Source: a virus (lineage: Duplodnaviria > Heunggongvirae > Uroviricota > Caudoviricetes). Taken from it: 19,525 nt of DNA. The stretch lies in the IMG/VR virus record IMGVR_UViG_2579778674_000015, positions 1 to 19,525 of that record. One strand, 5' to 3'. Position 1 is the first letter of the stretch, and each line of letters opens with the position of its first letter. The notes beneath the pieces were generated by a model. That model did no database searches. It had not been told where the DNA came from and worked only from the letters and a program-made list of their open reading frames with translations. A program made the position numbers and the translations under genes. Below, piece after piece: positions 1 through 19,525 of this stretch.

Positions 1-512
1 TTCACGCTCAATCTCACGACGAGTCATCAGGCCTTTCCATTGCTTACCGCCAGCGTATATCCAGCGACGTAGCTGGTCACATGCGCCTTTGATATCGCCC
101 TGGTTTATTTTGCGAAGAAGCGTCGATGTTCTGAAATTGCCAGCACCCACGTTGTAGACGAACGAGTAAAGAGCGCCGCGCGTTGTTTCCGGTATATCGA
201 CTTTGATGTACGGGTTAATTTGTCTGGCAACCGTGGCAAGGTCTTTATTCAGGAGGGCTTTGCATTCTGCTTCGGTATACGTTTTACCGAGCATGATGTC
301 TTTTCCGGTGTGTCCGTGACATACAGTCCATACGCCAACGATATCTTTGTATGGTATGTAGCTGACACCTTGCCAACGATATCTTTGTATGGTATGTAGC
401 TGACACCTTCCAGGCCATCGTCACCACTTGGGCCAGTGATTAACACTGATGCTATAGCAATTGCTCCGCCACCAATAGCAGCAGCAACTGCTTTTCGTAA
501 TGATGGAGGCAT
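1..512 (-). pseudogene. R: SAR-endolysin (phage 21 R-type lysozyme), frameshifted by a 38-bp tandem duplication; last ~7 codons lie beyond the window start
   Basis: Minus-strand ATG at 510-512 gives [47 protein letters not shown] (Gly/Ala-rich signal-anchor-release segment, E35 and D44 of the E-D-T triad), then the frame is lost. Conceptually deleting one 38-bp copy (334-371 = 372-409) restores ...[12 protein letters not shown]...[20 protein letters not shown] through to position 1. Start overlaps the holin stop (ATGA). Track ORF 249..512 is only the N-terminal fragment. Confidence 0.85.
334..409. repeat. Perfect 38-bp direct tandem duplication (2 copies) inside the endolysin gene
   Basis: gccaacgatatctttgtatggtatgtagctgacacctt occurs at 334-371 and again at 372-409 with no mismatch. 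38 is not a multiple of 3, so it shifts the frame after codon 47. Confidence 0.95.
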
Positions 513-727
513 TATTCACCTCTCGCAGCCTTGCGCTTATCTTCTTTAATCTTGAAATAAAGGTTTGTCAGGTACGTCAGCAGGCCAAATACCAGACTAC
601 CCAGCACACCTATTGCCGCCCACTGTGAGGGCGTGACTTTATCGAGCAACTGTAAAAACCAGTACCCGGCACTACCTGCTGAGGTGCCATAGGCGACACC
701 CGTTGTTAACTTATCCATGGATTTCAT
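512..727 (-). CDS. S: Pinholin (phage 21 S-type class II holin) with dual-start motif
   Basis: [71 protein letters not shown] (71 aa): two predicted TM segments, charged C-terminus, Met1-Lys-Ser-Met4 dual start. SD-like GAGGTGG upstream of ATG at 727. Track ORF 512..790 is an upstream in-frame extension. Confidence 0.85.
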
Positions 728-794
728 AACCCCACCTCGCAGATGCGGGTGCTGTGTAATGGAAATAAAAAGGCCACCTGACGTGGCCACCAGA

Positions 795-1847
795 TTATTT
801 CCCCACCAGCTCGTTTATCTCTTTCACTGTCTGGTTAAACCGCTCTGACTCAAGCTCAACACCTAAGGCCCGACGCCCCAGCGCCATTGCTGCTTTTATT
901 GTGGAACCGGATCCCATAAAAAAATCAGCAACCAGATCACCAGGTCGACTACTGGCATTGATTATTTGCCTGAGCATATCCGCCGGTTTCTCACACGGAT
1001 GTTTACCCGGGTAGAACTGAACGGGTTTATGCATCCAGACATCGGTATAAGGCACGGAGACTGATACGGAGAAATAGCGCCGGAGAGATTTAAACTCATC
1101 CAGCAATTCAGAATATTTGCGATTCAGTGAATCATAAGATGCCACCAGCTGGTGGTGTGGTTGTTCCAGTTGTTGTTCCTGAAACTTCTCTGCCGCTATA
1201 CGGGAAAACAGTGCCTGTAACTTCCGATAGTCAGCCTCATTCGGCAACTGCCACTGACTGGCACCAAACCAGTGGGAAACCATATTTTTCTTACCTGTGG
1301 CTTCGGCAATTTGTTTTGCCGTTATACCCAGTTCGGCACGAGCATCCCTGAAATACGATATCAGCGGTGCCATTATGTGCTGTTTGAGTTCCCTTTCTTT
1401 TGCCGCATAGCCGTCACTTTTGCCGCGATATGGCCCCTGGTAATGTTCAGCAAACAGAACGCGCTCTGTGGCAGGAAAATATGCGCGCAGACTTTCTTTA
1501 TTACACCCATTCCAACGTCCGGACGGCTTCGCCCAGATGATATGGTTAAGCACGTTGAAACGTTCACGCATCATGATCTCAATATCAGATGCCAGGCGAT
1601 GCCCACAGAACAGGTAAAGGCTTCCGGCAGGTTTTAACACCCGCCAGAACTGGGCCAGACAGTGGTCCAGCCACTTAAGGTAATCTTCGTCCCCTTTCCA
1701 CTGATTGTCCCAGCCGTTGGGTTTCACCTTGAAGTACGGCGGATCGGTAACAATCAGGTCAATGGAATCATCAGGCAGGGACTGAATAAAATGCAGGCAA
1801 TCAGCGTTGATTAAATCAACACTGTTTATTTTTACAGTATTTTTCAT
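795..1847 (-). CDS. Orphan DNA N6-adenine methyltransferase, beta-class (DPPY motif IV N-terminal, FxGxG motif I C-terminal)
   Basis: 350-aa ORF with IVTDPPY near residue 30-36 and FFMGSGST near the C-terminus (motif order IV then I). No adjacent restriction endonuclease ORF. No obvious SD before the ATG at 1847. Confidence 0.8.
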
Positions 1848-1997
1848 GGATCAGTAAGCGTAACTCTGGTAGGCTCACTCTGCTTTTGCGCTAAAGCAGT
1901 GGGCCGTGGTTCGCTTGTGACCAGTAAGCATGAGCGAATGGCTGGCAGGTGCTACCAACACCCACCAGCCGCCCATTTTCACAGCAGGAAACCGCCA

Positions 1998-2225
1998 TTA
2001 CTGGCAGCGTCTGAATTTATTCCCGTACCCGCCGTTATCCTTCGCCAGCCCCGCCAGAACTAACTGAGTCAGTATTAACTGGCACCGGGCTTCGCTTACT
2101 CCGGTAGTTCTCGTCATCATGCGTGGCGTTACCCACTTGTCAGCAGGTAAGAAATGAAGGACTGCGGCGGCGGTTTCTGTCATATCTTGCTGTTTTAGCA
2201 TGTCTTTTTCCCTTCTGGTTAACAT
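1998..2225 (-). CDS. Hypothetical small protein (75 aa), first ORF after the putative late terminator
   Basis: ATG-initiated ORF MLTRREKDMLKQ... with a possible HTH-like segment (TRTTGVSEARCQLILTQLVLAGL). Weak RBS, no recognisable family. Confidence 0.35.
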   Translation of the reverse strand: MLTRREKDMLKQQDMTETAAAVLHFLPADKWVTPRMMTRTTGVSEARCQLILTQLVLAGLAKDNGGYGNKFRRCQ

Positions 2226-2323
2226 GACATACCAGTAACTCTTGTCTAAAAAGCCAGCAAGATAAAAAGTCAGTATTCACGACCACCAGCGTGTTTACTG
2301 TACTGCACCAAGTTTACAGGTAC

Positions 2324-2349
2324 AAAAAAACCCGCTCAGTGGCGGGTTC
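2324..2349 (-). terminator. Rho-independent terminator downstream of the Q-like gene (tR'-like)
   Basis: Minus-strand transcript reads aacccgc-cactga-gcgggtt followed by a 7-U tract (plus-strand A-run 2324-2330). Confidence 0.6.
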
Positions 2350-2394
2350 TTAAATCTTATCAACGGTAGACATACAAAGCCCATCGTTGTGAAA

Positions 2395-2423
2395 ATCTTA
2401 TCCATATTTTTTGAAAAACGCAA
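2395..2423 (-). promoter_or_regulatory. Candidate late promoter (pR'-like) just downstream of Q
   Basis: Minus strand: -35-like TTGCGT (plus 2418-2423), 17-nt spacer, -10-like TAAGAT (plus 2395-2400). Would give a ~60-nt RNA ending at the 2324-2349 terminator. The 10-mer GATAAGATTT is repeated in that leader (plus 2352-2361 and 2393-2402). Confidence 0.3.
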
Positions 2424-2454
2424 GCATCATGTCGTCATCTTCGGCGAAAACCAT

Positions 2455-3207
2455 TTATCTTGTCACCTTTCTCAATTGTATCTCTGCATATGCTTCTTCC
2501 TGCCAGCACTTTGTAACCAGTTTATCAATGACATCTGCATATCCTTTGTACCACTGATAATCCGTCAGGTCTGGTACCAGCTTCTGGACATGAAGCCGCG
2601 CCAGTGTGGTTGGTAAACGGCTAAACCGGTTTCCATTGCAACGCCCACAAACCTTATAAACAGGCGTGCCATGAAGCCGGGTTCTTTTTTCATCCAGGAC
2701 AATACCTTTACCCTTACACCCTCTGCACGCTGTGCTGACTTCTCCCTTACCATGACAATGCTGACACAGTTCCTTCACCCACTCTTCCTTGATAACAGAT
2801 TCCCCGCTTCTGGAGTGTTTCACCACTTCGCGCAATACATTATGAAATCCAGTACCAGCACAATGCTCACAGCGAGCCTTACTTGCCGCAGACCTGGAAT
2901 AATCAGCAAAGGCAAAATTCACAAGGTAAGGGATGATCTGTAACCGGGTTTCTTCACTCAATTTGTTCAATGTCGGGTTATCCAGTGCCATCGCGTAATT
3001 GAGCAGACCTTCAATCGCAAACTGAGGATCCTGAACACCAACTTTTGCCAGGAATAAGGCAAACCCAAGCGGTGCTTTCGACTGCACCATCCCCTGCGCA
3101 GCCATTACATCCGTAATTGTTAAACCACCAGAGCCTGTCGCCGGTGCGTCATCGCTCAATTTTGGAGATTTCGGGGAGTAATATTTCGGTAAGGCTTCAA
3201 GGTTCAT
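2455..3207 (-). CDS. Q-like late antiterminator candidate with four DnaJ-type CxxCxGxG repeats
   Basis: Last gene before the terminator and lysis block. Probable start MNLEALPKYYSPKSPK at 3207 with GGAGAA SD. Contains CEHCAGTG, CQHCHGKG, CRGCKGKG, CGRCNGN. Track ORF extends to 3249. Confidence 0.55.
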   Translation of the reverse strand: MNLEALPKYYSPKSPKLSDDAPATGSGGLTITDVMAAQGMVQSKAPLGFALFLAKVGVQDPQFAIEGLLNYAMALDNPTLNKLSEETRLQIIPYLVNFAFADYSRSAASKARCEHCAGTGFHNVLREVVKHSRSGESVIKEEWVKELCQHCHGKGEVSTACRGCKGKGIVLDEKRTRLHGTPVYKVCGRCNGNRFSRLPTTLARLHVQKLVPDLTDYQWYKGYADVIDKLVTKCWQEEAYAEIQLRKVTR

Positions 3208-3220
3208 GCTCGTTCTCCAC

Positions 3221-4216
3221 TTACGCCAGCACGCCAATTGCCAGCGCACGATCGATAAAACGAAATATCAGCTCCAGCTGGGAGCCATACTTCTCTTCAA
3301 ATGCCACGGTATCCGCATGCAGCTCGTCGTGATGCTTTCTGCACAAAGGCAACACAAAAAGGTCATGCGCTTTTGTTCCCATTCCCCCCTGACCGTGACC
3401 TATCAGGTGGTGGGGATCATCAGCGGGCTTTCCACAACATGCACACGGCTGTGTCTTAACCCAGCGCGTGTACTTTTCATTAACCCAGCGGCGACGTTTT
3501 GGGCGTAACATAAAAGACTCCGGCGACTCCGGATCCACTTTCAGCGCCAGCACCTTTTTCGCCTTATCCTGGATGATGCTGGTGGCAGGAACCGAAGGCA
3601 CAAGGTCACTTTCCCGGGAGACAGACGGCACAACAGGCTTCGGTAATCTCAGTGCCTTACGGGCTGCACTTTCCGGTAAGGCATCCGCCAGGTCATTACG
3701 AATCAGCCACCAGCACAGTTCCGGCATTGTCACAACGTGACTGTCATCAAAACCGAGATCCCGACGCACAACAGACAACACCCAGCGGGCACAGTTATCC
3801 GTTGCCATTGATTCCAGCCGTTCCGTGAACTGATCGCGCAGCTGGTTATCGCAGTGCCAGCACAGACGGATTGCGCCCGGAGCGTGTCGCATTGTGGTCA
3901 TGTTCTCGCTGTGCCAGTCGGAATGAGGCCACTGGCAGCCTTTTTCACGAAGTAACCAGCTTTCAAGACATTCCACGCCACCAGCACGACGGATCACTGC
4001 CTCATTGCGGAACACGGCCCGAACGGCAGGATCATCCGCCAGCGGTTGTGATGCCGCCGGAACTGCACCACTGGCGAAAGATGAATAACGTTCCGGCTCA
4101 GGCTCCAGCAGGACACGCCCCTGCATAAACAGGGGCATCAACTCTGAACCTGGCCTGAACAATACGATCCCCATACGCGGGGCAATTTCAGGGGTCAGTA
4201 GTGCTCTCACGGTCAC
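3221..4216 (-). CDS. HNH-motif nin-region protein (DUF968 / NinG-like)
   Basis: 331-aa ORF; C-terminal CACCGKPADDPHHLIGHGQGGMGTKAHDLFVLPLCRKHHDELH resembles HNH/His-Me finger. GTG start at 4216 sits 1 nt after the upstream stop; true start uncertain. Confidence 0.5.
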   Translation of the reverse strand: MTVRALLTPEIAPRMGIVLFRPGSELMPLFMQGRVLLEPEPERYSSFASGAVPAASQPLADDPAVRAVFRNEAVIRRAGGVECLESWLLREKGCQWPHSDWHSENMTTMRHAPGAIRLCWHCDNQLRDQFTERLESMATDNCARWVLSVVRRDLGFDDSHVVTMPELCWWLIRNDLADALPESAARKALRLPKPVVPSVSRESDLVPSVPATSIIQDKAKKVLALKVDPESPESFMLRPKRRRWVNEKYTRWVKTQPCACCGKPADDPHHLIGHGQGGMGTKAHDLFVLPLCRKHHDELHADTVAFEEKYGSQLELIFRFIDRALAIGVLA

Positions 4217-4217
4217 C

Positions 4218-5027
4218 TCAATGAACGGTATCGAGCAGCTTTAACAGCTCAGGGAATCGGGATTCGAAGAAATGCGGCTGCGTCTCGCGCGGATTTGCGG
4301 GACTGGTGATATTCTTGCCGAACATGCAGCCTTTCGCTGTCAGCGACCAGAATTTTTTGATGTTGTTAATCGCGGTACGGCTGTATCGTTCGCGCTGCTC
4401 GACGATCCCCAGCTTCACCATCTGGTGATATGCCTGATTAGCTGTCAGGCGGATACCATACTGCTTCAGCAGTGCACTCAGTGACAGCGTGGGGCGGCTT
4501 GAGCCATCAGGCGCGTCAGCAGGAGCATCAATGGCATAGCGTGGTGCCAGATTCGGTAAGCCAACAGCCTCCTGGAGTTTCTGACAGGCCCCAAGCACAG
4601 ATGAGTTAGACAGGTTTAACTCCCGGCGCATAAAGTCCAGCAGAATCACGCCAGCCTGCATCTTGTCAGCAGCCTGCCCGGATAATTTTTCCGGTGCGCT
4701 GGTTACCATATCGAAAGTACGGATCACCTTCAGATGGAATGACGGGCTGATCCACATTGCATAGGCATACACCAGTTCCTTGCAGACATAAGTTCCCCGT
4801 TCATTTCCCCCATGAATCACACTCACCGGGTCAACACCCAAATTCTGGGTGTTGGTCAATTCATGAACAAGTTCAACAGTTTGTTGGCTGGAAAGAAACT
4901 TTCCTGGCTCCTTGGTTCTGGCATTTGCACCAGATGCTACTGCTGCGCGATGCAGATCGTTCAGGCTGTAACGCCCATAAACATCACGACGAACTTCAAT
5001 ACCATCAATAACCATCAGATTATTCAT
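4218..5027 (-). CDS. KilA-N domain protein (Roi / antirepressor-like)
   Basis: 269-aa ORF with strong SD (AGGAG, 7-nt spacer). N-terminal ~110 aa (IDGIEVRRDVYGRYSLNDLHRAAV...YVCKELVYAYAMWISPSFHLKVIRTF) looks like a KilA-N/APSES DNA-binding fold. Confidence 0.5.
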   Translation of the reverse strand: MNNLMVIDGIEVRRDVYGRYSLNDLHRAAVASGANARTKEPGKFLSSQQTVELVHELTNTQNLGVDPVSVIHGGNERGTYVCKELVYAYAMWISPSFHLKVIRTFDMVTSAPEKLSGQAADKMQAGVILLDFMRRELNLSNSSVLGACQKLQEAVGLPNLAPRYAIDAPADAPDGSSRPTLSLSALLKQYGIRLTANQAYHQMVKLGIVEQRERYSRTAINNIKKFWSLTAKGCMFGKNITSPANPRETQPHFFESRFPELLKLLDTVH

Positions 5028-5046
5028 ACTTCGTTTCTCCTCTTAA

Positions 5047-5436
5047 TCAGGCGGCTGCACCCGCCGGTTTCTCATACTTACTGATAGTGATCTCGACCTT
5101 CCCTTTCGGGATAACCGGTCCCCACTCCACCAGCATTCTTTTCACCTGTCTGTCGTCTTCCCACACACCCGCGTGGGTCAACGCGTCAAACAGCGCCTTG
5201 TTATAGTTGTCCAGATCGCGGATCCGGTTATCCGGAGGAAACAACACGATCTCCACTGAAGCAGGTGCCGACGTTGGTTTTGGCAGACGACGTAACTGCT
5301 CAACTATTGCTGCGCACGCCGCGCTCTGAAATTTTCGCCCCGCCGCGCTTATCAGGCTCTTACCAGCAAATGCCCCTTTGTTGGGGTGTCGCCAGTACGT
5401 GTTCACGCTGGGCGGAAAAGGCAGGATCAGCTTCAT
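5047..5436 (-). CDS. rusA: RusA-family Holliday junction resolvase
   Basis: 129 aa, MKLILPFPPSVNTYWRH...RDLDNYNKALFDALTHAGVWEDDRQV matches the RusA signature. Start overlaps the upstream stop (ATGA). Confidence 0.8.
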   Translation of the reverse strand: MKLILPFPPSVNTYWRHPNKGAFAGKSLISAAGRKFQSAACAAIVEQLRRLPKPTSAPASVEIVLFPPDNRIRDLDNYNKALFDALTHAGVWEDDRQVKRMLVEWGPVIPKGKVEITISKYEKPAGAAA

Positions 5437-5759
5437 GCTTTCAGGCCTCTCTCATGTAACCAGTGGGTTGCACGCAGCCTTGCGTTTTCCTCACCGGCAA
5501 GCAGTGAGCGGATAATCCCGACCGCCTCGCTGTCGTCGTCCTTCACCGCGGTATGAAGCGTTATCCCCCGGGCCACGCCACGCTTTATCGTGATGACACC
5601 TTTTTTCTCCAGTGCGCGAAGATGCTCCACCGCTGCATTCACTGAACGGTATCCCAGCATGGTTGCCACCTCCTGATTGGTTGGCGGGAAGCCACGTTCT
5701 TTCTGGTAAGAAATCAGCATATCCAGCACCTGCTGCTGGCATTGAGTTAATGTCGTCAT
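5433..5759 (-). CDS. LexA-like DNA-binding domain protein lacking the S24 peptidase domain
   Basis: 108 aa; QQQVLDMLISYQKERGFPPTNQEVATMLGYRSVNAAVEHLRALEKKGVITIKRGVARGITL parallels the LexA N-terminal winged HTH. No Ser/Lys peptidase segment follows. ATGA-coupled to the upstream gene. Confidence 0.65.
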   Translation of the reverse strand: MTTLTQCQQQVLDMLISYQKERGFPPTNQEVATMLGYRSVNAAVEHLRALEKKGVITIKRGVARGITLHTAVKDDDSEAVGIIRSLLAGEENARLRATHWLHERGLKA

Positions 5760-6409
5760 GCCGCCATCTCCCTGACCAGTTTTTCCGCCTGCTGGCGAAC
5801 CTGCGCCAGAAAGGCCTCACCACATGCCTCAAGTTCATCGCGCCCGATGTAGCTGATTGCCGGTCCCTTCCAGGTCTTGTCGAAAACAGCAATAGCACCA
5901 GCGAAGAAAGCGCCTGTCGGCACCTGCTTCTCGTCCTTCGGGATAAACCAGGCTGGCAGTTCAAAACCAATACGCCCGCGAATAAAAGCAATATGGTCTG
6001 CATCTTCCGGCCACCAAACTTCGCTGGTGGCAGCTTTGATCAGGAAAACATAGCGCCCGCCTTTATCACGCATAGCACTGGCATGTTTCATGATGTAACG
6101 CATGCCGGTGATGTATTGCCCCTCATGCTGACTGGCGCGGCTGTACGGGGGATTACCAAAGGCAGCACCTTTAAGCTCCGCAAGACGTTCTGACCAGTCA
6201 TGCGCCAGCGCGTTGTCTTCCGCAGTGTAATAAGCGGCACATTTGGCGTTATCACCATCAGTAAACAGATCCAGAACAAACGGGCCAAACAGGGTGTTAA
6301 TTCCCCAGAAAATGTTGTCCGGCGTGCGCCACTGATCGCCCACTTCCTTCAGTTCATGGGCTGGTTTGTTCCGCAGCTCCACCAGCGCCTGGCAATATTT
6401 ATTACTCAT
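5756..6409 (-). CDS. Phage Dam-like N6-adenine DNA methyltransferase (NPPY motif)
   Basis: FGNPPYSR motif in a ~217-aa nin-region protein. Start taken as MSNKYCQ at 6409, overlapping the upstream stop (TAATG); the track's 6442 start is the alternative. Confidence 0.75.
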   Translation of the reverse strand: MSNKYCQALVELRNKPAHELKEVGDQWRTPDNIFWGINTLFGPFVLDLFTDGDNAKCAAYYTAEDNALAHDWSERLAELKGAAFGNPPYSRASQHEGQYITGMRYIMKHASAMRDKGGRYVFLIKAATSEVWWPEDADHIAFIRGRIGFELPAWFIPKDEKQVPTGAFFAGAIAVFDKTWKGPAISYIGRDELEACGEAFLAQVRQQAEKLVREMAA

Positions 6410-6897
6410 TAAGCCCCCACGTAATTCCCTGACAGATACCACTCTTCACCCGATGCAGCGCGCTTGCTGCTTTTCCGTAAGCACCGCTCACGATGCGCCA
6501 GAAAATTGTTTCGTTCTGGCTGGGAGTGGCTTTCACGGAATGCCGCCATCCACACCGTTGCAGCTCGACGGAATAAGCCCCTGGACTCCAGTTCTTCAGC
6601 CTGGCGGGTCAGGCACAAAATCACCCGGGGGTCGTTAGTGCCGACATAGAAATTGCGCACAGGTCTGGTTTCACGAACAGATTGTGGTTCCGGCTCCTGC
6701 GCTCTCTCAGTCAGGCGCGGGAAATGTCTGCGTGTATCTCCTTCACAACGGTGAGCCACACGCCCACTCTGACGTAACTTGCTTGCTGACTGCAGAACGC
6801 GCTGCCGTGAGTAACCAGCAAAAGCATCCGCAATGTCTCCGGAAGTACACCCCGGATGGGCTTCAATGAATTTCTGAACTTCATTCAAAAGACTCAT
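6409..6897 (-). CDS. Hypothetical protein with N-terminal winged-helix-like segment, basic C-terminus
   Basis: ORF immediately after the initiator-like gene. ATG at 6897 (MSLLNEVQKF...) preferred over the track's GTG at 6903. No family recognised. Confidence 0.45.
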   Translation of the reverse strand: MSLLNEVQKFIEAHPGCTSGDIADAFAGYSRQRVLQSASKLRQSGRVAHRCEGDTRRHFPRLTERAQEPEPQSVRETRPVRNFYVGTNDPRVILCLTRQAEELESRGLFRRAATVWMAAFRESHSQPERNNFLAHRERCLRKSSKRAASGEEWYLSGNYVGA

Positions 6898-6899
6898 GA

Positions 6900-7718
6900 T
6901 CACCCCCTGAATCCTGCCGGGATCTGGCTGTAGTCCACGTTGTCGTAACTGGATTTGAAGTACGGGTCCTCACGTCTGGCTGCAGATACCGCAGGAACTT
7001 CCCAGGATTCTTCGAAATGACGATCCGGACCAAAGAACGTGACAGCCTGTTTCACAAATTGTGTGCCGCTGTTACCCATCGCAGATACCCAGCCCGCATA
7101 GCGTTTCACACCTTCCAGCATGGTTTCGGGGTTTACCCCCTCATTCAAACGGGCTTTCCAGGCTTTGAAGGCTGCAGATTTTGAATTGCCACCAGCACGT
7201 TTGGGATATGCCAGCCATGCCTGCTCAAACTCCGGAGAATATTCCGGTCGGTTTGAACGAACTCGCACGGACTCATCAACTGATGCACCAACAGCTATTG
7301 GTTCATTGACTGGTTCTTTGACTGGTTCAAAAGAGTGACTGGTTCTGGGTGAATCTCCTGCACTACCCCCTGGTGCAACTCCTGCACTACCTGGTGAATT
7401 TGCTGCACCAGATAGTGAATTATTTGCACTACCACCTAGTGAATCTCCTGCACCATCCAGATGAAGGAGATAGATATTACTTGAGTTACCTTTTTCACCT
7501 TTCCGGGTGACTTTTTTTACCAGCCCGGACTCACAAAGGGCCGCAATATGATTCATCACAGAACGTTTGCTAATCTCGCACTGGTCAGCAATATGCTGGT
7601 AGCTGGGCCAGCACTCACCCTGATCGCTGGCATTATCAGCCAGCTTGATCAGAACCAGTTTTCGCAATGGATTACCCACTCGAATTTTCATCGCTTTAAC
7701 CATCAGCTCCATACTCAT
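6900..7718 (-). CDS. Replication initiator-like protein (N-terminal winged HTH, repetitive Gly/Ser/Ala/Pro linker, C-terminal domain)
   Basis: 272 aa; GGAGGTG SD. N-terminal LRKLVLIKLADNASDQGECWPSYQHIADQCEISKRSVMNHIAALCESGLVKK is an initiator-type wHTH. The linker is encoded by the DNA repeats at 7307-7458. Lambda O analogy is positional. Confidence 0.5.
   Translation of the reverse strand: MSMELMVKAMKIRVGNPLRKLVLIKLADNASDQGECWPSYQHIADQCEISKRSVMNHIAALCESGLVKKVTRKGEKGNSSNIYLLHLDGAGDSLGGSANNSLSGAANSPGSAGVAPGGSAGDSPRTSHSFEPVKEPVNEPIAVGASVDESVRVRSNRPEYSPEFEQAWLAYPKRAGGNSKSAAFKAWKARLNEGVNPETMLEGVKRYAGWVSAMGNSGTQFVKQAVTFFGPDRHFEESWEVPAVSAARREDPYFKSSYDNVDYSQIPAGFRG
7307..7458. repeat. Iteron-like direct repeats inside the initiator gene (candidate origin)
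   Basis: TGACTGGTTC at 7307, 7319 and 7336; then five 21-24-bp units starting 7348, 7372, 7393, 7414, 7438 (ggtgaatctcctgcacta / ggtgcaactcctgcacta / ggtgaatttgctgcacca / agtgaattatttgcacta / agtgaatctcctgcacca). Confidence 0.5.
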
Positions 7719-7951
7719 GCTGCACCTCCGAGATGCTTCATGTTTTTTCCGGAGCGAAAGGTTATAAGCGGCATACTGACGCGGTAATTACGGCCCAGCG
7801 GTTCACAAATCACCTTCTGACATTCACGGTCAACCAGGCTAACACGTAGAACATGCCCTGCAGGCGTGGTGTACCACTGCCCAACTGTAGGAATTGATGT
7901 TTTTTTACGCTGAAATAAACGGTAAATGTTGAGGATCAACGGATTAAGCAT
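7715..7951 (-). CDS. Hypothetical protein (78 aa)
   Basis: GGAGG SD 8 nt before the ATG; stop overlaps the downstream start (ATGA). No recognisable motif. Confidence 0.45.
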   Translation of the reverse strand: MLNPLILNIYRLFQRKKTSIPTVGQWYTTPAGHVLRVSLVDRECQKVICEPLGRNYRVSMPLITFRSGKNMKHLGGAA

Positions 7952-8780
7952 GACGATGCCCTCCGCTGATATTCAGGAGACGGTGAATATGAAAATTAGC
8001 CTTATCCGCCAGACGAATACGTTCAGCCTGCAAGTTAATAAGGGTTTCTACCAGAACCTGATGCGCCTGCGGATCCGAAAGAGTTACCTTGCGCAGAGCA
8101 CGTAGTGCAGTTGTTACATAACTGAGTTTATGTAAGTCTTCATCATTCAGACGAGTGAGGGCTGGGACAGTAGCCATGATGGCAGCCTCCTTGATCGGTG
8201 AAATACTTCCACCACCGGAAACGCCAATTTCGCTGGTGGTGAACTGAACGGGGTTGGCGTAACCGGTGATCAAGGAAACCGGCGCATCTTTCGATGCCCC
8301 CGCCCAGCCCACCATAACTTTGATGTGAGCAAATGCGGACGATAAAAAAGACGCTGGCGCGTCATATATCGCCTTGATCAATTCCAGGACGCCAATCCCG
8401 GCACCCGCTTTATAAGGTGCCTGAACAGTGTAACGTCCCGGAATGGCAGAATCAATGTGCTGGTGGTCCTTCACACTCAACAAAATCACGCCTGAATTTC
8501 CACAAAGGACTAAAGCACTCATGCGGGTAGTCTTTGCGAAGATAGATAACGCGCTGTGTTTCTGGTTCCCAACGAATAACATGGACATAAAGCCCTCTTC
8601 CGTCACGAAACCAGCGGTTAAGTTCCCGCACAACTCGCCCCCCACAGTCAGGTAAAGTTCTCTGTGGTTACTTACAGCCAGGTGATTTGGTAATCTGCAT
8701 TCATGCCGTAACAACAGGTGTTCAGCGACACTGACCACCAGCTGTTGCGACAAACGGTTATTTGCCGTTAAACTGTTCAT
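7944..8780 (-). CDS. Hypothetical protein (278 aa) in the early-right operon
   Basis: Long ORF with GGAG SD, ATGA-coupled to the upstream gene. No Walker or other catalytic motif recognised. Confidence 0.45.
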   Translation of the reverse strand: MNSLTANNRLSQQLVVSVAEHLLLRHECRLPNHLAVSNHRELYLTVGGELCGNLTAGFVTEEGFMSMLFVGNQKHSALSIFAKTTRMSALVLCGNSGVILLSVKDHQHIDSAIPGRYTVQAPYKAGAGIGVLELIKAIYDAPASFLSSAFAHIKVMVGWAGASKDAPVSLITGYANPVQFTTSEIGVSGGGSISPIKEAAIMATVPALTRLNDEDLHKLSYVTTALRALRKVTLSDPQAHQVLVETLINLQAERIRLADKANFHIHRLLNISGGHRHA

Positions 8781-9340
8781 GCGTTAGTTTCTCCACAGAC
8801 ACAAAACGCCACGACGCCCGGAGCTGCACACTCGCGGGCGTCACTCTTTTCTGGAGCGCAAAAGATTTTGTAGACCAGTGCTGCATGCTCTTGGAGCTTC
8901 GAAATTGACAGATACAACTCATCATTAATTGCTGTCTGCTCGTGTGGCTCCACGACCCCATCTTCGATTGCCGAACGAATCTGCTTTGAGTAATTCCCGA
9001 TCTGTTCGATGACTTCCAGCAGGCGCTGGTTTATATCGGCGTTCTCTACTTCCTCAATTTCAGGAAGCGATACGAACACCCCACCAGCAGACTGTGCGAC
9101 AGCATCCGCAATGTAGTGAGTGCCAGCCGCGCGCTGTAAAACCATTGCCCATCCCAGCGGGAAAATCTGATCGCCATCGGCACGAAGGCGGTTAAATAAT
9201 GCGTTCTCTGTTACATCCAGCCAGTCAGCTGCTTCAGCGTAACCACCCGGCAACGCTGCGATAGTTTTTCTGACAGCTTTCACGTACCACTCAGGCTGTT
9301 TTTCTACTTTCCAGTGATACTTACCCACGGTTAGCCTCAT
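8777..9340 (-). CDS. Hypothetical regulatory protein in the CII position
   Basis: 187-aa ORF immediately after the Cro-like gene; assignment is by position only. Confidence 0.4.
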   Translation of the reverse strand: MRLTVGKYHWKVEKQPEWYVKAVRKTIAALPGGYAEAADWLDVTENALFNRLRADGDQIFPLGWAMVLQRAAGTHYIADAVAQSAGGVFVSLPEIEEVENADINQRLLEVIEQIGNYSKQIRSAIEDGVVEPHEQTAINDELYLSISKLQEHAALVYKIFCAPEKSDARECAAPGVVAFCVCGETNA

Positions 9341-9371
9341 CGTTCTGTGGTTAAAAATTGAAGGTGTTCTG

Positions 9372-9572
9372 TTAATCTTTCGGATAGATATCCGGTCTTA
9401 AGTCAGATTTCGTAATTGCACCTGACGTGCATTGCTCAAGTTTTTTCGCCAGCACAAAACTGGCTTTTTTATAACCATTGAAAACCAGCCGTAAGTAGCC
9501 AGGTGTTGAGCCAACTTTTCCGGCCAACTCGCCCTGCTGTTCTTTGGTTAAAGAGTCCCAATACGCTTTCAT
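9372..9572 (-). CDS. Cro-like HTH regulator
   Basis: 66-aa protein MKAYWDSLTKEQQGELAGKVGSTPGYLRLVFNGYKKASFVLAKKLEQCTSGAITKSDLRPDIYPKD, strong SD GGAGGT 9 nt upstream, divergent from the repressor. Track ORF 9372..9875 is an extension overlapping the repressor start. Confidence 0.6.
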   Translation of the reverse strand: MKAYWDSLTKEQQGELAGKVGSTPGYLRLVFNGYKKASFVLAKKLEQCTSGAITKSDLRPDIYPKD

Positions 9573-9662
9573 ACAATATGTACCTCCGATATACATATTA
9601 CATGATTGAAATGAACCTTCAAGATACTTGTACCTTATCGGTACAAAGGTTTTAATTTCGTT
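9573..9662. promoter_or_regulatory. Divergent immunity-region promoters and operators (pR-like / pRM-like)
   Basis: Inverted repeat TTGTACC-n5-GGTACAA at 9628-9646; ATATGTA-n9-TACATAT at 9576-9598 enclosing the cro SD. Minus-strand -35 TTGAAG (9617-9622) and -10 TAATAT (9595-9600). Plus-strand -10-like TTTAAT (9651-9656) places a start near the cI ATG with no SD, suggesting a leaderless cI mRNA. Confidence 0.45.
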
Positions 9663-10337
9663 ATGAAAACAATCCATGACATCCGGCGGTCTAACGCCAG
9701 AAAACTGAGAGATGGTGTTGGCGGGAATTCTTCCTTTGCCACCATGATTGATCGCGAGCCAACCCAGACCAGCAGGTTTATGGGAGATGGTGCTACTAAA
9801 AATATCGGTGACAGCATGGCGCGGCACATCGAAAAATGTTTCGACCTGCCTGTCGGATGGCTTGATCAAGAACACCAGACCACGAACATCACAAAAAAAC
9901 CTGATGTTTCAATCACTAACAAACAAATAACGTTAGTCCCTGTCATATCATGGGTACAGGCCGGAGCATGGAAAGAAGTTGGCTATTCTGAGGTTGATTT
10001 GAGCACAGCAGAAACTTACCCCTGCCCTGTACCCTGTGGCGAAATGACTTATATCTTGCGGGTGATTGGTGATTCAATGATTGATGAGTACCGCCCTGGA
10101 GACATGATTTTTGTTGATCCCGAAGTCCCTGCCTGCCACGGTGACGACGTTATTGCATTGATGCACGATACAGGCGAAACCACCTTCAAGCGATTGATAG
10201 AAGATGGAACACAGCGTTATCTCAAAGCATTAAACCCAAACTGGCCTGAGCCTTACATTAAGATTAACGGTAATTGCTCTATAATTGGTACAGTGATTTT
10301 CTCGGGAAAACCAAGAAGATACACAATAAAGGCCTAA
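9663..10337 (+). CDS. CI/C2-type phage repressor (N-terminal HTH, C-terminal S24 LexA-like autopeptidase)
   Basis: 224 aa; C-terminal ...LVPVISWVQAGAWKE...LRVIGDSMIDEYRPGDMIFVDPEV...TFKRL...INGNCSIIGTVIF with Ser in GDSM and Lys in TFKRL; N-terminal XRE-type HTH. Confidence 0.85.
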   Translation: MKTIHDIRRSNARKLRDGVGGNSSFATMIDREPTQTSRFMGDGATKNIGDSMARHIEKCFDLPVGWLDQEHQTTNITKKPDVSITNKQITLVPVISWVQAGAWKEVGYSEVDLSTAETYPCPVPCGEMTYILRVIGDSMIDEYRPGDMIFVDPEVPACHGDDVIALMHDTGETTFKRLIEDGTQRYLKALNPNWPEPYIKINGNCSIIGTVIFSGKPRRYTIKA

Positions 10338-10349
10338 TCAATATTTATG

Positions 10350-10372
10350 AACCTGCTTCGGCAGGTTTTTTT
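10350..10372 (+). terminator. Rho-independent terminator after the repressor gene
   Basis: aacctgc-UUCG-gcaggtt followed by a 7-T tract, starting 13 nt after the cI stop. Confidence 0.7.
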
Positions 10373-10376
10373 ATAC

Positions 10377-10409
10377 TTGACAATGTACCCATGAGATACA
10401 TAATGTATC
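10377..10409 (+). promoter_or_regulatory. pL-like promoter with overlapping palindromic operator
   Basis: Consensus -35 TTGACA (10377-10382), 16-nt spacer, -10 CATAAT (10399-10404). Palindrome GATACAT-a-ATGTATC (10395-10409) overlaps the -10; ATGTACC (10384-10390) repeats the pR-region half-site. Confidence 0.5.
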
Positions 10410-10822
10410 CAAAAGAAACATGAGGCAGGCAAGATTCAAACAAAATTTGGTTGTAACACGGCGTATGGCACATGCGTCGTTAGCGGTCTGGGGACGTTAA
10501 AGGGGACAATCCACTTCTTGCTCGGGCAAACAAACCAGGTAGCCGGAATGTGCAAGTCAATGATGATGCTGATAAGACGCCTAACCAGCGTGGCGATCCG
10601 GTTTGACGCCTGGGAAGAGACCAGGGTGCAACGATGAGGGCATTTATAGAGCCGCGACAAAGTGTGGTGCCGTAACTGGCTAAGTGCTCTCAGCGTTGTG
10701 GTAATCCGCGAAATGGCGCGGCGGTAAGTATGGCGGGGTTACTCTTTCCCCGTTGAGGACACCGGATTGTCAGGTTGACCATACGCCTGAGTGACAACCC
10801 CACCACAACAGCCACTGCTTTG

Positions 10823-10868
10823 GCGGTACCAGTTTGTACACTTGCTTCCGGCTGGTACCGCTCTTTTT
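10823..10868 (+). terminator. Rho-independent terminator within the early-left leader
   Basis: Perfect 10-bp stem GCGGTACCAG / CTGGTACCGC (10823-10832, 10852-10861), 19-nt loop, then TCTTTTT. Confidence 0.55.
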
Positions 10869-10957
10869 ACAAAATAGAGAAGAGCATCACCGGACGACGG
10901 GCTCATAACCCAATCCATCCGGGCGGCTGCCACCGCAGGTGTTCTTCTCTGTTTTGT
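10869..10957 (+). other. Long-range 17-bp RNA helix (two G-U wobbles) enclosing 55 nt, upstream of the first early-left gene
   Basis: ACAAAATAGAGAAGAGC (10869-10885) pairs with GTTCTTCTCTGTTTTGT (10941-10957). The two non-Watson-Crick positions are G-U in the plus-strand transcript but C-A mismatches on the other strand. Confidence 0.35.
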
Positions 10958-11005
10958 GGAGAAACCAACCGACCTTGCAGGGTCGATATGATGAGGAGCA
11001 GCAAA

Positions 11006-11368
11006 ATGGCTAGCGAACGCAGTACTGATGTGCAGGCATTTATCGGGGAGCTGGACGGCGGCGTATTTGAAACCAAAATCGGCGCAGTTCTCAGTGAAGT
11101 CGCTTCCGGTGTGATGAACACGAAAACCAAAGGTAAGGTCTCACTCAACCTGGAAATCGAACCATTTGATGAGAACCGTGTGAAAATCAAACACAAACTC
11201 TCATATGTTCGCCCGACTAACCGCGGGAAAATTTCCGAAGAAGACACCACCGAAACGCCGATGTATGTCAATCGCGGTGGTCGCCTGACTATTCTGCAGG
11301 AAGACCAGGGACAATTACTGACTCTTGCCGGTGAACCTGACGGAAAACTACGCGCAGCAGGTCATTAA
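11006..11368 (+). CDS. Hypothetical early-left protein
   Basis: GAGGAG SD 7 nt before ATG at 11006 (MASERSTDVQAF...). The track ORF starting at 10775 crosses the terminator and helix, so the upstream extension is unlikely. Confidence 0.55.
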   Translation: MASERSTDVQAFIGELDGGVFETKIGAVLSEVASGVMNTKTKGKVSLNLEIEPFDENRVKIKHKLSYVRPTNRGKISEEDTTETPMYVNRGGRLTILQEDQGQLLTLAGEPDGKLRAAGH

Positions 11369-11433
11369 TATCGTTCTTAATTAACTGATTATTTATCTCA
11401 TCACTGAATATCTTTATATAGTGAGGACTTATT

Positions 11434-12258
11434 ATGTCTCAGAACTTAGACGCAACCACAATTAATCAAATCCATGCCCTTATTTCTGCTCAGGGTGTTA
11501 ATGAAATTATCAGTAATATTGGTGCCGATGCTGTGGCATTGCCTGAGAATTTCCGCATTCATGATCTGGAAAAATTTAATTTAAATCGCTTCCGTTTCCG
11601 TGGTGCGCTTTCCACTGCCAGCATCGATGACTTTACCCGTTATTCTAAAGATCTTGCAGATGAAGGCACCCGCTGCTTTATCGATGCTGATAATATGCGT
11701 GCCGTCAGTGTACTTAACCTGGGTACTATTGATGAACCAGGTCACGCAGATAACACCGCCACTCTCAAACTGAAAAAGACAGCACCGTTCTCTGCCCTGT
11801 TGTCTGTTAACGGCGAGCGTAACTCCCAGAAGTCACTGGCAGAATGGATTGAAGACTGGGCCGACTACCTTGTGGGCTTTGATGCTAATGGTGACGCTAT
11901 TCAGGCAACAAAAGCGGCTGCGGCAGTCCGTAAAATCACGATTGAAGCAAACCAGACCGCTGATTTTGAAGATAATGACTTCAGCGGCAAACGCTCCCTG
12001 ATGGAGTCTGTCGAAGCGAAGACCAAAGACATTATGCCAGTGGCATTTGAATTTAAATGCGTTCCGTTTGAAGGTCTGAAAGAACGTCCGTTTAAATTAC
12101 GCCTCAGCATTATCACTGGCGATCGTCCTGTACTGGTTCTGCGCATTATTCAGCTGGAGGCGGTGCAGGAAGAAATGGCTAACGAATTTCGTGATCTGCT
12201 TGTTGAGAAATTCAAGGACAGCAAAGTAGAAACCTTTATTGGTACTTTCACCGCCTGA
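11434..12258 (+). CDS. DUF2303-like protein (resembles E. coli CPS-53/KplE1 YfdQ)
   Basis: 274-aa ORF with SD GTGAGGA. Size and gene context recall the KplE1 yfdP-yfdT block; this is from memory, not a search. Confidence 0.55.
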
Positions 12259-12385
12259 TTTCATTACTGCAAATGCCCCTGCGGGGGCATTTATGGAAAC
12301 GTAATTTACTCAATAATCGCCGGATGGTGAGGGATTCTTTTTACCAGAATTCAGCGCGGTGCAGCGCATATACGTGGAGAACAAA

Positions 12386-12922
12386 ATGTCATTTATCAAA
12401 ACTTTTTCTGGGAAGCATTTTTATTATGACAGGATAAATAAAGACGACATCGATATTAACGATATCGCGGTTTCCCTTTCAAATATCTGTCGCTTTGCCG
12501 GTCATCTTTCGCACTTCTACAGCGTCGCCCAACATGCGGTTCTTTGCAGCCAGCTGGTGCCGCAGGAATTTGCTTTTGAAGCGTTAATGCATGATGCAAC
12601 AGAAGCGTATTGCCAGGACATTCCCGCACCACTGAAACGCCTTCTTCCTGACTATAAACGGATGGAAGAAAAAATAGACGCCGTAATCCGTGAGAAATAC
12701 GGGTTACCCCCGGTTATGAGTACACCCGTGAAATATGCCGATCTCATCATGCTGGCAACCGAACGCCGCGATCTCGGGCTTGATGATGGCTCTTTCTGGC
12801 CTGTACTGGAAGGCATCCCGGCAACAGAGATGTTCAACGTGATTCCACTGGCACCGGGCCATGCCTACGGGATGTTTATGGAACGTTTTAACGATTTATC
12901 GGAGTTACGCAAATGCGCATGA
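12386..12922 (+). CDS. HD-domain phosphohydrolase (YfdR-like 5'-deoxynucleotidase family)
   Basis: HFYSVAQH and HDATEA metal-binding motifs; GGAG SD 7 nt before ATG at 12386 (track starts at a GTG at 12359). Confidence 0.7.
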   Translation: MSFIKTFSGKHFYYDRINKDDIDINDIAVSLSNICRFAGHLSHFYSVAQHAVLCSQLVPQEFAFEALMHDATEAYCQDIPAPLKRLLPDYKRMEEKIDAVIREKYGLPPVMSTPVKYADLIMLATERRDLGLDDGSFWPVLEGIPATEMFNVIPLAPGHAYGMFMERFNDLSELRKCA

Positions 12923-13275
12923 ATGTTTTCGAAATGGAAGGGTTTCTTCGCGGGAAATGTGTACCGCGAGATCTGAAAGTGAACGAAACAAATGCTGAGT
13001 ACCTGGTACGTAAATTCGACGCGCTTGAAGCTAAATGTGCGGCACTGGAAAACAAAATAATACCAGTGTCAACTGAACTGCCACCAGCAAATGAAAGTGT
13101 TCTGTTATTTGATGCTAATGGAGAAGGCTGGCTGATTGGCTGGCGTTCTCTCTGGTACACCTGGGGACAAAAAGAAACCGGAGAATGGCAGTGGACATTT
13201 CAGGTCGGGGACCTTGAAAACTTCAATATCACTCACTGGGCAGTAATGCCCAAAGCGCCGGAGGCTGGAGCATAA
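12913..13275 (+). CDS. Hypothetical protein (DUF551-like Trp-rich C-terminus)
   Basis: 120 aa, GGAG SD, start overlaps the upstream stop. C-terminal GWLIGWRSLWYTWGQKETGEWQW...THWAVMP. Confidence 0.55.
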   Translation: MRMNVFEMEGFLRGKCVPRDLKVNETNAEYLVRKFDALEAKCAALENKIIPVSTELPPANESVLLFDANGEGWLIGWRSLWYTWGQKETGEWQWTFQVGDLENFNITHWAVMPKAPEAGA

Positions 13276-13895
13276 TGACCACATTTACCAATAAAGAACT
13301 GATTAAAGAAATCAAAGAACGAATCAGCAGCCTAGAGGTTCGAGACGATATTGAGCGCCGTGCTTATGAAATTGCTCTGGCATCGCTGGAAGAGGAGCCG
13401 GTGGCATGGCTGCATTCAGACAATGGCTTAGGTATTCCGGCAATAACCAGGAGCAAAAACATTGCTGACAGTTGGTTATCAATGGGCTGGTATGTTCAGC
13501 CGCTATATATAGCCAAGCCAGTACTGGTGGTGCCAGATGCTCGTCCGTCTTTAAATAATGGCATAGTCGGTTTTGATGAAGGCTGGAACGCCTGCCGCGC
13601 CACCATGCTTCATGGTGCCAAACCTGTAAGCCAGACTTACAAGTTGAACAAGCTGTCGGGCAACTCTCCGGTAACTCAGGATGGTTGGATAAGCTGTAGT
13701 GAGCGAATGCCGAACGATAAACAGTATGTTTGGTGTTGGGGTAAGTCTTACGGCTGGACTGAGTGCGATACCTTCGAAGGGTATTACGATTGGTCGAGAA
13801 ACAAATGGTGGGCAGTTACTGACGATGGGGAAGAACCGGCATCGAAAGTAACCCACTGGATGCCGCTACCGGAGCCACCGCAGGAGGTGAAGTAA
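13275..13895 (+). CDS. DUF551-like protein
   Basis: 206 aa; start overlaps the upstream stop (TAATG). C-terminal WISCSERMPNDKQYVWCWG...WWAVTDDGEEPASKVTHWMPLPEPP. Confidence 0.55.
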   Translation: MTTFTNKELIKEIKERISSLEVRDDIERRAYEIALASLEEEPVAWLHSDNGLGIPAITRSKNIADSWLSMGWYVQPLYIAKPVLVVPDARPSLNNGIVGFDEGWNACRATMLHGAKPVSQTYKLNKLSGNSPVTQDGWISCSERMPNDKQYVWCWGKSYGWTECDTFEGYYDWSRNKWWAVTDDGEEPASKVTHWMPLPEPPQEVK

Positions 13896-14089
13896 TGAAC
13901 AACTTAATGACAACTAAACAAGTCGCCGACTTCTGTGGCGTTTCAGTATCGACCGTTCTTCGCTGGAACAGCGTAAACAGGAGAACTGGCCAGAAATACA
14001 GGCCTGACTTTCCAGATCCTGATATTAAATCCTGCCCAAATAAATGGGCATCACGCAAGATATACAGGTTTGCTGGAGTTATTGAGTGA
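13895..14089 (+). CDS. Excisionase / AlpA-family HTH protein (putative Xis)
   Basis: 64 aa with strong SD AGGAGGTGA. TTKQVADFCGVSVSTVLRW is a MerR/Xis-type HTH. Last gene of the plus-strand block. Confidence 0.5.
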   Translation: MNNLMTTKQVADFCGVSVSTVLRWNSVNRRTGQKYRPDFPDPDIKSCPNKWASRKIYRFAGVIE

Positions 14090-14124
14090 TGGGTATTAGC
14101 TCATATCAGAACTAATACCCATCA
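14087..14124. repeat. Perfect 13-bp inverted repeat (hairpin, 12-nt loop) at the xis-like stop codon
   Basis: TGATGGGTATTAG (14087-14099) and CTAATACCCATCA (14112-14124). No flanking T/A tract on either strand. A second weaker inverted repeat GACACAG...CTGTGTC follows. Confidence 0.6.
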
Positions 14125-14291
14125 ATGACACAGAGCCAACTACCCACCCTGTGTCAGGGGCTAACTTTTAACACCATAATTCACCGCTAGATAAAAACTG
14201 TATTGCATTGCACGAGCGGCGCAGCATTATCAGTTAGAGTGTCTTTACCTTGTTAGGCTCCACAGTTCGCACTGTCCAACGCCTGTCACTT

Positions 14292-17200
14292 TCACACGCT
14301 GCGCCTTCGAGAATATTCATTTAATCGCTGATAACGAACATCTTGCTCCAGTTGTGGAGCAGCTTGAACAATTTGAAGCAAGCATTGCCCCAACTCTCGA
14401 GGCCCCCAGTGTTGTTCGGCAATCACGGCATTCAGCAGGGATAGAGCGTCCGCAGGATATCGGCTGCAAATATCTGATTCTAGCAAAAGGCGAACGTCGT
14501 AGCTAAGGTGTTCGAGCGGTTGCAGCCAGTCCTGCACCACTGCCAAAGCCGCCGGAAATTCACCTCGGGCAGCAATCACCATACGAGTCAACGATTCGGA
14601 TATGCGTGGGGTGGCCAAGTTGCGGGACTTTGGCCAAACCTGTTGCCAAAATGGCTGGACACGATTTTTCCAATACTCCTCGCGCTGATCGCCCGCACCT
14701 TCAAGTGCCTGGTATAACGCCTGCGCGGCTACCTCCAGACCTTCTTGTGGAAGAGCACTAATTGCCGTTCGGAACTCCTCCACGGTATATCCCTCGGTAG
14801 GGCCCAGAGCTGCATAAGTCAGGAAAATAGCGAATTGCTGCCGGTGCTCGCCAAGATCAGAATAGTGATTGGCGCTCTCCAAAAAATCTGACTTGAAAGC
14901 TATCAGCAACGGTTCATACAGGCGTGGCGACCAGAGGAAGCCTTCCCACACAGCTTTTGCTTCGACGGGATTACTCCAAGCAAACAAGGGCAATAGATAC
15001 TGTTCGGTCCAAGGTCGATCTACGCGAAAAAATGCGATCAGCCGCGACCCCAGCAACACCCGACCATGGCGGAATAGCTCTATCTGTACATTACACAATT
15101 TGGTGAAAAGTGTTTTCAATTCAACAGGAAGCAAATCATTGTCATTCGGGTTCTGTTTGAACCATAGGGTGATCAGTGATTGCGTGACATGCCCAATGGG
15201 ATGATTGATCGCCGTAGAAACAGGATCATAGGTCTCAATTCCGTTTCGAATGGTGCTAGACTCTGGGCTTGTTTCTATCATCAGAACCCGACGACAAAGG
15301 GCCAGTAGAATCTCCTCGTGGCAGAGGATGGTCTTCGAAGCCTCCTCCATCCACCAAGTGACAGCGTGGGAAATCTCCTGAAGTACTGCGTCAGGCATGT
15401 CAAGCACCAACGGTGCGGCGTACCGCCACGAACGCAAAATCATCCCTGGTTCAGCCCAAGTCTGCAGAGCTTCACGCCACCGACCAACAGGCCACACATC
15501 ATCTTGTGATAGTTTACGTAACGCATACAGACTGTGAAAAAAGCGCGTACGGCAAACATCACTCCAAGTGTCCTCATAGAAAGGCAGTCTTTCTGGCATA
15601 GGCTTTGCGAGCCATTGCACTAATTCCTGCCACTTACGGGGCGCAATGTCGACATCTATACTCTCCTCGAAGCCTGGATCACCGGTTCCGCTCATCCAGT
15701 GAGAGAATTCATCACGCTCGTTGGTTGCCAGTTGCCATTTTGGGTATGCTGTGGATATTTCCGTCAAACGTGTAGCCGCAGACTCTCCCAAAACAAGGCC
15801 CGCTCCCCTGAGCTTCGCTAGACACAACCAGACGGAATGAGCCACCAAATAATGCCACCTGTCTGCTTCCAAATTATCCTCGTACATCTCGCGCGGAGGC
15901 CCTGCCAAGATAGCAGTTTCCAGACGCTCTTGTGCAATTCCTGTCAGATGTCGTCCCTGCAAAACAAACAGTCTGAATACCTCTCGCCGAGTATCCGTGG
16001 CCCACAACCACCATGAACCGTCCTCTAACAACCAATTAACCCACCGCTCAGGTGGTATGCAGTTGTCTTGGCTTGCGGCAAACAGTGCCAGACGTTTGAA
16101 GGTGGGATATGGCAACTCAAACCAATTCTGAGCAATGCGCGAGGCCTGATCGCTGTCTTTGGCTCGAACGGCTAACCATGAATCCCGAAGTAATTCAATC
16201 AGGCTCACCCAATCGCGGAACCCCCGGTTCTGCCAGTGCGGAGTGATGGACGGCAAATCCCAATGCGAGCGGTCGTGACGATCGTCGGACTCTCCCAACT
16301 CCCGCAACAAGTCCAGTGCATCACGCAACAACTGCTGAAAATCTTCCAACAGGTATGGCAAGGACGATTTCCATGACTCGTCAGCAAGGTCGAACAGGGT
16401 TGAACGTACGTAATCAGCAGTCAGCACCAGCTCCCAATCCACCAATTGCTTGATTCGCAAGGGTTCATCAGTGCTGCTCGAATCGTCTTCACTATAGCGA
16501 AACGGCCGCCTCAACATAACCTTGGGAGAAAGCAACCCGCGTAACTCCAAGCGCAATGTAGTCGTCAAGCCTTCATTCTTTAAGCGGTTTTGCCAACGAT
16601 ACAAATCCAGGTTCTGCAATGGCGATTTCACACGACCACTAAGCAGAAGCCGCCATAAAGTAGACATAGGTGGACCAGGAATAGCCAGGGGGGAATGCAA
16701 GAGAATTTCATCTAACTCAGAAGTCTTACGCTCCCGCATCAGTGCTGCTAAGCGATCTAGTTCGCTCTCAATCAGAAACATCCAACGGTCGTGTATTTGT
16801 CCGCCGCGTTCAGCAATCCATATGATCAACCTAGGGTCGCCCAGATAACGAACTAGCCAACGGGCTATATGGGACATTACGTCATCCCATTTGCTAGCAC
16901 TGACACATCCAGAAACCAGCGACATCTGCGGGGCCAGCTCATAGGGCGCAGGACGCTGAACCAGACTGAATCGGAGTTTCGGGTCAATTTCGACATGCGG
17001 AGATACACAAAAGCGTGGCAGATCGCTGTATTTAAATCGTTCGTCCGAGAAAGCTTTCAATAACCAATCCAGCGGCGGTGCAGGATTGAGTTCCGCAAAG
17101 CGTTTTGCTGGTAAACCTGATTTATCTGACAAGGCCCACAACATCCGACCAACGAAATCGTCCTGACGAGTGCTGTCCTGCGGGCGGGCCAGAGCATGTT

Positions 17201-18119
17201 TGACGACTATAGCCTTTTTGCCCTGTATACCATCTCGATAAGTATCTGCCCAAGCGTGCAACGTTTGATGCAGCACTGAATGATCAGTGGAGCCCGCCGG
17301 TACGGTGTAAAGGATAGGAGTGACCCCTTTGGCCTCCCACTCGATGGCTTTCCGGTGCTCCTGCCCCGGCTCACACTCCCCCAGTGCCCATACTTGTGGT
17401 GTGACTTCACCGAGCCTCCGATCTGCTGCAAGCGCATCCATCATGTAGCGCAGTACCGGGTCGTTGATGCTGTAGCCAACGAAGCAGACCACATAGTTAC
17501 GAAATAACTCACTCACAAAGCGAGCTGCCCAACGCTCAGTGAGATAAGCCAAGCCAAAGTCACCGCTGGTAACAACCAGACGATTCAGGGCAGTATCATC
17601 CGCCTTTTCCGGTAACAGCCCATGCAGGTATACAAGTCCATCCCAGCGGCTGTTTTTTGGAATTGGCAGCATCGGCGCTACATAGGCCTGAAAAGCCTGG
17701 CCTGTACGTTTAGCTGCCACATGAAAGAGACGGTCAAAGTTGGTAGTGACCAATCGAAGGGCACCCTCGCGGCTACGGGCTAAACGTAACAGCGCCGCCT
17801 GAGTATCAATAGCGCCCCTACGACGGAGCTTTGGCTTAAGGGCTTTTTCCAACGCGCGTCGGACGGCTATACGCTGCCCTGGTAAGCGCCGTTCCAGCAA
17901 ATCTAATGTGCCGTCAAATTGCCCACGCTCGAAAACCTCACGCTCAATTTCTGAAAGTGTTGTTCCGTTCCTCTGGTAAATTAGTTCTACCAACCCTTTG
18001 AAACCAGGTAAACCAGCAGGGTAGGAAATGCCTGCTCCACAGAAGAACACAACGCGCCCTTCCTCGTGCGCCTGCAAAAGCTCATCAGGAATATCAGGGC
18101 CGTTGGTAATGAATTGCAT
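14292..18119 (-). CDS. Large SIR2-domain protein (1275 aa): N-terminal sirtuin-like NADase domain plus ~1000-aa unassigned Trp-rich C-terminal region; candidate single-gene anti-phage defence
   Basis: Uninterrupted 3.8-kb ORF, strong SD AGGAGG 7 nt before ATG at 18119. N-terminus has VVFFCGAGISYPAGLPGF (glycine-rich NAD-binding loop), LVTTNFDRL (N127) and LVYLHGLL (H166), matching the Asn/His arrangement of SIR2 defence NADases. The remainder shows no motif I recognise. Confidence 0.8.
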   Translation of the reverse strand: MQFITNGPDIPDELLQAHEEGRVVFFCGAGISYPAGLPGFKGLVELIYQRNGTTLSEIEREVFERGQFDGTLDLLERRLPGQRIAVRRALEKALKPKLRRRGAIDTQAALLRLARSREGALRLVTTNFDRLFHVAAKRTGQAFQAYVAPMLPIPKNSRWDGLVYLHGLLPEKADDTALNRLVVTSGDFGLAYLTERWAARFVSELFRNYVVCFVGYSINDPVLRYMMDALAADRRLGEVTPQVWALGECEPGQEHRKAIEWEAKGVTPILYTVPAGSTDHSVLHQTLHAWADTYRDGIQGKKAIVVKHALARPQDSTRQDDFVGRMLWALSDKSGLPAKRFAELNPAPPLDWLLKAFSDERFKYSDLPRFCVSPHVEIDPKLRFSLVQRPAPYELAPQMSLVSGCVSASKWDDVMSHIARWLVRYLGDPRLIIWIAERGGQIHDRWMFLIESELDRLAALMRERKTSELDEILLHSPLAIPGPPMSTLWRLLLSGRVKSPLQNLDLYRWQNRLKNEGLTTTLRLELRGLLSPKVMLRRPFRYSEDDSSSTDEPLRIKQLVDWELVLTADYVRSTLFDLADESWKSSLPYLLEDFQQLLRDALDLLRELGESDDRHDRSHWDLPSITPHWQNRGFRDWVSLIELLRDSWLAVRAKDSDQASRIAQNWFELPYPTFKRLALFAASQDNCIPPERWVNWLLEDGSWWLWATDTRREVFRLFVLQGRHLTGIAQERLETAILAGPPREMYEDNLEADRWHYLVAHSVWLCLAKLRGAGLVLGESAATRLTEISTAYPKWQLATNERDEFSHWMSGTGDPGFEESIDVDIAPRKWQELVQWLAKPMPERLPFYEDTWSDVCRTRFFHSLYALRKLSQDDVWPVGRWREALQTWAEPGMILRSWRYAAPLVLDMPDAVLQEISHAVTWWMEEASKTILCHEEILLALCRRVLMIETSPESSTIRNGIETYDPVSTAINHPIGHVTQSLITLWFKQNPNDNDLLPVELKTLFTKLCNVQIELFRHGRVLLGSRLIAFFRVDRPWTEQYLLPLFAWSNPVEAKAVWEGFLWSPRLYEPLLIAFKSDFLESANHYSDLGEHRQQFAIFLTYAALGPTEGYTVEEFRTAISALPQEGLEVAAQALYQALEGAGDQREEYWKNRVQPFWQQVWPKSRNLATPRISESLTRMVIAARGEFPAALAVVQDWLQPLEHLSYDVRLLLESDICSRYPADALSLLNAVIAEQHWGPRELGQCLLQIVQAAPQLEQDVRYQRLNEYSRRRSV

Positions 18120-18169
18120 TCCTTTTCCTCCTATCCAATGTGCACGTTCATTCGAGTAAATGAAGGCAA

Positions 18170-18215
18170 GGGGTTACATCTTATTATACCGACCGTGCAA
18201 ATCCGGCTTCCTAGC
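18170..18215 (-). promoter_or_regulatory. Candidate promoter for the SIR2 gene in the int-SIR2 intergenic region
   Basis: Perfect -10 TATAAT on the minus strand (plus 18183-18188), ~60 nt upstream of the ATG; only a poor -35 (TTGCAC-like, wrongly spaced). Confidence 0.25.
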
Positions 18216-18301
18216 AAGCTACTTTACTTGCCAACTCATAATGTCCGAACTCCGAACAAAGCGGACTGCTAGATTTGATTGCGTTCTAGCTACGCAAAAT
18301 A

Positions 18302-19525
18302 TCATTTCGAGCCTGAACGAGTACAAGTAACAATCGATTCAACTCTCTCCCACCATGCCTGGTAGGCTTTACGCTGTTCTTCTAGATAATCACTCTTGTC
18401 ATAAACTTGCCATACACCTGGCAGTTTATGACCGAGCATTATTTCAGCAATATGAGGCGCAGTAAGATCAGAAAAGTTTGTTCGTGCTGTTCGTCTCAAA
18501 TCATGAAGAGACCAGTGAGGAAATTGATACCCCAAACGCCGCCATGCGTACTGCATTAAATTGTAAGGCAGCGACTGCAATGATGTCCGACCAACTGGTT
18601 CCCTGCTTCCTTCCTTAGTAAAAAGCATATCGGAACCGTTGTTCATAGAGATAACGTATTTTATAAGCTCTTCAACCGGTTCAATAATGGGCCGCTTTAG
18701 CGGTTCGCCTGTTATATCCCCTGTCTTATGTCGTTCTGGTGGTACAGTCCATATTTTATTAATGAAATCAAAATCGTCCACCTTGGCAGTAATTAGCTCT
18801 GAACTACGGCAACCAAAATGCAGCAATAGTTTAATGAAGGCCCGGTATTTAGGAACCATTCGAGAACCATCGATCGCAGCATAAAGGATTTTAATTTCAT
18901 CATGTGTCAGAAACCGTTTCTTCTGACCTTTACGGATATCCATATCTTTACCCGTGATATCCGACAGCGGGCGAGTTTCAATGAGCTTTCTCTTATACGC
19001 CCAGACATGGGCCTGCTTTGCGTTAATTAGCAATCGGTCTGCTATTGCTGGAGTCTTAGTGCTAAGAGGCTCCAGGACTTCTAACCAATCATGCAATGTA
19101 GCTGCATCGTGAGGGATATTCCCGATTTTAGAGAACAGGTGCAGCTCAAACGAGCGGAGTATCTGTTCAGAACCTTTTTTATTTTTTACACAATATGCTT
19201 CATACCAAGCACGGATCACAGATTCTACCGTCATGGCTTCAGTAGCTTTACGTTTTTCTGCCAGCTTGACCAATCGTGGATTGCGGTTTGACTCGAGTTC
19301 ACCACGAAGACGGATAACTTCTTCTCTGGCCTCTTTTAGTCCAGTTGCCGGGTAAGTTCCGATATCAAGACGCTCACCTTTCCCCGCCCACTGATAACGA
19401 TATTGGAACACTACGCGACCTTTCGGTGATACTCTAACAGACAGACCATCACGATCGGATTTAACCAAAACCTTATCACGTTCCTTTCCAACGACTGAAC
19501 GCAACCACGCATCAGACAGCGCCAT
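18302..19525 (-). CDS. int: Tyrosine integrase (P4-type, N-terminal arm-binding domain plus catalytic domain)
   Basis: 407 aa; start codon is the last three bases of the window (MALSDAWLRS...). Typical N-terminus (GLSVRVSPKGRVVFQYRYQWAGKGERLDIGTYP), HDLRRTARTN box and C-terminal Tyr region (WQVYDKSDY). Confidence 0.9.
   Translation of the reverse strand: MALSDAWLRSVVGKERDKVLVKSDRDGLSVRVSPKGRVVFQYRYQWAGKGERLDIGTYPATGLKEAREEVIRLRGELESNRNPRLVKLAEKRKATEAMTVESVIRAWYEAYCVKNKKGSEQILRSFELHLFSKIGNIPHDAATLHDWLEVLEPLSTKTPAIADRLLINAKQAHVWAYKRKLIETRPLSDITGKDMDIRKGQKKRFLTHDEIKILYAAIDGSRMVPKYRAFIKLLLHFGCRSSELITAKVDDFDFINKIWTVPPERHKTGDITGEPLKRPIIEPVEELIKYVISMNNGSDMLFTKEGSREPVGRTSLQSLPYNLMQYAWRRLGYQFPHWSLHDLRRTARTNFSDLTAPHIAEIMLGHKLPGVWQVYDKSDYLEEQRKAYQAWWERVESIVTCTRSGSK

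Follow-up and report, generated by a model that had tools for sequence, protein, structure and literature searches.

The endolysin gene rrrD, located at one end of the analysed DNA (a stretch of 19,525 nucleotides, hereafter the window), contains a perfect 38-bp tandem duplication that shifts its reading frame. This duplication is probably a scaffold-join or gap-closure artefact, most likely absent from the bacterium itself. Most likely, therefore, it does not represent a real biological feature; at best, it is a private recent mutation without wider significance. The window corresponds to positions 2–19,526 of contig AYKD01000050.1 in the draft genome of Escherichia coli FCH1, and the NCBI contig itself carries the duplication, which thus belongs to the public record and was not introduced into the window.

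TRF detected one array at positions 334–409, with a period of 38, 2.0 copies, 100% matches and no indels, and direct string comparison revealed that positions 334–371 and 372–409 are identical. The array consists of exactly 2 × 38 bp without a partial third copy, and no other perfect tandem repeat of similar length was found by TRF in the 19.5-kb window; a perfect 38-bp tandem repeat far exceeds chance. Copy A (372–409, minus strand) represents gene nt 104–141, i.e. codons 35–47 (E35 to G47), in the native frame. Copy B (334–371, minus strand; GCCAACGATATCTTTGTATGGTATGTAGCTGACACCTT on the plus strand) is the second copy in the gene direction and is read out of frame. At the junction of the two units, ...GCTGACACCTT is directly followed by GCCAACGATATC..., and the junction 30-mer is GTAGCTGACACCTTGCCAACGATATCTTTG; the single-copy configuration is CATAC-[38-mer]-CCAGG. 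Both bases flanking the array (C/G...T/C) differ from the matching unit ends, T and G, and the register is therefore unambiguous, with no microhomology at the junction.

As written, the endolysin ORF (249–512, minus strand; start codon ATG at 512–510) encodes an 87-aa product that is identical to RrrD through G47 and comprises the SAR domain, E35, D44 and a 40-aa out-of-frame tail. No Pfam match, and hence no PF00959 domain, was obtained with this product. The rest of rrrD (1–333, minus strand) contains codons 48–158 of the intact protein, out of frame, and reaches the contig end, which lies a single base (gene nt 475) beyond the window. With one 38-bp copy deleted, the frame stays open for 158 codons, up to the edge of the window. 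When completed to 165 residues from a sibling genome, the restored endolysin aligns over residues 1–165 with E. coli RrrD (PDB 4ZPU, E = 6e-110) and with the phage 21 lysozyme (3HDE, E = 4e-109), sharing approximately 98% identity with each, and contains a PF00959 (Phage_lysozyme) domain at residues 34–156 (1.8e-45). The locus is thus a disrupted R21/RrrD-type GH24 SAR endolysin gene as deposited, and a full member of this type if the duplication is an artefact.

The catalytic motif of these lysozymes is E-X8-D-X5-T (PMC9239132), and it is complete in the restored endolysin (E35-X8-D44-X5-T50). The as-written product retains E35 and D44 but has Ser at position 50, with everything downstream out of frame, and its triad is incomplete. 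By coincidence, the shifted codons 48–50 (window 362–370) place this Ser where the catalytic Thr sits (D44-IVGKV-S50); it is without functional meaning because the remaining domain has been lost. The weakly hydrophobic SAR segment at the N-terminus, rich in Gly and Ala, is located upstream of the duplication and is unaffected, residues 1–30 being identical to those of 3HDE and 4ZPU. Rescue by an internal start or another frame was considered and rejected: in the alternative frame, Q takes the place of E35 and the first start is M61, downstream of the triad, so that an active fragment cannot be made. Judged from its coding sequence, the gene would be an endolysin null if the deposited sequence is true. 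The sequence-only reading had described two identical 38-bp copies, a phage-21-type SAR lysozyme that is restored up to the window edge when one copy is removed, and a frame that breaks after residue 47 with loss of T50 and the globular domain; these points were confirmed by TRF and string comparison, by the 158-codon frame, and by translation and the Pfam search, respectively.

The remainder of the window is well preserved. The S21-type pinholin gene essD (512–727, minus strand; 71 aa) is intact, contains the dual-start motif M1..M4, overlaps the endolysin start (ATGA) and matches PF04971 (P21 holin S) at 2e-35. It adjoins the endolysin gene, an arrangement that characterizes SAR endolysins, whose release by depolarisation is predicted here. 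The gene for the late-gene antiterminator Q (2455–3207, minus strand), which drives the lysis cassette, is intact, and a DNA methyltransferase gene (795–1847, minus strand) is located between Q and the cassette. Also intact are the genes for a CI-like S24-peptidase repressor of the ymfK type (9663–10337, plus strand), the Dsr1 SIR2-domain anti-phage defence protein (14292–18119, minus strand; 1,275 aa; PADLOC score, 2,732 bits) and a tyrosine integrase (18302–19525, minus strand), at whose start codon the window ends. In total, 23 of the 23 other annotated genes, including the pinholin, Q, replication, S24 repressor, Dsr1 and integrase genes, are intact, YfdQ A9T being the only amino-acid change. 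Late genes are absent from the window because the contig ends there, and their absence is thus uninformative.

Two further features of the window were recorded. The HTH_36 gene (6900–7718, minus strand), a putative replication-initiator gene, contains imperfect tandem repeats of 12 bp and 21/24 bp at 7299–7453 (2.6 and 4.6 copies, respectively, by TRF), which resemble the iteron-type origin inside lambda O. At 13275–13895 (plus strand), a 206-aa DUF551 ORF is open, and the gene caller of the collection predicts it intact in several siblings; RefSeq PGAP annotates two partial pseudogenes in this stretch of OX030701.1 and E. coli O177:H21.

Closely related prophages are present in complete genomes, with 99.96–99.97% identity to the window. 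With one copy of the 38-bp unit removed, the window aligns to the OX030701.1 prophage without gaps, with 8 SNPs in 19,487 bp and none in positions 1–3067, and to the prophage of E. coli O177:H21 (Leiden) with 5 SNPs and an IS insertion that is present in the O177:H21 genome. The OX030701.1 prophage, which adjoins yjjG, has an undamaged rrrD, after which come Rz and an entire lambda-like module for terminase, portal, capsid and tail. Comparison with sibling strains, which the sequence-only reading had proposed as a check, thus revealed that the siblings are single-copy with intact endolysins and that the duplication is private to the FCH1 record. The same lysis cassette is also found in plaque-forming phages: Escherichia phage Ayreon (MF807953.1), which infects K-12, is 99.9% identical to the window over positions 1–800. 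In the 5' part of Q (3106–3187), six synonymous differences from OX030701.1 are clustered within 82 bp; O177:H21 carries the alleles of the window at these sites, which indicates that the patch arose by natural recombination and not by an error of assembly.

The prophage belongs to a widespread lambdoid group at the yjjG site that carries Dsr1 next to the integrase gene, and it does not depart from known kinds. The integrase and Dsr1 pair (14292–19525), on the yjjG/tRNA-Leu side, is very widespread, and the exact integrase protein was found in 5,161 index blocks. This arm is joined to varied immunity regions (S24/YdaS, HTH_3/Cro and P22_Cro types), and such variation beside a conserved defence-carrying arm illustrates lambdoid mosaicism. 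In OZ039352.1 (L088, 11407–15233), Dsr1 is split into ORFs of 303 and 989 aa by an apparent frameshift, whereas it is intact in the window and in the nine other genomes shown.

The duplicated allele was found in the FCH1 record only. The lysis region is present in 4,447 of 5,426 complete E. coli genomes, at a median of 2 and a maximum of 9 places per genome. In this set, every best match to window positions 1–1900 is split in two and spans 1,862 bp, i.e. 1900 minus 38, and a 60-mer centred on the junction yielded no one-piece match. A junction-specific 23-mer had no exact match in the GTDB species-representative genomes, IMG/VR or the JGI metagenome contigs. An inherited lesion shared by a lineage is thus not seen, with 0 of 5,426 complete genomes and none of the genome, viral and metagenome contigs scanned carrying it. 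At the protein level, the 87-aa product forms a singleton cluster among approximately 15 billion proteins, its exact sequence occurs in one contig only (AYKD01000050.1 of GCA_000511545.1, gene at 250–513 of 31,929), and no other protein found by homology search with it contains the duplication junction. An uninterrupted 495-nt gene is present in all of the best 80 rrrD loci of IMG/VR, and the sequenced phages matching the cassette, among the matches listed, are all single-copy. Contigs of the Logan type (k = 31) would break at a 38-bp repeat, and their silence is therefore uninformative.

Other frameshifted rrrD alleles were identified in approximately 30 clusters; these contain 1–2-bp indels, encode products of 69–76 aa and end at the same out-of-frame stop. 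Dozens of distinct alleles of this kind exist, several in complete chromosomes and many in Logan or ENA contigs, a set that may contain sequencing errors as well as true pseudogenes.

Strain FCH1 (BioProject PRJNA224245) was isolated from human faeces at a Dutch pig farm and sequenced by de Been et al. in 2014 (PMC4270446). It was sequenced on a HiSeq 2000 (90-bp paired reads, 500-bp insert, ~116× coverage) and assembled into 162 scaffolds by SOAPdenovo v1.05, with k picked for each strain from 21–63 (PMC4270446). The same paper reports no clonal sibling of FCH1, nor does it present FCP1, a strain from that farm, as clonal with FCH1 (PMC4270446). SOAPdenovo1 produced 156 and 392 contig-level errors on two GAGE bacterial genomes, as quoted in the SOAPdenovo2 paper, and v1.05 lacks the improved gap-closure module; according to the authors, the old module could pick wrongly between highly similar repeats (PMC3626529). 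In the FCH1 draft, the duplication lies approximately 335–410 nt from the contig end. The contig ends 23 nt before the rrrD stop codon, the window starting one base inside it, and the terminal base of the contig is a common paralogue polymorphism at rrrD nt 475 (V159/I159).

Several lines of evidence argue for an artefact. The error record of SOAPdenovo1 and its older gap-closure module are in its favour, as is the fact that the gene recurs within a genome (median, 2 places), which makes it a point at which such assembly graphs fragment. The sole structural difference from the siblings in 19.5 kb sits within 410 nt of the contig end, a placement that would occur with a chance of approximately 2% for a uniformly placed real mutation; the duplication is confined to this draft, at positions 335–410 of 31,929, as would be expected of a false tandem duplication at a join. 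If the array consists of two true substrings abutted, the cut must fall between the copies, with the main piece ending at gene nt 141. Among the paralogues, gene nt 141 (C26/T42) and nt 475 (G43/A23) are frequently polymorphic; each is the last base included, in the same phase, and only 23 of 498 rrrD sites (4.6%) have an MAF of at least 0.2. The location of both termini on variable sites is expected if allele-specific graph edges were written to the last specific base. The endpoints also lack microhomology and direct repeats for replication slippage. The absence of the junction elsewhere was counted for an artefact as well, yet it is equally expected for a private recent mutation. The sequence-only reading had called the duplication either recent or an assembly artefact, and this caution was correct; the artefact, which it named only in passing, is here judged the more probable of the two.

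Direct observation covers the provenance of the contig, the position of the duplication at its end, the recurrence of rrrD within a genome, an allele seen in no other record, a window that otherwise matches intact siblings, and termini on paralogue-variable sites; the join itself is what we infer. The several near-identical copies of rrrD within an E. coli genome would fragment the assembly graph at this gene. Read pairs or gap filling may then have set a terminal piece of approximately 372 bp (gene nt 104–475) beside the main contig, whose last base is gene nt 141, and the 38-bp overlap of the two pieces would have been written twice instead of being merged. A chimera of different paralogues at the join was considered and rejected, both sides matching one sibling haplotype with 0 differences in window positions 1–3067. 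If so, the real gene would be an ordinary intact endolysin gene in an ordinary, probably inducible lambdoid prophage.

Some observations count against an artefact. The flanks, nt 103 and 142, are invariant in 68 paralogues. Adjacent SOAPdenovo contigs overlap by k, which is odd and hence not 38; on these two grounds, an unmerged de Bruijn overlap with k−1 = 38 was rejected as a simple explanation. No paralogue with an exact block at nt 142–474 bounded by differences at nt 141 and 475 was found among 66 IMG/VR rrrD genes, a sample biased to near relatives. Moreover, reads must supply every k-mer of a genuine de Bruijn contig, and an artefact therefore requires a scaffold-level join at this precise location. 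With a k of at least 39, which is plausible for 90-bp reads, a real 38-bp duplication would be assembled without difficulty, and frameshifted rrrD alleles are common in public assemblies. The source paper states neither the k used nor a gap-filling step, and gives no read archive accession (PMC4270446).

These points leave a real mutation as a possible but distinctly less likely explanation, i.e. a very recent, private 38-bp tandem duplication in FCH1 that disables the SAR endolysin of an otherwise intact lambdoid prophage. The duplication is, after all, present in the deposited sequence; in the product as written, T50 and the entire PF00959 domain are missing, with no active fragment from the alternative frame; and the zero divergence between the copies, together with only 5–8 SNPs from the siblings, fits a very recent event. 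The other frameshifted rrrD alleles in public data, including complete genomes, indicate that loss of this gene is ordinary, and assembly at a k of at least 39 would reproduce a true duplication faithfully. Against this stand the occurrence of the duplication in a SOAPdenovo v1.05 draft, where it affects a multi-copy gene and lies 335–410 nt from the end of a contig, the boundary on a paralogue-variable site, the lack of microhomology for slippage, and the absence of a second isolate or assembly with the duplication.

Two mechanisms that could generate such a mutation were examined and rejected. Slippage between short direct repeats does not apply, as there are none at the endpoints and the nearest GCCA repeat would give a unit of 42 bp, not 38 bp. 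A hairpin-driven mechanism would have only a marginal quasi-palindrome to act on (MFE, −14.7 kcal/mol; z = −1.78; 10 of 200 shuffles fold as well); the 38-bp unit starts at the loop/stem boundary of this quasi-palindrome, without priming homology.

If the mutation is real, the pinholin would, on induction, still be expected to depolarise and kill the cell. Without muralytic activity there would be no burst and the virions would be trapped, unless the endolysin of a co-resident prophage complements the defect; precise loss of one repeat copy would restore the wild type. In the pinholin/SAR-endolysin pathway, induction of an endolysin-null prophage kills the cell without bursting it.

Readings that invoke selection are, taken together, very improbable. 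One of them holds that the prophage has been domesticated, i.e. that the host has retained it for the repressor, integrase and Dsr1 genes while selection has disabled lysis; although these three genes are intact and integrase-Dsr1 modules occur very widely at the yjjG site of E. coli, we regard this as highly unlikely. All 23 other genes, including those for the pinholin, Q and replication, are intact, the OX030701.1 sibling has a full lambda-like structural module and an intact rrrD, and the same cassette occurs in plaque-forming phages. The lesion is common to no other genome, which means that there has been no vertical retention and that nothing suggests inheritance or selection. Furthermore, an intact pinholin would still kill the induced cell, so that endolysin loss alone would benefit the host little. 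The multiple lesions or module loss that characterize cryptic prophages were not found among the 23 other genes, the rest of the FCH1 prophage being on other contigs. The sequence-only reading was therefore right about the molecular consequence of the duplication; its view of the element as domesticated is not supported, given the lack of decay in the other genes, the intact siblings and a lesion shared by none.

Still less credible is a reversible off-switch, in which the perfect 38-bp repeat would toggle the endolysin by precise gain of a copy and its precise loss at a low rate, most induced cells dying without phage release and rare revertants restoring a fully lytic prophage: loss of one copy would indeed restore the exact wild type, and RecA-independent deletion occurs between short tandem repeats, but there is no second occurrence in thousands of cassette-carrying genomes, and the single-copy allele has no microhomology or repeat scaffold favouring recurrent duplication.

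The biological importance of the duplication is small either way; frameshifts in prophage endolysin genes are commonplace as a form of decay. A real duplication would amount to one private loss-of-function mutation, in one faecal isolate, of a well-understood R21/RrrD SAR endolysin gene; it would represent textbook early prophage decay, reversible by losing one repeat copy, and would open no new question. If the duplication is an artefact, it would wrongly mark as lysis-defective a lambdoid prophage that carries Dsr1 and appears intact, and perfect short tandem duplications near the contig ends of old short-read drafts should not be called pseudogenisation.

Compared with R21/RrrD (PDB 3HDE/3HDF and 4ZPU), the restored protein has the same SAR segment, the same E35/D44/T50 triad and the same PF00959 domain, whereas the deposited gene has a 38-bp tandem duplication of codons 35–47, a frame shift after G47 and an 87-aa product without the lysozyme domain. 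The pinholin of the window has the same M1/M4 dual start and the same overlap with the endolysin start as the phage 21 pinholin S21 (S68/S71); relative to the phage 21 pinholin/SAR-endolysin pathway, there is no difference in the holin, and only its endolysin partner is interrupted in the window record. Phages Ayreon and vB_EcoS-569R4 and the yjjG-site prophages of OX030701.1, O177:H21 and ETEC H10407 are 99.8–100% identical to the window over the cassette or the whole window and share its gene order, but, unlike the window, all have a single 38-mer and an intact endolysin. The other frameshifted rrrD alleles share the N-terminus, alternative frame and stop of the deposited endolysin, but their 1–2-bp indels are at other positions and none contains the duplication junction. 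The array also resembles the false tandem duplications at scaffold joins or closed gaps of short-read drafts from the SOAPdenovo v1 family, with which it shares location in a repeat-rich gene, the contig-end neighbourhood, zero divergence, the lack of microhomology and variable-site boundaries; it differs from known false duplications at joins in that here we infer the join and that the repeat length does not correspond to a permitted k. The SOAPdenovo authors describe gap-closure errors in repeat regions, with which a false tandem duplication close to a contig end agrees (PMC3626529).

Follow-up and report, generated by a model that had tools for sequence, protein, structure and literature searches.

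A putative sequence-non-specific adenine methyltransferase in the late operon of a lambdoid prophage and the structured leader RNA that precedes it

The stretch of DNA analysed here (the window, 19,525 nucleotides of the Caudoviricetes record IMGVR_UViG_2579778674_000015 in IMG/VR) carries two solitary N6-adenine methyltransferase genes. The reading that we favour, with a probability of roughly 0.8, is that the first (795-1847) encodes a sequence-non-specific enzyme that is made late and shields phage DNA, and that the second (5756-6409) encodes a member of the phage Dam family. Both genes had been proposed earlier from the sequence of the window and proved to be real and intact, with exact coordinates. 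Of that original prediction as a whole, the genetic architecture held, the label of "moron" cargo was not supported, the proposed epigenetic effects are unlikely, and membership of the M.EcoGII clade was missing from it.

As a methyltransferase finding this is ordinary and carries little weight: a relative of M.EcoGII with a presumed function as restriction shield is already known, the family is characterised, and the literature already gives both its origin in prophages and its presumed part in countering restriction. M.EcoGII itself is in laboratory use for footprinting chromatin and for studies of RNA methylation. What is added is the placement of the methyltransferase as the first enzyme of a late transcript that probably depends on Q, where in one Stx phage it precedes stx, and a leader RNA before its start codon that may be new; this leader covaries, is absent from Rfam and is without annotation.

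Table 1. Features of the window discussed in the text, in order of position.
Feature	Position	Strand	Description
S21-type pinholin	512-727	minus	71 aa, dual start MKSM; first lysis gene
Terminator-like hairpin	763-788	minus	GGCCAC-GUCAG-GUGGCC then UUUUUAUUU; interval between methyltransferase stop and holin start
First methyltransferase gene	795-1847	minus	350 aa, ATG start; beta-class N6-adenine DNA methyltransferase, assigned by sequence to the M.EcoGII clade
Structured leader RNA	1848-1989	minus	about 145 nt; 3' end at the methyltransferase start codon
Hairpin	1989-2009	minus	CGCUGCCA-GUAA-UGGCGG then UUU; stop codon of the small ORF in the loop (read from the sequences)
Small ORF	1998-2201	minus	67 aa, or 75 aa from an alternative start at 2225
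tR'-like intrinsic terminator	2320-2351	minus	AACCCGC-CACUGA-GCGGGUU, then U7 tract
Antiterminator Q	2455-3207	minus	250 aa from the RefSeq start; longest ORF to 3249
Second methyltransferase gene	5756-6409	minus	solitary, phage Dam family; 217 aa from ATG

Identity and specificity of the first methyltransferase

The product of the first gene matches the Pfam family N6_N4_Mtase (PF01555) above its curated cutoff (E = 2.2e-42, 145.9 bits, cutoff 26.7). Its motifs stand in the beta-class order that the original prediction had described, with motif IV (DPPY, residues 35-38, window 1734-1745) followed by the TRD (residues 160-237) and then by motif I (FxGxG, here FMGSG, residues 310-314, window 906-920). 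Over its full length it is 80.5% identical to M.EcoGII, 89% and 87% to the reconstructed ancestors Anc291 and Anc289, and 71% to SUPREM, with 77% identity across the TRD in the M.EcoGII-clade comparison; these percentages rest on reference sequences taken by machine from a table in a PDF and are good to about 1%. Judged by this high identity over both the full length and the TRD, the protein belongs to the M.EcoGII clade. Identical copies of the gene are found in many E. coli genomes, ETEC H10407 among them.

M.EcoGII and M.EcoGI are prophage methyltransferases of E. coli O104:H4 C227-11 (Murray et al. 2018, PMC5778455). Activity has been established by experiment for M.EcoGII, for all five purified ancestral reconstructions and for the extant homologue EspM, and M.EcoGII, Anc291, SUPREM and EspM have been shown or described to be non-specific (PMC5778455; PMC11551740; PMC13540299). 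Since tested members of the clade methylate adenine in any context, the 795-1847 enzyme probably has no recognition motif.

The literature on these close homologues is also the source from which silence in the lysogen and harm on constitutive expression, like non-specific activity, are presumed for the present enzyme. M.EcoGI and M.EcoGII gave no methylation signal in their native strain, and clones expressing homologues constitutively grew slowly and were unstable (PMC5778455, PMC12707154), while transcription of M.EcoMV, the homologue of strain EC958, was well below that of dam (PMC4659465). Homologues that stay silent in lysogens and do harm once expressed favour anti-restriction over host epigenetics; of the two roles originally put forward for the pair, protection of phage DNA is thus the likely one, and epigenetic effects on the lysogen are improbable. 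A missing prophage-dependent motif in the lysogen, which had been named as grounds for rejection, is just what a late and non-specific enzyme should give and would be a false refutation.

It is very doubtful that the gene encodes a conventional Type II orphan with a defined target sequence whose expression in the lysogen reprograms host gene expression epigenetically, the second of the roles originally put forward. Such a reading could appeal to the RefSeq/NCBI name "site-specific DNA-methyltransferase", to the existence of prophage methyltransferases with epigenetic effects, such as M.EcoGIII and PamA, and to a weak promoter-like site (9 of 12 matches) within the small ORF at 2116-2143. It conflicts with the 80.5% identity to M.EcoGII and the 87-89% identity to tested non-specific ancestors, with the silence and poor transcription of the homologues in native lysogens, and with the location of the gene behind tR', and the promoter-like site falls within chance, as the scan of the locus yielded 2 sites where 4.0 were expected.

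The tested activities of the clade extend beyond duplex DNA: in vitro, M.EcoGII methylates RNA, DNA:RNA hybrids and single-stranded DNA (PMC5778455), and the RNA activity of ancestral variants varies 12-fold (PMC11551740). One might take from this that the substrate that matters is not duplex phage DNA but RNA or single-stranded DNA, for example late transcripts of phage or host, or intermediates of replication and packaging. This is highly improbable, as the locus has nothing that indicates an RNA target, and the authors of the ancestral reconstructions interpret activity on RNA as a neutral by-product, DNA activity varying only about 3-fold and without a trend (PMC11551740).

Position in the late operon

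The methyltransferase gene lies, as originally described, between the terminator that follows Q and the lysis genes. Q was identified by Pfam Antiterm (PF03589, E = 8.8e-53) and PHROG 127, and RefSeq makes the same call at an identical locus. The tR'-like terminator, 104 nt 3' of the Q stop codon, folds with -13.9 kcal/mol (z = -3.67), and none of 200 shuffles was equally stable. The late promoter must fall within 2352-2454, where the best candidate by eye would be a -35 element TTGCGT (2418-2423) with a -10 element TAAGAT (2395-2400); the promoter scan of the locus returned nothing above chance. On the other side, a terminator scan found the 763-788 hairpin (-12.2 kcal/mol, z = -2.5, a stability reached by 3 of 200 shuffles), which is followed by the pinholin gene (PF04971, E = 3.6e-35; essD in RefSeq). 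Terminators are annotated in SfV and Ayreon at the position matching 2320-2351, and so is the homologue of the 763-788 terminator. As a separate observation, the hairpin between methyltransferase and holin is as compatible with an insulated cassette as with simple read-through.

The resulting order of Q, terminator, small ORF, methyltransferase, terminator and holin recurs in SfV, Ayreon, cdtI and mEp460, in a Stx phage, in Erwinia, and in Klebsiella prophages that have a different Q family and a different holin. In the Stx phage (locus L085), the methyltransferase gene lies directly upstream of stx in one transcript. Across 66 diverse loci, Q was found upstream of the methyltransferase in at least 42 and lysis genes downstream in at least 44, both being lower bounds from a limited tblastn panel with 4-kb flanks, which place any nin-region methyltransferase beyond reach. 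The G+C content of the gene (0.48-0.50) matches that of the flanking sequence. The endolysin gene of the window prophage is frameshifted, so this particular prophage may never finish a lytic cycle.

No restriction endonuclease gene adjoins either methyltransferase gene. The first is flanked by the holin gene and the small ORF, and PADLOC matched methyltransferase models to both enzymes and no nuclease model to the tested neighbour genes. On closer analysis by profiles, annotation and PADLOC, the earlier claim of two solitary N6-adenine methyltransferases therefore stands. A DUF968/HNHc_6 protein (3221-4216) was considered as a hidden restriction partner and rejected. In that scheme the methyltransferase would guard phage DNA from a nuclease of its own phage or host, in the manner of a restriction-modification or self-immunity system, and the protein does possess an HNH-like nuclease region (PF16784, E = 4e-6; PHROG 96, "HNH endonuclease"), is encoded two genes upstream of the methyltransferase and lies upstream in at least 31 of the 66 loci of the tblastn panel. 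However, Q and tR' separate the two genes, DUF968 is much more widespread (3724 of 5426 complete E. coli genomes have it, whereas 2741 have the methyltransferase family) and is missing at methyltransferase loci in Klebsiella (L086, L087) and Erwinia (L089), and PADLOC gave no defence match for it, all of which makes the partnership most unlikely.

A small winged-helix protein and a structured leader RNA

The small ORF upstream of the methyltransferase has a good Shine-Dalgarno sequence (AAGGGAAAAAGAC-ATG) and is immediately upstream of the methyltransferase gene in 55 of 80 diverse loci. It has no match in Pfam and corresponds to PHROG 331 (unknown function, E = 3e-26); some homologues carry the name "TrmB family transcriptional regulator". 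An AlphaFold2 model (pLDDT 87, topology H-H-H-E-E) predicts a stand-alone winged-helix protein, whose best structural matches are Z-alpha domains (TM 0.82-0.83) and the winged helices of IclR and TrmBL2, all with E of 0.004 or above; no DpnI-type m6A-reader domain is among the top 50 matches listed. Where relatives are without the small ORF, their sequences read as a hairpin with a U tract, resembling a terminator, at the position of the 1989-2009 hairpin.

Between the small ORF and the methyltransferase lies the leader RNA, for which two mutually exclusive folds are predicted. In fold J, helix P1 (UGGGC/GCCCA) encloses a long hairpin P2 and P3 (CGCU/AGCG), with further helices P4 (GCUUU/AAAGC) and P5 (AGUGAG/CUUACU); in the alternative fold S, AGGUCA pairs with UGAUCY, which adjoins the AUG. 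RNAalifold on a MAFFT alignment gave a partial structure, and the helices were therefore set by hand and checked by pair counts. A covariance model of the element, R1, produced a single hit per locus in 65 of 90 sources, with scores of 95-171 bits (56 at locus L147); the hits always end at the methyltransferase ATG, on the coding strand, and nothing above 22 bits was found elsewhere in 827 kb. Seventeen pairs were changed on both sides against 7.8 in shuffles, none of 500 shuffles reaching as high, statistics that are inflated by kinship among the sequences; the covariation score on the MAFFT alignment was 0.146 against 0.083. Pairing stands at 90.8% in the helices of fold S, where both sides had changed in 9 pairs, against 5.7.

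The G-U pairs of the leader occur on the sense strand. The element is kept across the Enterobacterales, where it adjoins the start codon of methyltransferase genes, can be detected in roughly half of the complete E. coli genomes, and shows stronger conservation than the methyltransferase coding sequence behind it. In Xenorhabdus and Photorhabdus the spacer is shorter and different, and the hits of the covariance model in Photorhabdus (17-22 bits), which are shifted into the coding region, were dismissed as not credible. A 33-codon ORF inside the leader (MGGWWVL...) was likewise rejected as coding, most relatives having a stop after 7 codons. Rfam 15 contains no gathering-threshold match to 1848-1989 and none at E <= 10 over 1780-2460, RefSeq has no annotated feature at the leader, and a literature search on the leader sequence and on the regulation of EcoGII-like genes found nothing relevant.

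The methyltransferase gene has no Shine-Dalgarno sequence. Lacking one and standing behind a folded leader, the gene may be expressed at a low level or conditionally. We tentatively regard the leader, at somewhat less than even odds, as an undescribed cis-regulatory switch between two folds that gates translation of a harmful, non-specific enzyme in the late transcript. By analogy with Com and mom of phage Mu, the gate might answer to the 67-aa winged-helix protein; a metabolite, SAM or SAH for instance, is the other candidate signal. Alternatively, the leader might serve in RNA processing or stability, be a small RNA in its own right or act as a signal at the level of DNA: relatedness among the sequences inflates the shuffle statistics, and the element starts just 3' of a terminator-like hairpin, so that it might be an independent transcript. 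These possibilities together are rather unlikely given that R1 ends exactly at the methyltransferase AUG on the coding strand every time, that the G-U pairs lie on the sense strand, that both exclusive helix sets covary, one of them pairing the six bases just 5' of the AUG, and that the gene is without a Shine-Dalgarno sequence. If the translational switch is real, leader and winged-helix ORF together offer a testable handle on the control of an enzyme that is harmful when mistimed.

The second methyltransferase

The second gene encodes the Dam-like enzyme with an NPPY motif (residues 86-89, window 6143-6154) that had been predicted, scoring above the cutoffs of both Pfam Dam (PF05869, E = 1e-45, 155.7 bits, cutoff 28.1) and the NCBIfam equivalog TIGR01712, phage_N6A_met (255.6 bits, cutoff 97.05). 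RefSeq does not use the possible GTG extension to 6442. The gene lies in the nin-like region, flanked by a PerC-like gene and a small gene for a LexA DNA-binding domain, and Stx2c phages carry a copy that is 99.5% identical. Over 89 of 89 residues the protein is identical to YfdM of the K-12 prophage CPS-53, and 5756-6409 is the full-length form of yfdM, of which the K-12 gene is a remnant.

Within the phage Dam family, T1 Dam acts on GATC, as does PamA of an S. aureus prophage by DpnI assay, and GATC is the leading guess for the specificity of the second enzyme. With identities of only 24% to T1 Dam and 37% to PamA (over residues 29-149), this specificity is not transferable with confidence, and T1 Dam was set aside as a proxy despite the shared Pfam family. 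The frequency of GATC in the window was uninformative (70 observed, 86 expected), no relative of solved structure was found, and the non-specific enzymes Hia5 and Hin1523, alpha-class Dam relatives, were ruled out as relatives of this enzyme.

Proposed role and distribution

We infer the following course of events. The 795-1847 methyltransferase would be the second protein-coding gene of a Q-dependent late transcript. Transcription starting at the late promoter would, in a lysogen, end at the 2320-2351 terminator and the harmful enzyme would not be made, a placement that offers a structural explanation for the silence of these methyltransferases in lysogens. Upon induction, Q would render RNA polymerase resistant to the terminator, and read-through would take in the small ORF, the leader, the methyltransferase gene and the 763-788 hairpin, followed by the lysis and morphogenesis genes. 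Adenines across the replicating phage DNA would then be methylated shortly before packaging, and progeny genomes would reach their next host shielded from the many restriction enzymes of Types I, II and III whose action N6-methyladenine blocks. The second enzyme, whose gene lies in the nin region upstream of Q, would add a specific mark, possibly at GATC, to the replicating DNA.

Such protection would carry a cost, as heavily adenine-methylated DNA would itself be a target of methylation-dependent nucleases such as Mrr, and M.EcoGII was expressed in an mcrC-mrr-deleted E. coli host (PMC5778455). A literature search found no methylome of virion DNA from a phage with this methyltransferase gene.

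The family of the first enzyme is detectable in 2741 of 5426 complete E. coli genomes, or about half, and the second gene in 2120. Both occur together in 37 of 80 near-identical viral loci, and the pairing of two methyltransferases in one prophage is thus common. The putative late non-specific enzyme recurs across lambdoid prophages, several of which also carry a nin-region methyltransferase of varying family.

Comparison with known systems

The closest known relatives of the first enzyme, M.EcoGII and M.EcoGI, share its beta-class DPPY-TRD-FxGxG arrangement, length (349-350 aa), prophage location and lack of a nuclease partner, and P0017, 92.5% identical to M.EcoGII, has the same small ORF and leader upstream. 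The present allele, whose activity is presumed from homologues, differs in being nearer to Anc291 and Anc289 than to M.EcoGII, and descriptions of the Q/tR' context, of the small ORF and of the leader are absent from the original M.EcoGII/M.EcoGI papers. The second enzyme resembles the phage Dam family (T1 Dam, PamA and YfdM) in its NPPY motif and in scores far above the family cutoffs.

In lambdoid phages, Stx and other cargo genes that lie after Q and before the lysis genes are under pR'/Q/tR' control (PMC7547250). The methyltransferase occupies the same late-operon interval and had originally been described as sitting in this moron slot. Unlike such cargo, it co-occurs with stx, standing upstream of it at L085, is kept from genus to genus, matches its neighbours in G+C content and gave no promoter of its own above chance in the scan. 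A conserved post-tR' fixture with these properties, whose homologues are silent in lysogens, leaves the moron label unsupported; the methyltransferase behaves as a core late gene and not as swappable cargo.

The arrangement is also reminiscent of mom in phage Mu, where a small gene likewise lies immediately upstream and RNA structure takes in the start of the modification gene. Like the 795-1847 enzyme as read here, Mu Mom/Com and the Hia5 and Hin1523 enzymes of the mom slot represent a late, broad adenine modification that is silent in the lysogen and harmful if mis-expressed (Drozdz et al. 2012, PMC3299994). The proteins themselves are unrelated to the 795-1847 product, Mom having an acyltransferase fold and Hia5 being an alpha-class relative of Dam, and Com is a zinc finger, in contrast to the winged helix predicted for the small protein here, for which an activator role would be purely an analogy. 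What the two systems may have in common is the manner of control, to which the upstream ORF at 55 of 80 loci and the pairing in fold S of the 6 nt just 5' of the AUG, with some covariation, might lend themselves.

A probable non-specific methyltransferase in the late operon

The window takes in the junction at which the early-right region of a lambdoid E. coli prophage meets the late one, together with the early-left arm and integrase, with the relevant genes all on the minus strand. Its entire length is matched at 99.9-100% identity by prophages of several complete genomes of E. coli, ETEC H10407 among them, and RefSeq names their two methyltransferases 'DNA-methyltransferase' (the first, or late, enzyme) and 'phage N-6-adenine-methyltransferase' (the second).

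Features of the window and of related loci (window positions unless a locus is named; MTase, methyltransferase)
Feature	Position	Strand	Remarks
Tandem duplication, 38 bp	334-409		Perfect (334-371 = 372-409)
S21-type pinholin	512-727	-	3' of hairpin 763-788
Second terminator-like hairpin	763-788	-	3' of first MTase
First MTase, 350 aa	795-1847	-	Pfam N6_N4_Mtase, E=2e-42
Conserved structured leader, ~145 nt	1848-1989	-	Abuts first MTase start codon
Spacer, 150 nt	between small ORF and first MTase	-	Contains leader
Small ORF, 67 aa	1998-2201	-	Good ribosome-binding site
Intrinsic terminator, canonical	~2320-2351	-	104 nt past Q; fold -13.9 kcal/mol, z=-3.7
Q	2455-3207	-	Antiterm PF03589
DUF968 protein	3221-4216		HNH-like region
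Neighbour of second MTase	5433-5759	-	4-nt overlap (5756-5759)
Second MTase, 217 aa	5756-6409	-	Pfam Dam PF05869, E=1e-45; NPPY motif
Neighbour of second MTase	6409-6903	-	1-nt overlap (6409)
Long ORF	7944-8780		Contains C4 and isrK
C4 antisense RNA	8232-8319	-	Rfam, 82 bits, above gathering
isrK	8344-8420	-	Rfam, 64 bits, above gathering
Dsr1 anti-phage defence sirtuin, 1275 aa	14292-18119	-	NF041818, 2056 bits; PADLOC Dsr1
Integrase	18302-19525
Three tRNA genes	Stx phage locus L085, 5060-5440		Between MTase and stxA/stxB
MT-A70 methyltransferase	Klebsiella loci L086/L087, 2441-3085		nin region
D12-class methyltransferase	Klebsiella locus L088, 698-1507		nin region
AAA_13 ATPase, 798 aa	Erwinia locus L089, 1182-3578 (also in locus L116)	opposite to MTase	Between Q and MTase
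yfdM remnant, 91 aa	K-12 locus L170, 6113-6388		Ends at NPPY

The first enzyme carries DPPY at residues 35-38 ahead of FMGSG at residues 310-314, the beta-class motif order, which together with its Pfam match bears out the original prediction of a beta-class methyltransferase. It was also correctly placed between a Q-dependent terminator and the lysis genes: the order is Q, terminator, small ORF, methyltransferase, hairpin and pinholin. Over its full length it is 80.5% identical to M.EcoGII, a characterised non-specific adenine methyltransferase whose sequence was machine-read from the PDF of Supplementary Table S1 of the SUPREM paper (PMC11551740) and may contain small errors; in the region matching the predicted four-helix target-recognition domain the identity is 77%. 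Identities to the reconstructed ancestors Anc291, Anc289 and SUPREM (Anc284) are 89%, 87% and 71%. M.EcoGII methylates adenines whatever their sequence context, in dsDNA, ssDNA and RNA alike (PMC5778455), all five purifiable ancestors were active on both DNA and RNA, and non-specificity has been confirmed for M.EcoGII, Anc291 and SUPREM (PMC11551740), while EspM, a present-day homologue placed between the nodes Anc291 and Anc289, has likewise been described as methylating adenine non-specifically (PMC13540299). Judged from these identities and the position of EspM, the window enzyme falls within the M.EcoGII clade, bracketed by tested non-specific enzymes, and non-specific adenine methylation can be predicted from homology with high confidence. 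The gene belongs to the known M.EcoGII family and lies in its usual place, and this much is ordinary biology.

The enzyme had also been proposed to lack a partner endonuclease, and this holds: neither adjoining gene encodes a nuclease, and PADLOC methyltransferase models matched both enzymes while none of the neighbouring genes tested matched a nuclease model. The DUF968 protein, with its HNH-like region, was considered as a cognate nuclease (RusA is a junction resolvase) and rejected, because its gene is located 5' of both Q and tR', is found in 3724 of 5426 E. coli genomes, does not occur at Klebsiella and Erwinia loci that have the methyltransferase, and could be detected at no more than 31 of 66 diverse methyltransferase loci.

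Near-identical copies of the late enzyme are found in phages Ayreon, mEp460, cdtI and SfV (orf48), and copies at 93% identity in Stx2c-converting phages; sensitive blastn detects relatives in 2741 of the 5426 complete E. coli genomes, and a protein search found 3063 across Enterobacterales. Among divergent relatives the slot is unchanged, whatever the Q or holin family. Klebsiella loci (L086-L088) show a PF06530-type Q, small ORF, methyltransferase and Phage_holin_3_1-type holin (PF05106), and the Erwinia locus L089 shows Q, an opposite-strand AAA_13 gene, methyltransferase and holin. In the Stx phage the order is Q, small ORF, methyltransferase, three tRNAs, stxA and stxB, so that toxin and non-specific methyltransferase share one late transcript. 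The G+C content of the gene resembles that of its surroundings, and a promoter scan returned fewer sites than expected by chance. The "moron slot" label is therefore not retained: the gene is conserved, stands early in the late operon, coexists with stx and is not an alternative cargo. The inserted AAA_13 gene of the Erwinia locus, where small ORF and leader are both missing, may itself be defence cargo in a real moron position.

Expression and likely role

In lambdoid phages pR' is constitutive and is stopped at tR' in lysogens, with Q conferring read-through (e.g. PMC7547250). Applied to the gene order of the window, this rule predicts that the tR'-like terminator would block the late transcript in the lysogen and that the methyltransferase would be made only after induction, upon Q read-through. 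Published observations on homologues agree: no methylation signal was seen in the native strain, constitutive clones grew slowly and were unstable, the expression strains were mcrC-mrr deleted (PMC5778455), and the transcript level of M.EcoMV, the homologue in EC958, was well under that of dam (PMC4659465). Of the two roles envisaged earlier, anti-restriction protection and an epigenetic effect on the host, these homologue data and the position behind the terminator favour the former and disfavour the latter. The absence of a prophage-dependent motif in a lysogen is hence the expected outcome and is unusable as a refutation.

The second methyltransferase

The separate NPPY Dam-like enzyme of the original prediction is confirmed by PF05869 and by the NCBIfam equivalog TIGR01712 'phage N-6-adenine-methyltransferase' (255.6 bits, cutoff 97). 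It is the intact form of yfdM of K-12 CPS-53, a truncated remnant identical over 89/89 residues. As a phage Dam-family gene it is very common: it is present in 2120 of the 5426 complete E. coli genomes, in Stx2c phages (99.5% identity) and, together with the late methyltransferase, at 37 of 80 near-identical viral loci. It is flanked by a 108-aa LexA DNA-binding-domain-only protein (5433-5759) and a PerC-like regulator (yfdN, 6409-6903).

T1 Dam, which acts on GATC, also falls in PF05869, and S. aureus PamA, of the same family, is reported to act on GATC (DpnI assay). With identities of only 24% to T1 Dam and 37% (partial) to PamA, GATC is the leading, unproven guess for specificity; GATC frequency within the window is unremarkable. 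Klebsiella prophages with the same late enzyme carry other methyltransferase families (MT-A70 or D12-class) in the nin region, a pattern suggestive of a recurring design in which the early methyltransferase varies and a late non-specific one is conserved.

Other observations in the window

The Dsr1 gene, which separates the integrase from the early-left genes, is prophage-borne defence cargo. The tandem C4 and isrK matches suggest an antisense immunity or anti-repressor module of the P1/Gifsy kind; RefSeq divides the ORF that contains them into two genes, one of the ash family and one DUF4222. The 38-bp duplication puts the SAR-endolysin gene out of frame when compared with its intact rrrD homologue in NZ_OX030701, and this prophage copy is probably lysis-defective.

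A structured leader and its companion small ORF

The interest beyond known methyltransferase biology lies mostly in the unannotated leader RNA and the small ORF. The spacer is better conserved than the flanking coding sequence: it stands out in an alignment of the window with Stx phage and Klebsiella loci, in which the small-ORF protein is only 50-60% identical, and in divergent alleles of E. coli genomes it is 80-90% identical versus 60-80% for the methyltransferase gene. Single-sequence nhmmer found it in 57 of 80 diverse loci (one genome per species, methyltransferase identity 62-93%), including loci without a detectable small ORF; for the leader itself the count is 57 of 78 diverse loci, and among 5426 E. 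coli genomes it can be detected in 2690. A 33-codon ORF in the spacer was rejected as coding, since it stops after 7 codons in most relatives.

Two alternative structures were considered. Fold J, with helices defined by hand, comprises P1 (UGGGC/GCCCA) enclosing P2 (a long hairpin) and P3 (CGCU/AGCG), followed by P4 (GCUUU/AAAGC) and P5 (AGUGAG/CUUACU). Its covariation score on a MAFFT alignment was 0.146 versus 0.083 in shuffles (0/500 as high; slid controls <=0.092), shuffle statistics throughout being inflated by relatedness among the sequences. On a model-based alignment, which was fitted to fold J and leans towards it, 93.8% of cells were paired, 17 pairs had changed on both sides versus 7.8 in shuffles, and the score was 0.159 versus 0.087 (0/500 as high; slid controls <=0.060). 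Single-sequence minimum-energy folds mostly give fold S rather than fold J, with AUGGGC/GCUCAU and a long helix (AGGUCA/UGAUCY, AAGCG/CGCUU) whose UGAUCY strand abuts the AUG. Counted on the same fold-J-fitted alignment, fold-S-specific helices showed 90.8% pairing, 9 pairs altered on both sides versus 5.7 in shuffles (0/500 as high) and a score of 0.146 versus 0.120 (slid controls <=0.089). These mutually exclusive covarying helix sets, the pairing beside the AUG and the lack of a Shine-Dalgarno sequence upstream of the methyltransferase start codon suggest that the leader may be a translational switch.

A covariance model gave one strong match per locus, at 95-171 bits (56 bits in locus L147), in 65 of 90 sources. 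Every match lay on the coding strand and ended at the methyltransferase ATG, and elsewhere in the 827 kb no score exceeded 22 bits. By this model the leader is missing at Xenorhabdus and Photorhabdus loci, where the spacer measures 76-101 nt if a small ORF was found, and at one Erwinia and one Pantoea locus. Rfam 15 returned no match to the leader even at E<=10, no annotated feature lay under it among the E. coli matches listed, and its sequence strings were not found in the searchable literature.

The small ORF (PHROG 331, unknown function) stands immediately 5' of the methyltransferase in 55 of 80 diverse loci, and its stop codon lies within a hairpin loop, with U residues after the hairpin. 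AlphaFold2 models the protein as a confident stand-alone winged helix (pLDDT 87), with Z-alpha, IclR and TrmB-type domains as best structural matches, none at E<=0.001. Speculatively, the protein might regulate the leader or bind nucleic acid alongside the methyltransferase. The nearest analogy for such a role is Com-mom of phage Mu, which is not homologous.

Follow-up and report, generated by a model that had tools for sequence, protein, structure and literature searches.

A probable replication origin within the linker-coding part of the initiator gene of a lambdoid prophage

The replication origin of phage lambda, which is made up of iterons and an AT-rich tract, is situated in the middle of gene O (PMC7466680). 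In the Shiga toxin (Stx) phages 933W and P27, the iterons number six as opposed to four, and O is longer by 13 residues (PMC7466680). An origin has been predicted from repeats in gene 18 of phage L in the paper on that phage. The record of P22 carries a rep_origin feature inside its own gene 18. Iteron plasmids, such as R6K (gamma), RK2 (oriV), P1 (oriR), and pPS10, have a winged-helix initiator that binds phased direct repeats of about 20 bp, and some of them, lacking a loader gene, use host DnaB–DnaC. For Stx phages, the amount of toxin made depends on replication of the phage DNA. The replication regions of these phages have been sorted into 'Eru' types, among which 'Eru6' is represented by phage Stx2a_WGPS2, and the classification is made by gene content only, with no discussion of iterons or an origin (PMC8951638). 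Neither the two Eru papers nor the phi24B genome paper, in which genes are classified or annotated, mentions iterons or discusses a replication origin.

The stretch of DNA analyzed here as a whole, 19,525 nucleotides and hereafter called the window, is a lambdoid prophage of Escherichia coli. By sequence comparison, we consider it quite probable that positions 7295–7455 are the replication origin of this prophage, located within the linker-coding part of its initiator gene. In the accessible literature, no description, mapping, or test of the origin of this initiator family, or of its GAACCAGTCA motif, was found.

The prophage and its initiator gene

The landmarks of the prophage and the parts of the initiator gene are placed as follows.
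18302–19525: integrase gene
9663–10337, plus strand: gene for a cI-like S24 repressor
6900–7718, minus strand: initiator gene, 272 aa (ORF and translation), encoding a winged-helix N-domain and a helical, tailed C-domain joined by a disordered linker
7458–7718, minus strand: coding region of the N-terminal winged-helix domain, aa 1–87 (predicted, AlphaFold2)
6903–7292, minus strand: coding region of the exchangeable C-terminal module, aa 143–272 (from the match sets of the N- and C-parts and the structure model)
6903–6929, minus strand: coding region of the C-terminal tail SQIPAGFRG, which shares 8 of 9 residues with the end of E. coli DnaT (SQIPPGFRG)

The early operon on the minus strand comprises, in order, a CII-like (CP76) gene, an Ash-family gene, a 78-aa ORF, and the initiator gene, 3′ of which come genes for PerC-like, Dam, LexA-DBD, RusA, KilA-N, DUF968, and Q proteins; the gene order is the same in one 44.6-kb circular record. 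The initiator gene is the sole replication gene between cI and Q, an interval in which a Pfam search found no helicase or loader gene, in agreement with the preliminary description, which had recognized no helicase loader among the downstream ORFs. A strict Walker A pattern misses DnaC-like proteins (GKN variant) and was set aside for screening the downstream genes. In the plasmid collection, the initiator gene was found on phage-like circles of 28–48 kb and on misfiled chromosomes only, and on no small plasmid of the kind that would mark it as a self-sufficient replicon. The 'replication protein' genes of SfV (orf39), mEp460, Ayreon, cdtI, and Stx2c/Stx2a phages are 98–99% identical to it, and its counterpart in the Eru6 representative Stx2a_WGPS2 (AP012537) is 98.4% identical over 819 nt, the full length.

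In Pfam, the protein matches HTH_36 (E = 1.8e−11, 44.1 bits against a cut-off of 25) and, weakly, DnaD_N, and in PHROG it matches family 270, 'replication initiation protein' (E = 1.8e−88). The AlphaFold2 model contains a single winged-helix domain and a three-helix C-domain. The former, with pLDDT values of 68–90 over residues 1–90, is composed of helices 3–11, 17–28, 40–47, and 51–64 and a β wing at 67–85, and aa 51–64 is the predicted recognition helix. Residues 94–156, which lie between this confident domain and the helical C-domain, have pLDDT values below 50, and the three C-domain helices fall within aa 162–214, followed by a low-confidence tail. A Foldseek search returned generic winged-helix proteins only, including the N-domain of DnaD (lowest E 0.013, with no match reaching 0.001), and from such matches a specific structural family is unassignable. 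A PDB sequence search with the initiator gave nothing meaningful, with no DnaT chain among the matches.

The N- and C-parts of the initiator match different sets of phage proteins, with similarity hits spanning either aa 1–136/142 or aa 142–272, a mosaic that indicates independent recombination of the two domains. In relatives with the same N-domain and other C-domains, the next gene encodes a DnaB-like helicase in ZF40 (gp14), Vibrio V039C, and Stenotrophomonas BUCT709, a primase-helicase in Stx2a_F451 and phi24B (its 'P'), a P-like loader in S1249, and a 'replication protein' in a Klebsiella phage, whereas no such gene comes next in the prophage analyzed here. The tail is set apart in a similar manner, as the last 31 residues (aa 242–272) form a separate module that is also present on otherwise unrelated initiators. 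Both SQIPAGFRG and its DnaT counterpart are at the extreme C-terminus; of 13 non-redundant genes located downstream of GFRG-tailed initiators, 2 are DnaC-like, and in K-12 dnaC comes after dnaT. We hypothesize that the tail is a motif for recruiting the host replisome; how DnaT itself recruits DnaB–DnaC is mechanistically unsettled (PMC12871339). It should be noted that the annotation 'primosomal protein I' (DnaT), given to relatives in some records, is unjustified for the whole protein, in which the match is confined to the last nine residues (eight identical).

Iterons and the box element

The segment 7295–7455 falls in the part of the initiator gene that codes for the linker, which is predicted to be disordered, and the repeat array corresponds to codons 88–141 of the 272-aa ORF. 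Its components are listed here.
7437–7455, minus strand: iteron 1, TGGTGCAGGAGATTCACTA (gene strand)
7413–7431, minus strand: iteron 2, TAGTGCAAATAATTCACTA
7392–7410, minus strand: iteron 3, TGGTGCAGCAAATTCACCA
7371–7389, minus strand: iteron 4, TAGTGCAGGAGTTGCACCA
7347–7365, minus strand: iteron 5, TAGTGCAGGAGATTCACCC, abutting the box element
7295–7346, minus strand: box element, AGAACCAGTCAC-TCTTTT-GAACCAGTCA-AA-GAACCAGTCA-AT-GAACCAATAG (from exact copies, two frames, and conservation)
7336–7345, minus strand: box 1, read R-T-S-H (aGA-ACC-AGT-CAc)
7319–7328, minus strand: box 2, read E-P-V (GAA-CCA-GTC-A)
7307–7316, minus strand: box 3, read E-P-V (GAA-CCA-GTC-A)
7295–7304, minus strand: box 4, degenerate, 7 of 10 bases

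The five iterons are 19-bp dyad-symmetric repeats with the consensus T-R-GTGCA-N5-T(T/G)CAC-Y-A, each constituted by a 15-bp core and two bases on either side, the ends being symmetric as well, for example in TAGTGCAAATAATTCACTA and TGGTGCAGCAAATTCACCA. On the gene strand, the GTGCA-N5-TNCAC cores are found at 7439–7453, 7415–7429, 7394–7408, 7373–7387, and 7349–7363, which gives six matches at five sites because the palindromic core at 7373–7387 counts on both strands; the expected number is about 0.2, and six were reached in none of 200 shuffles. The centers of adjacent iterons are 24, 21, 21, and 24 bp apart, about two helical turns. The preliminary description had placed three box copies and five units of 21–24 bp in the initiator linker, and they are indeed found there; it had also taken them as a single array, which holds for the five units as iterons and fails for the box copies, better viewed as a separate, near-invariant element.

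Among 219 unique sites, the dyad runs past the search pattern, with T at −2 (87%), a purine at −1, a pyrimidine at +15, and A at +16 (67%), and the central five bases carry little information, a pattern that fits a dimer-binding site, unlike a coding constraint. Other lineages have, at the same place and with the same spacing, symmetric repeats of other sequences, including TGCCA-N5-TGGCA, TGTGCC-N7-GCACA, and GTAGGC-N5-GCCTAC, and likewise GGGGCAG-GA-GCTGCCCC, GTGACA-CAG-AGTCAC, and GTGTAA-AAA-TTACAC. The half-sites covary with the segment of the initiator that contains the recognition helix: CEISKRSVMNHI is paired with GTGCA..TGCAC/TTCAC, CECSKSAVR.HI with TGCCA..TGGCA or TGTGCC..GCACA, CEIDRSTVRKHI with GTAGGC..GCCTAC, CEIGRSTVKLHI with GGGGCAG..CTGCCCC, and SKRSVMRHIDDL with GTGACA..GTCAC. 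Such covariation would be expected of sites that are each read by an N-domain dimer. The number of repeats is 1, 2, 5, 8, or 9 among proteins more than 87% identical to the initiator, and one relative within this identity range is without the last repeat and the boxes; the iteron copy number is thus under no tight constraint, a point against the origin reading, although some near-identical prophages may be defective.

Exact copies of TGACTGGTTC occur three times in the 19.5-kb window (7307–7316, 7319–7328, and 7336–7345), all within 39 bp, and boxes 1 and 2 are 17 nt apart, which is no multiple of three. Near-identical box nucleotides are present in phages of Vibrio, Aeromonas, Klebsiella, Pectobacterium, Pseudomonas, Stenotrophomonas, and Aggregatibacter. 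With a 53-nt query for the box element, 139 phage records match, always inside an initiator gene, and their genera are Escherichia, Salmonella, Klebsiella, Vibrio, Aeromonas, Pectobacterium, Stenotrophomonas, and Aggregatibacter. When IMG/VR was scanned for exact matches to AGAACCAGTCAC-N6-GAACCAGTC, at least 120 loci were obtained, and among the matches listed that have enough upstream sequence, the element is in frame within a gene with this N-domain in all cases (114/114). Its presence is independent of the C-domain and of the type of neighboring helicase. Iterons differ between lineages whereas the box element does not, which points to two elements and not one: the TGACTGGTTC copies are a separate element, almost invariant across the family, instead of extra iterons. 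Since the iterons and boxes go together with the N-domain while the C-domain and the next gene vary, the N-domain, iterons, and boxes behave like a single cassette for origin recognition, with the C-domain as a separate module for replisome coupling. Lambda O shows this division of labor as well.

The boxes are also the candidate site of opening or helicase loading, although no strongly AT-rich tract lies next to the iterons. The GC content of the box region is about 0.40–0.45, compared with about 0.50 in the gene, and is far from the AT content of lambda; the region is the gene-wide GC minimum in 34 of 73 loci. In high-GC hosts (Pseudomonas prophages), it ranks among the lowest few percent of the 40-nt windows of the gene, a low GC content that is consistent with opening but could equally reflect a frozen sequence. 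As for other signals, the DnaA box TTWTNCACA is absent from 6900–7718 (its two matches in the window are both elsewhere and at chance level), neither an IHF site nor a clustering of GATC is seen in the putative origin region, and no Rfam family overlaps 7295–7455, the single-strand folding of which is unremarkable (z = −1.25).

Two explanations other than initiation at this site deserve consideration. According to the first, the repeats bind the initiator mainly for control, through autorepression, a transcription roadblock, titration, or handcuffing, and the origin is elsewhere. It is established that iterons in plasmids serve both initiation and control, and initiator sites within the initiator's own gene could serve autoregulation or copy control; the copy number of 1 to 9 among close relatives and the lack of a strong AT-rich unwinding element are in line with this. 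Nevertheless, we regard it as improbable: no other repeat array of the iteron kind exists elsewhere in the window, lambda and P22, with origins at the corresponding relative position, provide a precedent, and the iterons and boxes accompany the N-domain in every recombinant context, as expected of an origin-recognition cassette with cis and trans parts. According to the second explanation, the box element is a recombination joint at the boundary between the N- and C-modules, used for module swapping and with no role in initiation. This appears quite improbable, even though the element sits exactly where the mosaic similarity breaks (aa 1–136/142 versus aa 142–272) and is followed by at least five kinds of C-domain. 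Nucleotide identity across phages of Pseudomonas, Vibrio, Shewanella, Aggregatibacter, and enterobacteria, together with a fixed internal direct repeat at a 17- or 15-nt spacing in either frame, is the pattern of purifying selection on a structured element, which occasional recombination would not give. Moreover, the lambda origin is also a module boundary, so that both roles are compatible.

Conservation of the DNA and of the encoded peptide

Homologues were collected independently of the repeats, by tblastn of phage genomes and by a scan of 185,579 species genomes for N-domain peptide patterns alone (loci L134–L213). Boxes resembling GAACCAGTCA are present at the end of the linker in 78 of the 79 usable loci chosen by protein in this way. 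The usual layout has box 1 in frame 1, box 2 in frame 0, and a spacing of 17 nt, but in four lineages (L183, L205, L206, and L211) both boxes are in frame 0 (E-P-V) and 15 nt apart; the peptide in these lineages is H-P-E-P-V-T-L-E-P-V, whereas elsewhere it is P-R-T-S-H-S-F-E-P-V.

Synonymous sites were evaluated with 62 non-redundant homologues, chosen by the N-domain protein pattern and less than 90% identical in N-domain DNA. At strictly conserved N-domain residues, two to six codons are in use in these homologues, and the commonest averages 0.54. For the core codons of the box element, scored in the 55 homologues with at most two mismatches per box (a slight bias, with seven left out), the commonest codon accounts for 0.91–1.00 of the uses: AGA is used for Arg without exception, ACC for Thr, AGT and then TCT for Ser, CAC for His, GAA for Glu, and, in 98%, GTC for Val. 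When the peptide was held fixed and synonymous codons were redrawn from the operon's own usage, the five repeat sites arose in none of 100,000 draws (the largest number being 3) and the three boxes in 1 of 100,000.

The iterons also change frame. Repeats in more than one reading frame were found in 39 of 85 distinct linkers of the repeat type of the window, each with at least three GTG[CA]A-N5-T[GT]CAC sites; for example, GTAGTGCAGGAGATTCACCAGGG is read V-V-Q-E-I-H-Q-G and not S-A-G-D-S-P-G. Because the copies sit in different reading frames, the peptide changes between homologues, and in these linkers it is unrepeated, yet the spacing is still 21–24 bp. Among relatives, this spacing is 21 (115 cases), 22 (29), 23 (35), or 24 bp (106), that is, 22 or 23 bp in 64 cases. 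Thus, iterons and boxes alike are conserved as DNA regardless of reading frame.

That the periodicity reflects nothing but a low-complexity Gly/Ser/Ala/Pro linker peptide, with DNA that has no function of its own, is highly improbable: all five repeats of the window do share one frame, encode similar hepta- or octapeptides (GAGDSLG, GSANNSLS, GAANSPGS, AGVAPG, and GSAGDSP), and fall in a region predicted to be disordered, but the box 10-mer is found in two frames within the initiator gene, its synonymous sites are frozen, codon resampling almost never yields the repeats, conservation tracks the dyad with information in the half-sites and flanks and not in the center, and sequencing or assembly errors are an unlikely source of frame-shifted copies across dozens of independent genomes. 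A repetitive linker of this composition had been offered in the preliminary description as the alternative source of the periodicity, and it is rejected here, since homologues keep the nucleotide repeats and their spacing while the peptide changes. This outcome, obtained from the comparison of DNA and protein conservation among homologues proposed there, is the opposite of the one named as speaking against an origin. Hence, the candidate origin put forward there gains support from sequence comparison, in that the repeats are conserved as DNA and independent of frame, and it is from this that we infer origin activity.

Proposed initiation and comparison with known systems

If 7295–7455 is the origin, dimers of the N-domain would bind the five iterons, wrapping or bending the DNA as in the O-some of lambda, and the bound dimers would stress the adjacent box region, a local GC minimum, leading to its opening. 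The boxes, in the role of the AT-rich tract of lambda or the 13-mers of oriC and RK2 oriV, might then be held or recognized, possibly as single strands, and the opened region would be the site of helicase entry. Transcription of the rightward operon, which runs leftward in the window from the cI/cro region to Q, would cross the origin, as in lambda. The C-terminal module would recruit the helicase. As neither a helicase nor a loader is encoded between cI and Q, recruitment is presumably directed at host DnaB–DnaC, perhaps through the DnaT-like tail SQIPAGFRG.

A broader proposal, which we put forward tentatively and consider rather doubtful as a whole, is that the GAACCAGTCA array is an undescribed and near-universal origin core of a large family of gammaproteobacterial phages, read by an invariant face of the N-domain, possibly as single-stranded DNA, and that the loader-less subtype recruits host DnaB–DnaC (or PriA) through a tail copied from DnaT. 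If this were true, the start of replication would mimic the host restart primosome with no need of a phage loader. The initiator family includes Shiga toxin phages ('Eru5/Eru6' types, phi24B, Min27, and Stx2c phages), the serotype-converting phage SfV, and many prophages of Pseudomonas, Vibrio, Klebsiella, Salmonella, and Aeromonas. With the location of the origin and the target of the initiator known, the replication of these non-lambda types would be directly testable. In addition, the pairs of iterons and recognition helices offer a natural specificity table for DNA recognition by winged helices, and the invariant boxes offer a defined target for origin opening without an AT-rich tract or a phage-encoded loader.

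Compared with lambda, 933W, and P27, the locus has the same layout in several respects: the putative origin is internal to the initiator gene, at its middle, where the linker between domains is encoded; several dyad iterons of about 19 bp would be bound by the N-domain; a distinct element, where the DNA would open, is beside the last iteron; the C-domain would couple to a helicase pathway; and the number of iterons varies between phages, altering protein length. It differs from lambda in its HTH_36 initiator with no match to Phage_rep_O in Pfam, in the sequence of the iterons, in having GAACCAGTCA direct repeats of modestly low GC content in place of the AT-rich tract, and in having no P-type loader gene directly downstream. 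The analogy to lambda drawn in the preliminary description therefore holds for the architecture, namely iterons in the linker and recombining N- and C-domains, and does not extend to homology with lambda O, the initiator being of the HTH_36 and not the Phage_rep_O family. By the same token, 'replication protein O', an annotation carried by relatives, is a functional guess that is unsupported as homology.

P22 is alike in having an origin in an intragenic repeat array and an initiator of about 270 aa, and its DnaB-like helicase gp12 has counterparts behind the relatives in ZF40 (gp14), V039C, and BUCT709. In contrast, gp18 belongs to the lambda-O type, and an A-rich tract comes after the P22 repeats; gp18 shows no similarity to the initiator (best BLASTP E = 5.3) and was rejected as a homologue with a mapped origin. 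As to the iteron plasmids, the 13-mers of RK2, short direct repeats in the opening region, are a possible analogue of the boxes. The differences are that the putative origin is inside the initiator gene here, that there is no DnaA box and no Pfam match to Rep_3 or WH1–WH2, and that the dyad sites suggest dimers whereas plasmid iterons bind monomers. The Eru6 region has the same Ash-family and HTH genes beside cI. The kind of element is well known, and the unexplained feature is the near-invariant direct repeats where lambda has its AT-rich tract. On sequence grounds, the locus appears to follow the logic of lambda in an unrelated initiator family, that of HTH_36 and of the 'Eru6' type of Stx phages.

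Repeat number and genomic state among close relatives

The candidate origin within the initiator gene, composed of dyad-symmetric iterons and adjoining short direct repeats (boxes), differs in repeat number from one close relative to another. Among near-identical initiators (the related proteins P0001, P0008, P0024, P0029, P0040 and P0042, together with the genomic locus L001), the iteron count is 1, 2, 5, 8 or 9, the two-iteron form being carried by 64 contigs. The box count in near-identical initiators is 2–4, with the exception of P0040, in which the last iteron and all boxes are gone. Some of the prophages carrying these initiators may be replication-defective. One genomic locus, L216 (NZ_CP148393.1), is a circular record of 44.6 kb filed as an E. 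coli plasmid; its gene order from the repressor to Q is identical to that of the window, its initiator shares 99.3% identity, and it is probably a phage genome after excision.

Surroundings of the initiator and its repeats

Two low-GC patches flank the iteron array, and one of them holds a hairpin located immediately upstream of the iterons in the gene sense, while a small ORF precedes the gene itself:

7495-7510, plus strand: terminator-like hairpin TCACCTTTCCGGGTGA followed by a T run, within the initiator gene and antisense to it
7715-7951, minus strand: 78-aa ORF, PHROG 1153, overlapping the initiator start codon

A Pfam search with the 78-aa ORF gave no match. Small ORFs of similar size directly precede the initiator in ZF40 (gp13), cdtI (orf45), Salmonella phage 118970_sal3 and Stenotrophomonas BUCT709, and the product may be an accessory partner.

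Further upstream, after the CII-like gene and before the replication gene, Rfam places two RNAs:

8232-8319, minus strand: C4 antisense RNA, 82 bits
8344-8420, minus strand: isrK RNA, 64 bits

Both (8232-8420, minus strand) fall within a mechanically called ORF (7944-8780) that encodes a product with a match to the Ash family. The stretch looks like an antirepressor control module of the P1/P7 immI type; if so, the true start of the Ash-family protein probably lies downstream of both RNAs.

Other features of the window

334-409: perfect 38-bp tandem duplication
10382-10421: 20-bp repeat in two copies, directly downstream of cI
14292-18119, minus strand: 1275-aa ORF with a SIR2_2 domain, adjoining the integrase gene

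The 20-bp repeat is overlapped by a near-consensus promoter-like site (TTGACA-16-CATAAT, 10377-10404), and the SIR2_2 ORF is a candidate prophage-borne anti-phage defence gene.

The C-terminal tail of the initiator

The initiator ends in SQIPAGFRG (6903-6929, minus strand), identical at 8 of 9 positions to the last residues of E. coli DnaT, SQIPPGFRG, and other initiators carry its final ~31 residues as a stand-alone module. Just as dnaC follows dnaT in E. coli K-12, genes for DnaC-like products lie downstream of some GFRG-tailed initiators (2 of 13 non-redundant downstream genes).

Follow-up and report, generated by a model that had tools for sequence, protein, structure and literature searches.

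Predicted operator map of the divergent cI/cro region of an e14/SfV-type prophage and support for a leaderless repressor mRNA

Background

The genes that E. coli genome annotation calls ymfK, ymfT and ymfL are the immunity genes of e14, a cryptic prophage of E. coli K-12. Transcription start sites of K-12 have been mapped by differential RNA-seq (Romero et al. 2014; PMC4681348). Just five K-12 mRNAs were found to have leaders shorter than 10 nt, ymfK of e14 among them, and Table S3 of that paper places a class I start at the first base of ymfK, i.e. a leader of 0 nt. A 2024 study reported that e14 genes are induced by DNA damage (AZT) and proposed weak LexA boxes for them. In the GenBank record of Shigella phage SfV (U82619.2), the stretch that corresponds to positions 9578-9646 of the sequence studied here is annotated as a 'putative operator region' and a terminator is annotated after cI; individual operators and pL sites are not part of that record. 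No footprint, EMSA, SELEX or ChIP data for YmfK/CohE or YmfT/CroE were found in the searchable literature. The promoters of ymfT and ymfJ were part of a published Reg-Seq library. Work on mEpimmI was set aside as a source on this repressor, as it deals with a different repressor group.

Here we describe the immunity region of a viral sequence (Caudoviricetes; IMG/VR record IMGVR_UViG_2579778674_000015), the whole 19,525-nt stretch of which is referred to as the window. Positions 9573-9662 separate the divergent cI and cro genes of an e14/SfV-type prophage. Both the locus and the kind of system are already known, as an annotated lambda-style switch that has been partly mapped by experiment. A sequence-only reading of the window had described this region as a compact cI-cro switch with recurring half-sites and a probably leaderless repressor mRNA. 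Its observation is confirmed here and its interpretation is supported. We add to it a third operator in the intergenic region (OR2), a second operator at pL (OL2) and the e14/SfV identity.

Methods

The dyad WTGTAYC-N5-GRTACAW (19 bp) was searched over the whole 19.5-kb window with up to two mismatches allowed, and the number of matches was compared with that in 200 shuffles. In order to avoid circularity, a weight matrix was trained only on the OR3 and OL1 sites of other genomes (38 distinct sites) and was then used to score the window. Related loci were collected by scanning one genome per species, which yielded 24 loci with cI 67-100% identical, from Escherichia, Klebsiella, Pantoea, Serratia, Erwinia, Edwardsiella, Symbiopectobacterium and others. 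Four further loci with cI 43-61% identical, from Providencia, Rosenbergiella, Salinicola (a genus of the Halomonadaceae) and Morganella, brought the total to 28 (cI 43-100%). The promoters pR and pRM were placed by conservation together with the published e14 start site.

Results

The cro ATG is read on the minus strand from CAT at 9570-9572 and the cI ATG stands at 9663. The gap between them is exactly 9573-9662, and the 90-bp compact divergent region that had been claimed therefore has the coordinates given for it, as checked on the sequence. Over 9300-10500, the DNA is 95-99% identical to that of Shigella phages SfV and SfIV, of phages cdtI, 2H10 and Ayreon, and of the Stx2c series. SfV differs from the window by a few spacer substitutions. 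The e14 intergenic region shows 4 differences from the window, none of which alters a promoter hexamer, and it has the same set of operators; OL1, OL2 and pL are likewise the same in e14, and the two sequences diverge after 10422. e14 is a defective 15-kb remnant, whereas the window has a fuller early region and different genes 3' of pL. Thus the repressor, Cro and the operators are near-identical within an e14/SfV immunity group to which this locus belongs, with single substitutions between the operators, and the same immunity is predicted for its members. Of 5426 complete E. coli genomes, 2251 contained a match to a 1.2-kb query comprising cI, cro and their flanks, and 1324 contained at least 80% of the query. 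The immunity type is accordingly widespread, occurring in E. coli genomes, Shigella serotype-converting phages, cdt phages and Stx2c phages.

The plus-strand gene (9663-10337) encodes a 224-aa repressor of the YmfK/CohE type that shares 223/224 residues with K-12 YmfK and 222/224 with the cI of SfV. A Peptidase_S24 domain was detected at E = 1.5e-26, the C-terminal domain shows homology to its lambda cI counterpart, and the motifs for self-cleavage are conserved, namely an Ala-Gly site (A100-G101) and a Ser/Lys dyad (S138/K176); the gene had been called cI, and these features bear that out. The N-terminal domain, which Pfam HTH models did not recognise, forms a four-helix HTH fold in the predicted structure, with helices 22-28 and 33-40 as the predicted HTH, and it has a weak sequence match to the N-terminal domain of SPC32H Rep. 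The predicted combination is that of lambda-type repressors, an N-terminal HTH joined to a self-cleaving S24 domain. Within the predicted recognition helix (33-40), T34, Q35, S37 and R38 are invariant or nearly so, a constancy that would fit the unchanged TGTAC half-site described below. In the alignment of homologues, M1 and K2 are invariant and the N-terminus reads MK(T). In some homologues (loci L025 and L033, proteins P0025 and P0080), the annotated N-terminus has 2-3 additional residues (MVG- or MD-) before the conserved MKT. These residues are probably miscalled, since the conserved -10 sits 6-7 nt before the MKT ATG.

The minus-strand gene (9372-9572), annotated as cro in SfV, encodes a protein of the YmfT/CroE type that is identical to K-12 YmfT at 65/66 residues. 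It matches PHROG 35 (transcriptional repressor) and, weakly, Pfam YdaS, and is a Cro-type HTH protein of 66 aa, as its earlier designation implied. The gene that adjoins cro on its downstream side is CII-like and belongs to the YmfL/CP76 family. The repressor and cro genes are hence divergent across a 90-bp gap, as expected for a lambda-type switch.

Three candidate operators occupy the intergenic region. The perfect TTGTACC-N5-GGTACAA repeat noticed earlier lies at 9628-9646, with 7-nt arms that are 100% complementary, and corresponds to OR3 (TTGTACC-TTATC-GGTACAA), which matches the dyad perfectly, scores 24.7 bits with the relatives' matrix, and covers the pRM -35 and spacer. OR1 (ATGTACC-TCCGA-TATACAT; 9578-9596) has 1 mismatch and scores 14.8 bits; it takes in the cro Shine-Dalgarno (SD) sequence and the predicted pR start and extends into the end of the pR -10. 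The right half of OR1 reads TATACAT in the window versus TGTACAT in e14, the e14 version being closer to the consensus. A second repeat that had been reported here, ATATGTA-N9-TACATAT at 9576-9598, does enclose CCTCC at 9583-9587, i.e. the GGAGG of cro on the minus strand. OR2 (ATGAACC-TTCAA-GATACTT; 9611-9629, centre 9620) has 2 mismatches and scores 11.2 bits; it overlaps the pR -35, and its centre is at -43 relative to the cI start. The centres of OR1 and OR2 are 33 bp apart and those of OR2 and OR3 17 bp apart, which means that the latter two 19-bp sites share 2 bp. A longer imperfect palindrome (9569-9605; 14-nt arms, 86% complementary) is centred on OR1 and includes the cro ATG. It was considered as a separate element and dropped, being kept, in part, only in close relatives.

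Two further candidate operators were found at pL. This plus-strand promoter (TTGACA-16-CATAAT; 10377-10404) matches 11/12 consensus positions, is annotated as a promoter in phage Ayreon and recurs in nearly every relative sharing this layout. OL1 (ATGTACC-CATGA-GATACAT; 10383-10401; 0 mismatches, 24.1 bits) fills the pL spacer and overlaps the pL -10, and the recurrence of ATGTACC at pL (10383-10389, inside TTGACA-16-CATAAT) is thereby verified. OL2 (ATGTATC-CAAAA-GAAACAT; 10403-10421; 1 mismatch, 15.2 bits) covers the region of the predicted pL start, near 10411, at 20 bp from OL1, centre to centre. In every relative with this layout, the pL region runs in the same order: terminator, TTGACA, ATGTACC-N5-GRTACAT, AATGTACC and a weaker right half. 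OL1 is conserved with a free spacer; in OL2 the left half ATGTACC is kept and the right half is degenerate. The intrinsic terminator of the cI transcript (10349-10375, plus strand; an 8-pair stem followed by a T run) abuts the pL -35, is annotated in SfV and Ayreon, and is found in all relatives.

The 19-bp dyad was matched 5 times in the window against 0.62 expected, and 5 matches were reached in 0/200 shuffles. All five matches lie over promoters, in the two control regions (OR and pL), such that several dyads sit on the divergent promoters and further copies occur at pL, as in a lambda-type switch. With the matrix trained on other genomes, the five sites score 11.2-24.7 bits and the next best position in the 19.5 kb scores 1.4 bits. 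The heptamer WTGTACC by itself is not enriched in the window (6 found, 3.3 expected). Nor is a perfect 7-bp inverted repeat unusual here: the window has 19 (~8 expected), and the perfect repeat alone is therefore not significant. The signal is carried only by the full dyad, not by the heptamer or the single repeat.

Conservation follows the same sites. Among the 24 loci, the majority base accounts for fractions of 0.95 (OR1), 0.92 (OR2) and 0.98 (OR3) in the operator cores, compared with 0.43 in the OR3 spacer and 0.50 in the six bases between the pRM -10 and the ATG. The arms of OR3 are constant in sequence, without compensatory changes, and its loop is free to vary, which is the signature of a protein-binding site rather than of an RNA hairpin. 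The left half of OR2 is nearly invariant and its right half varies (GGTAC, GATAC, GACAC or GGCCC). Most relatives in the Enterobacteriaceae conserve the non-consensus half-site TGAAC in OR2; the left half is the canonical TGTACC in Erwinia, Providencia, Salinicola and Morganella, and AAGTTCC in Rosenbergiella. That the canonical form appears in three of the four distant loci is the strongest argument for OR2 as a genuine operator. The three-site layout and the TGTAC half-sites are kept in all four distant loci, despite cI identities of 43-61%. A motif comparison across homologous immunity regions had been proposed as a check, and over the 28 loci it shows near-invariant half-sites separated by variable spacers. 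The suggestion that TGTACC is a common repressor half-site gains from this comparison, the motif being present at both OR and pL, and we regard it as the probable repressor half-site.

On the minus strand, the cro SD (GGAGG, 9583-9587) lies inside OR1 and is predicted to pair with the anti-SD at -10.8 kcal/mol. Its CCTCC complement is found in 23/24 aligned loci and in 26/28 overall, the exceptions being CCCCC in Rosenbergiella (L031) and CCTTC in Morganella (L033). The predicted pR consists of a -10 TAATAT (9595-9600, minus strand), in which -11A and -7T are invariant, and a -35 TTGAAG (9617-9622, minus strand) at a 16-nt spacer, of which TTG is invariant in the 24 loci. Relatives have TATAAT, CATAAT or TAGAAT at the same place as the -10. 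The pR start is predicted near 9588 on the minus strand. A consensus promoter scan called neither pR nor pRM, because each matches the consensus at only 8/12 positions.

The repressor promoter pRM comprises a -35 TTGTAC (9628-9633, plus strand), which is invariant and whose position fits the mapped e14 start, a 17-nt spacer, and a -10 TTTAAT (9651-9656, plus strand) that lies 6 nt before the ATG and is identical in K-12 e14. Between this -10 and the ATG the sequence reads TTCGTT. The hexamer TnTAAT occurs 6 nt before the ATG in 19/24 loci and at 7-9 nt in nearly all others; in one locus (L025) the automated choice of the -10 was ambiguous and TTAAAT at 7 nt is likelier. From OR3 through the ATG, e14 and the window differ at two bases, which are outside the promoter hexamers and the stretch from -10 to ATG. 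Since the -10, the next six bases and the ATG are the same in both, the e14 start carries over to the window, and the cI transcription start is placed on the A of the ATG at 9663 (plus strand). The conclusion that the cI mRNA is leaderless, as is the mRNA from lambda pRM, is thus supported, the start having been measured in K-12 e14 and not in this strain. It agrees with the prior suggestion that the best plus-strand -10 would begin transcription at or near the ATG, and the e14 leader of 0 nt (PMC4681348) makes that suggestion specific.

The ATG of cI had also been described as having no SD, and this holds: the anti-SD duplex is predicted at -3.4 kcal/mol for cI in the window, against the much stronger value for cro. 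Across relatives, the anti-SD pairing of cI ranges from about -1 to -5 kcal/mol, with one locus positive. No conserved SD was found upstream of cI among the 24 loci, and AAGG (9646-9649, 13 nt upstream of the ATG), the single purine run there, is not kept.

Several other features of the window were recorded. About 350 nt 3' of pL (10422-10775, plus strand) are without a convincing ORF; this stretch differs from SfV and e14, which like many relatives have a conserved CAGGCAGGACGCCCACGAAGTAGCCGCC element there, and its predicted fold is mildly better than that of shuffles (z = -2.0). At the 3' end of cI (~10290-10415), Rfam gave sub-threshold matches only, to rsmX and STnc50. A 2026 paper described an sRNA, svsR (co293-like), at the cI 3' end in NC-SV, a prophage of E. 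coli NC101 that integrates at icd, the same locus as e14. On the minus strand, Rfam matches at gathering level were obtained to C4 antisense RNA (82 bits) and isrK (64 bits), at 8232-8319 and 8344-8420, respectively. They lie on the same strand inside an ORF of 278 aa (7944-8780, minus strand) of the Ash family, which in SfV bears the label 'immunity region'. These matches suggest a second, RNA-controlled module (P1 immI- or Gifsy-like) on the pR operon, and raise the question of whether part of this ORF call may really be RNA. Between the pL-operon genes and the integrase gene (18302-19525, minus strand) is a 1275-aa ORF with a SIR2-like domain (14292-18119, minus strand) that looks like a defence-type cargo gene. 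CTG-N10-CAG occurs 13 times across the window (5.7 expected). LexA-box-like sequences include CTGTTTATTTTTACAG (1822-1837), at the start of a DNA methylase ORF (795-1847), and CTGTGGTTACTTACAG (8662-8677), just upstream of the isrK/C4 region.

Discussion

We interpret this region as a lambda-type bistable immunity switch of the e14/SfV immunity group, with a probability of roughly 0.85. It is hypothesized that a dimer of the cI-like repressor binds dyads with the core TGTACC-N5-GGTACA, three in OR and two at pL. Occupancy of OR1 would block the -10/+1 region of pR together with the cro ribosome-binding site, occupancy of OR2 would block the pR -35, and occupancy of OL1 and OL2 would block the core promoter of pL. 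As the operators cover both pR and pL, both lytic promoters would be shut off. Repressor at OR2 may in addition stimulate the weak pRM (TTGTAC-17-TTTAAT), by analogy with lambda, in that the centre of OR2 at -43 has the position of lambda OR2; the argument is one of geometry. OR3 could serve negative autoregulation of cI, or shut-off of pRM by Cro, and opposite site preferences of the repressor and Cro are predicted. In a lysogen, the cI mRNA would start leaderless from pRM and end at the terminator just before pL. Upon DNA damage, RecA-stimulated self-cleavage of cI would lead to prophage induction, as is to be expected from the Ala-Gly site, the Ser/Lys dyad and the homology to the lambda cI C-terminal domain, and as would fit the damage induction of e14.

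Some features count against this interpretation. Both pR and pRM are far from consensus (8/12), OR2 scores lowest of the five sites, and some of its conservation can be put down to the promoter, in that CAA is the TTG of the pR -35. One could thus propose that OR has two operators only, OR1 and OR3, and that 9611-9629 is kept as the -35 and spacer of pR: OR2 has the lowest score and a variable right half, its invariant CAAG contains the -35 TTG, and it overlaps OR3 by 2 bp. We consider this improbable. The ATGAACC half lies in the pR spacer, where RNA polymerase should impose little constraint, yet it is nearly invariant; it becomes the canonical TGTACC at the exact position in Erwinia, Providencia, Salinicola and Morganella; and the site as a whole exceeds every site beyond the control regions by ~10 bits and is centred where lambda OR2 is. 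The perfect repeat at 9628-9646 was itself listed by a terminator scan, as a 7-pair stem with a 5-nt loop followed by AGGTTTTAAT, and might accordingly be read as an RNA hairpin or intrinsic terminator and not as a protein site. That reading was rejected and we give it next to no credence: the arms are invariant without covariation around a variable loop, the T-rich tail is not conserved, and an Rfam search of 9300-10900, run both at the gathering threshold and at E<=1, yielded no family apart from two sub-threshold chance matches. Moreover, four other sites carry the OR3 half-site without being such hairpins, and a terminator just before cI would block its expression from any upstream promoter.

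Binding of the phage repressor to OR and pL must further be weighed against direct repression of the switch by host LexA through weak LexA boxes. Such control is suggested by the 2024 study, in which AZT induction of e14 genes, among them ymfK, ymfT and ymfL, depended on LexA cleavage and weak e14 LexA boxes were proposed. No CTG-N10-CAG occurs in 9300-10500, however, the dyads are unlike a LexA box, and cI carries self-cleavage motifs of its own. A phage repressor that is cleaved with the help of RecA would likewise be expected to make induction depend on LexA cleavage, since RecA is LexA-controlled, and we regard direct LexA control as very unlikely. As regards translation, cI could be made mainly from a leadered transcript, for example one from an upstream promoter dependent on CII (YmfL), with the weak AAGG as the ribosome-binding element and the leaderless mRNA as a minor species. 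The CII-like activator gene adjoining cro makes a pRE-like promoter plausible, and AAGG lies 13 nt upstream of the ATG. Relatives do not keep AAGG and do conserve the distance from -10 to ATG, and the class I start mapped in the e14 lysogen falls on the ATG (PMC4681348), so that leadered translation as the main route is unlikely, if less so than the alternatives above. A leadered establishment transcript would in any case complement the switch described here and not exclude it.

How far the wiring of the switch follows lambda is a separate matter. Pairwise cooperativity in the lambda style cannot be assumed with spacings of 33 and 17 bp and a 2-bp overlap between OR2 and OR3. The best match to consensus, OR3, lies on the promoter of the repressor itself. 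In lambda, similarity to the consensus does not predict the order of occupancy, and for this reason no order of occupancy was derived from the matrix scores. A non-lambda logic is conceivable, in which binding to OR2 and OR3 is mutually exclusive or a different oligomer is involved; exclusivity may be considered because OR3 lies on the repressor's own -35, 17 bp corresponds approximately to the opposite face of the helix, and OR2 is 33 bp from OR1. We hold this idea tentatively, as the less probable of the two kinds of wiring. If it were true, damage induction of e14 would be a matter of YmfK at five operators and not of weak LexA boxes. More generally, the five-operator map offers a testable account of silencing and of induction by DNA damage, including in K-12 e14, and could revise the idea that weak LexA boxes control e14.

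Compared with lambda, the details of which are established knowledge, the locus shares the divergent cI and cro genes, multiple dyads over both promoters, and operators at pL. An operator is centred at about -42/-43 from the pRM start in both systems, the cI mRNA is leaderless in both, and both have a weak pRM with its -10 located 6 nt before the ATG. The lambda pRM reads TAGATT-TAACGT-ATG, which is the same -10-to-ATG geometry as in the window. The operator sequences are unrelated, TGTACC-N5-GGTACA here versus TATCACCGCCAGAGGTA in lambda, and the centre spacings are 33 and 17 bp here versus 24 and 23 bp in lambda. Two OL sites were detected here, whereas lambda has three. Unlike in lambda, cI is monocistronic with its own terminator, only ~750 bp separate OL from OR, Cro is an HTH protein of the YdaS type and does not have the lambda Cro fold, and CII is of the YmfL/CP76 type. 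Leaderless mRNAs are also known for racR of Rac and dicA of Qin, which together with ymfK are in the K-12 list of genes with a start at most 10 nt from the start codon (PMC4681348). All three encode repressors of mobile elements, and their repressor families and operators are unrelated. The locus thus reveals no new kind of mechanism and instead displays variations inside a known kind of system.

What the first reader, a model, noticed from the sequence alone, without database searches (positions are those of the whole stretch)
14090..18301. Defence gene occupies the variable int-proximal cargo slot with its own expression signals
The SIR2 gene lies directly downstream of int on the same strand, convergent with the xis-like gene, and separated from both by non-coding DNA (14090-14291 and 18120-18301). 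It has its own strong SD and a perfect TATAAT upstream. Established knowledge: the slot next to int is a classical moron position in lambdoid/P22-like prophages (for example gtr O-antigen modification genes next to int). Inference: the gene is exchangeable lysogen-benefit cargo expressed from the prophage.
Basis: partly seen in the sequence, partly recalled or inferred. Interest (0 to 1): 0.6.

Follow-up and report, generated by a model that had tools for sequence, protein, structure and literature searches.

The report
Dsr1 in a prophage defence hotspot
The large gene next to the integrase is the already-characterised E. coli anti-phage NADase Dsr1, sitting in a swappable slot between the excisionase and integrase genes of a lambda-like prophage, where related prophages carry at least a dozen other, mostly defence-related, genes.

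Summary
ORF 14292-18119 (-) lies downstream of int (18302-19525, -) and converges on a 64-aa excisionase (13895-14089, +). The spacers are 202 and 182 nt. AGGAGG sits 7 nt before the ATG, and a perfect TATAAT lies at 18183-18188.

The gene is Dsr1 (NCBIfam equivalog, 2056 bits against a cut-off of 1400). A locus with identical DNA is annotated WP_029488749.1, the EcDsr1 protein studied experimentally: it is triggered by a phage capsid protein and acts as a SIR2 NADase.

The slot is variable. About 700 of 5426 complete E. coli genomes carry this integrase, always beside yjjG in the loci I read, and only 76 have dsr1. In 29 loci read (25 chromosomal, 4 phage genomes), I found at least 12 alternative cargos between the same excisionase and integrase: AbiU, dGTPase, dCTP deaminase, Borvo, PDC-S59, a dsRBD-HNH protein and five unknowns.

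High-identity homology breaks at the xis and int stop codons. Weaker, hairpin-bearing flanks run to about 14170 and 18240, so dsr1's upstream region belongs to the cargo.

An independent promoter is not shown. There is no usable -35, the TATAAT is lost in the 93% allele, and no terminator separates int from dsr1. Composition is unremarkable.

The gene is known. The slot is a new example of a known kind of prophage defence hotspot.

The parts
13895..14089 (+). Excisionase (xis), 64 aa. It is the conserved left anchor of the slot.
   Evidence: PHROG 1553 excisionase, E 7.7e-36, full length. 92-100% nucleotide identity in the 27 loci checked by blastn, whatever the cargo. Annotated as excisionase in phages cdtI and 2H10.
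14087..14170 (.). Diverged but structurally conserved hairpin pair just after the xis stop. It belongs to the backbone, not the cargo, and is probably a 3'-end or terminator element of the early-left/xis operon.
   Evidence: The fold is much more stable than shuffles, z -4.5 on the + strand and -5.9 on the - strand. It aligns across 10 cargo types. RNAalifold finds 13 pairs, 4 of them with compensatory changes.
14171..14291 (-). Cargo-specific region downstream of the dsr1 stop codon.
   Evidence: It aligns only with the other dsr1 allele (L006) and with no other cargo type. It has no canonical terminator and folds no better than shuffles, z -0.44.
14292..18119 (-). dsr1, 1275 aa: defence-associated sirtuin 1 (EcDsr1).
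   Evidence: NCBIfam NF041818 Dsr1 equivalog, 2056 bits against a cut-off of 1400. PADLOC Dsr1 model PDLC02183, 2731 bits over the full length. DNA 100% identical to loci annotated dsr1 / WP_029488749.1. The exact protein is named Dsr1 in NCBI.
17313..17753 (-). Core of the N-terminal SIR2 NADase domain (Pfam SIR2_2, aa 123-269). The GAGIS NAD-binding motif lies upstream at aa 28-32. Asn127 and His166 are the putative catalytic residues.
   Evidence: Pfam PF13289, E 9.2e-23. Alignment to the KomC SIR2 NADase places Dsr1 His166 on KomC His146, the residue mutated in PDB 9xvc.
18127..18132 (-). Shine-Dalgarno sequence AGGAGG, 7 nt before the ATG.
   Evidence: Read directly from the sequence. Conserved in the 93% allele.
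18183..18188 (-). Perfect -10 hexamer TATAAT. It is a candidate promoter element for dsr1 but is unproven.
   Evidence: One of 2 TATAAT hexamers in the window, against 5.7 expected. It lies in the cargo-specific part of the spacer. No -35 was called, and the hexamer reads TCTAAT in allele L006.
18241..18301 (-). Diverged backbone flank downstream of the int stop, shared at roughly 60-80% identity with other cargo types.
   Evidence: MAFFT alignment across cargo types. No consensus structure was found, and the minus-strand scan found no terminator in this spacer.
18302..19525 (-). Tyrosine integrase, 407 aa. It is the conserved right anchor of the slot, and its 5' end faces the attachment site beside yjjG.
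   Evidence: Pfam Arm-DNA-bind_3, Phage_int_M and Phage_integrase domains. Present in 700 of 5426 E. coli genomes at 95% identity or more. Adjacent to yjjG in every chromosomal locus read.

Best explanation
The finding is the native locus of EcDsr1. This single-gene anti-phage system sits in the xis-int slot of a lambda-like prophage family that integrates between prfC and yjjG in E. coli.

The slot behaves as a defence hotspot. The excisionase with its downstream hairpins on one side, and the 3' end of int on the other, are conserved anchors. The DNA between them is replaced wholesale among relatives. The most likely route is homologous recombination in the anchors between co-resident or co-infecting phages (inferred).

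dsr1 travels as a cassette of about 4.07 kb (window ~14171-18240). The cassette includes its own ribosome-binding site and about 120 nt of private upstream DNA.

For function, I rely on published work on this protein and its family. The C-terminal sensor recognises the major capsid protein of an infecting phage; T1 and ZL19 of the Drexlerviridae were tested. Recognition switches on the N-terminal SIR2 domain, which hydrolyses NAD+ and stops phage replication. The lysogen, and with it the prophage, is protected.

Expression in the lysogen is most likely from a weak constitutive promoter in the 182-nt spacer, possibly supplemented by read-through from int. This step is inferred, not shown.
For: Identity of the gene:
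- NCBIfam Dsr1 equivalog, 2056 bits against a cut-off of 1400.
- PADLOC Dsr1 over the full length, and Pfam SIR2_2.
- DNA 100% identical to loci annotated dsr1 / WP_029488749.1.
- The catalytic His aligns with the KomC NADase His146.

Function, from the literature:
- bioRxiv 10.64898/2026.01.04.697583 names EcDsr1 as WP_029488749.1. It reports defence against some Drexlerviridae phages and the major capsid protein as the unique trigger. Loss of the NADase domain abolishes toxicity.
- Garb et al. report NAD+ depletion by a DSR1.

Variability of the slot:
- The integrase is in 700 genomes and dsr1 in 76.
- At least 12 cargo types occur between the same anchors: Dsr1, AbiU, dGTPase, dCTP deaminase, BovA (Borvo), PDC-S59, a dsRBD-HNH protein, four PHROG families of unknown function and a two-ORF cassette.
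- A probe made of ten cargo fragments hits 542 genomes. The median is one hit per genome and the maximum two. The types are roughly evenly represented.
- Boundaries: high-identity homology ends at 14086-14139 and resumes at 18257-18320. Weaker flank similarity runs to about 14170 and 18240.

Wider context:
- The same architecture occurs in the phage genome records cdtI, Ayreon, 2H10 and PhiR63_1.
- Dsr1 homologues in 45 other species are almost never next to a relative of this integrase; only 3 of 45 are. The gene therefore moves independently of this phage.
- The window belongs to a prophage with a full lambda-type structural module.
Against: - No transcript data exist for this locus.
- The -10 hexamer has no -35 and no TGn extension, and the promoter scan did not call it. 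It is not conserved in the 93% allele.
- A consensus promoter scan of all cargo upstream regions gives no more hits than shuffles, 5 against 4.4.
- No terminator or conserved structure lies between int and dsr1, so dsr1 could simply be co-transcribed with int.
- dsr1 is not a compositional outlier within the window.
- The 99%-identical int allele and dsr1 occur in almost the same genomes, 66 against 67. Much of dsr1's present spread is therefore vertical or clonal inheritance of one prophage lineage, not repeated exchange.
- No empty slot was found, and no recombination event was observed directly.
- The literature results come from plasmid expression, not from this prophage.
Confidence: 0.85

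Rival explanations
1. dsr1 has no promoter of its own. It is the distal gene of an int-dsr1 operon and is expressed only by read-through from the int promoter near the attachment site.
For: - The two genes share a strand and are only 182 nt apart.
- No intrinsic terminator is predicted on the minus strand between them.
- The int-downstream flank has no conserved structure and folds no better than shuffles.
- The TATAAT lacks a -35 and is lost in the second dsr1 allele.
Against: - The slot accepts cargo in either orientation. The 331-aa unknown, dGTPase, dCTP deaminase and PDC-S59 lie on the xis strand. Slot genes therefore cannot in general depend on int transcription.
- Every cargo read keeps at least 108 nt of AT-rich private upstream DNA.
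- A perfect -10 on the correct strand is unlikely by chance.
[quoted passage not shown] Whether that applied to EcDsr1 is not stated.
Confidence: 0.25
2. dsr1 is a fixed, lineage-specific gene of one prophage clone rather than exchangeable cargo. The differences between relatives reflect ancient divergence, not ongoing replacement.
For: - The 99%-identical int allele occurs in 66 genomes and 99%-identical dsr1 in 67. This is tight linkage.
- 72 of the 76 dsr1 carriers share the whole 12900-19525 context.
- The flanks next to the cargo have diverged to 60-80% identity, which suggests old junctions.
Against: - The same cargo sits beside different early-left gene sets. Examples are the 331-aa unknown in L002 against L007/L012, and dGTPase in L008 against L015.
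- Different cargos sit beside near-identical yfdPQR/DUF551 blocks.
- A second dsr1 allele at 93% identity sits in a rearranged backbone that lacks the DUF551 genes.
- Dsr1 homologues occur in 45 other species without this integrase.
- Homology breakpoints fall exactly at the gene ends.
Confidence: 0.1
3. Cargo is exchanged by a dedicated site-specific mechanism that uses the hairpin-bearing flanks as recombination sites, in the manner of integron attC sites or another cassette system, rather than by general homologous recombination.
For: - Conserved hairpins with compensatory changes immediately flank the cargo on the xis side.
- By eye, a GTCCGCT...GCGGAC(A/G)TT hairpin recurs on both flanks in several cargo types, each in the same orientation relative to its neighbouring gene.
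- Cargo occurs in both orientations.
- A tyrosine recombinase gene is adjacent.
Against: - The integrase is an ordinary arm-binding phage integrase.
- The int-side flank has no consensus structure.
- The flanking hairpin motif is absent from the dsr1 left flank itself.
- Breakpoints are scattered over 14086-14139 and 18257-18325, not at one fixed site.
- Only one cargo module is ever present, never an array.
- The similarity between the two flanks was judged by eye and was not tested statistically.
Confidence: 0.04

Closest known systems
EcDsr1 / DSR1 (Gao et al. 2020, recalled from memory; Garb et al., bioRxiv 2021.12.14.472415; bioRxiv 10.64898/2026.01.04.697583)
   Same: A locus with DNA identical to the window is annotated with the same protein accession, WP_029488749.1. 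It shares the N-terminal SIR2 NADase and the large C-terminal sensor. The protein is reported to be triggered by a phage major capsid protein.
   Different: Nothing differs at the protein level. The papers I read do not discuss its native position between int and xis of a lambda-like prophage.
P4 psu-int and P2 defence hotspots; Vibrio K139-like cI-int hotspot (Rousset et al. 2022, PMC9122126)
   Same: These also have conserved flanking phage genes, one of which is the integrase in P4 and in the K139-like phage. The contents are mutually exclusive and highly diverse, rich in known defence systems mixed with unknowns, and occur in either orientation.
   Different: The element here is a different type: a lambda-like siphovirus integrating at prfC/yjjG. 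The flanks are different (excisionase and integrase). The cargos read are mostly single genes. I found no description of this slot in the library I searched.
E. coli integration hotspot #35, prfC-yjjG (Hochhauser et al. 2023, PMC10121019, S1 Table)
   Same: This is the same chromosomal site. It is listed as a position where defence-carrying mobile islands integrate, occupied in 37 of 1113 genomes.
   Different: That study describes the chromosomal integration site. It does not describe the variable slot inside the prophage.
gtr O-antigen modification genes next to int in P22-like phages
   Same: These are also int-proximal accessory genes that benefit the lysogen and vary among relatives.
   Different: The gtr genes are a three-gene operon that modifies the receptor, a form of superinfection exclusion at the cell surface. 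The cargos here are intracellular defence genes. I did not examine this example.
DSR2 (Bacillus subtilis)
   Same: It is also a single large protein with an N-terminal SIR2 NADase that is activated when its C-terminal domain binds a phage structural protein (abstracts listed).
   Different: DSR2 senses the tail tube protein and has a different C-terminal fold. It gave no PADLOC match here; only the Dsr1 models matched over the full length.

Membership tests
Dsr1 (defence-associated sirtuin 1) | Full-length match to the curated family models, above the trusted cut-off | tested here: met
   NCBIfam NF041818 equivalog, 2056 bits against a cut-off of 1400, covering aa 1-1271. PADLOC Dsr1 model PDLC02183, 2731 bits, positions 1-1275 of 1275.
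Dsr1 (defence-associated sirtuin 1) | N-terminal SIR2-type domain with the NAD-binding glycine motif and catalytic Asn and His | tested here: met
   Pfam SIR2_2, E 9.2e-23. The GAGIS motif is at aa 28-32 and Asn127 lies in TTNFD. His166 in YLHG aligns with His146 of the KomC NADase.
Dsr1 (defence-associated sirtuin 1) | Single-gene system with no obligate partner gene | tested here: met
   dsr1 is the only ORF between xis and int, both in the window and in the diverged allele.
Dsr1 (defence-associated sirtuin 1) | C-terminal Avs7-like sensor domain that binds a phage major capsid protein | not tested
   No structure was predicted here. This rests on the literature for the protein under the same accession.
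Dsr1 (defence-associated sirtuin 1) | Confers phage resistance through NAD+ depletion | not testable with these tools
   Reported for EcDsr1 (WP_029488749.1) and for a DSR1 expressed in B. subtilis.
Prophage-encoded defence hotspot (in the sense of Rousset et al. 2022) | Conserved flanking genes in many related elements | tested here: met
   xis is 92-100% identical and int 92-100% identical in the 27 loci checked by blastn. The integrase is in 700 genomes.
Prophage-encoded defence hotspot (in the sense of Rousset et al. 2022) | Diverse, mutually exclusive gene content between the flanks | tested here: met
   At least 12 cargo types were found in 29 loci. Probes for ten of the cargos hit 542 genomes, with a median of one and a maximum of two per genome.
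Prophage-encoded defence hotspot (in the sense of Rousset et al. 2022) | Enrichment of known anti-phage systems among the contents | tested here: met
   Dsr1, AbiU (2.6e-111), dGTPase (8e-105), dCTP deaminase (1.6e-163), BovA of Borvo (5.6e-241) and the candidate PDC-S59 (3e-72) all match PADLOC models.
Moron (autonomous transcription unit in a prophage; definition recalled from the lambdoid-phage literature) | Own promoter | tested here: inconclusive
   A perfect -10 is present and is unlikely by chance. There is no -35, the scan did not call it, and it is not conserved in the second allele.
Moron (autonomous transcription unit in a prophage; definition recalled from the lambdoid-phage literature) | Own terminator | tested here: not met
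   No terminator-like site lies in the cargo-specific region downstream of the dsr1 stop codon, 14171-14291. The strong hairpins at 14087-14160 belong to the shared backbone.
Moron (autonomous transcription unit in a prophage; definition recalled from the lambdoid-phage literature) | Nucleotide composition distinct from the surrounding phage genes | tested here: inconclusive
   dsr1 is 52.0% GC, against 44-45% for its immediate neighbours, but it lies inside the 44-56% range of the window's genes. Its codon usage is not distinct.
Moron (autonomous transcription unit in a prophage; definition recalled from the lambdoid-phage literature) | Inserted between genes that are adjacent in related phages | tested here: not met
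   None of the 29 loci read has an empty xis-int junction. The slot always holds something.
Integron-like gene cassette | IntI-type integrase with attI, and attC-flanked cassettes in arrays | tested here: not met
   The integrase has the arm-binding domain of phage integrases. Only a single cargo module is ever present. Junction positions vary. The int-side flank has no consensus structure.

The most novel reading that the evidence does not exclude
The xis-int slot of this yjjG-integrating lambda-like prophage family appears to be an undescribed defence hotspot. Its uncharacterised occupants would then be new anti-phage genes, discoverable by position in the way the P2 and P4 hotspots were used. 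The candidates are PHROG families 5157 (331 aa), 7779 (342 aa), 8440 (239 aa) and 30399 (413 aa). They also include the 868-aa dsRBD-HNH protein, a two-ORF cassette of 150 and 160 aa, and whatever occupies the roughly 23% of loci not covered by my ten probes.
Probability: 0.5. Interest if true: 0.5.

Novelty: new member of a known kind. Interest (0 to 1): 0.3.

Why it matters
- The gene itself adds nothing new. EcDsr1 has already been studied, under the same protein accession.
- What this work adds is its native context. Dsr1 is one of at least a dozen alternatives, found at roughly equal frequency, in a precisely bounded slot of a common E. coli prophage family (about 13% of complete genomes).
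- About half of the alternatives are validated single-gene defence systems. The unknown occupants are therefore good candidates for new ones.
- The bounded anchors give a simple handle for mining more cargos: the excisionase with its hairpins on one side and the int 3' end on the other.
- The context raises a testable self-immunity question. Does a capsid-sensing NADase stay silent when its own lambda-like prophage is induced and makes capsids?

Tried and rejected
- **Consensus promoter and terminator scan of 13600-19525.** It found no promoter call upstream of dsr1 and no terminator between int and dsr1. Totals were at shuffle level.
- **The same promoter rule applied to the upstream regions of 11 cargos.** It gave 5 hits against 4.4 in shuffles, so it is uninformative. 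Sequence alone cannot settle the promoter question.
- **GC, GC3 and codon-usage comparison.** dsr1 is not an outlier within the window.
- **Consensus structure of the int-downstream flank.** None was found, so it is not a conserved terminator.
- **Integron-like or site-specific cassette idea.** Rejected on integrase type, variable junctions and single occupancy. The apparent similarity of the two flanking hairpins was judged by eye only.
- **Literature searches for a prior description of this slot.** None was found, but the library is partial. Brenes & Laub 2025 on E. coli prophage defences is not held.
- **PDB sequence search.** No solved Dsr1 structure was found. The closest is the KomC SIR2 NADase, E 2e-4.
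- **Not attempted.** I did not run a structure prediction or fold search, because the family assignment was already unambiguous.

Full report
**Observation**

The window holds one long ORF at 14292-18119 on the minus strand, 1275 aa. A 407-aa tyrosine integrase lies directly upstream on the same strand at 18302-19525. It has arm-binding, central and catalytic domains.

On the plus strand a 64-aa ORF at 13895-14089 converges on the long ORF. It matches PHROG 1553 'excisionase' over its full length, E 7.7e-36. It is annotated as excisionase in phages cdtI and 2H10.

The two spacers are 202 nt (14090-14291) and 182 nt (18120-18301). AGGAGG lies at 18127-18132, 7 nt before the ATG. TATAAT lies at 18183-18188 on the correct strand. 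The hexamer occurs only twice in the whole window, against 5.7 expected, so its position here is unlikely to be chance. The description is accurate.

**Identity of the gene**

The protein is Dsr1:
- NCBIfam equivalog NF041818 scores 2056 bits against a cut-off of 1400.
- PADLOC's Dsr1 model matches end to end at 2731 bits.
- Pfam finds SIR2_2 at aa 123-269.
- The GAGIS motif, Asn127 and His166 are present. His166 aligns with the catalytic His146 of the KomC SIR2 NADase.
- The DNA is 100% identical to E. coli loci whose product is annotated 'anti-phage defense-associated sirtuin Dsr1', WP_029488749.1. The exact protein carries that name in NCBI.

That accession is the 'EcDsr1' used in bioRxiv 10.64898/2026.01.04.697583. 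The paper reports three things. The protein protects E. coli against a few Drexlerviridae phages. The phage major capsid protein is its unique trigger, sensed by a domain shared with Avs7. Disrupting the NADase domain abolishes toxicity. Garb et al. reported that a DSR1 depletes NAD+ on infection. I take the mechanism from these papers; it was not tested here.

**Genomic context**

The window is the early, lysis and integration half of a lambda-like prophage. In a genome matching the window, a complete lambda-type head and tail module follows. The prophage lies between prfC and yjjG, with int next to yjjG. Hochhauser et al. list this site as integration hotspot #35, occupied in 37 of 1113 genomes.

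**Is the slot variable?**

Yes.
- The integrase occurs at 95% nucleotide identity or more in 700 of 5426 complete E. coli genomes, once per genome in nearly all. dsr1 occurs in 76.
- I read 25 chromosomal loci and 4 phage genomes that carry this integrase. All have the same excisionase, at 92-100% identity in the 27 loci checked. Every chromosomal locus is beside yjjG.

Between excisionase and integrase they carry:

| Cargo | Size and evidence |
|---|---|
| Dsr1 | two alleles, 93% identical |
| AbiU / AIPR | PADLOC E 2.6e-111 |
| dGTPase | PADLOC E 8e-105 |
| dCTP deaminase | PADLOC E 1.6e-163 |
| BovA (Borvo) | 710-aa CHAT protein, E 5.6e-241; also in phages cdtI and Ayreon |
| PDC-S59 candidate | 431 aa, E 3e-72 |
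| dsRBD-HNH protein | 868 aa |
| Four PHROG families of unknown function | 331, 342, 239 and 413 aa |
| Two-ORF cassette | 150 + 160 aa |

A probe of ten 500-bp cargo fragments hits 542 genomes, with a median of one hit per genome and a maximum of two. In an evenly spaced sample of 60 hits the types number between 2 and 9 each, and Dsr1 accounts for 9. About 23% of integrase carriers are not covered by these ten probes and presumably hold other cargos. No empty slot was seen.

**Boundaries**

High-identity homology between the window and loci with other cargos ends at 14086-14139, at or just past the xis stop. It resumes at 18257-18320, around the int stop.

A multiple alignment shows that weaker similarity continues further:
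- About 85 nt past the xis stop, to roughly 14170.
- About 60 nt past the int stop, to roughly 18240.

The xis-side flank is a pair of hairpins that fold far better than shuffles, z -4.5 and -5.9. They keep 13 pairs across ten cargo types, 4 of them with compensatory changes. The int-side flank has no consensus structure.

The dsr1 cassette is therefore about 14171-18240. It includes the SD, the TATAAT and about 120 nt of private upstream DNA.

**Expression**

This is the weak point of the interpretation.
- The -10 hexamer has no acceptable -35 and no TGn extension, and the scan did not call it.
- It reads TCTAAT in the 93% allele, although the SD and several upstream blocks are conserved.
- There is no terminator between int and dsr1, so read-through from int is possible.

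Three points favour autonomy:
- The slot takes cargo in both orientations.
- Every cargo keeps at least 108 nt of AT-rich private upstream DNA.
- The laboratory that tested EcDsr1 says it normally retains native promoters for such genes, though it does not say so for this gene specifically.

A consensus scan over all cargo upstream regions is no better than shuffles. Sequence alone cannot decide the question.

**Composition**

dsr1 is 52.0% GC, against 44.6% for int and 44.1% for xis. It lies within the 44-56% range of the window's genes, and its codon usage is not distinct.

**Exchangeable, or merely different?**

Evidence for exchange:
- The same cargo sits beside different early-left gene sets, and different cargos sit beside near-identical ones.
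- A second dsr1 allele sits in a backbone that lacks the DUF551 genes.
- Full-length Dsr1 homologues occur in 45 other species. Only 3 of these have even a distant relative of this integrase nearby.

Evidence for vertical spread:
- The 99% int allele and dsr1 co-occur almost perfectly, 66 against 67 genomes. The present distribution of this dsr1 is therefore largely one prophage lineage spreading.

I infer replacement by homologous recombination in the anchors. I did not observe an event.

**Comparison with known systems**

The gene is already known. The arrangement is the same kind of thing as the P4 psu-int and P2 hotspots and the Vibrio cI-int hotspot described by Rousset et al.. I found no description of this particular slot in the searchable library. 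That library is incomplete, and a directly relevant paper, Brenes & Laub 2025, is not held.

**Verdict**

It is unproven on independent transcription.
- The finding is ordinary for a specialist. It has modest practical value as a source of candidate defence genes.

Noticed in passing
window 14087-14170; same position in L002-L019: A pair of hairpins just after the excisionase stop is kept with every cargo type, although the sequence has diverged to about 60-70% identity. Four of 13 pairs show compensatory changes. It may be the terminator or a processing site of the early-left/xis operon.
   Followed up: partly
window 18302-18325; int 3' ends in L002-L026: The last 0-8 codons of int fall inside the recombination zone. 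Homology breakpoints and stop-codon positions differ with the cargo, giving integrases of 404-412 aa.
   Followed up: partly
L002 4564-5559, L003 5160-6188, L005 4632-5351, L009 3499-4740, L010 2286-4892, L074 3924-4900: Uncharacterised proteins occupy the same slot as five validated defence genes. They are PHROG families 5157, 7779, 8440 and 30399, an 868-aa protein with a dsRNA-binding motif and an HNH domain, and a two-ORF cassette. None matches a PADLOC system model apart from the HNH domain.
   Followed up: partly
E. coli genome hit H9 (NZ_CP115312.1); L016 2893-4118; L074 1755-2968; L075 2650-3878: The slot and its cargos decay in some genomes. IS1203 is inserted in dsr1, the dGTPase is split into two ORFs, and IS3-family elements lie beside or near the cargo.
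   Followed up: no
window 13895-14089; L001 19806-20000; L072: The conserved 64-aa excisionase is left unannotated by PGAP in most of the E. coli records read. In this haplotype the intact 206-aa DUF551 ORF (13275-13895) is annotated as two partial pseudogenes.
   Followed up: no
L072 6529-7554 (major capsid protein of the same prophage): The resident prophage encodes a lambda-type major capsid protein, while EcDsr1 is reported to be triggered by a Drexlerviridae capsid protein. Whether Dsr1 ignores its own phage's capsid on induction is an open question.
   Followed up: no
window 795-1847 and 5756-6442: The prophage carries two DNA methyltransferase genes, one beside the lysis genes and a Dam-like N6-adenine methylase in the nin-like region. 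These are possible anti-restriction functions.
   Followed up: no
phage records LC727876-LC727902: The same integrase is carried by 27 Stx1a- and Stx2c-converting phages and by the cdtI toxin-converting phage. This defence slot therefore travels with toxin-converting phages. One of them, LC727881, carries dsr1.
   Followed up: partly

Follow-up and report, generated by a model that had tools for sequence, protein, structure and literature searches.

The window, that is, the whole 19,525-nucleotide stretch analyzed (IMG/VR record IMGVR_UViG_2579778674_000015, Caudoviricetes), carries at positions 14292 to 18119 an intact open reading frame (ORF) of 1275 codons plus stop that starts with ATG. 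The preliminary description had reported this ORF without naming its strand, which is the minus strand, and had placed it next to an integrase; the neighbor is a tyrosine integrase, located 182 bp upstream and in the same orientation. The features of the locus are the following.

14292..18119, minus strand: dsr1 coding sequence (1275 aa plus stop; ORF list and translation), identical to EcDsr1 WP_029488749.1
17280..18119, minus strand: N-terminal SIR2 domain (NADase effector), residues ca. 1 to 280 (Pfam SIR2_2, KomC alignment, family profile)
17739..17741, minus strand: codon of N127 (TTNFD), the conserved SIR2 Asn (position check; homolog and KomC alignments)
17622..17624, minus strand: codon of H166 (YLHG), the conserved SIR2 His (position check; homolog and KomC alignments)
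14295..17279, minus strand: Dsr1 sensor, the Trp-rich all-helical C-terminal region, residues 281 to 1275 (homologs, AF2 model, PMC13581612)
18127..18132, minus strand: AGGAGG ribosome-binding site, 7 nt 5' of the dsr1 ATG (direct reading of the sequence)
18183..18188, minus strand: perfect TATAAT hexamer between int and dsr1, possibly a -10 element (read by eye)
18302..19525, minus strand: tyrosine integrase of the prophage, 5' of dsr1; genomic context that does not belong to the defense system (Pfam Phage_integrase, Arm-DNA-bind_3, and Phage_int_M; RefSeq)

The identity of the protein was established by comparison with curated models and with sequenced genomes. The PADLOC model for Dsr1 (PDLC02183) matched it from end to end (2731 bits, profile positions 1 to 1275 of 1275), and the NCBIfam equivalog NF041818 scored 2056 bits (cutoff, 1400), with residues 1 to 1271 aligned over profile positions 1 to 1263 of 1263. 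All 1275 residues agree with those of WP_029488749.1, which dsr1 of NZ_OX030701.1 encodes and which is the accession that Lee et al. (Nature 2026; PMC13581612) give for EcDsr1, and the identity extends to the DNA of the gene (100%) and to its prophage site beside int and yjjG. In NCBI, the identical protein is named Dsr1 and occurs on 111 contigs, while the copy in enterotoxigenic Escherichia coli (ETEC) H10407 differs by a single residue change (L14F). At the DNA level, 67 of the 5426 complete E. coli genomes contain a sequence at least 99% identical, annotated as dsr1 in RefSeq, and matches overall were found in 76 (1.4%). The naming of E. coli defense-associated sirtuin 1 is credited to Gao et al. 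(2020) in later papers.

Given the full-length match to the curated Dsr1 models and the 100% identity to EcDsr1, the protein belongs to a known family, and neither the gene nor the defense system is new. The description of the ORF as a DSR-class, single-gene SIR2 NADase for defense whose C-terminal region is a sensor thus agrees with Dsr1, and the PADLOC search that it proposed gave the match reported above, while the novelty that it had left open was overturned by this confident full-length homology to a characterized family. As a discovery the locus carries little weight, dsr1 being named in RefSeq, modeled in both PADLOC and NCBIfam, and experimentally tested as this exact allele. Its main use is as a calibration, in which a reading of the bare sequence recognized a SIR2 defense protein and its catalytic residues in a family that had already been catalogued.

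The gene is cargo of a lambdoid prophage, in which it separates the integrase from the early-left genes; the prophage is inserted beside yjjG, the host gene that RefSeq annotates just beyond the integrase. On the far side, dsr1 is bordered by variable early-gene remnants, which are DUF551 fragments here; in FDAARGOS_1287, which carries a 94%-identical allele, yfdR directly adjoins dsr1. PADLOC detected no other defense component among ten neighboring proteins, the only strong matches being two methyltransferases. Dsr1 is a single-gene system without a conserved partner gene.

Such a setting raises the question of whether dsr1 is a silent or decaying passenger of a defective prophage that provides no defense in its native context. 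The prophage does show decay, since a 38-bp duplication has frameshifted its lysozyme gene, and in other strains dsr1 is interrupted by IS1203 or truncated. Furthermore, the int-dsr1 spacer contained no complete sigma-70 promoter (-35 plus -10) in a consensus promoter/terminator scan, which overall detected no more sites than in shuffled sequence; the TATAAT hexamer in the spacer may be the -10 element of a promoter belonging to dsr1 itself. Against this, the ORF is intact and preceded by a strong ribosome-binding site, the allele is identical to one that defends when expressed, and an identity of at least 99% is kept in the 67 genomes mentioned above. The dsr1 gene of ECOR17 was functional in MG1655 when 300 bp of its native 5' flank were cloned along with it, and it also defends from its original chromosomal site (PMC9391042). 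Overall, we consider a silent passenger very unlikely, and a functional defense gene carried as prophage cargo is the interpretation followed below.

The three SIR2 motifs lie at the residues given in the preliminary description, with VVFFCGAGIS starting at residue 23, TTNFD at 125 (N127), and YLHG at 164 (H166). Pfam assigned residues 123 to 269 to SIR2_2 (PF13289; E = 9e-23), and the SIR2 NADase KomC aligned with residues 12 to 245. In this alignment, TTNFD (N127) pairs with the TTNYD motif of KomC, and H166 pairs with H146 of KomC, which is replaced in the PDB entries of KomC(H146N) and of an Ala variant. The possibility that the conserved Asn and His had been lost was checked by alignment, and both are kept, being invariant across 45 diverse homologs (36 to 56% identity). 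When the profile of these 45 sequences was searched against the PDB, it matched ThsA and DSR2, in both cases over the SIR2 region only. The alternative of a housekeeping or regulatory sirtuin, which would be a protein deacylase and no immune NADase, could draw on weak profile matches to SIRT2, SIRT3, and Hst2, but these span only the Rossmann GAGIS segment (positions 13 to 64), while the best domain matches are SIR2_2 and the defense NADases KomC and ThsA; together with the prophage location, the rarity of the gene among E. coli genomes (1.4%), and the experimental evidence for defense in the literature, this makes a deacylase highly improbable.

The remaining ca. 1,000 residues are unusually rich in tryptophan. 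The protein contains 48 Trp (3.76%), as against a by-eye estimate of roughly 45 to 50, and 44 of them fall within residues 281 to 1275 (4.4%). Across the 45 homologs, Trp averaged 3.7% in the sensor region versus 1.2% in the SIR2 domains, and of the 44 Trp residues in the sensor, 25 are kept as Trp in at least 80% of the homologs; Trp richness is a trait of the family. The helical look of the region was borne out by an AF2 model of residues 281 to 1275 built with 40 homologs, which is entirely alpha-helical (mean pLDDT, 65.6; pTM, 0.41) and leaves the first ca. 130 residues unmodeled. The sensor is a helical repeat, and fold searches with it (libraries up to April 2026) returned generic alpha-solenoids alone.

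Was this region a new sensor rather than the known DSR1 type, a choice that the preliminary description had left undecided? Its remark that no motif could be placed here was fair as far as Pfam is concerned, since SIR2_2 is the only family matched and residues 270 to 1275 are empty. Nor does any solved structure match by sequence: a PDB search with the sensor alone gave nothing at E values up to 10, the family profile matched PDB entries in SIR2 domains and none in the sensor, and the PDB sequence set contained no Dsr1 structure. However, the curated Dsr1 models span the C-terminal region end to end, the region is 100% identical to that of EcDsr1, and among the matches listed the same region is shared at 75 to 82% identity by homologs throughout the Proteobacteria that in many cases bear the name Dsr1. 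The full-length matches in PADLOC and NCBIfam and the 1275/1275 identity refute a new sensor, to which we give practically no credence, and settle the choice in favor of the known type.

This sensor belongs to what, by sequence searches, is a large family. At least 2,650 homologs were retrieved with residues 281 to 1275 as the query, and the 120 listed align over practically its full length, almost all of them combining it with SIR2; 2,804 representatives of 50%-identity clusters matched at E values of ≤0.001. Modularity has been claimed for the Dsr1-type sensor in the literature. Among the 150 best representatives, all eight of the proteins of odd length or offset that were scanned carry SIR2, and no sensor joined to a different effector was found.

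Published experiments on this allele provide the functional frame. EcDsr1 defends against a few Drexlerviridae phages and is triggered by the phage major capsid protein, that of ZL19 being the only activator among 73 screened genes, and disruption of the NADase domain abolished both toxicity and defense (PMC13581612, Extended Data Fig. 3g,j). The same authors describe the C terminus as an Avs7-type TPR sensor, an assignment based on iterated PSI-BLAST and AlphaFold3 models (PMC13581612). For a DSR1 that is either a homolog or an unspecified E. coli allele, Garb et al. reported transient NAD+ depletion during infection, and the NAD+-rebuilding pathways NARP1 and NARP3 overcome DSR1 (again a homolog or an unspecified E. 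coli allele) and rescue the phage. The ECOR17 gene blocks T4 lacking nrdC.5, and T4 nrdC.5 inhibits DSR1 (PMC9391042). DSR1 was still termed poorly characterized in a 2026 paper.

Taken together, these data make it very probable that the ORF is dsr1, present here as the prototype allele and as cargo of a lambdoid prophage, and that it acts through capsid-triggered hydrolysis of NAD+ by its SIR2 domain. In the proposed sequence of events, the helical-repeat sensor (ca. residues 281 to 1275) would bind newly made phage major capsid protein; binding would switch on the N-terminal SIR2 domain with its catalytic N127 and H166; and the activated domain would hydrolyze NAD+, so that phage replication stops. 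Direct binding of the capsid protein by the sensor is presumed in this scheme, as is a conformational or oligomeric step that would couple binding to NADase activation. We tentatively consider, as a possibility rather than an expectation, that in Dsr1 a capsid sensor of the Avs7 type is coupled to the SIR2 NADase with no STAND NTPase switch in between, by an activation route not yet described. By analogy with Avs7, a host factor such as EF-Tu might take part in this route. A second trigger from T4-like phages might also be involved, and is considered because escape of T4 from a Dsr1 requires nrdC.5.

Among known systems, DSR2 of Bacillus subtilis (PDB 8WY8 and related entries) resembles Dsr1 in being a single gene whose product joins a SIR2 NADase at the N terminus to a large helical sensor at the C terminus; it likewise senses a phage structural protein and acts through NAD+ depletion. 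This common plan, along with the weak match of the family profile to DSR2 chains, could be taken to mean that the protein is a DSR2 family member, with a tail-tube-protein sensor and a DSR2-type C-terminal domain inhibited by DSAD1. In sequence, however, the likeness is confined to SIR2 (profile positions 17 to 148; E about 1e-3), the family profile and the fold searches detected no similarity between the Dsr1 sensor and the DSR2 C-terminal region, and the DSR2-type middle and C-terminal domains were not found in Dsr1. The triggers reported in the literature also differ: DSR2 responds to the tail tube protein, and Dsr1 to the major capsid protein. Membership in DSR2 is therefore hardly conceivable, and Dsr1 remains the assignment in the comparisons that follow.

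Avs7 (SeAvs7; PDB 9N00, 9N01, and 9YIX) is reported to possess a homologous bilobed TPR sensor that recognizes the HK97-fold major capsid protein (PMC13581612). In our hands, this likeness produced no PDB sequence or profile match, and the fold libraries up to April 2026 gave generic solenoids. The two proteins differ in the rest of their architecture, Avs7 having a STAND NTPase domain and a Cap4 nuclease, both of which Dsr1 lacks, its effector being SIR2. The absence of the Avs7 STAND NTPase from Dsr1 is stated in the literature (PMC13581612), and in our Pfam and PADLOC results for Dsr1 no NTPase family corresponding to the STAND module (NBD-HD1-WHD) appeared.

ThsA (type I Thoeris) and KomC (Kongming) share with Dsr1 a SIR2_2-type NADase domain with the conserved Asn and His. 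The PADLOC matches of Dsr1 to ThsA were weak (E = 3e-5, residues 13 to 230 only), no TIR gene (ThsB) was present among the annotated neighbors of dsr1, and the protein does not qualify as a ThsA. While ThsA requires ThsB and binds its signal through a SLOG/STALD domain, Dsr1 contains its own protein sensor of ca. 1,000 aa, and while KomC is a stand-alone SIR2 protein of 264 aa within a multigene system, Dsr1 works with no conserved partner gene.

The preliminary description had read the gene from sequence as a 1275-aa ORF next to an integrase, carrying three SIR2 motifs and, by eye, 45 to 50 tryptophans, and each of these points held. The ORF and its immediate surroundings are as follows.

14292..18119, minus strand: dsr1, intact ORF with an ATG start, 1275 aa
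7 nt upstream of the dsr1 start codon, minus strand: ribosome-binding site AGGAGG, read from the sequence
182 bp upstream of dsr1, same orientation as dsr1: tyrosine integrase gene int

The motifs VVFFCGAGIS, TTNFD (N127), and YLHG (H166) begin at residues 23, 125, and 164, respectively, and the protein has 48 tryptophans (3.76%), 44 of them within residues 281 to 1275, the C-terminal region referred to here as the sensor. The sole Pfam match was SIR2_2 (residues 123 to 269, E = 9e-23), and no Pfam domain was detected in the remaining ca. 1000 residues. The KomC NADase aligned with the SIR2 domain over residues 12 to 245; in the PDB, KomC(H146N) and a second variant with alanine are substituted at exactly the site that aligns with H166. 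Both N127 and H166 were invariant across 45 homologues (36 to 56% identity).

Full-length comparisons identified the protein. The PADLOC Dsr1 model matched it over profile positions 1 to 1275 of 1275 (2731 bits), and the NCBIfam equivalog NF041818 (“anti-phage defense-associated sirtuin Dsr1”) matched along its full length with 2056 bits (curated cutoff, 1400 bits). Among 5426 complete E. coli genomes, dsr1 DNA was matched in 76, every time on the chromosome, with an identity of at least 99% in 67, where the RefSeq name is dsr1. The exact protein sequence is present in NCBI as Dsr1, on 111 contigs. In NZ_OX030701.1, the product of the same gene is WP_029488749.1, whose translation is identical to the window protein at 1275/1275 residues. 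Lee et al., Nature 2026 (PMC13581612) give this accession for EcDsr1, so the window protein is the E. coli prototype of Dsr1 and more than a mere relative. The Dsr1 of ETEC H10407 differs by one residue (L14F). The window protein showed each defining Dsr1 feature that was accessible to the analysis. The functional reading proposed earlier, a single-gene SIR2 defence protein of the DSR class with a C-terminal sensor, was right. The alternative left open there, a new sensor, is excluded by the full-length Dsr1 models and the complete identity to EcDsr1. With its full-length homology to a characterised family, the gene is already known, and there is nothing new in the system.

Some strains carry an inactivated or truncated dsr1 (NZ_CP115312.1, NZ_AP042682.1, and NZ_CP135595.1): in CUVET18-789 the gene is split by IS1203, OkiPb01713 has just its first 58%, and GDSC2227PM has a 15% fragment (86% identity).

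Residues 281 to 1275 used as a query retrieved at least 2650 proteins, of which the best 120 had at least 75% identity and nearly all carried SIR2. An exhaustive search gave 2804 representatives (one per 50%-identity cluster) at E ≤ 0.001; the best 150 of them mostly had the Dsr1 layout, and SIR2 was found in all eight representatives of unusual length that were scanned. Over the 45 homologues, tryptophan averaged 3.7% in the sensor versus 1.2% in the SIR2 domain. At 25 of the 44 sensor positions it was conserved in at least 80% of them, and ca. 35 of the 44 were invariant among closer relatives. Trp-richness is a trait of the Dsr1 family.

The 19.5-kb window is 99.9 to 100% identical to a lambdoid prophage located beside yjjG in several E. 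coli strains, with the following gene order.

Left end first: lysis genes (rrrD, essD), Q-like antitermination, RusA, Dam-like methyltransferase, O-like replication
Continued: cII-like, Cro-like, and cI-like (ymfK) regulators; early-left yfdP, yfdQ, yfdR; dsr1; int

Placed between int and the early-left operon, dsr1 (14292-18119) has a G+C content of ca. 52%, versus ca. 44% for int (18302-19525) and the right end of the window. Such a difference is typical for cargo genes of prophages, and the step in composition fits an acquisition of dsr1 separate from that of the prophage backbone. In a related prophage, the same position is held by a 94%-identical dsr1 allele. A 99.9%-identical gene lies unannotated near the left end (2049-5876) of the Stx2c-converting phage record L004 (LC727881.1, 92.9 kb), and the gene corresponds to PHROG 15208, labelled “unknown function”; the Dsr1 annotation has not yet been taken up by phage-oriented resources.

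Several other features of the prophage were observed. The lysozyme gene rrrD (minus strand, 1..512) contains a perfect 38-bp tandem duplication at 334-409 (two copies of GCCAACGATATCTTTGTATGGTATGTAGCTGACACCTT), not present in NZ_OX030701.1, which causes a frameshift and ends the protein at 87 aa versus 165 aa for the intact gene. The truncation probably leaves this copy of the prophage unable to lyse its host. Two DNA methyltransferases are encoded on the minus strand, an N6_N4_Mtase close to the lysis genes (795-1847) and a Dam-like phage N-6-adenine methyltransferase (5756-6442); no restriction partner was found for them, and their probable role is that of anti-restriction or regulatory cargo. 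Within the O-like gene (6900-7718, minus strand), which matches PHROG replication-initiation O-like families, clustered short tandem repeats (7299-7453; periods 12, 21, and 24; up to 4.6 copies) resemble the iteron-type origin that lambda carries within its O gene. Downstream of the cI-like repressor gene, a 668-bp gap without annotated genes separates ymfK (ending at 10337) from yfdP (starting at about 11006) and holds a 20-bp unit repeated twice at 80% identity (10382-10421); the ORF at 10775-11368 is yfdP extended upstream with a TTG start. At 13275-13895 (plus strand) there is an intact ORF of 206 aa with a complete DUF551 domain (residues 137 to 203), a stretch that RefSeq/PGAP calls as two pseudogene fragments in otherwise near-identical genomes; this call may be an annotation artefact and not real decay.

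Regarding mechanism, Garb et al. reported that a DSR1 depleted NAD+ during phi29 infection, transiently and with no culture collapse. Native dsr1 of E. coli ECOR17 blocks T4 lacking nrdC.5, and when cloned with 300 bp of upstream DNA it protects MG1655 (Srikant et al., PMC9391042). DSR1 is overcome by the phage NAD+-rebuilding pathways NARP1 and NARP3. Lee et al. (PMC13581612) reported that EcDsr1 protects against a few phages of the Drexlerviridae. When they screened 73 genes of phage ZL19, only the one for the major capsid protein triggered cell death dependent on EcDsr1, and both toxicity and defence were lost once the NADase domain was disrupted. In their account, the C-terminal region and the TPR sensor of Avs7, a STAND protein, are homologous, and AlphaFold3 models gave a bilobed, sharply bent sensor in both. 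This homology rests on PMC13581612, since it was not reproduced here by PDB sequence, family-profile, or fold searches. When Avs7 binds capsid, the two lobes of its sensor are clamped together and autoinhibition is lifted; by analogy, the capsid protein would clamp the lobes of Dsr1 and release its autoinhibition in the same way.

The window protein differs from the known systems closest to this reading in features that define them. It lacks the C-terminal domain of DSR2, as well as the SLOG domain and ThsB partner of ThsA, and, unlike Avs7, it has no STAND NTPase, a module that Dsr1 is without.
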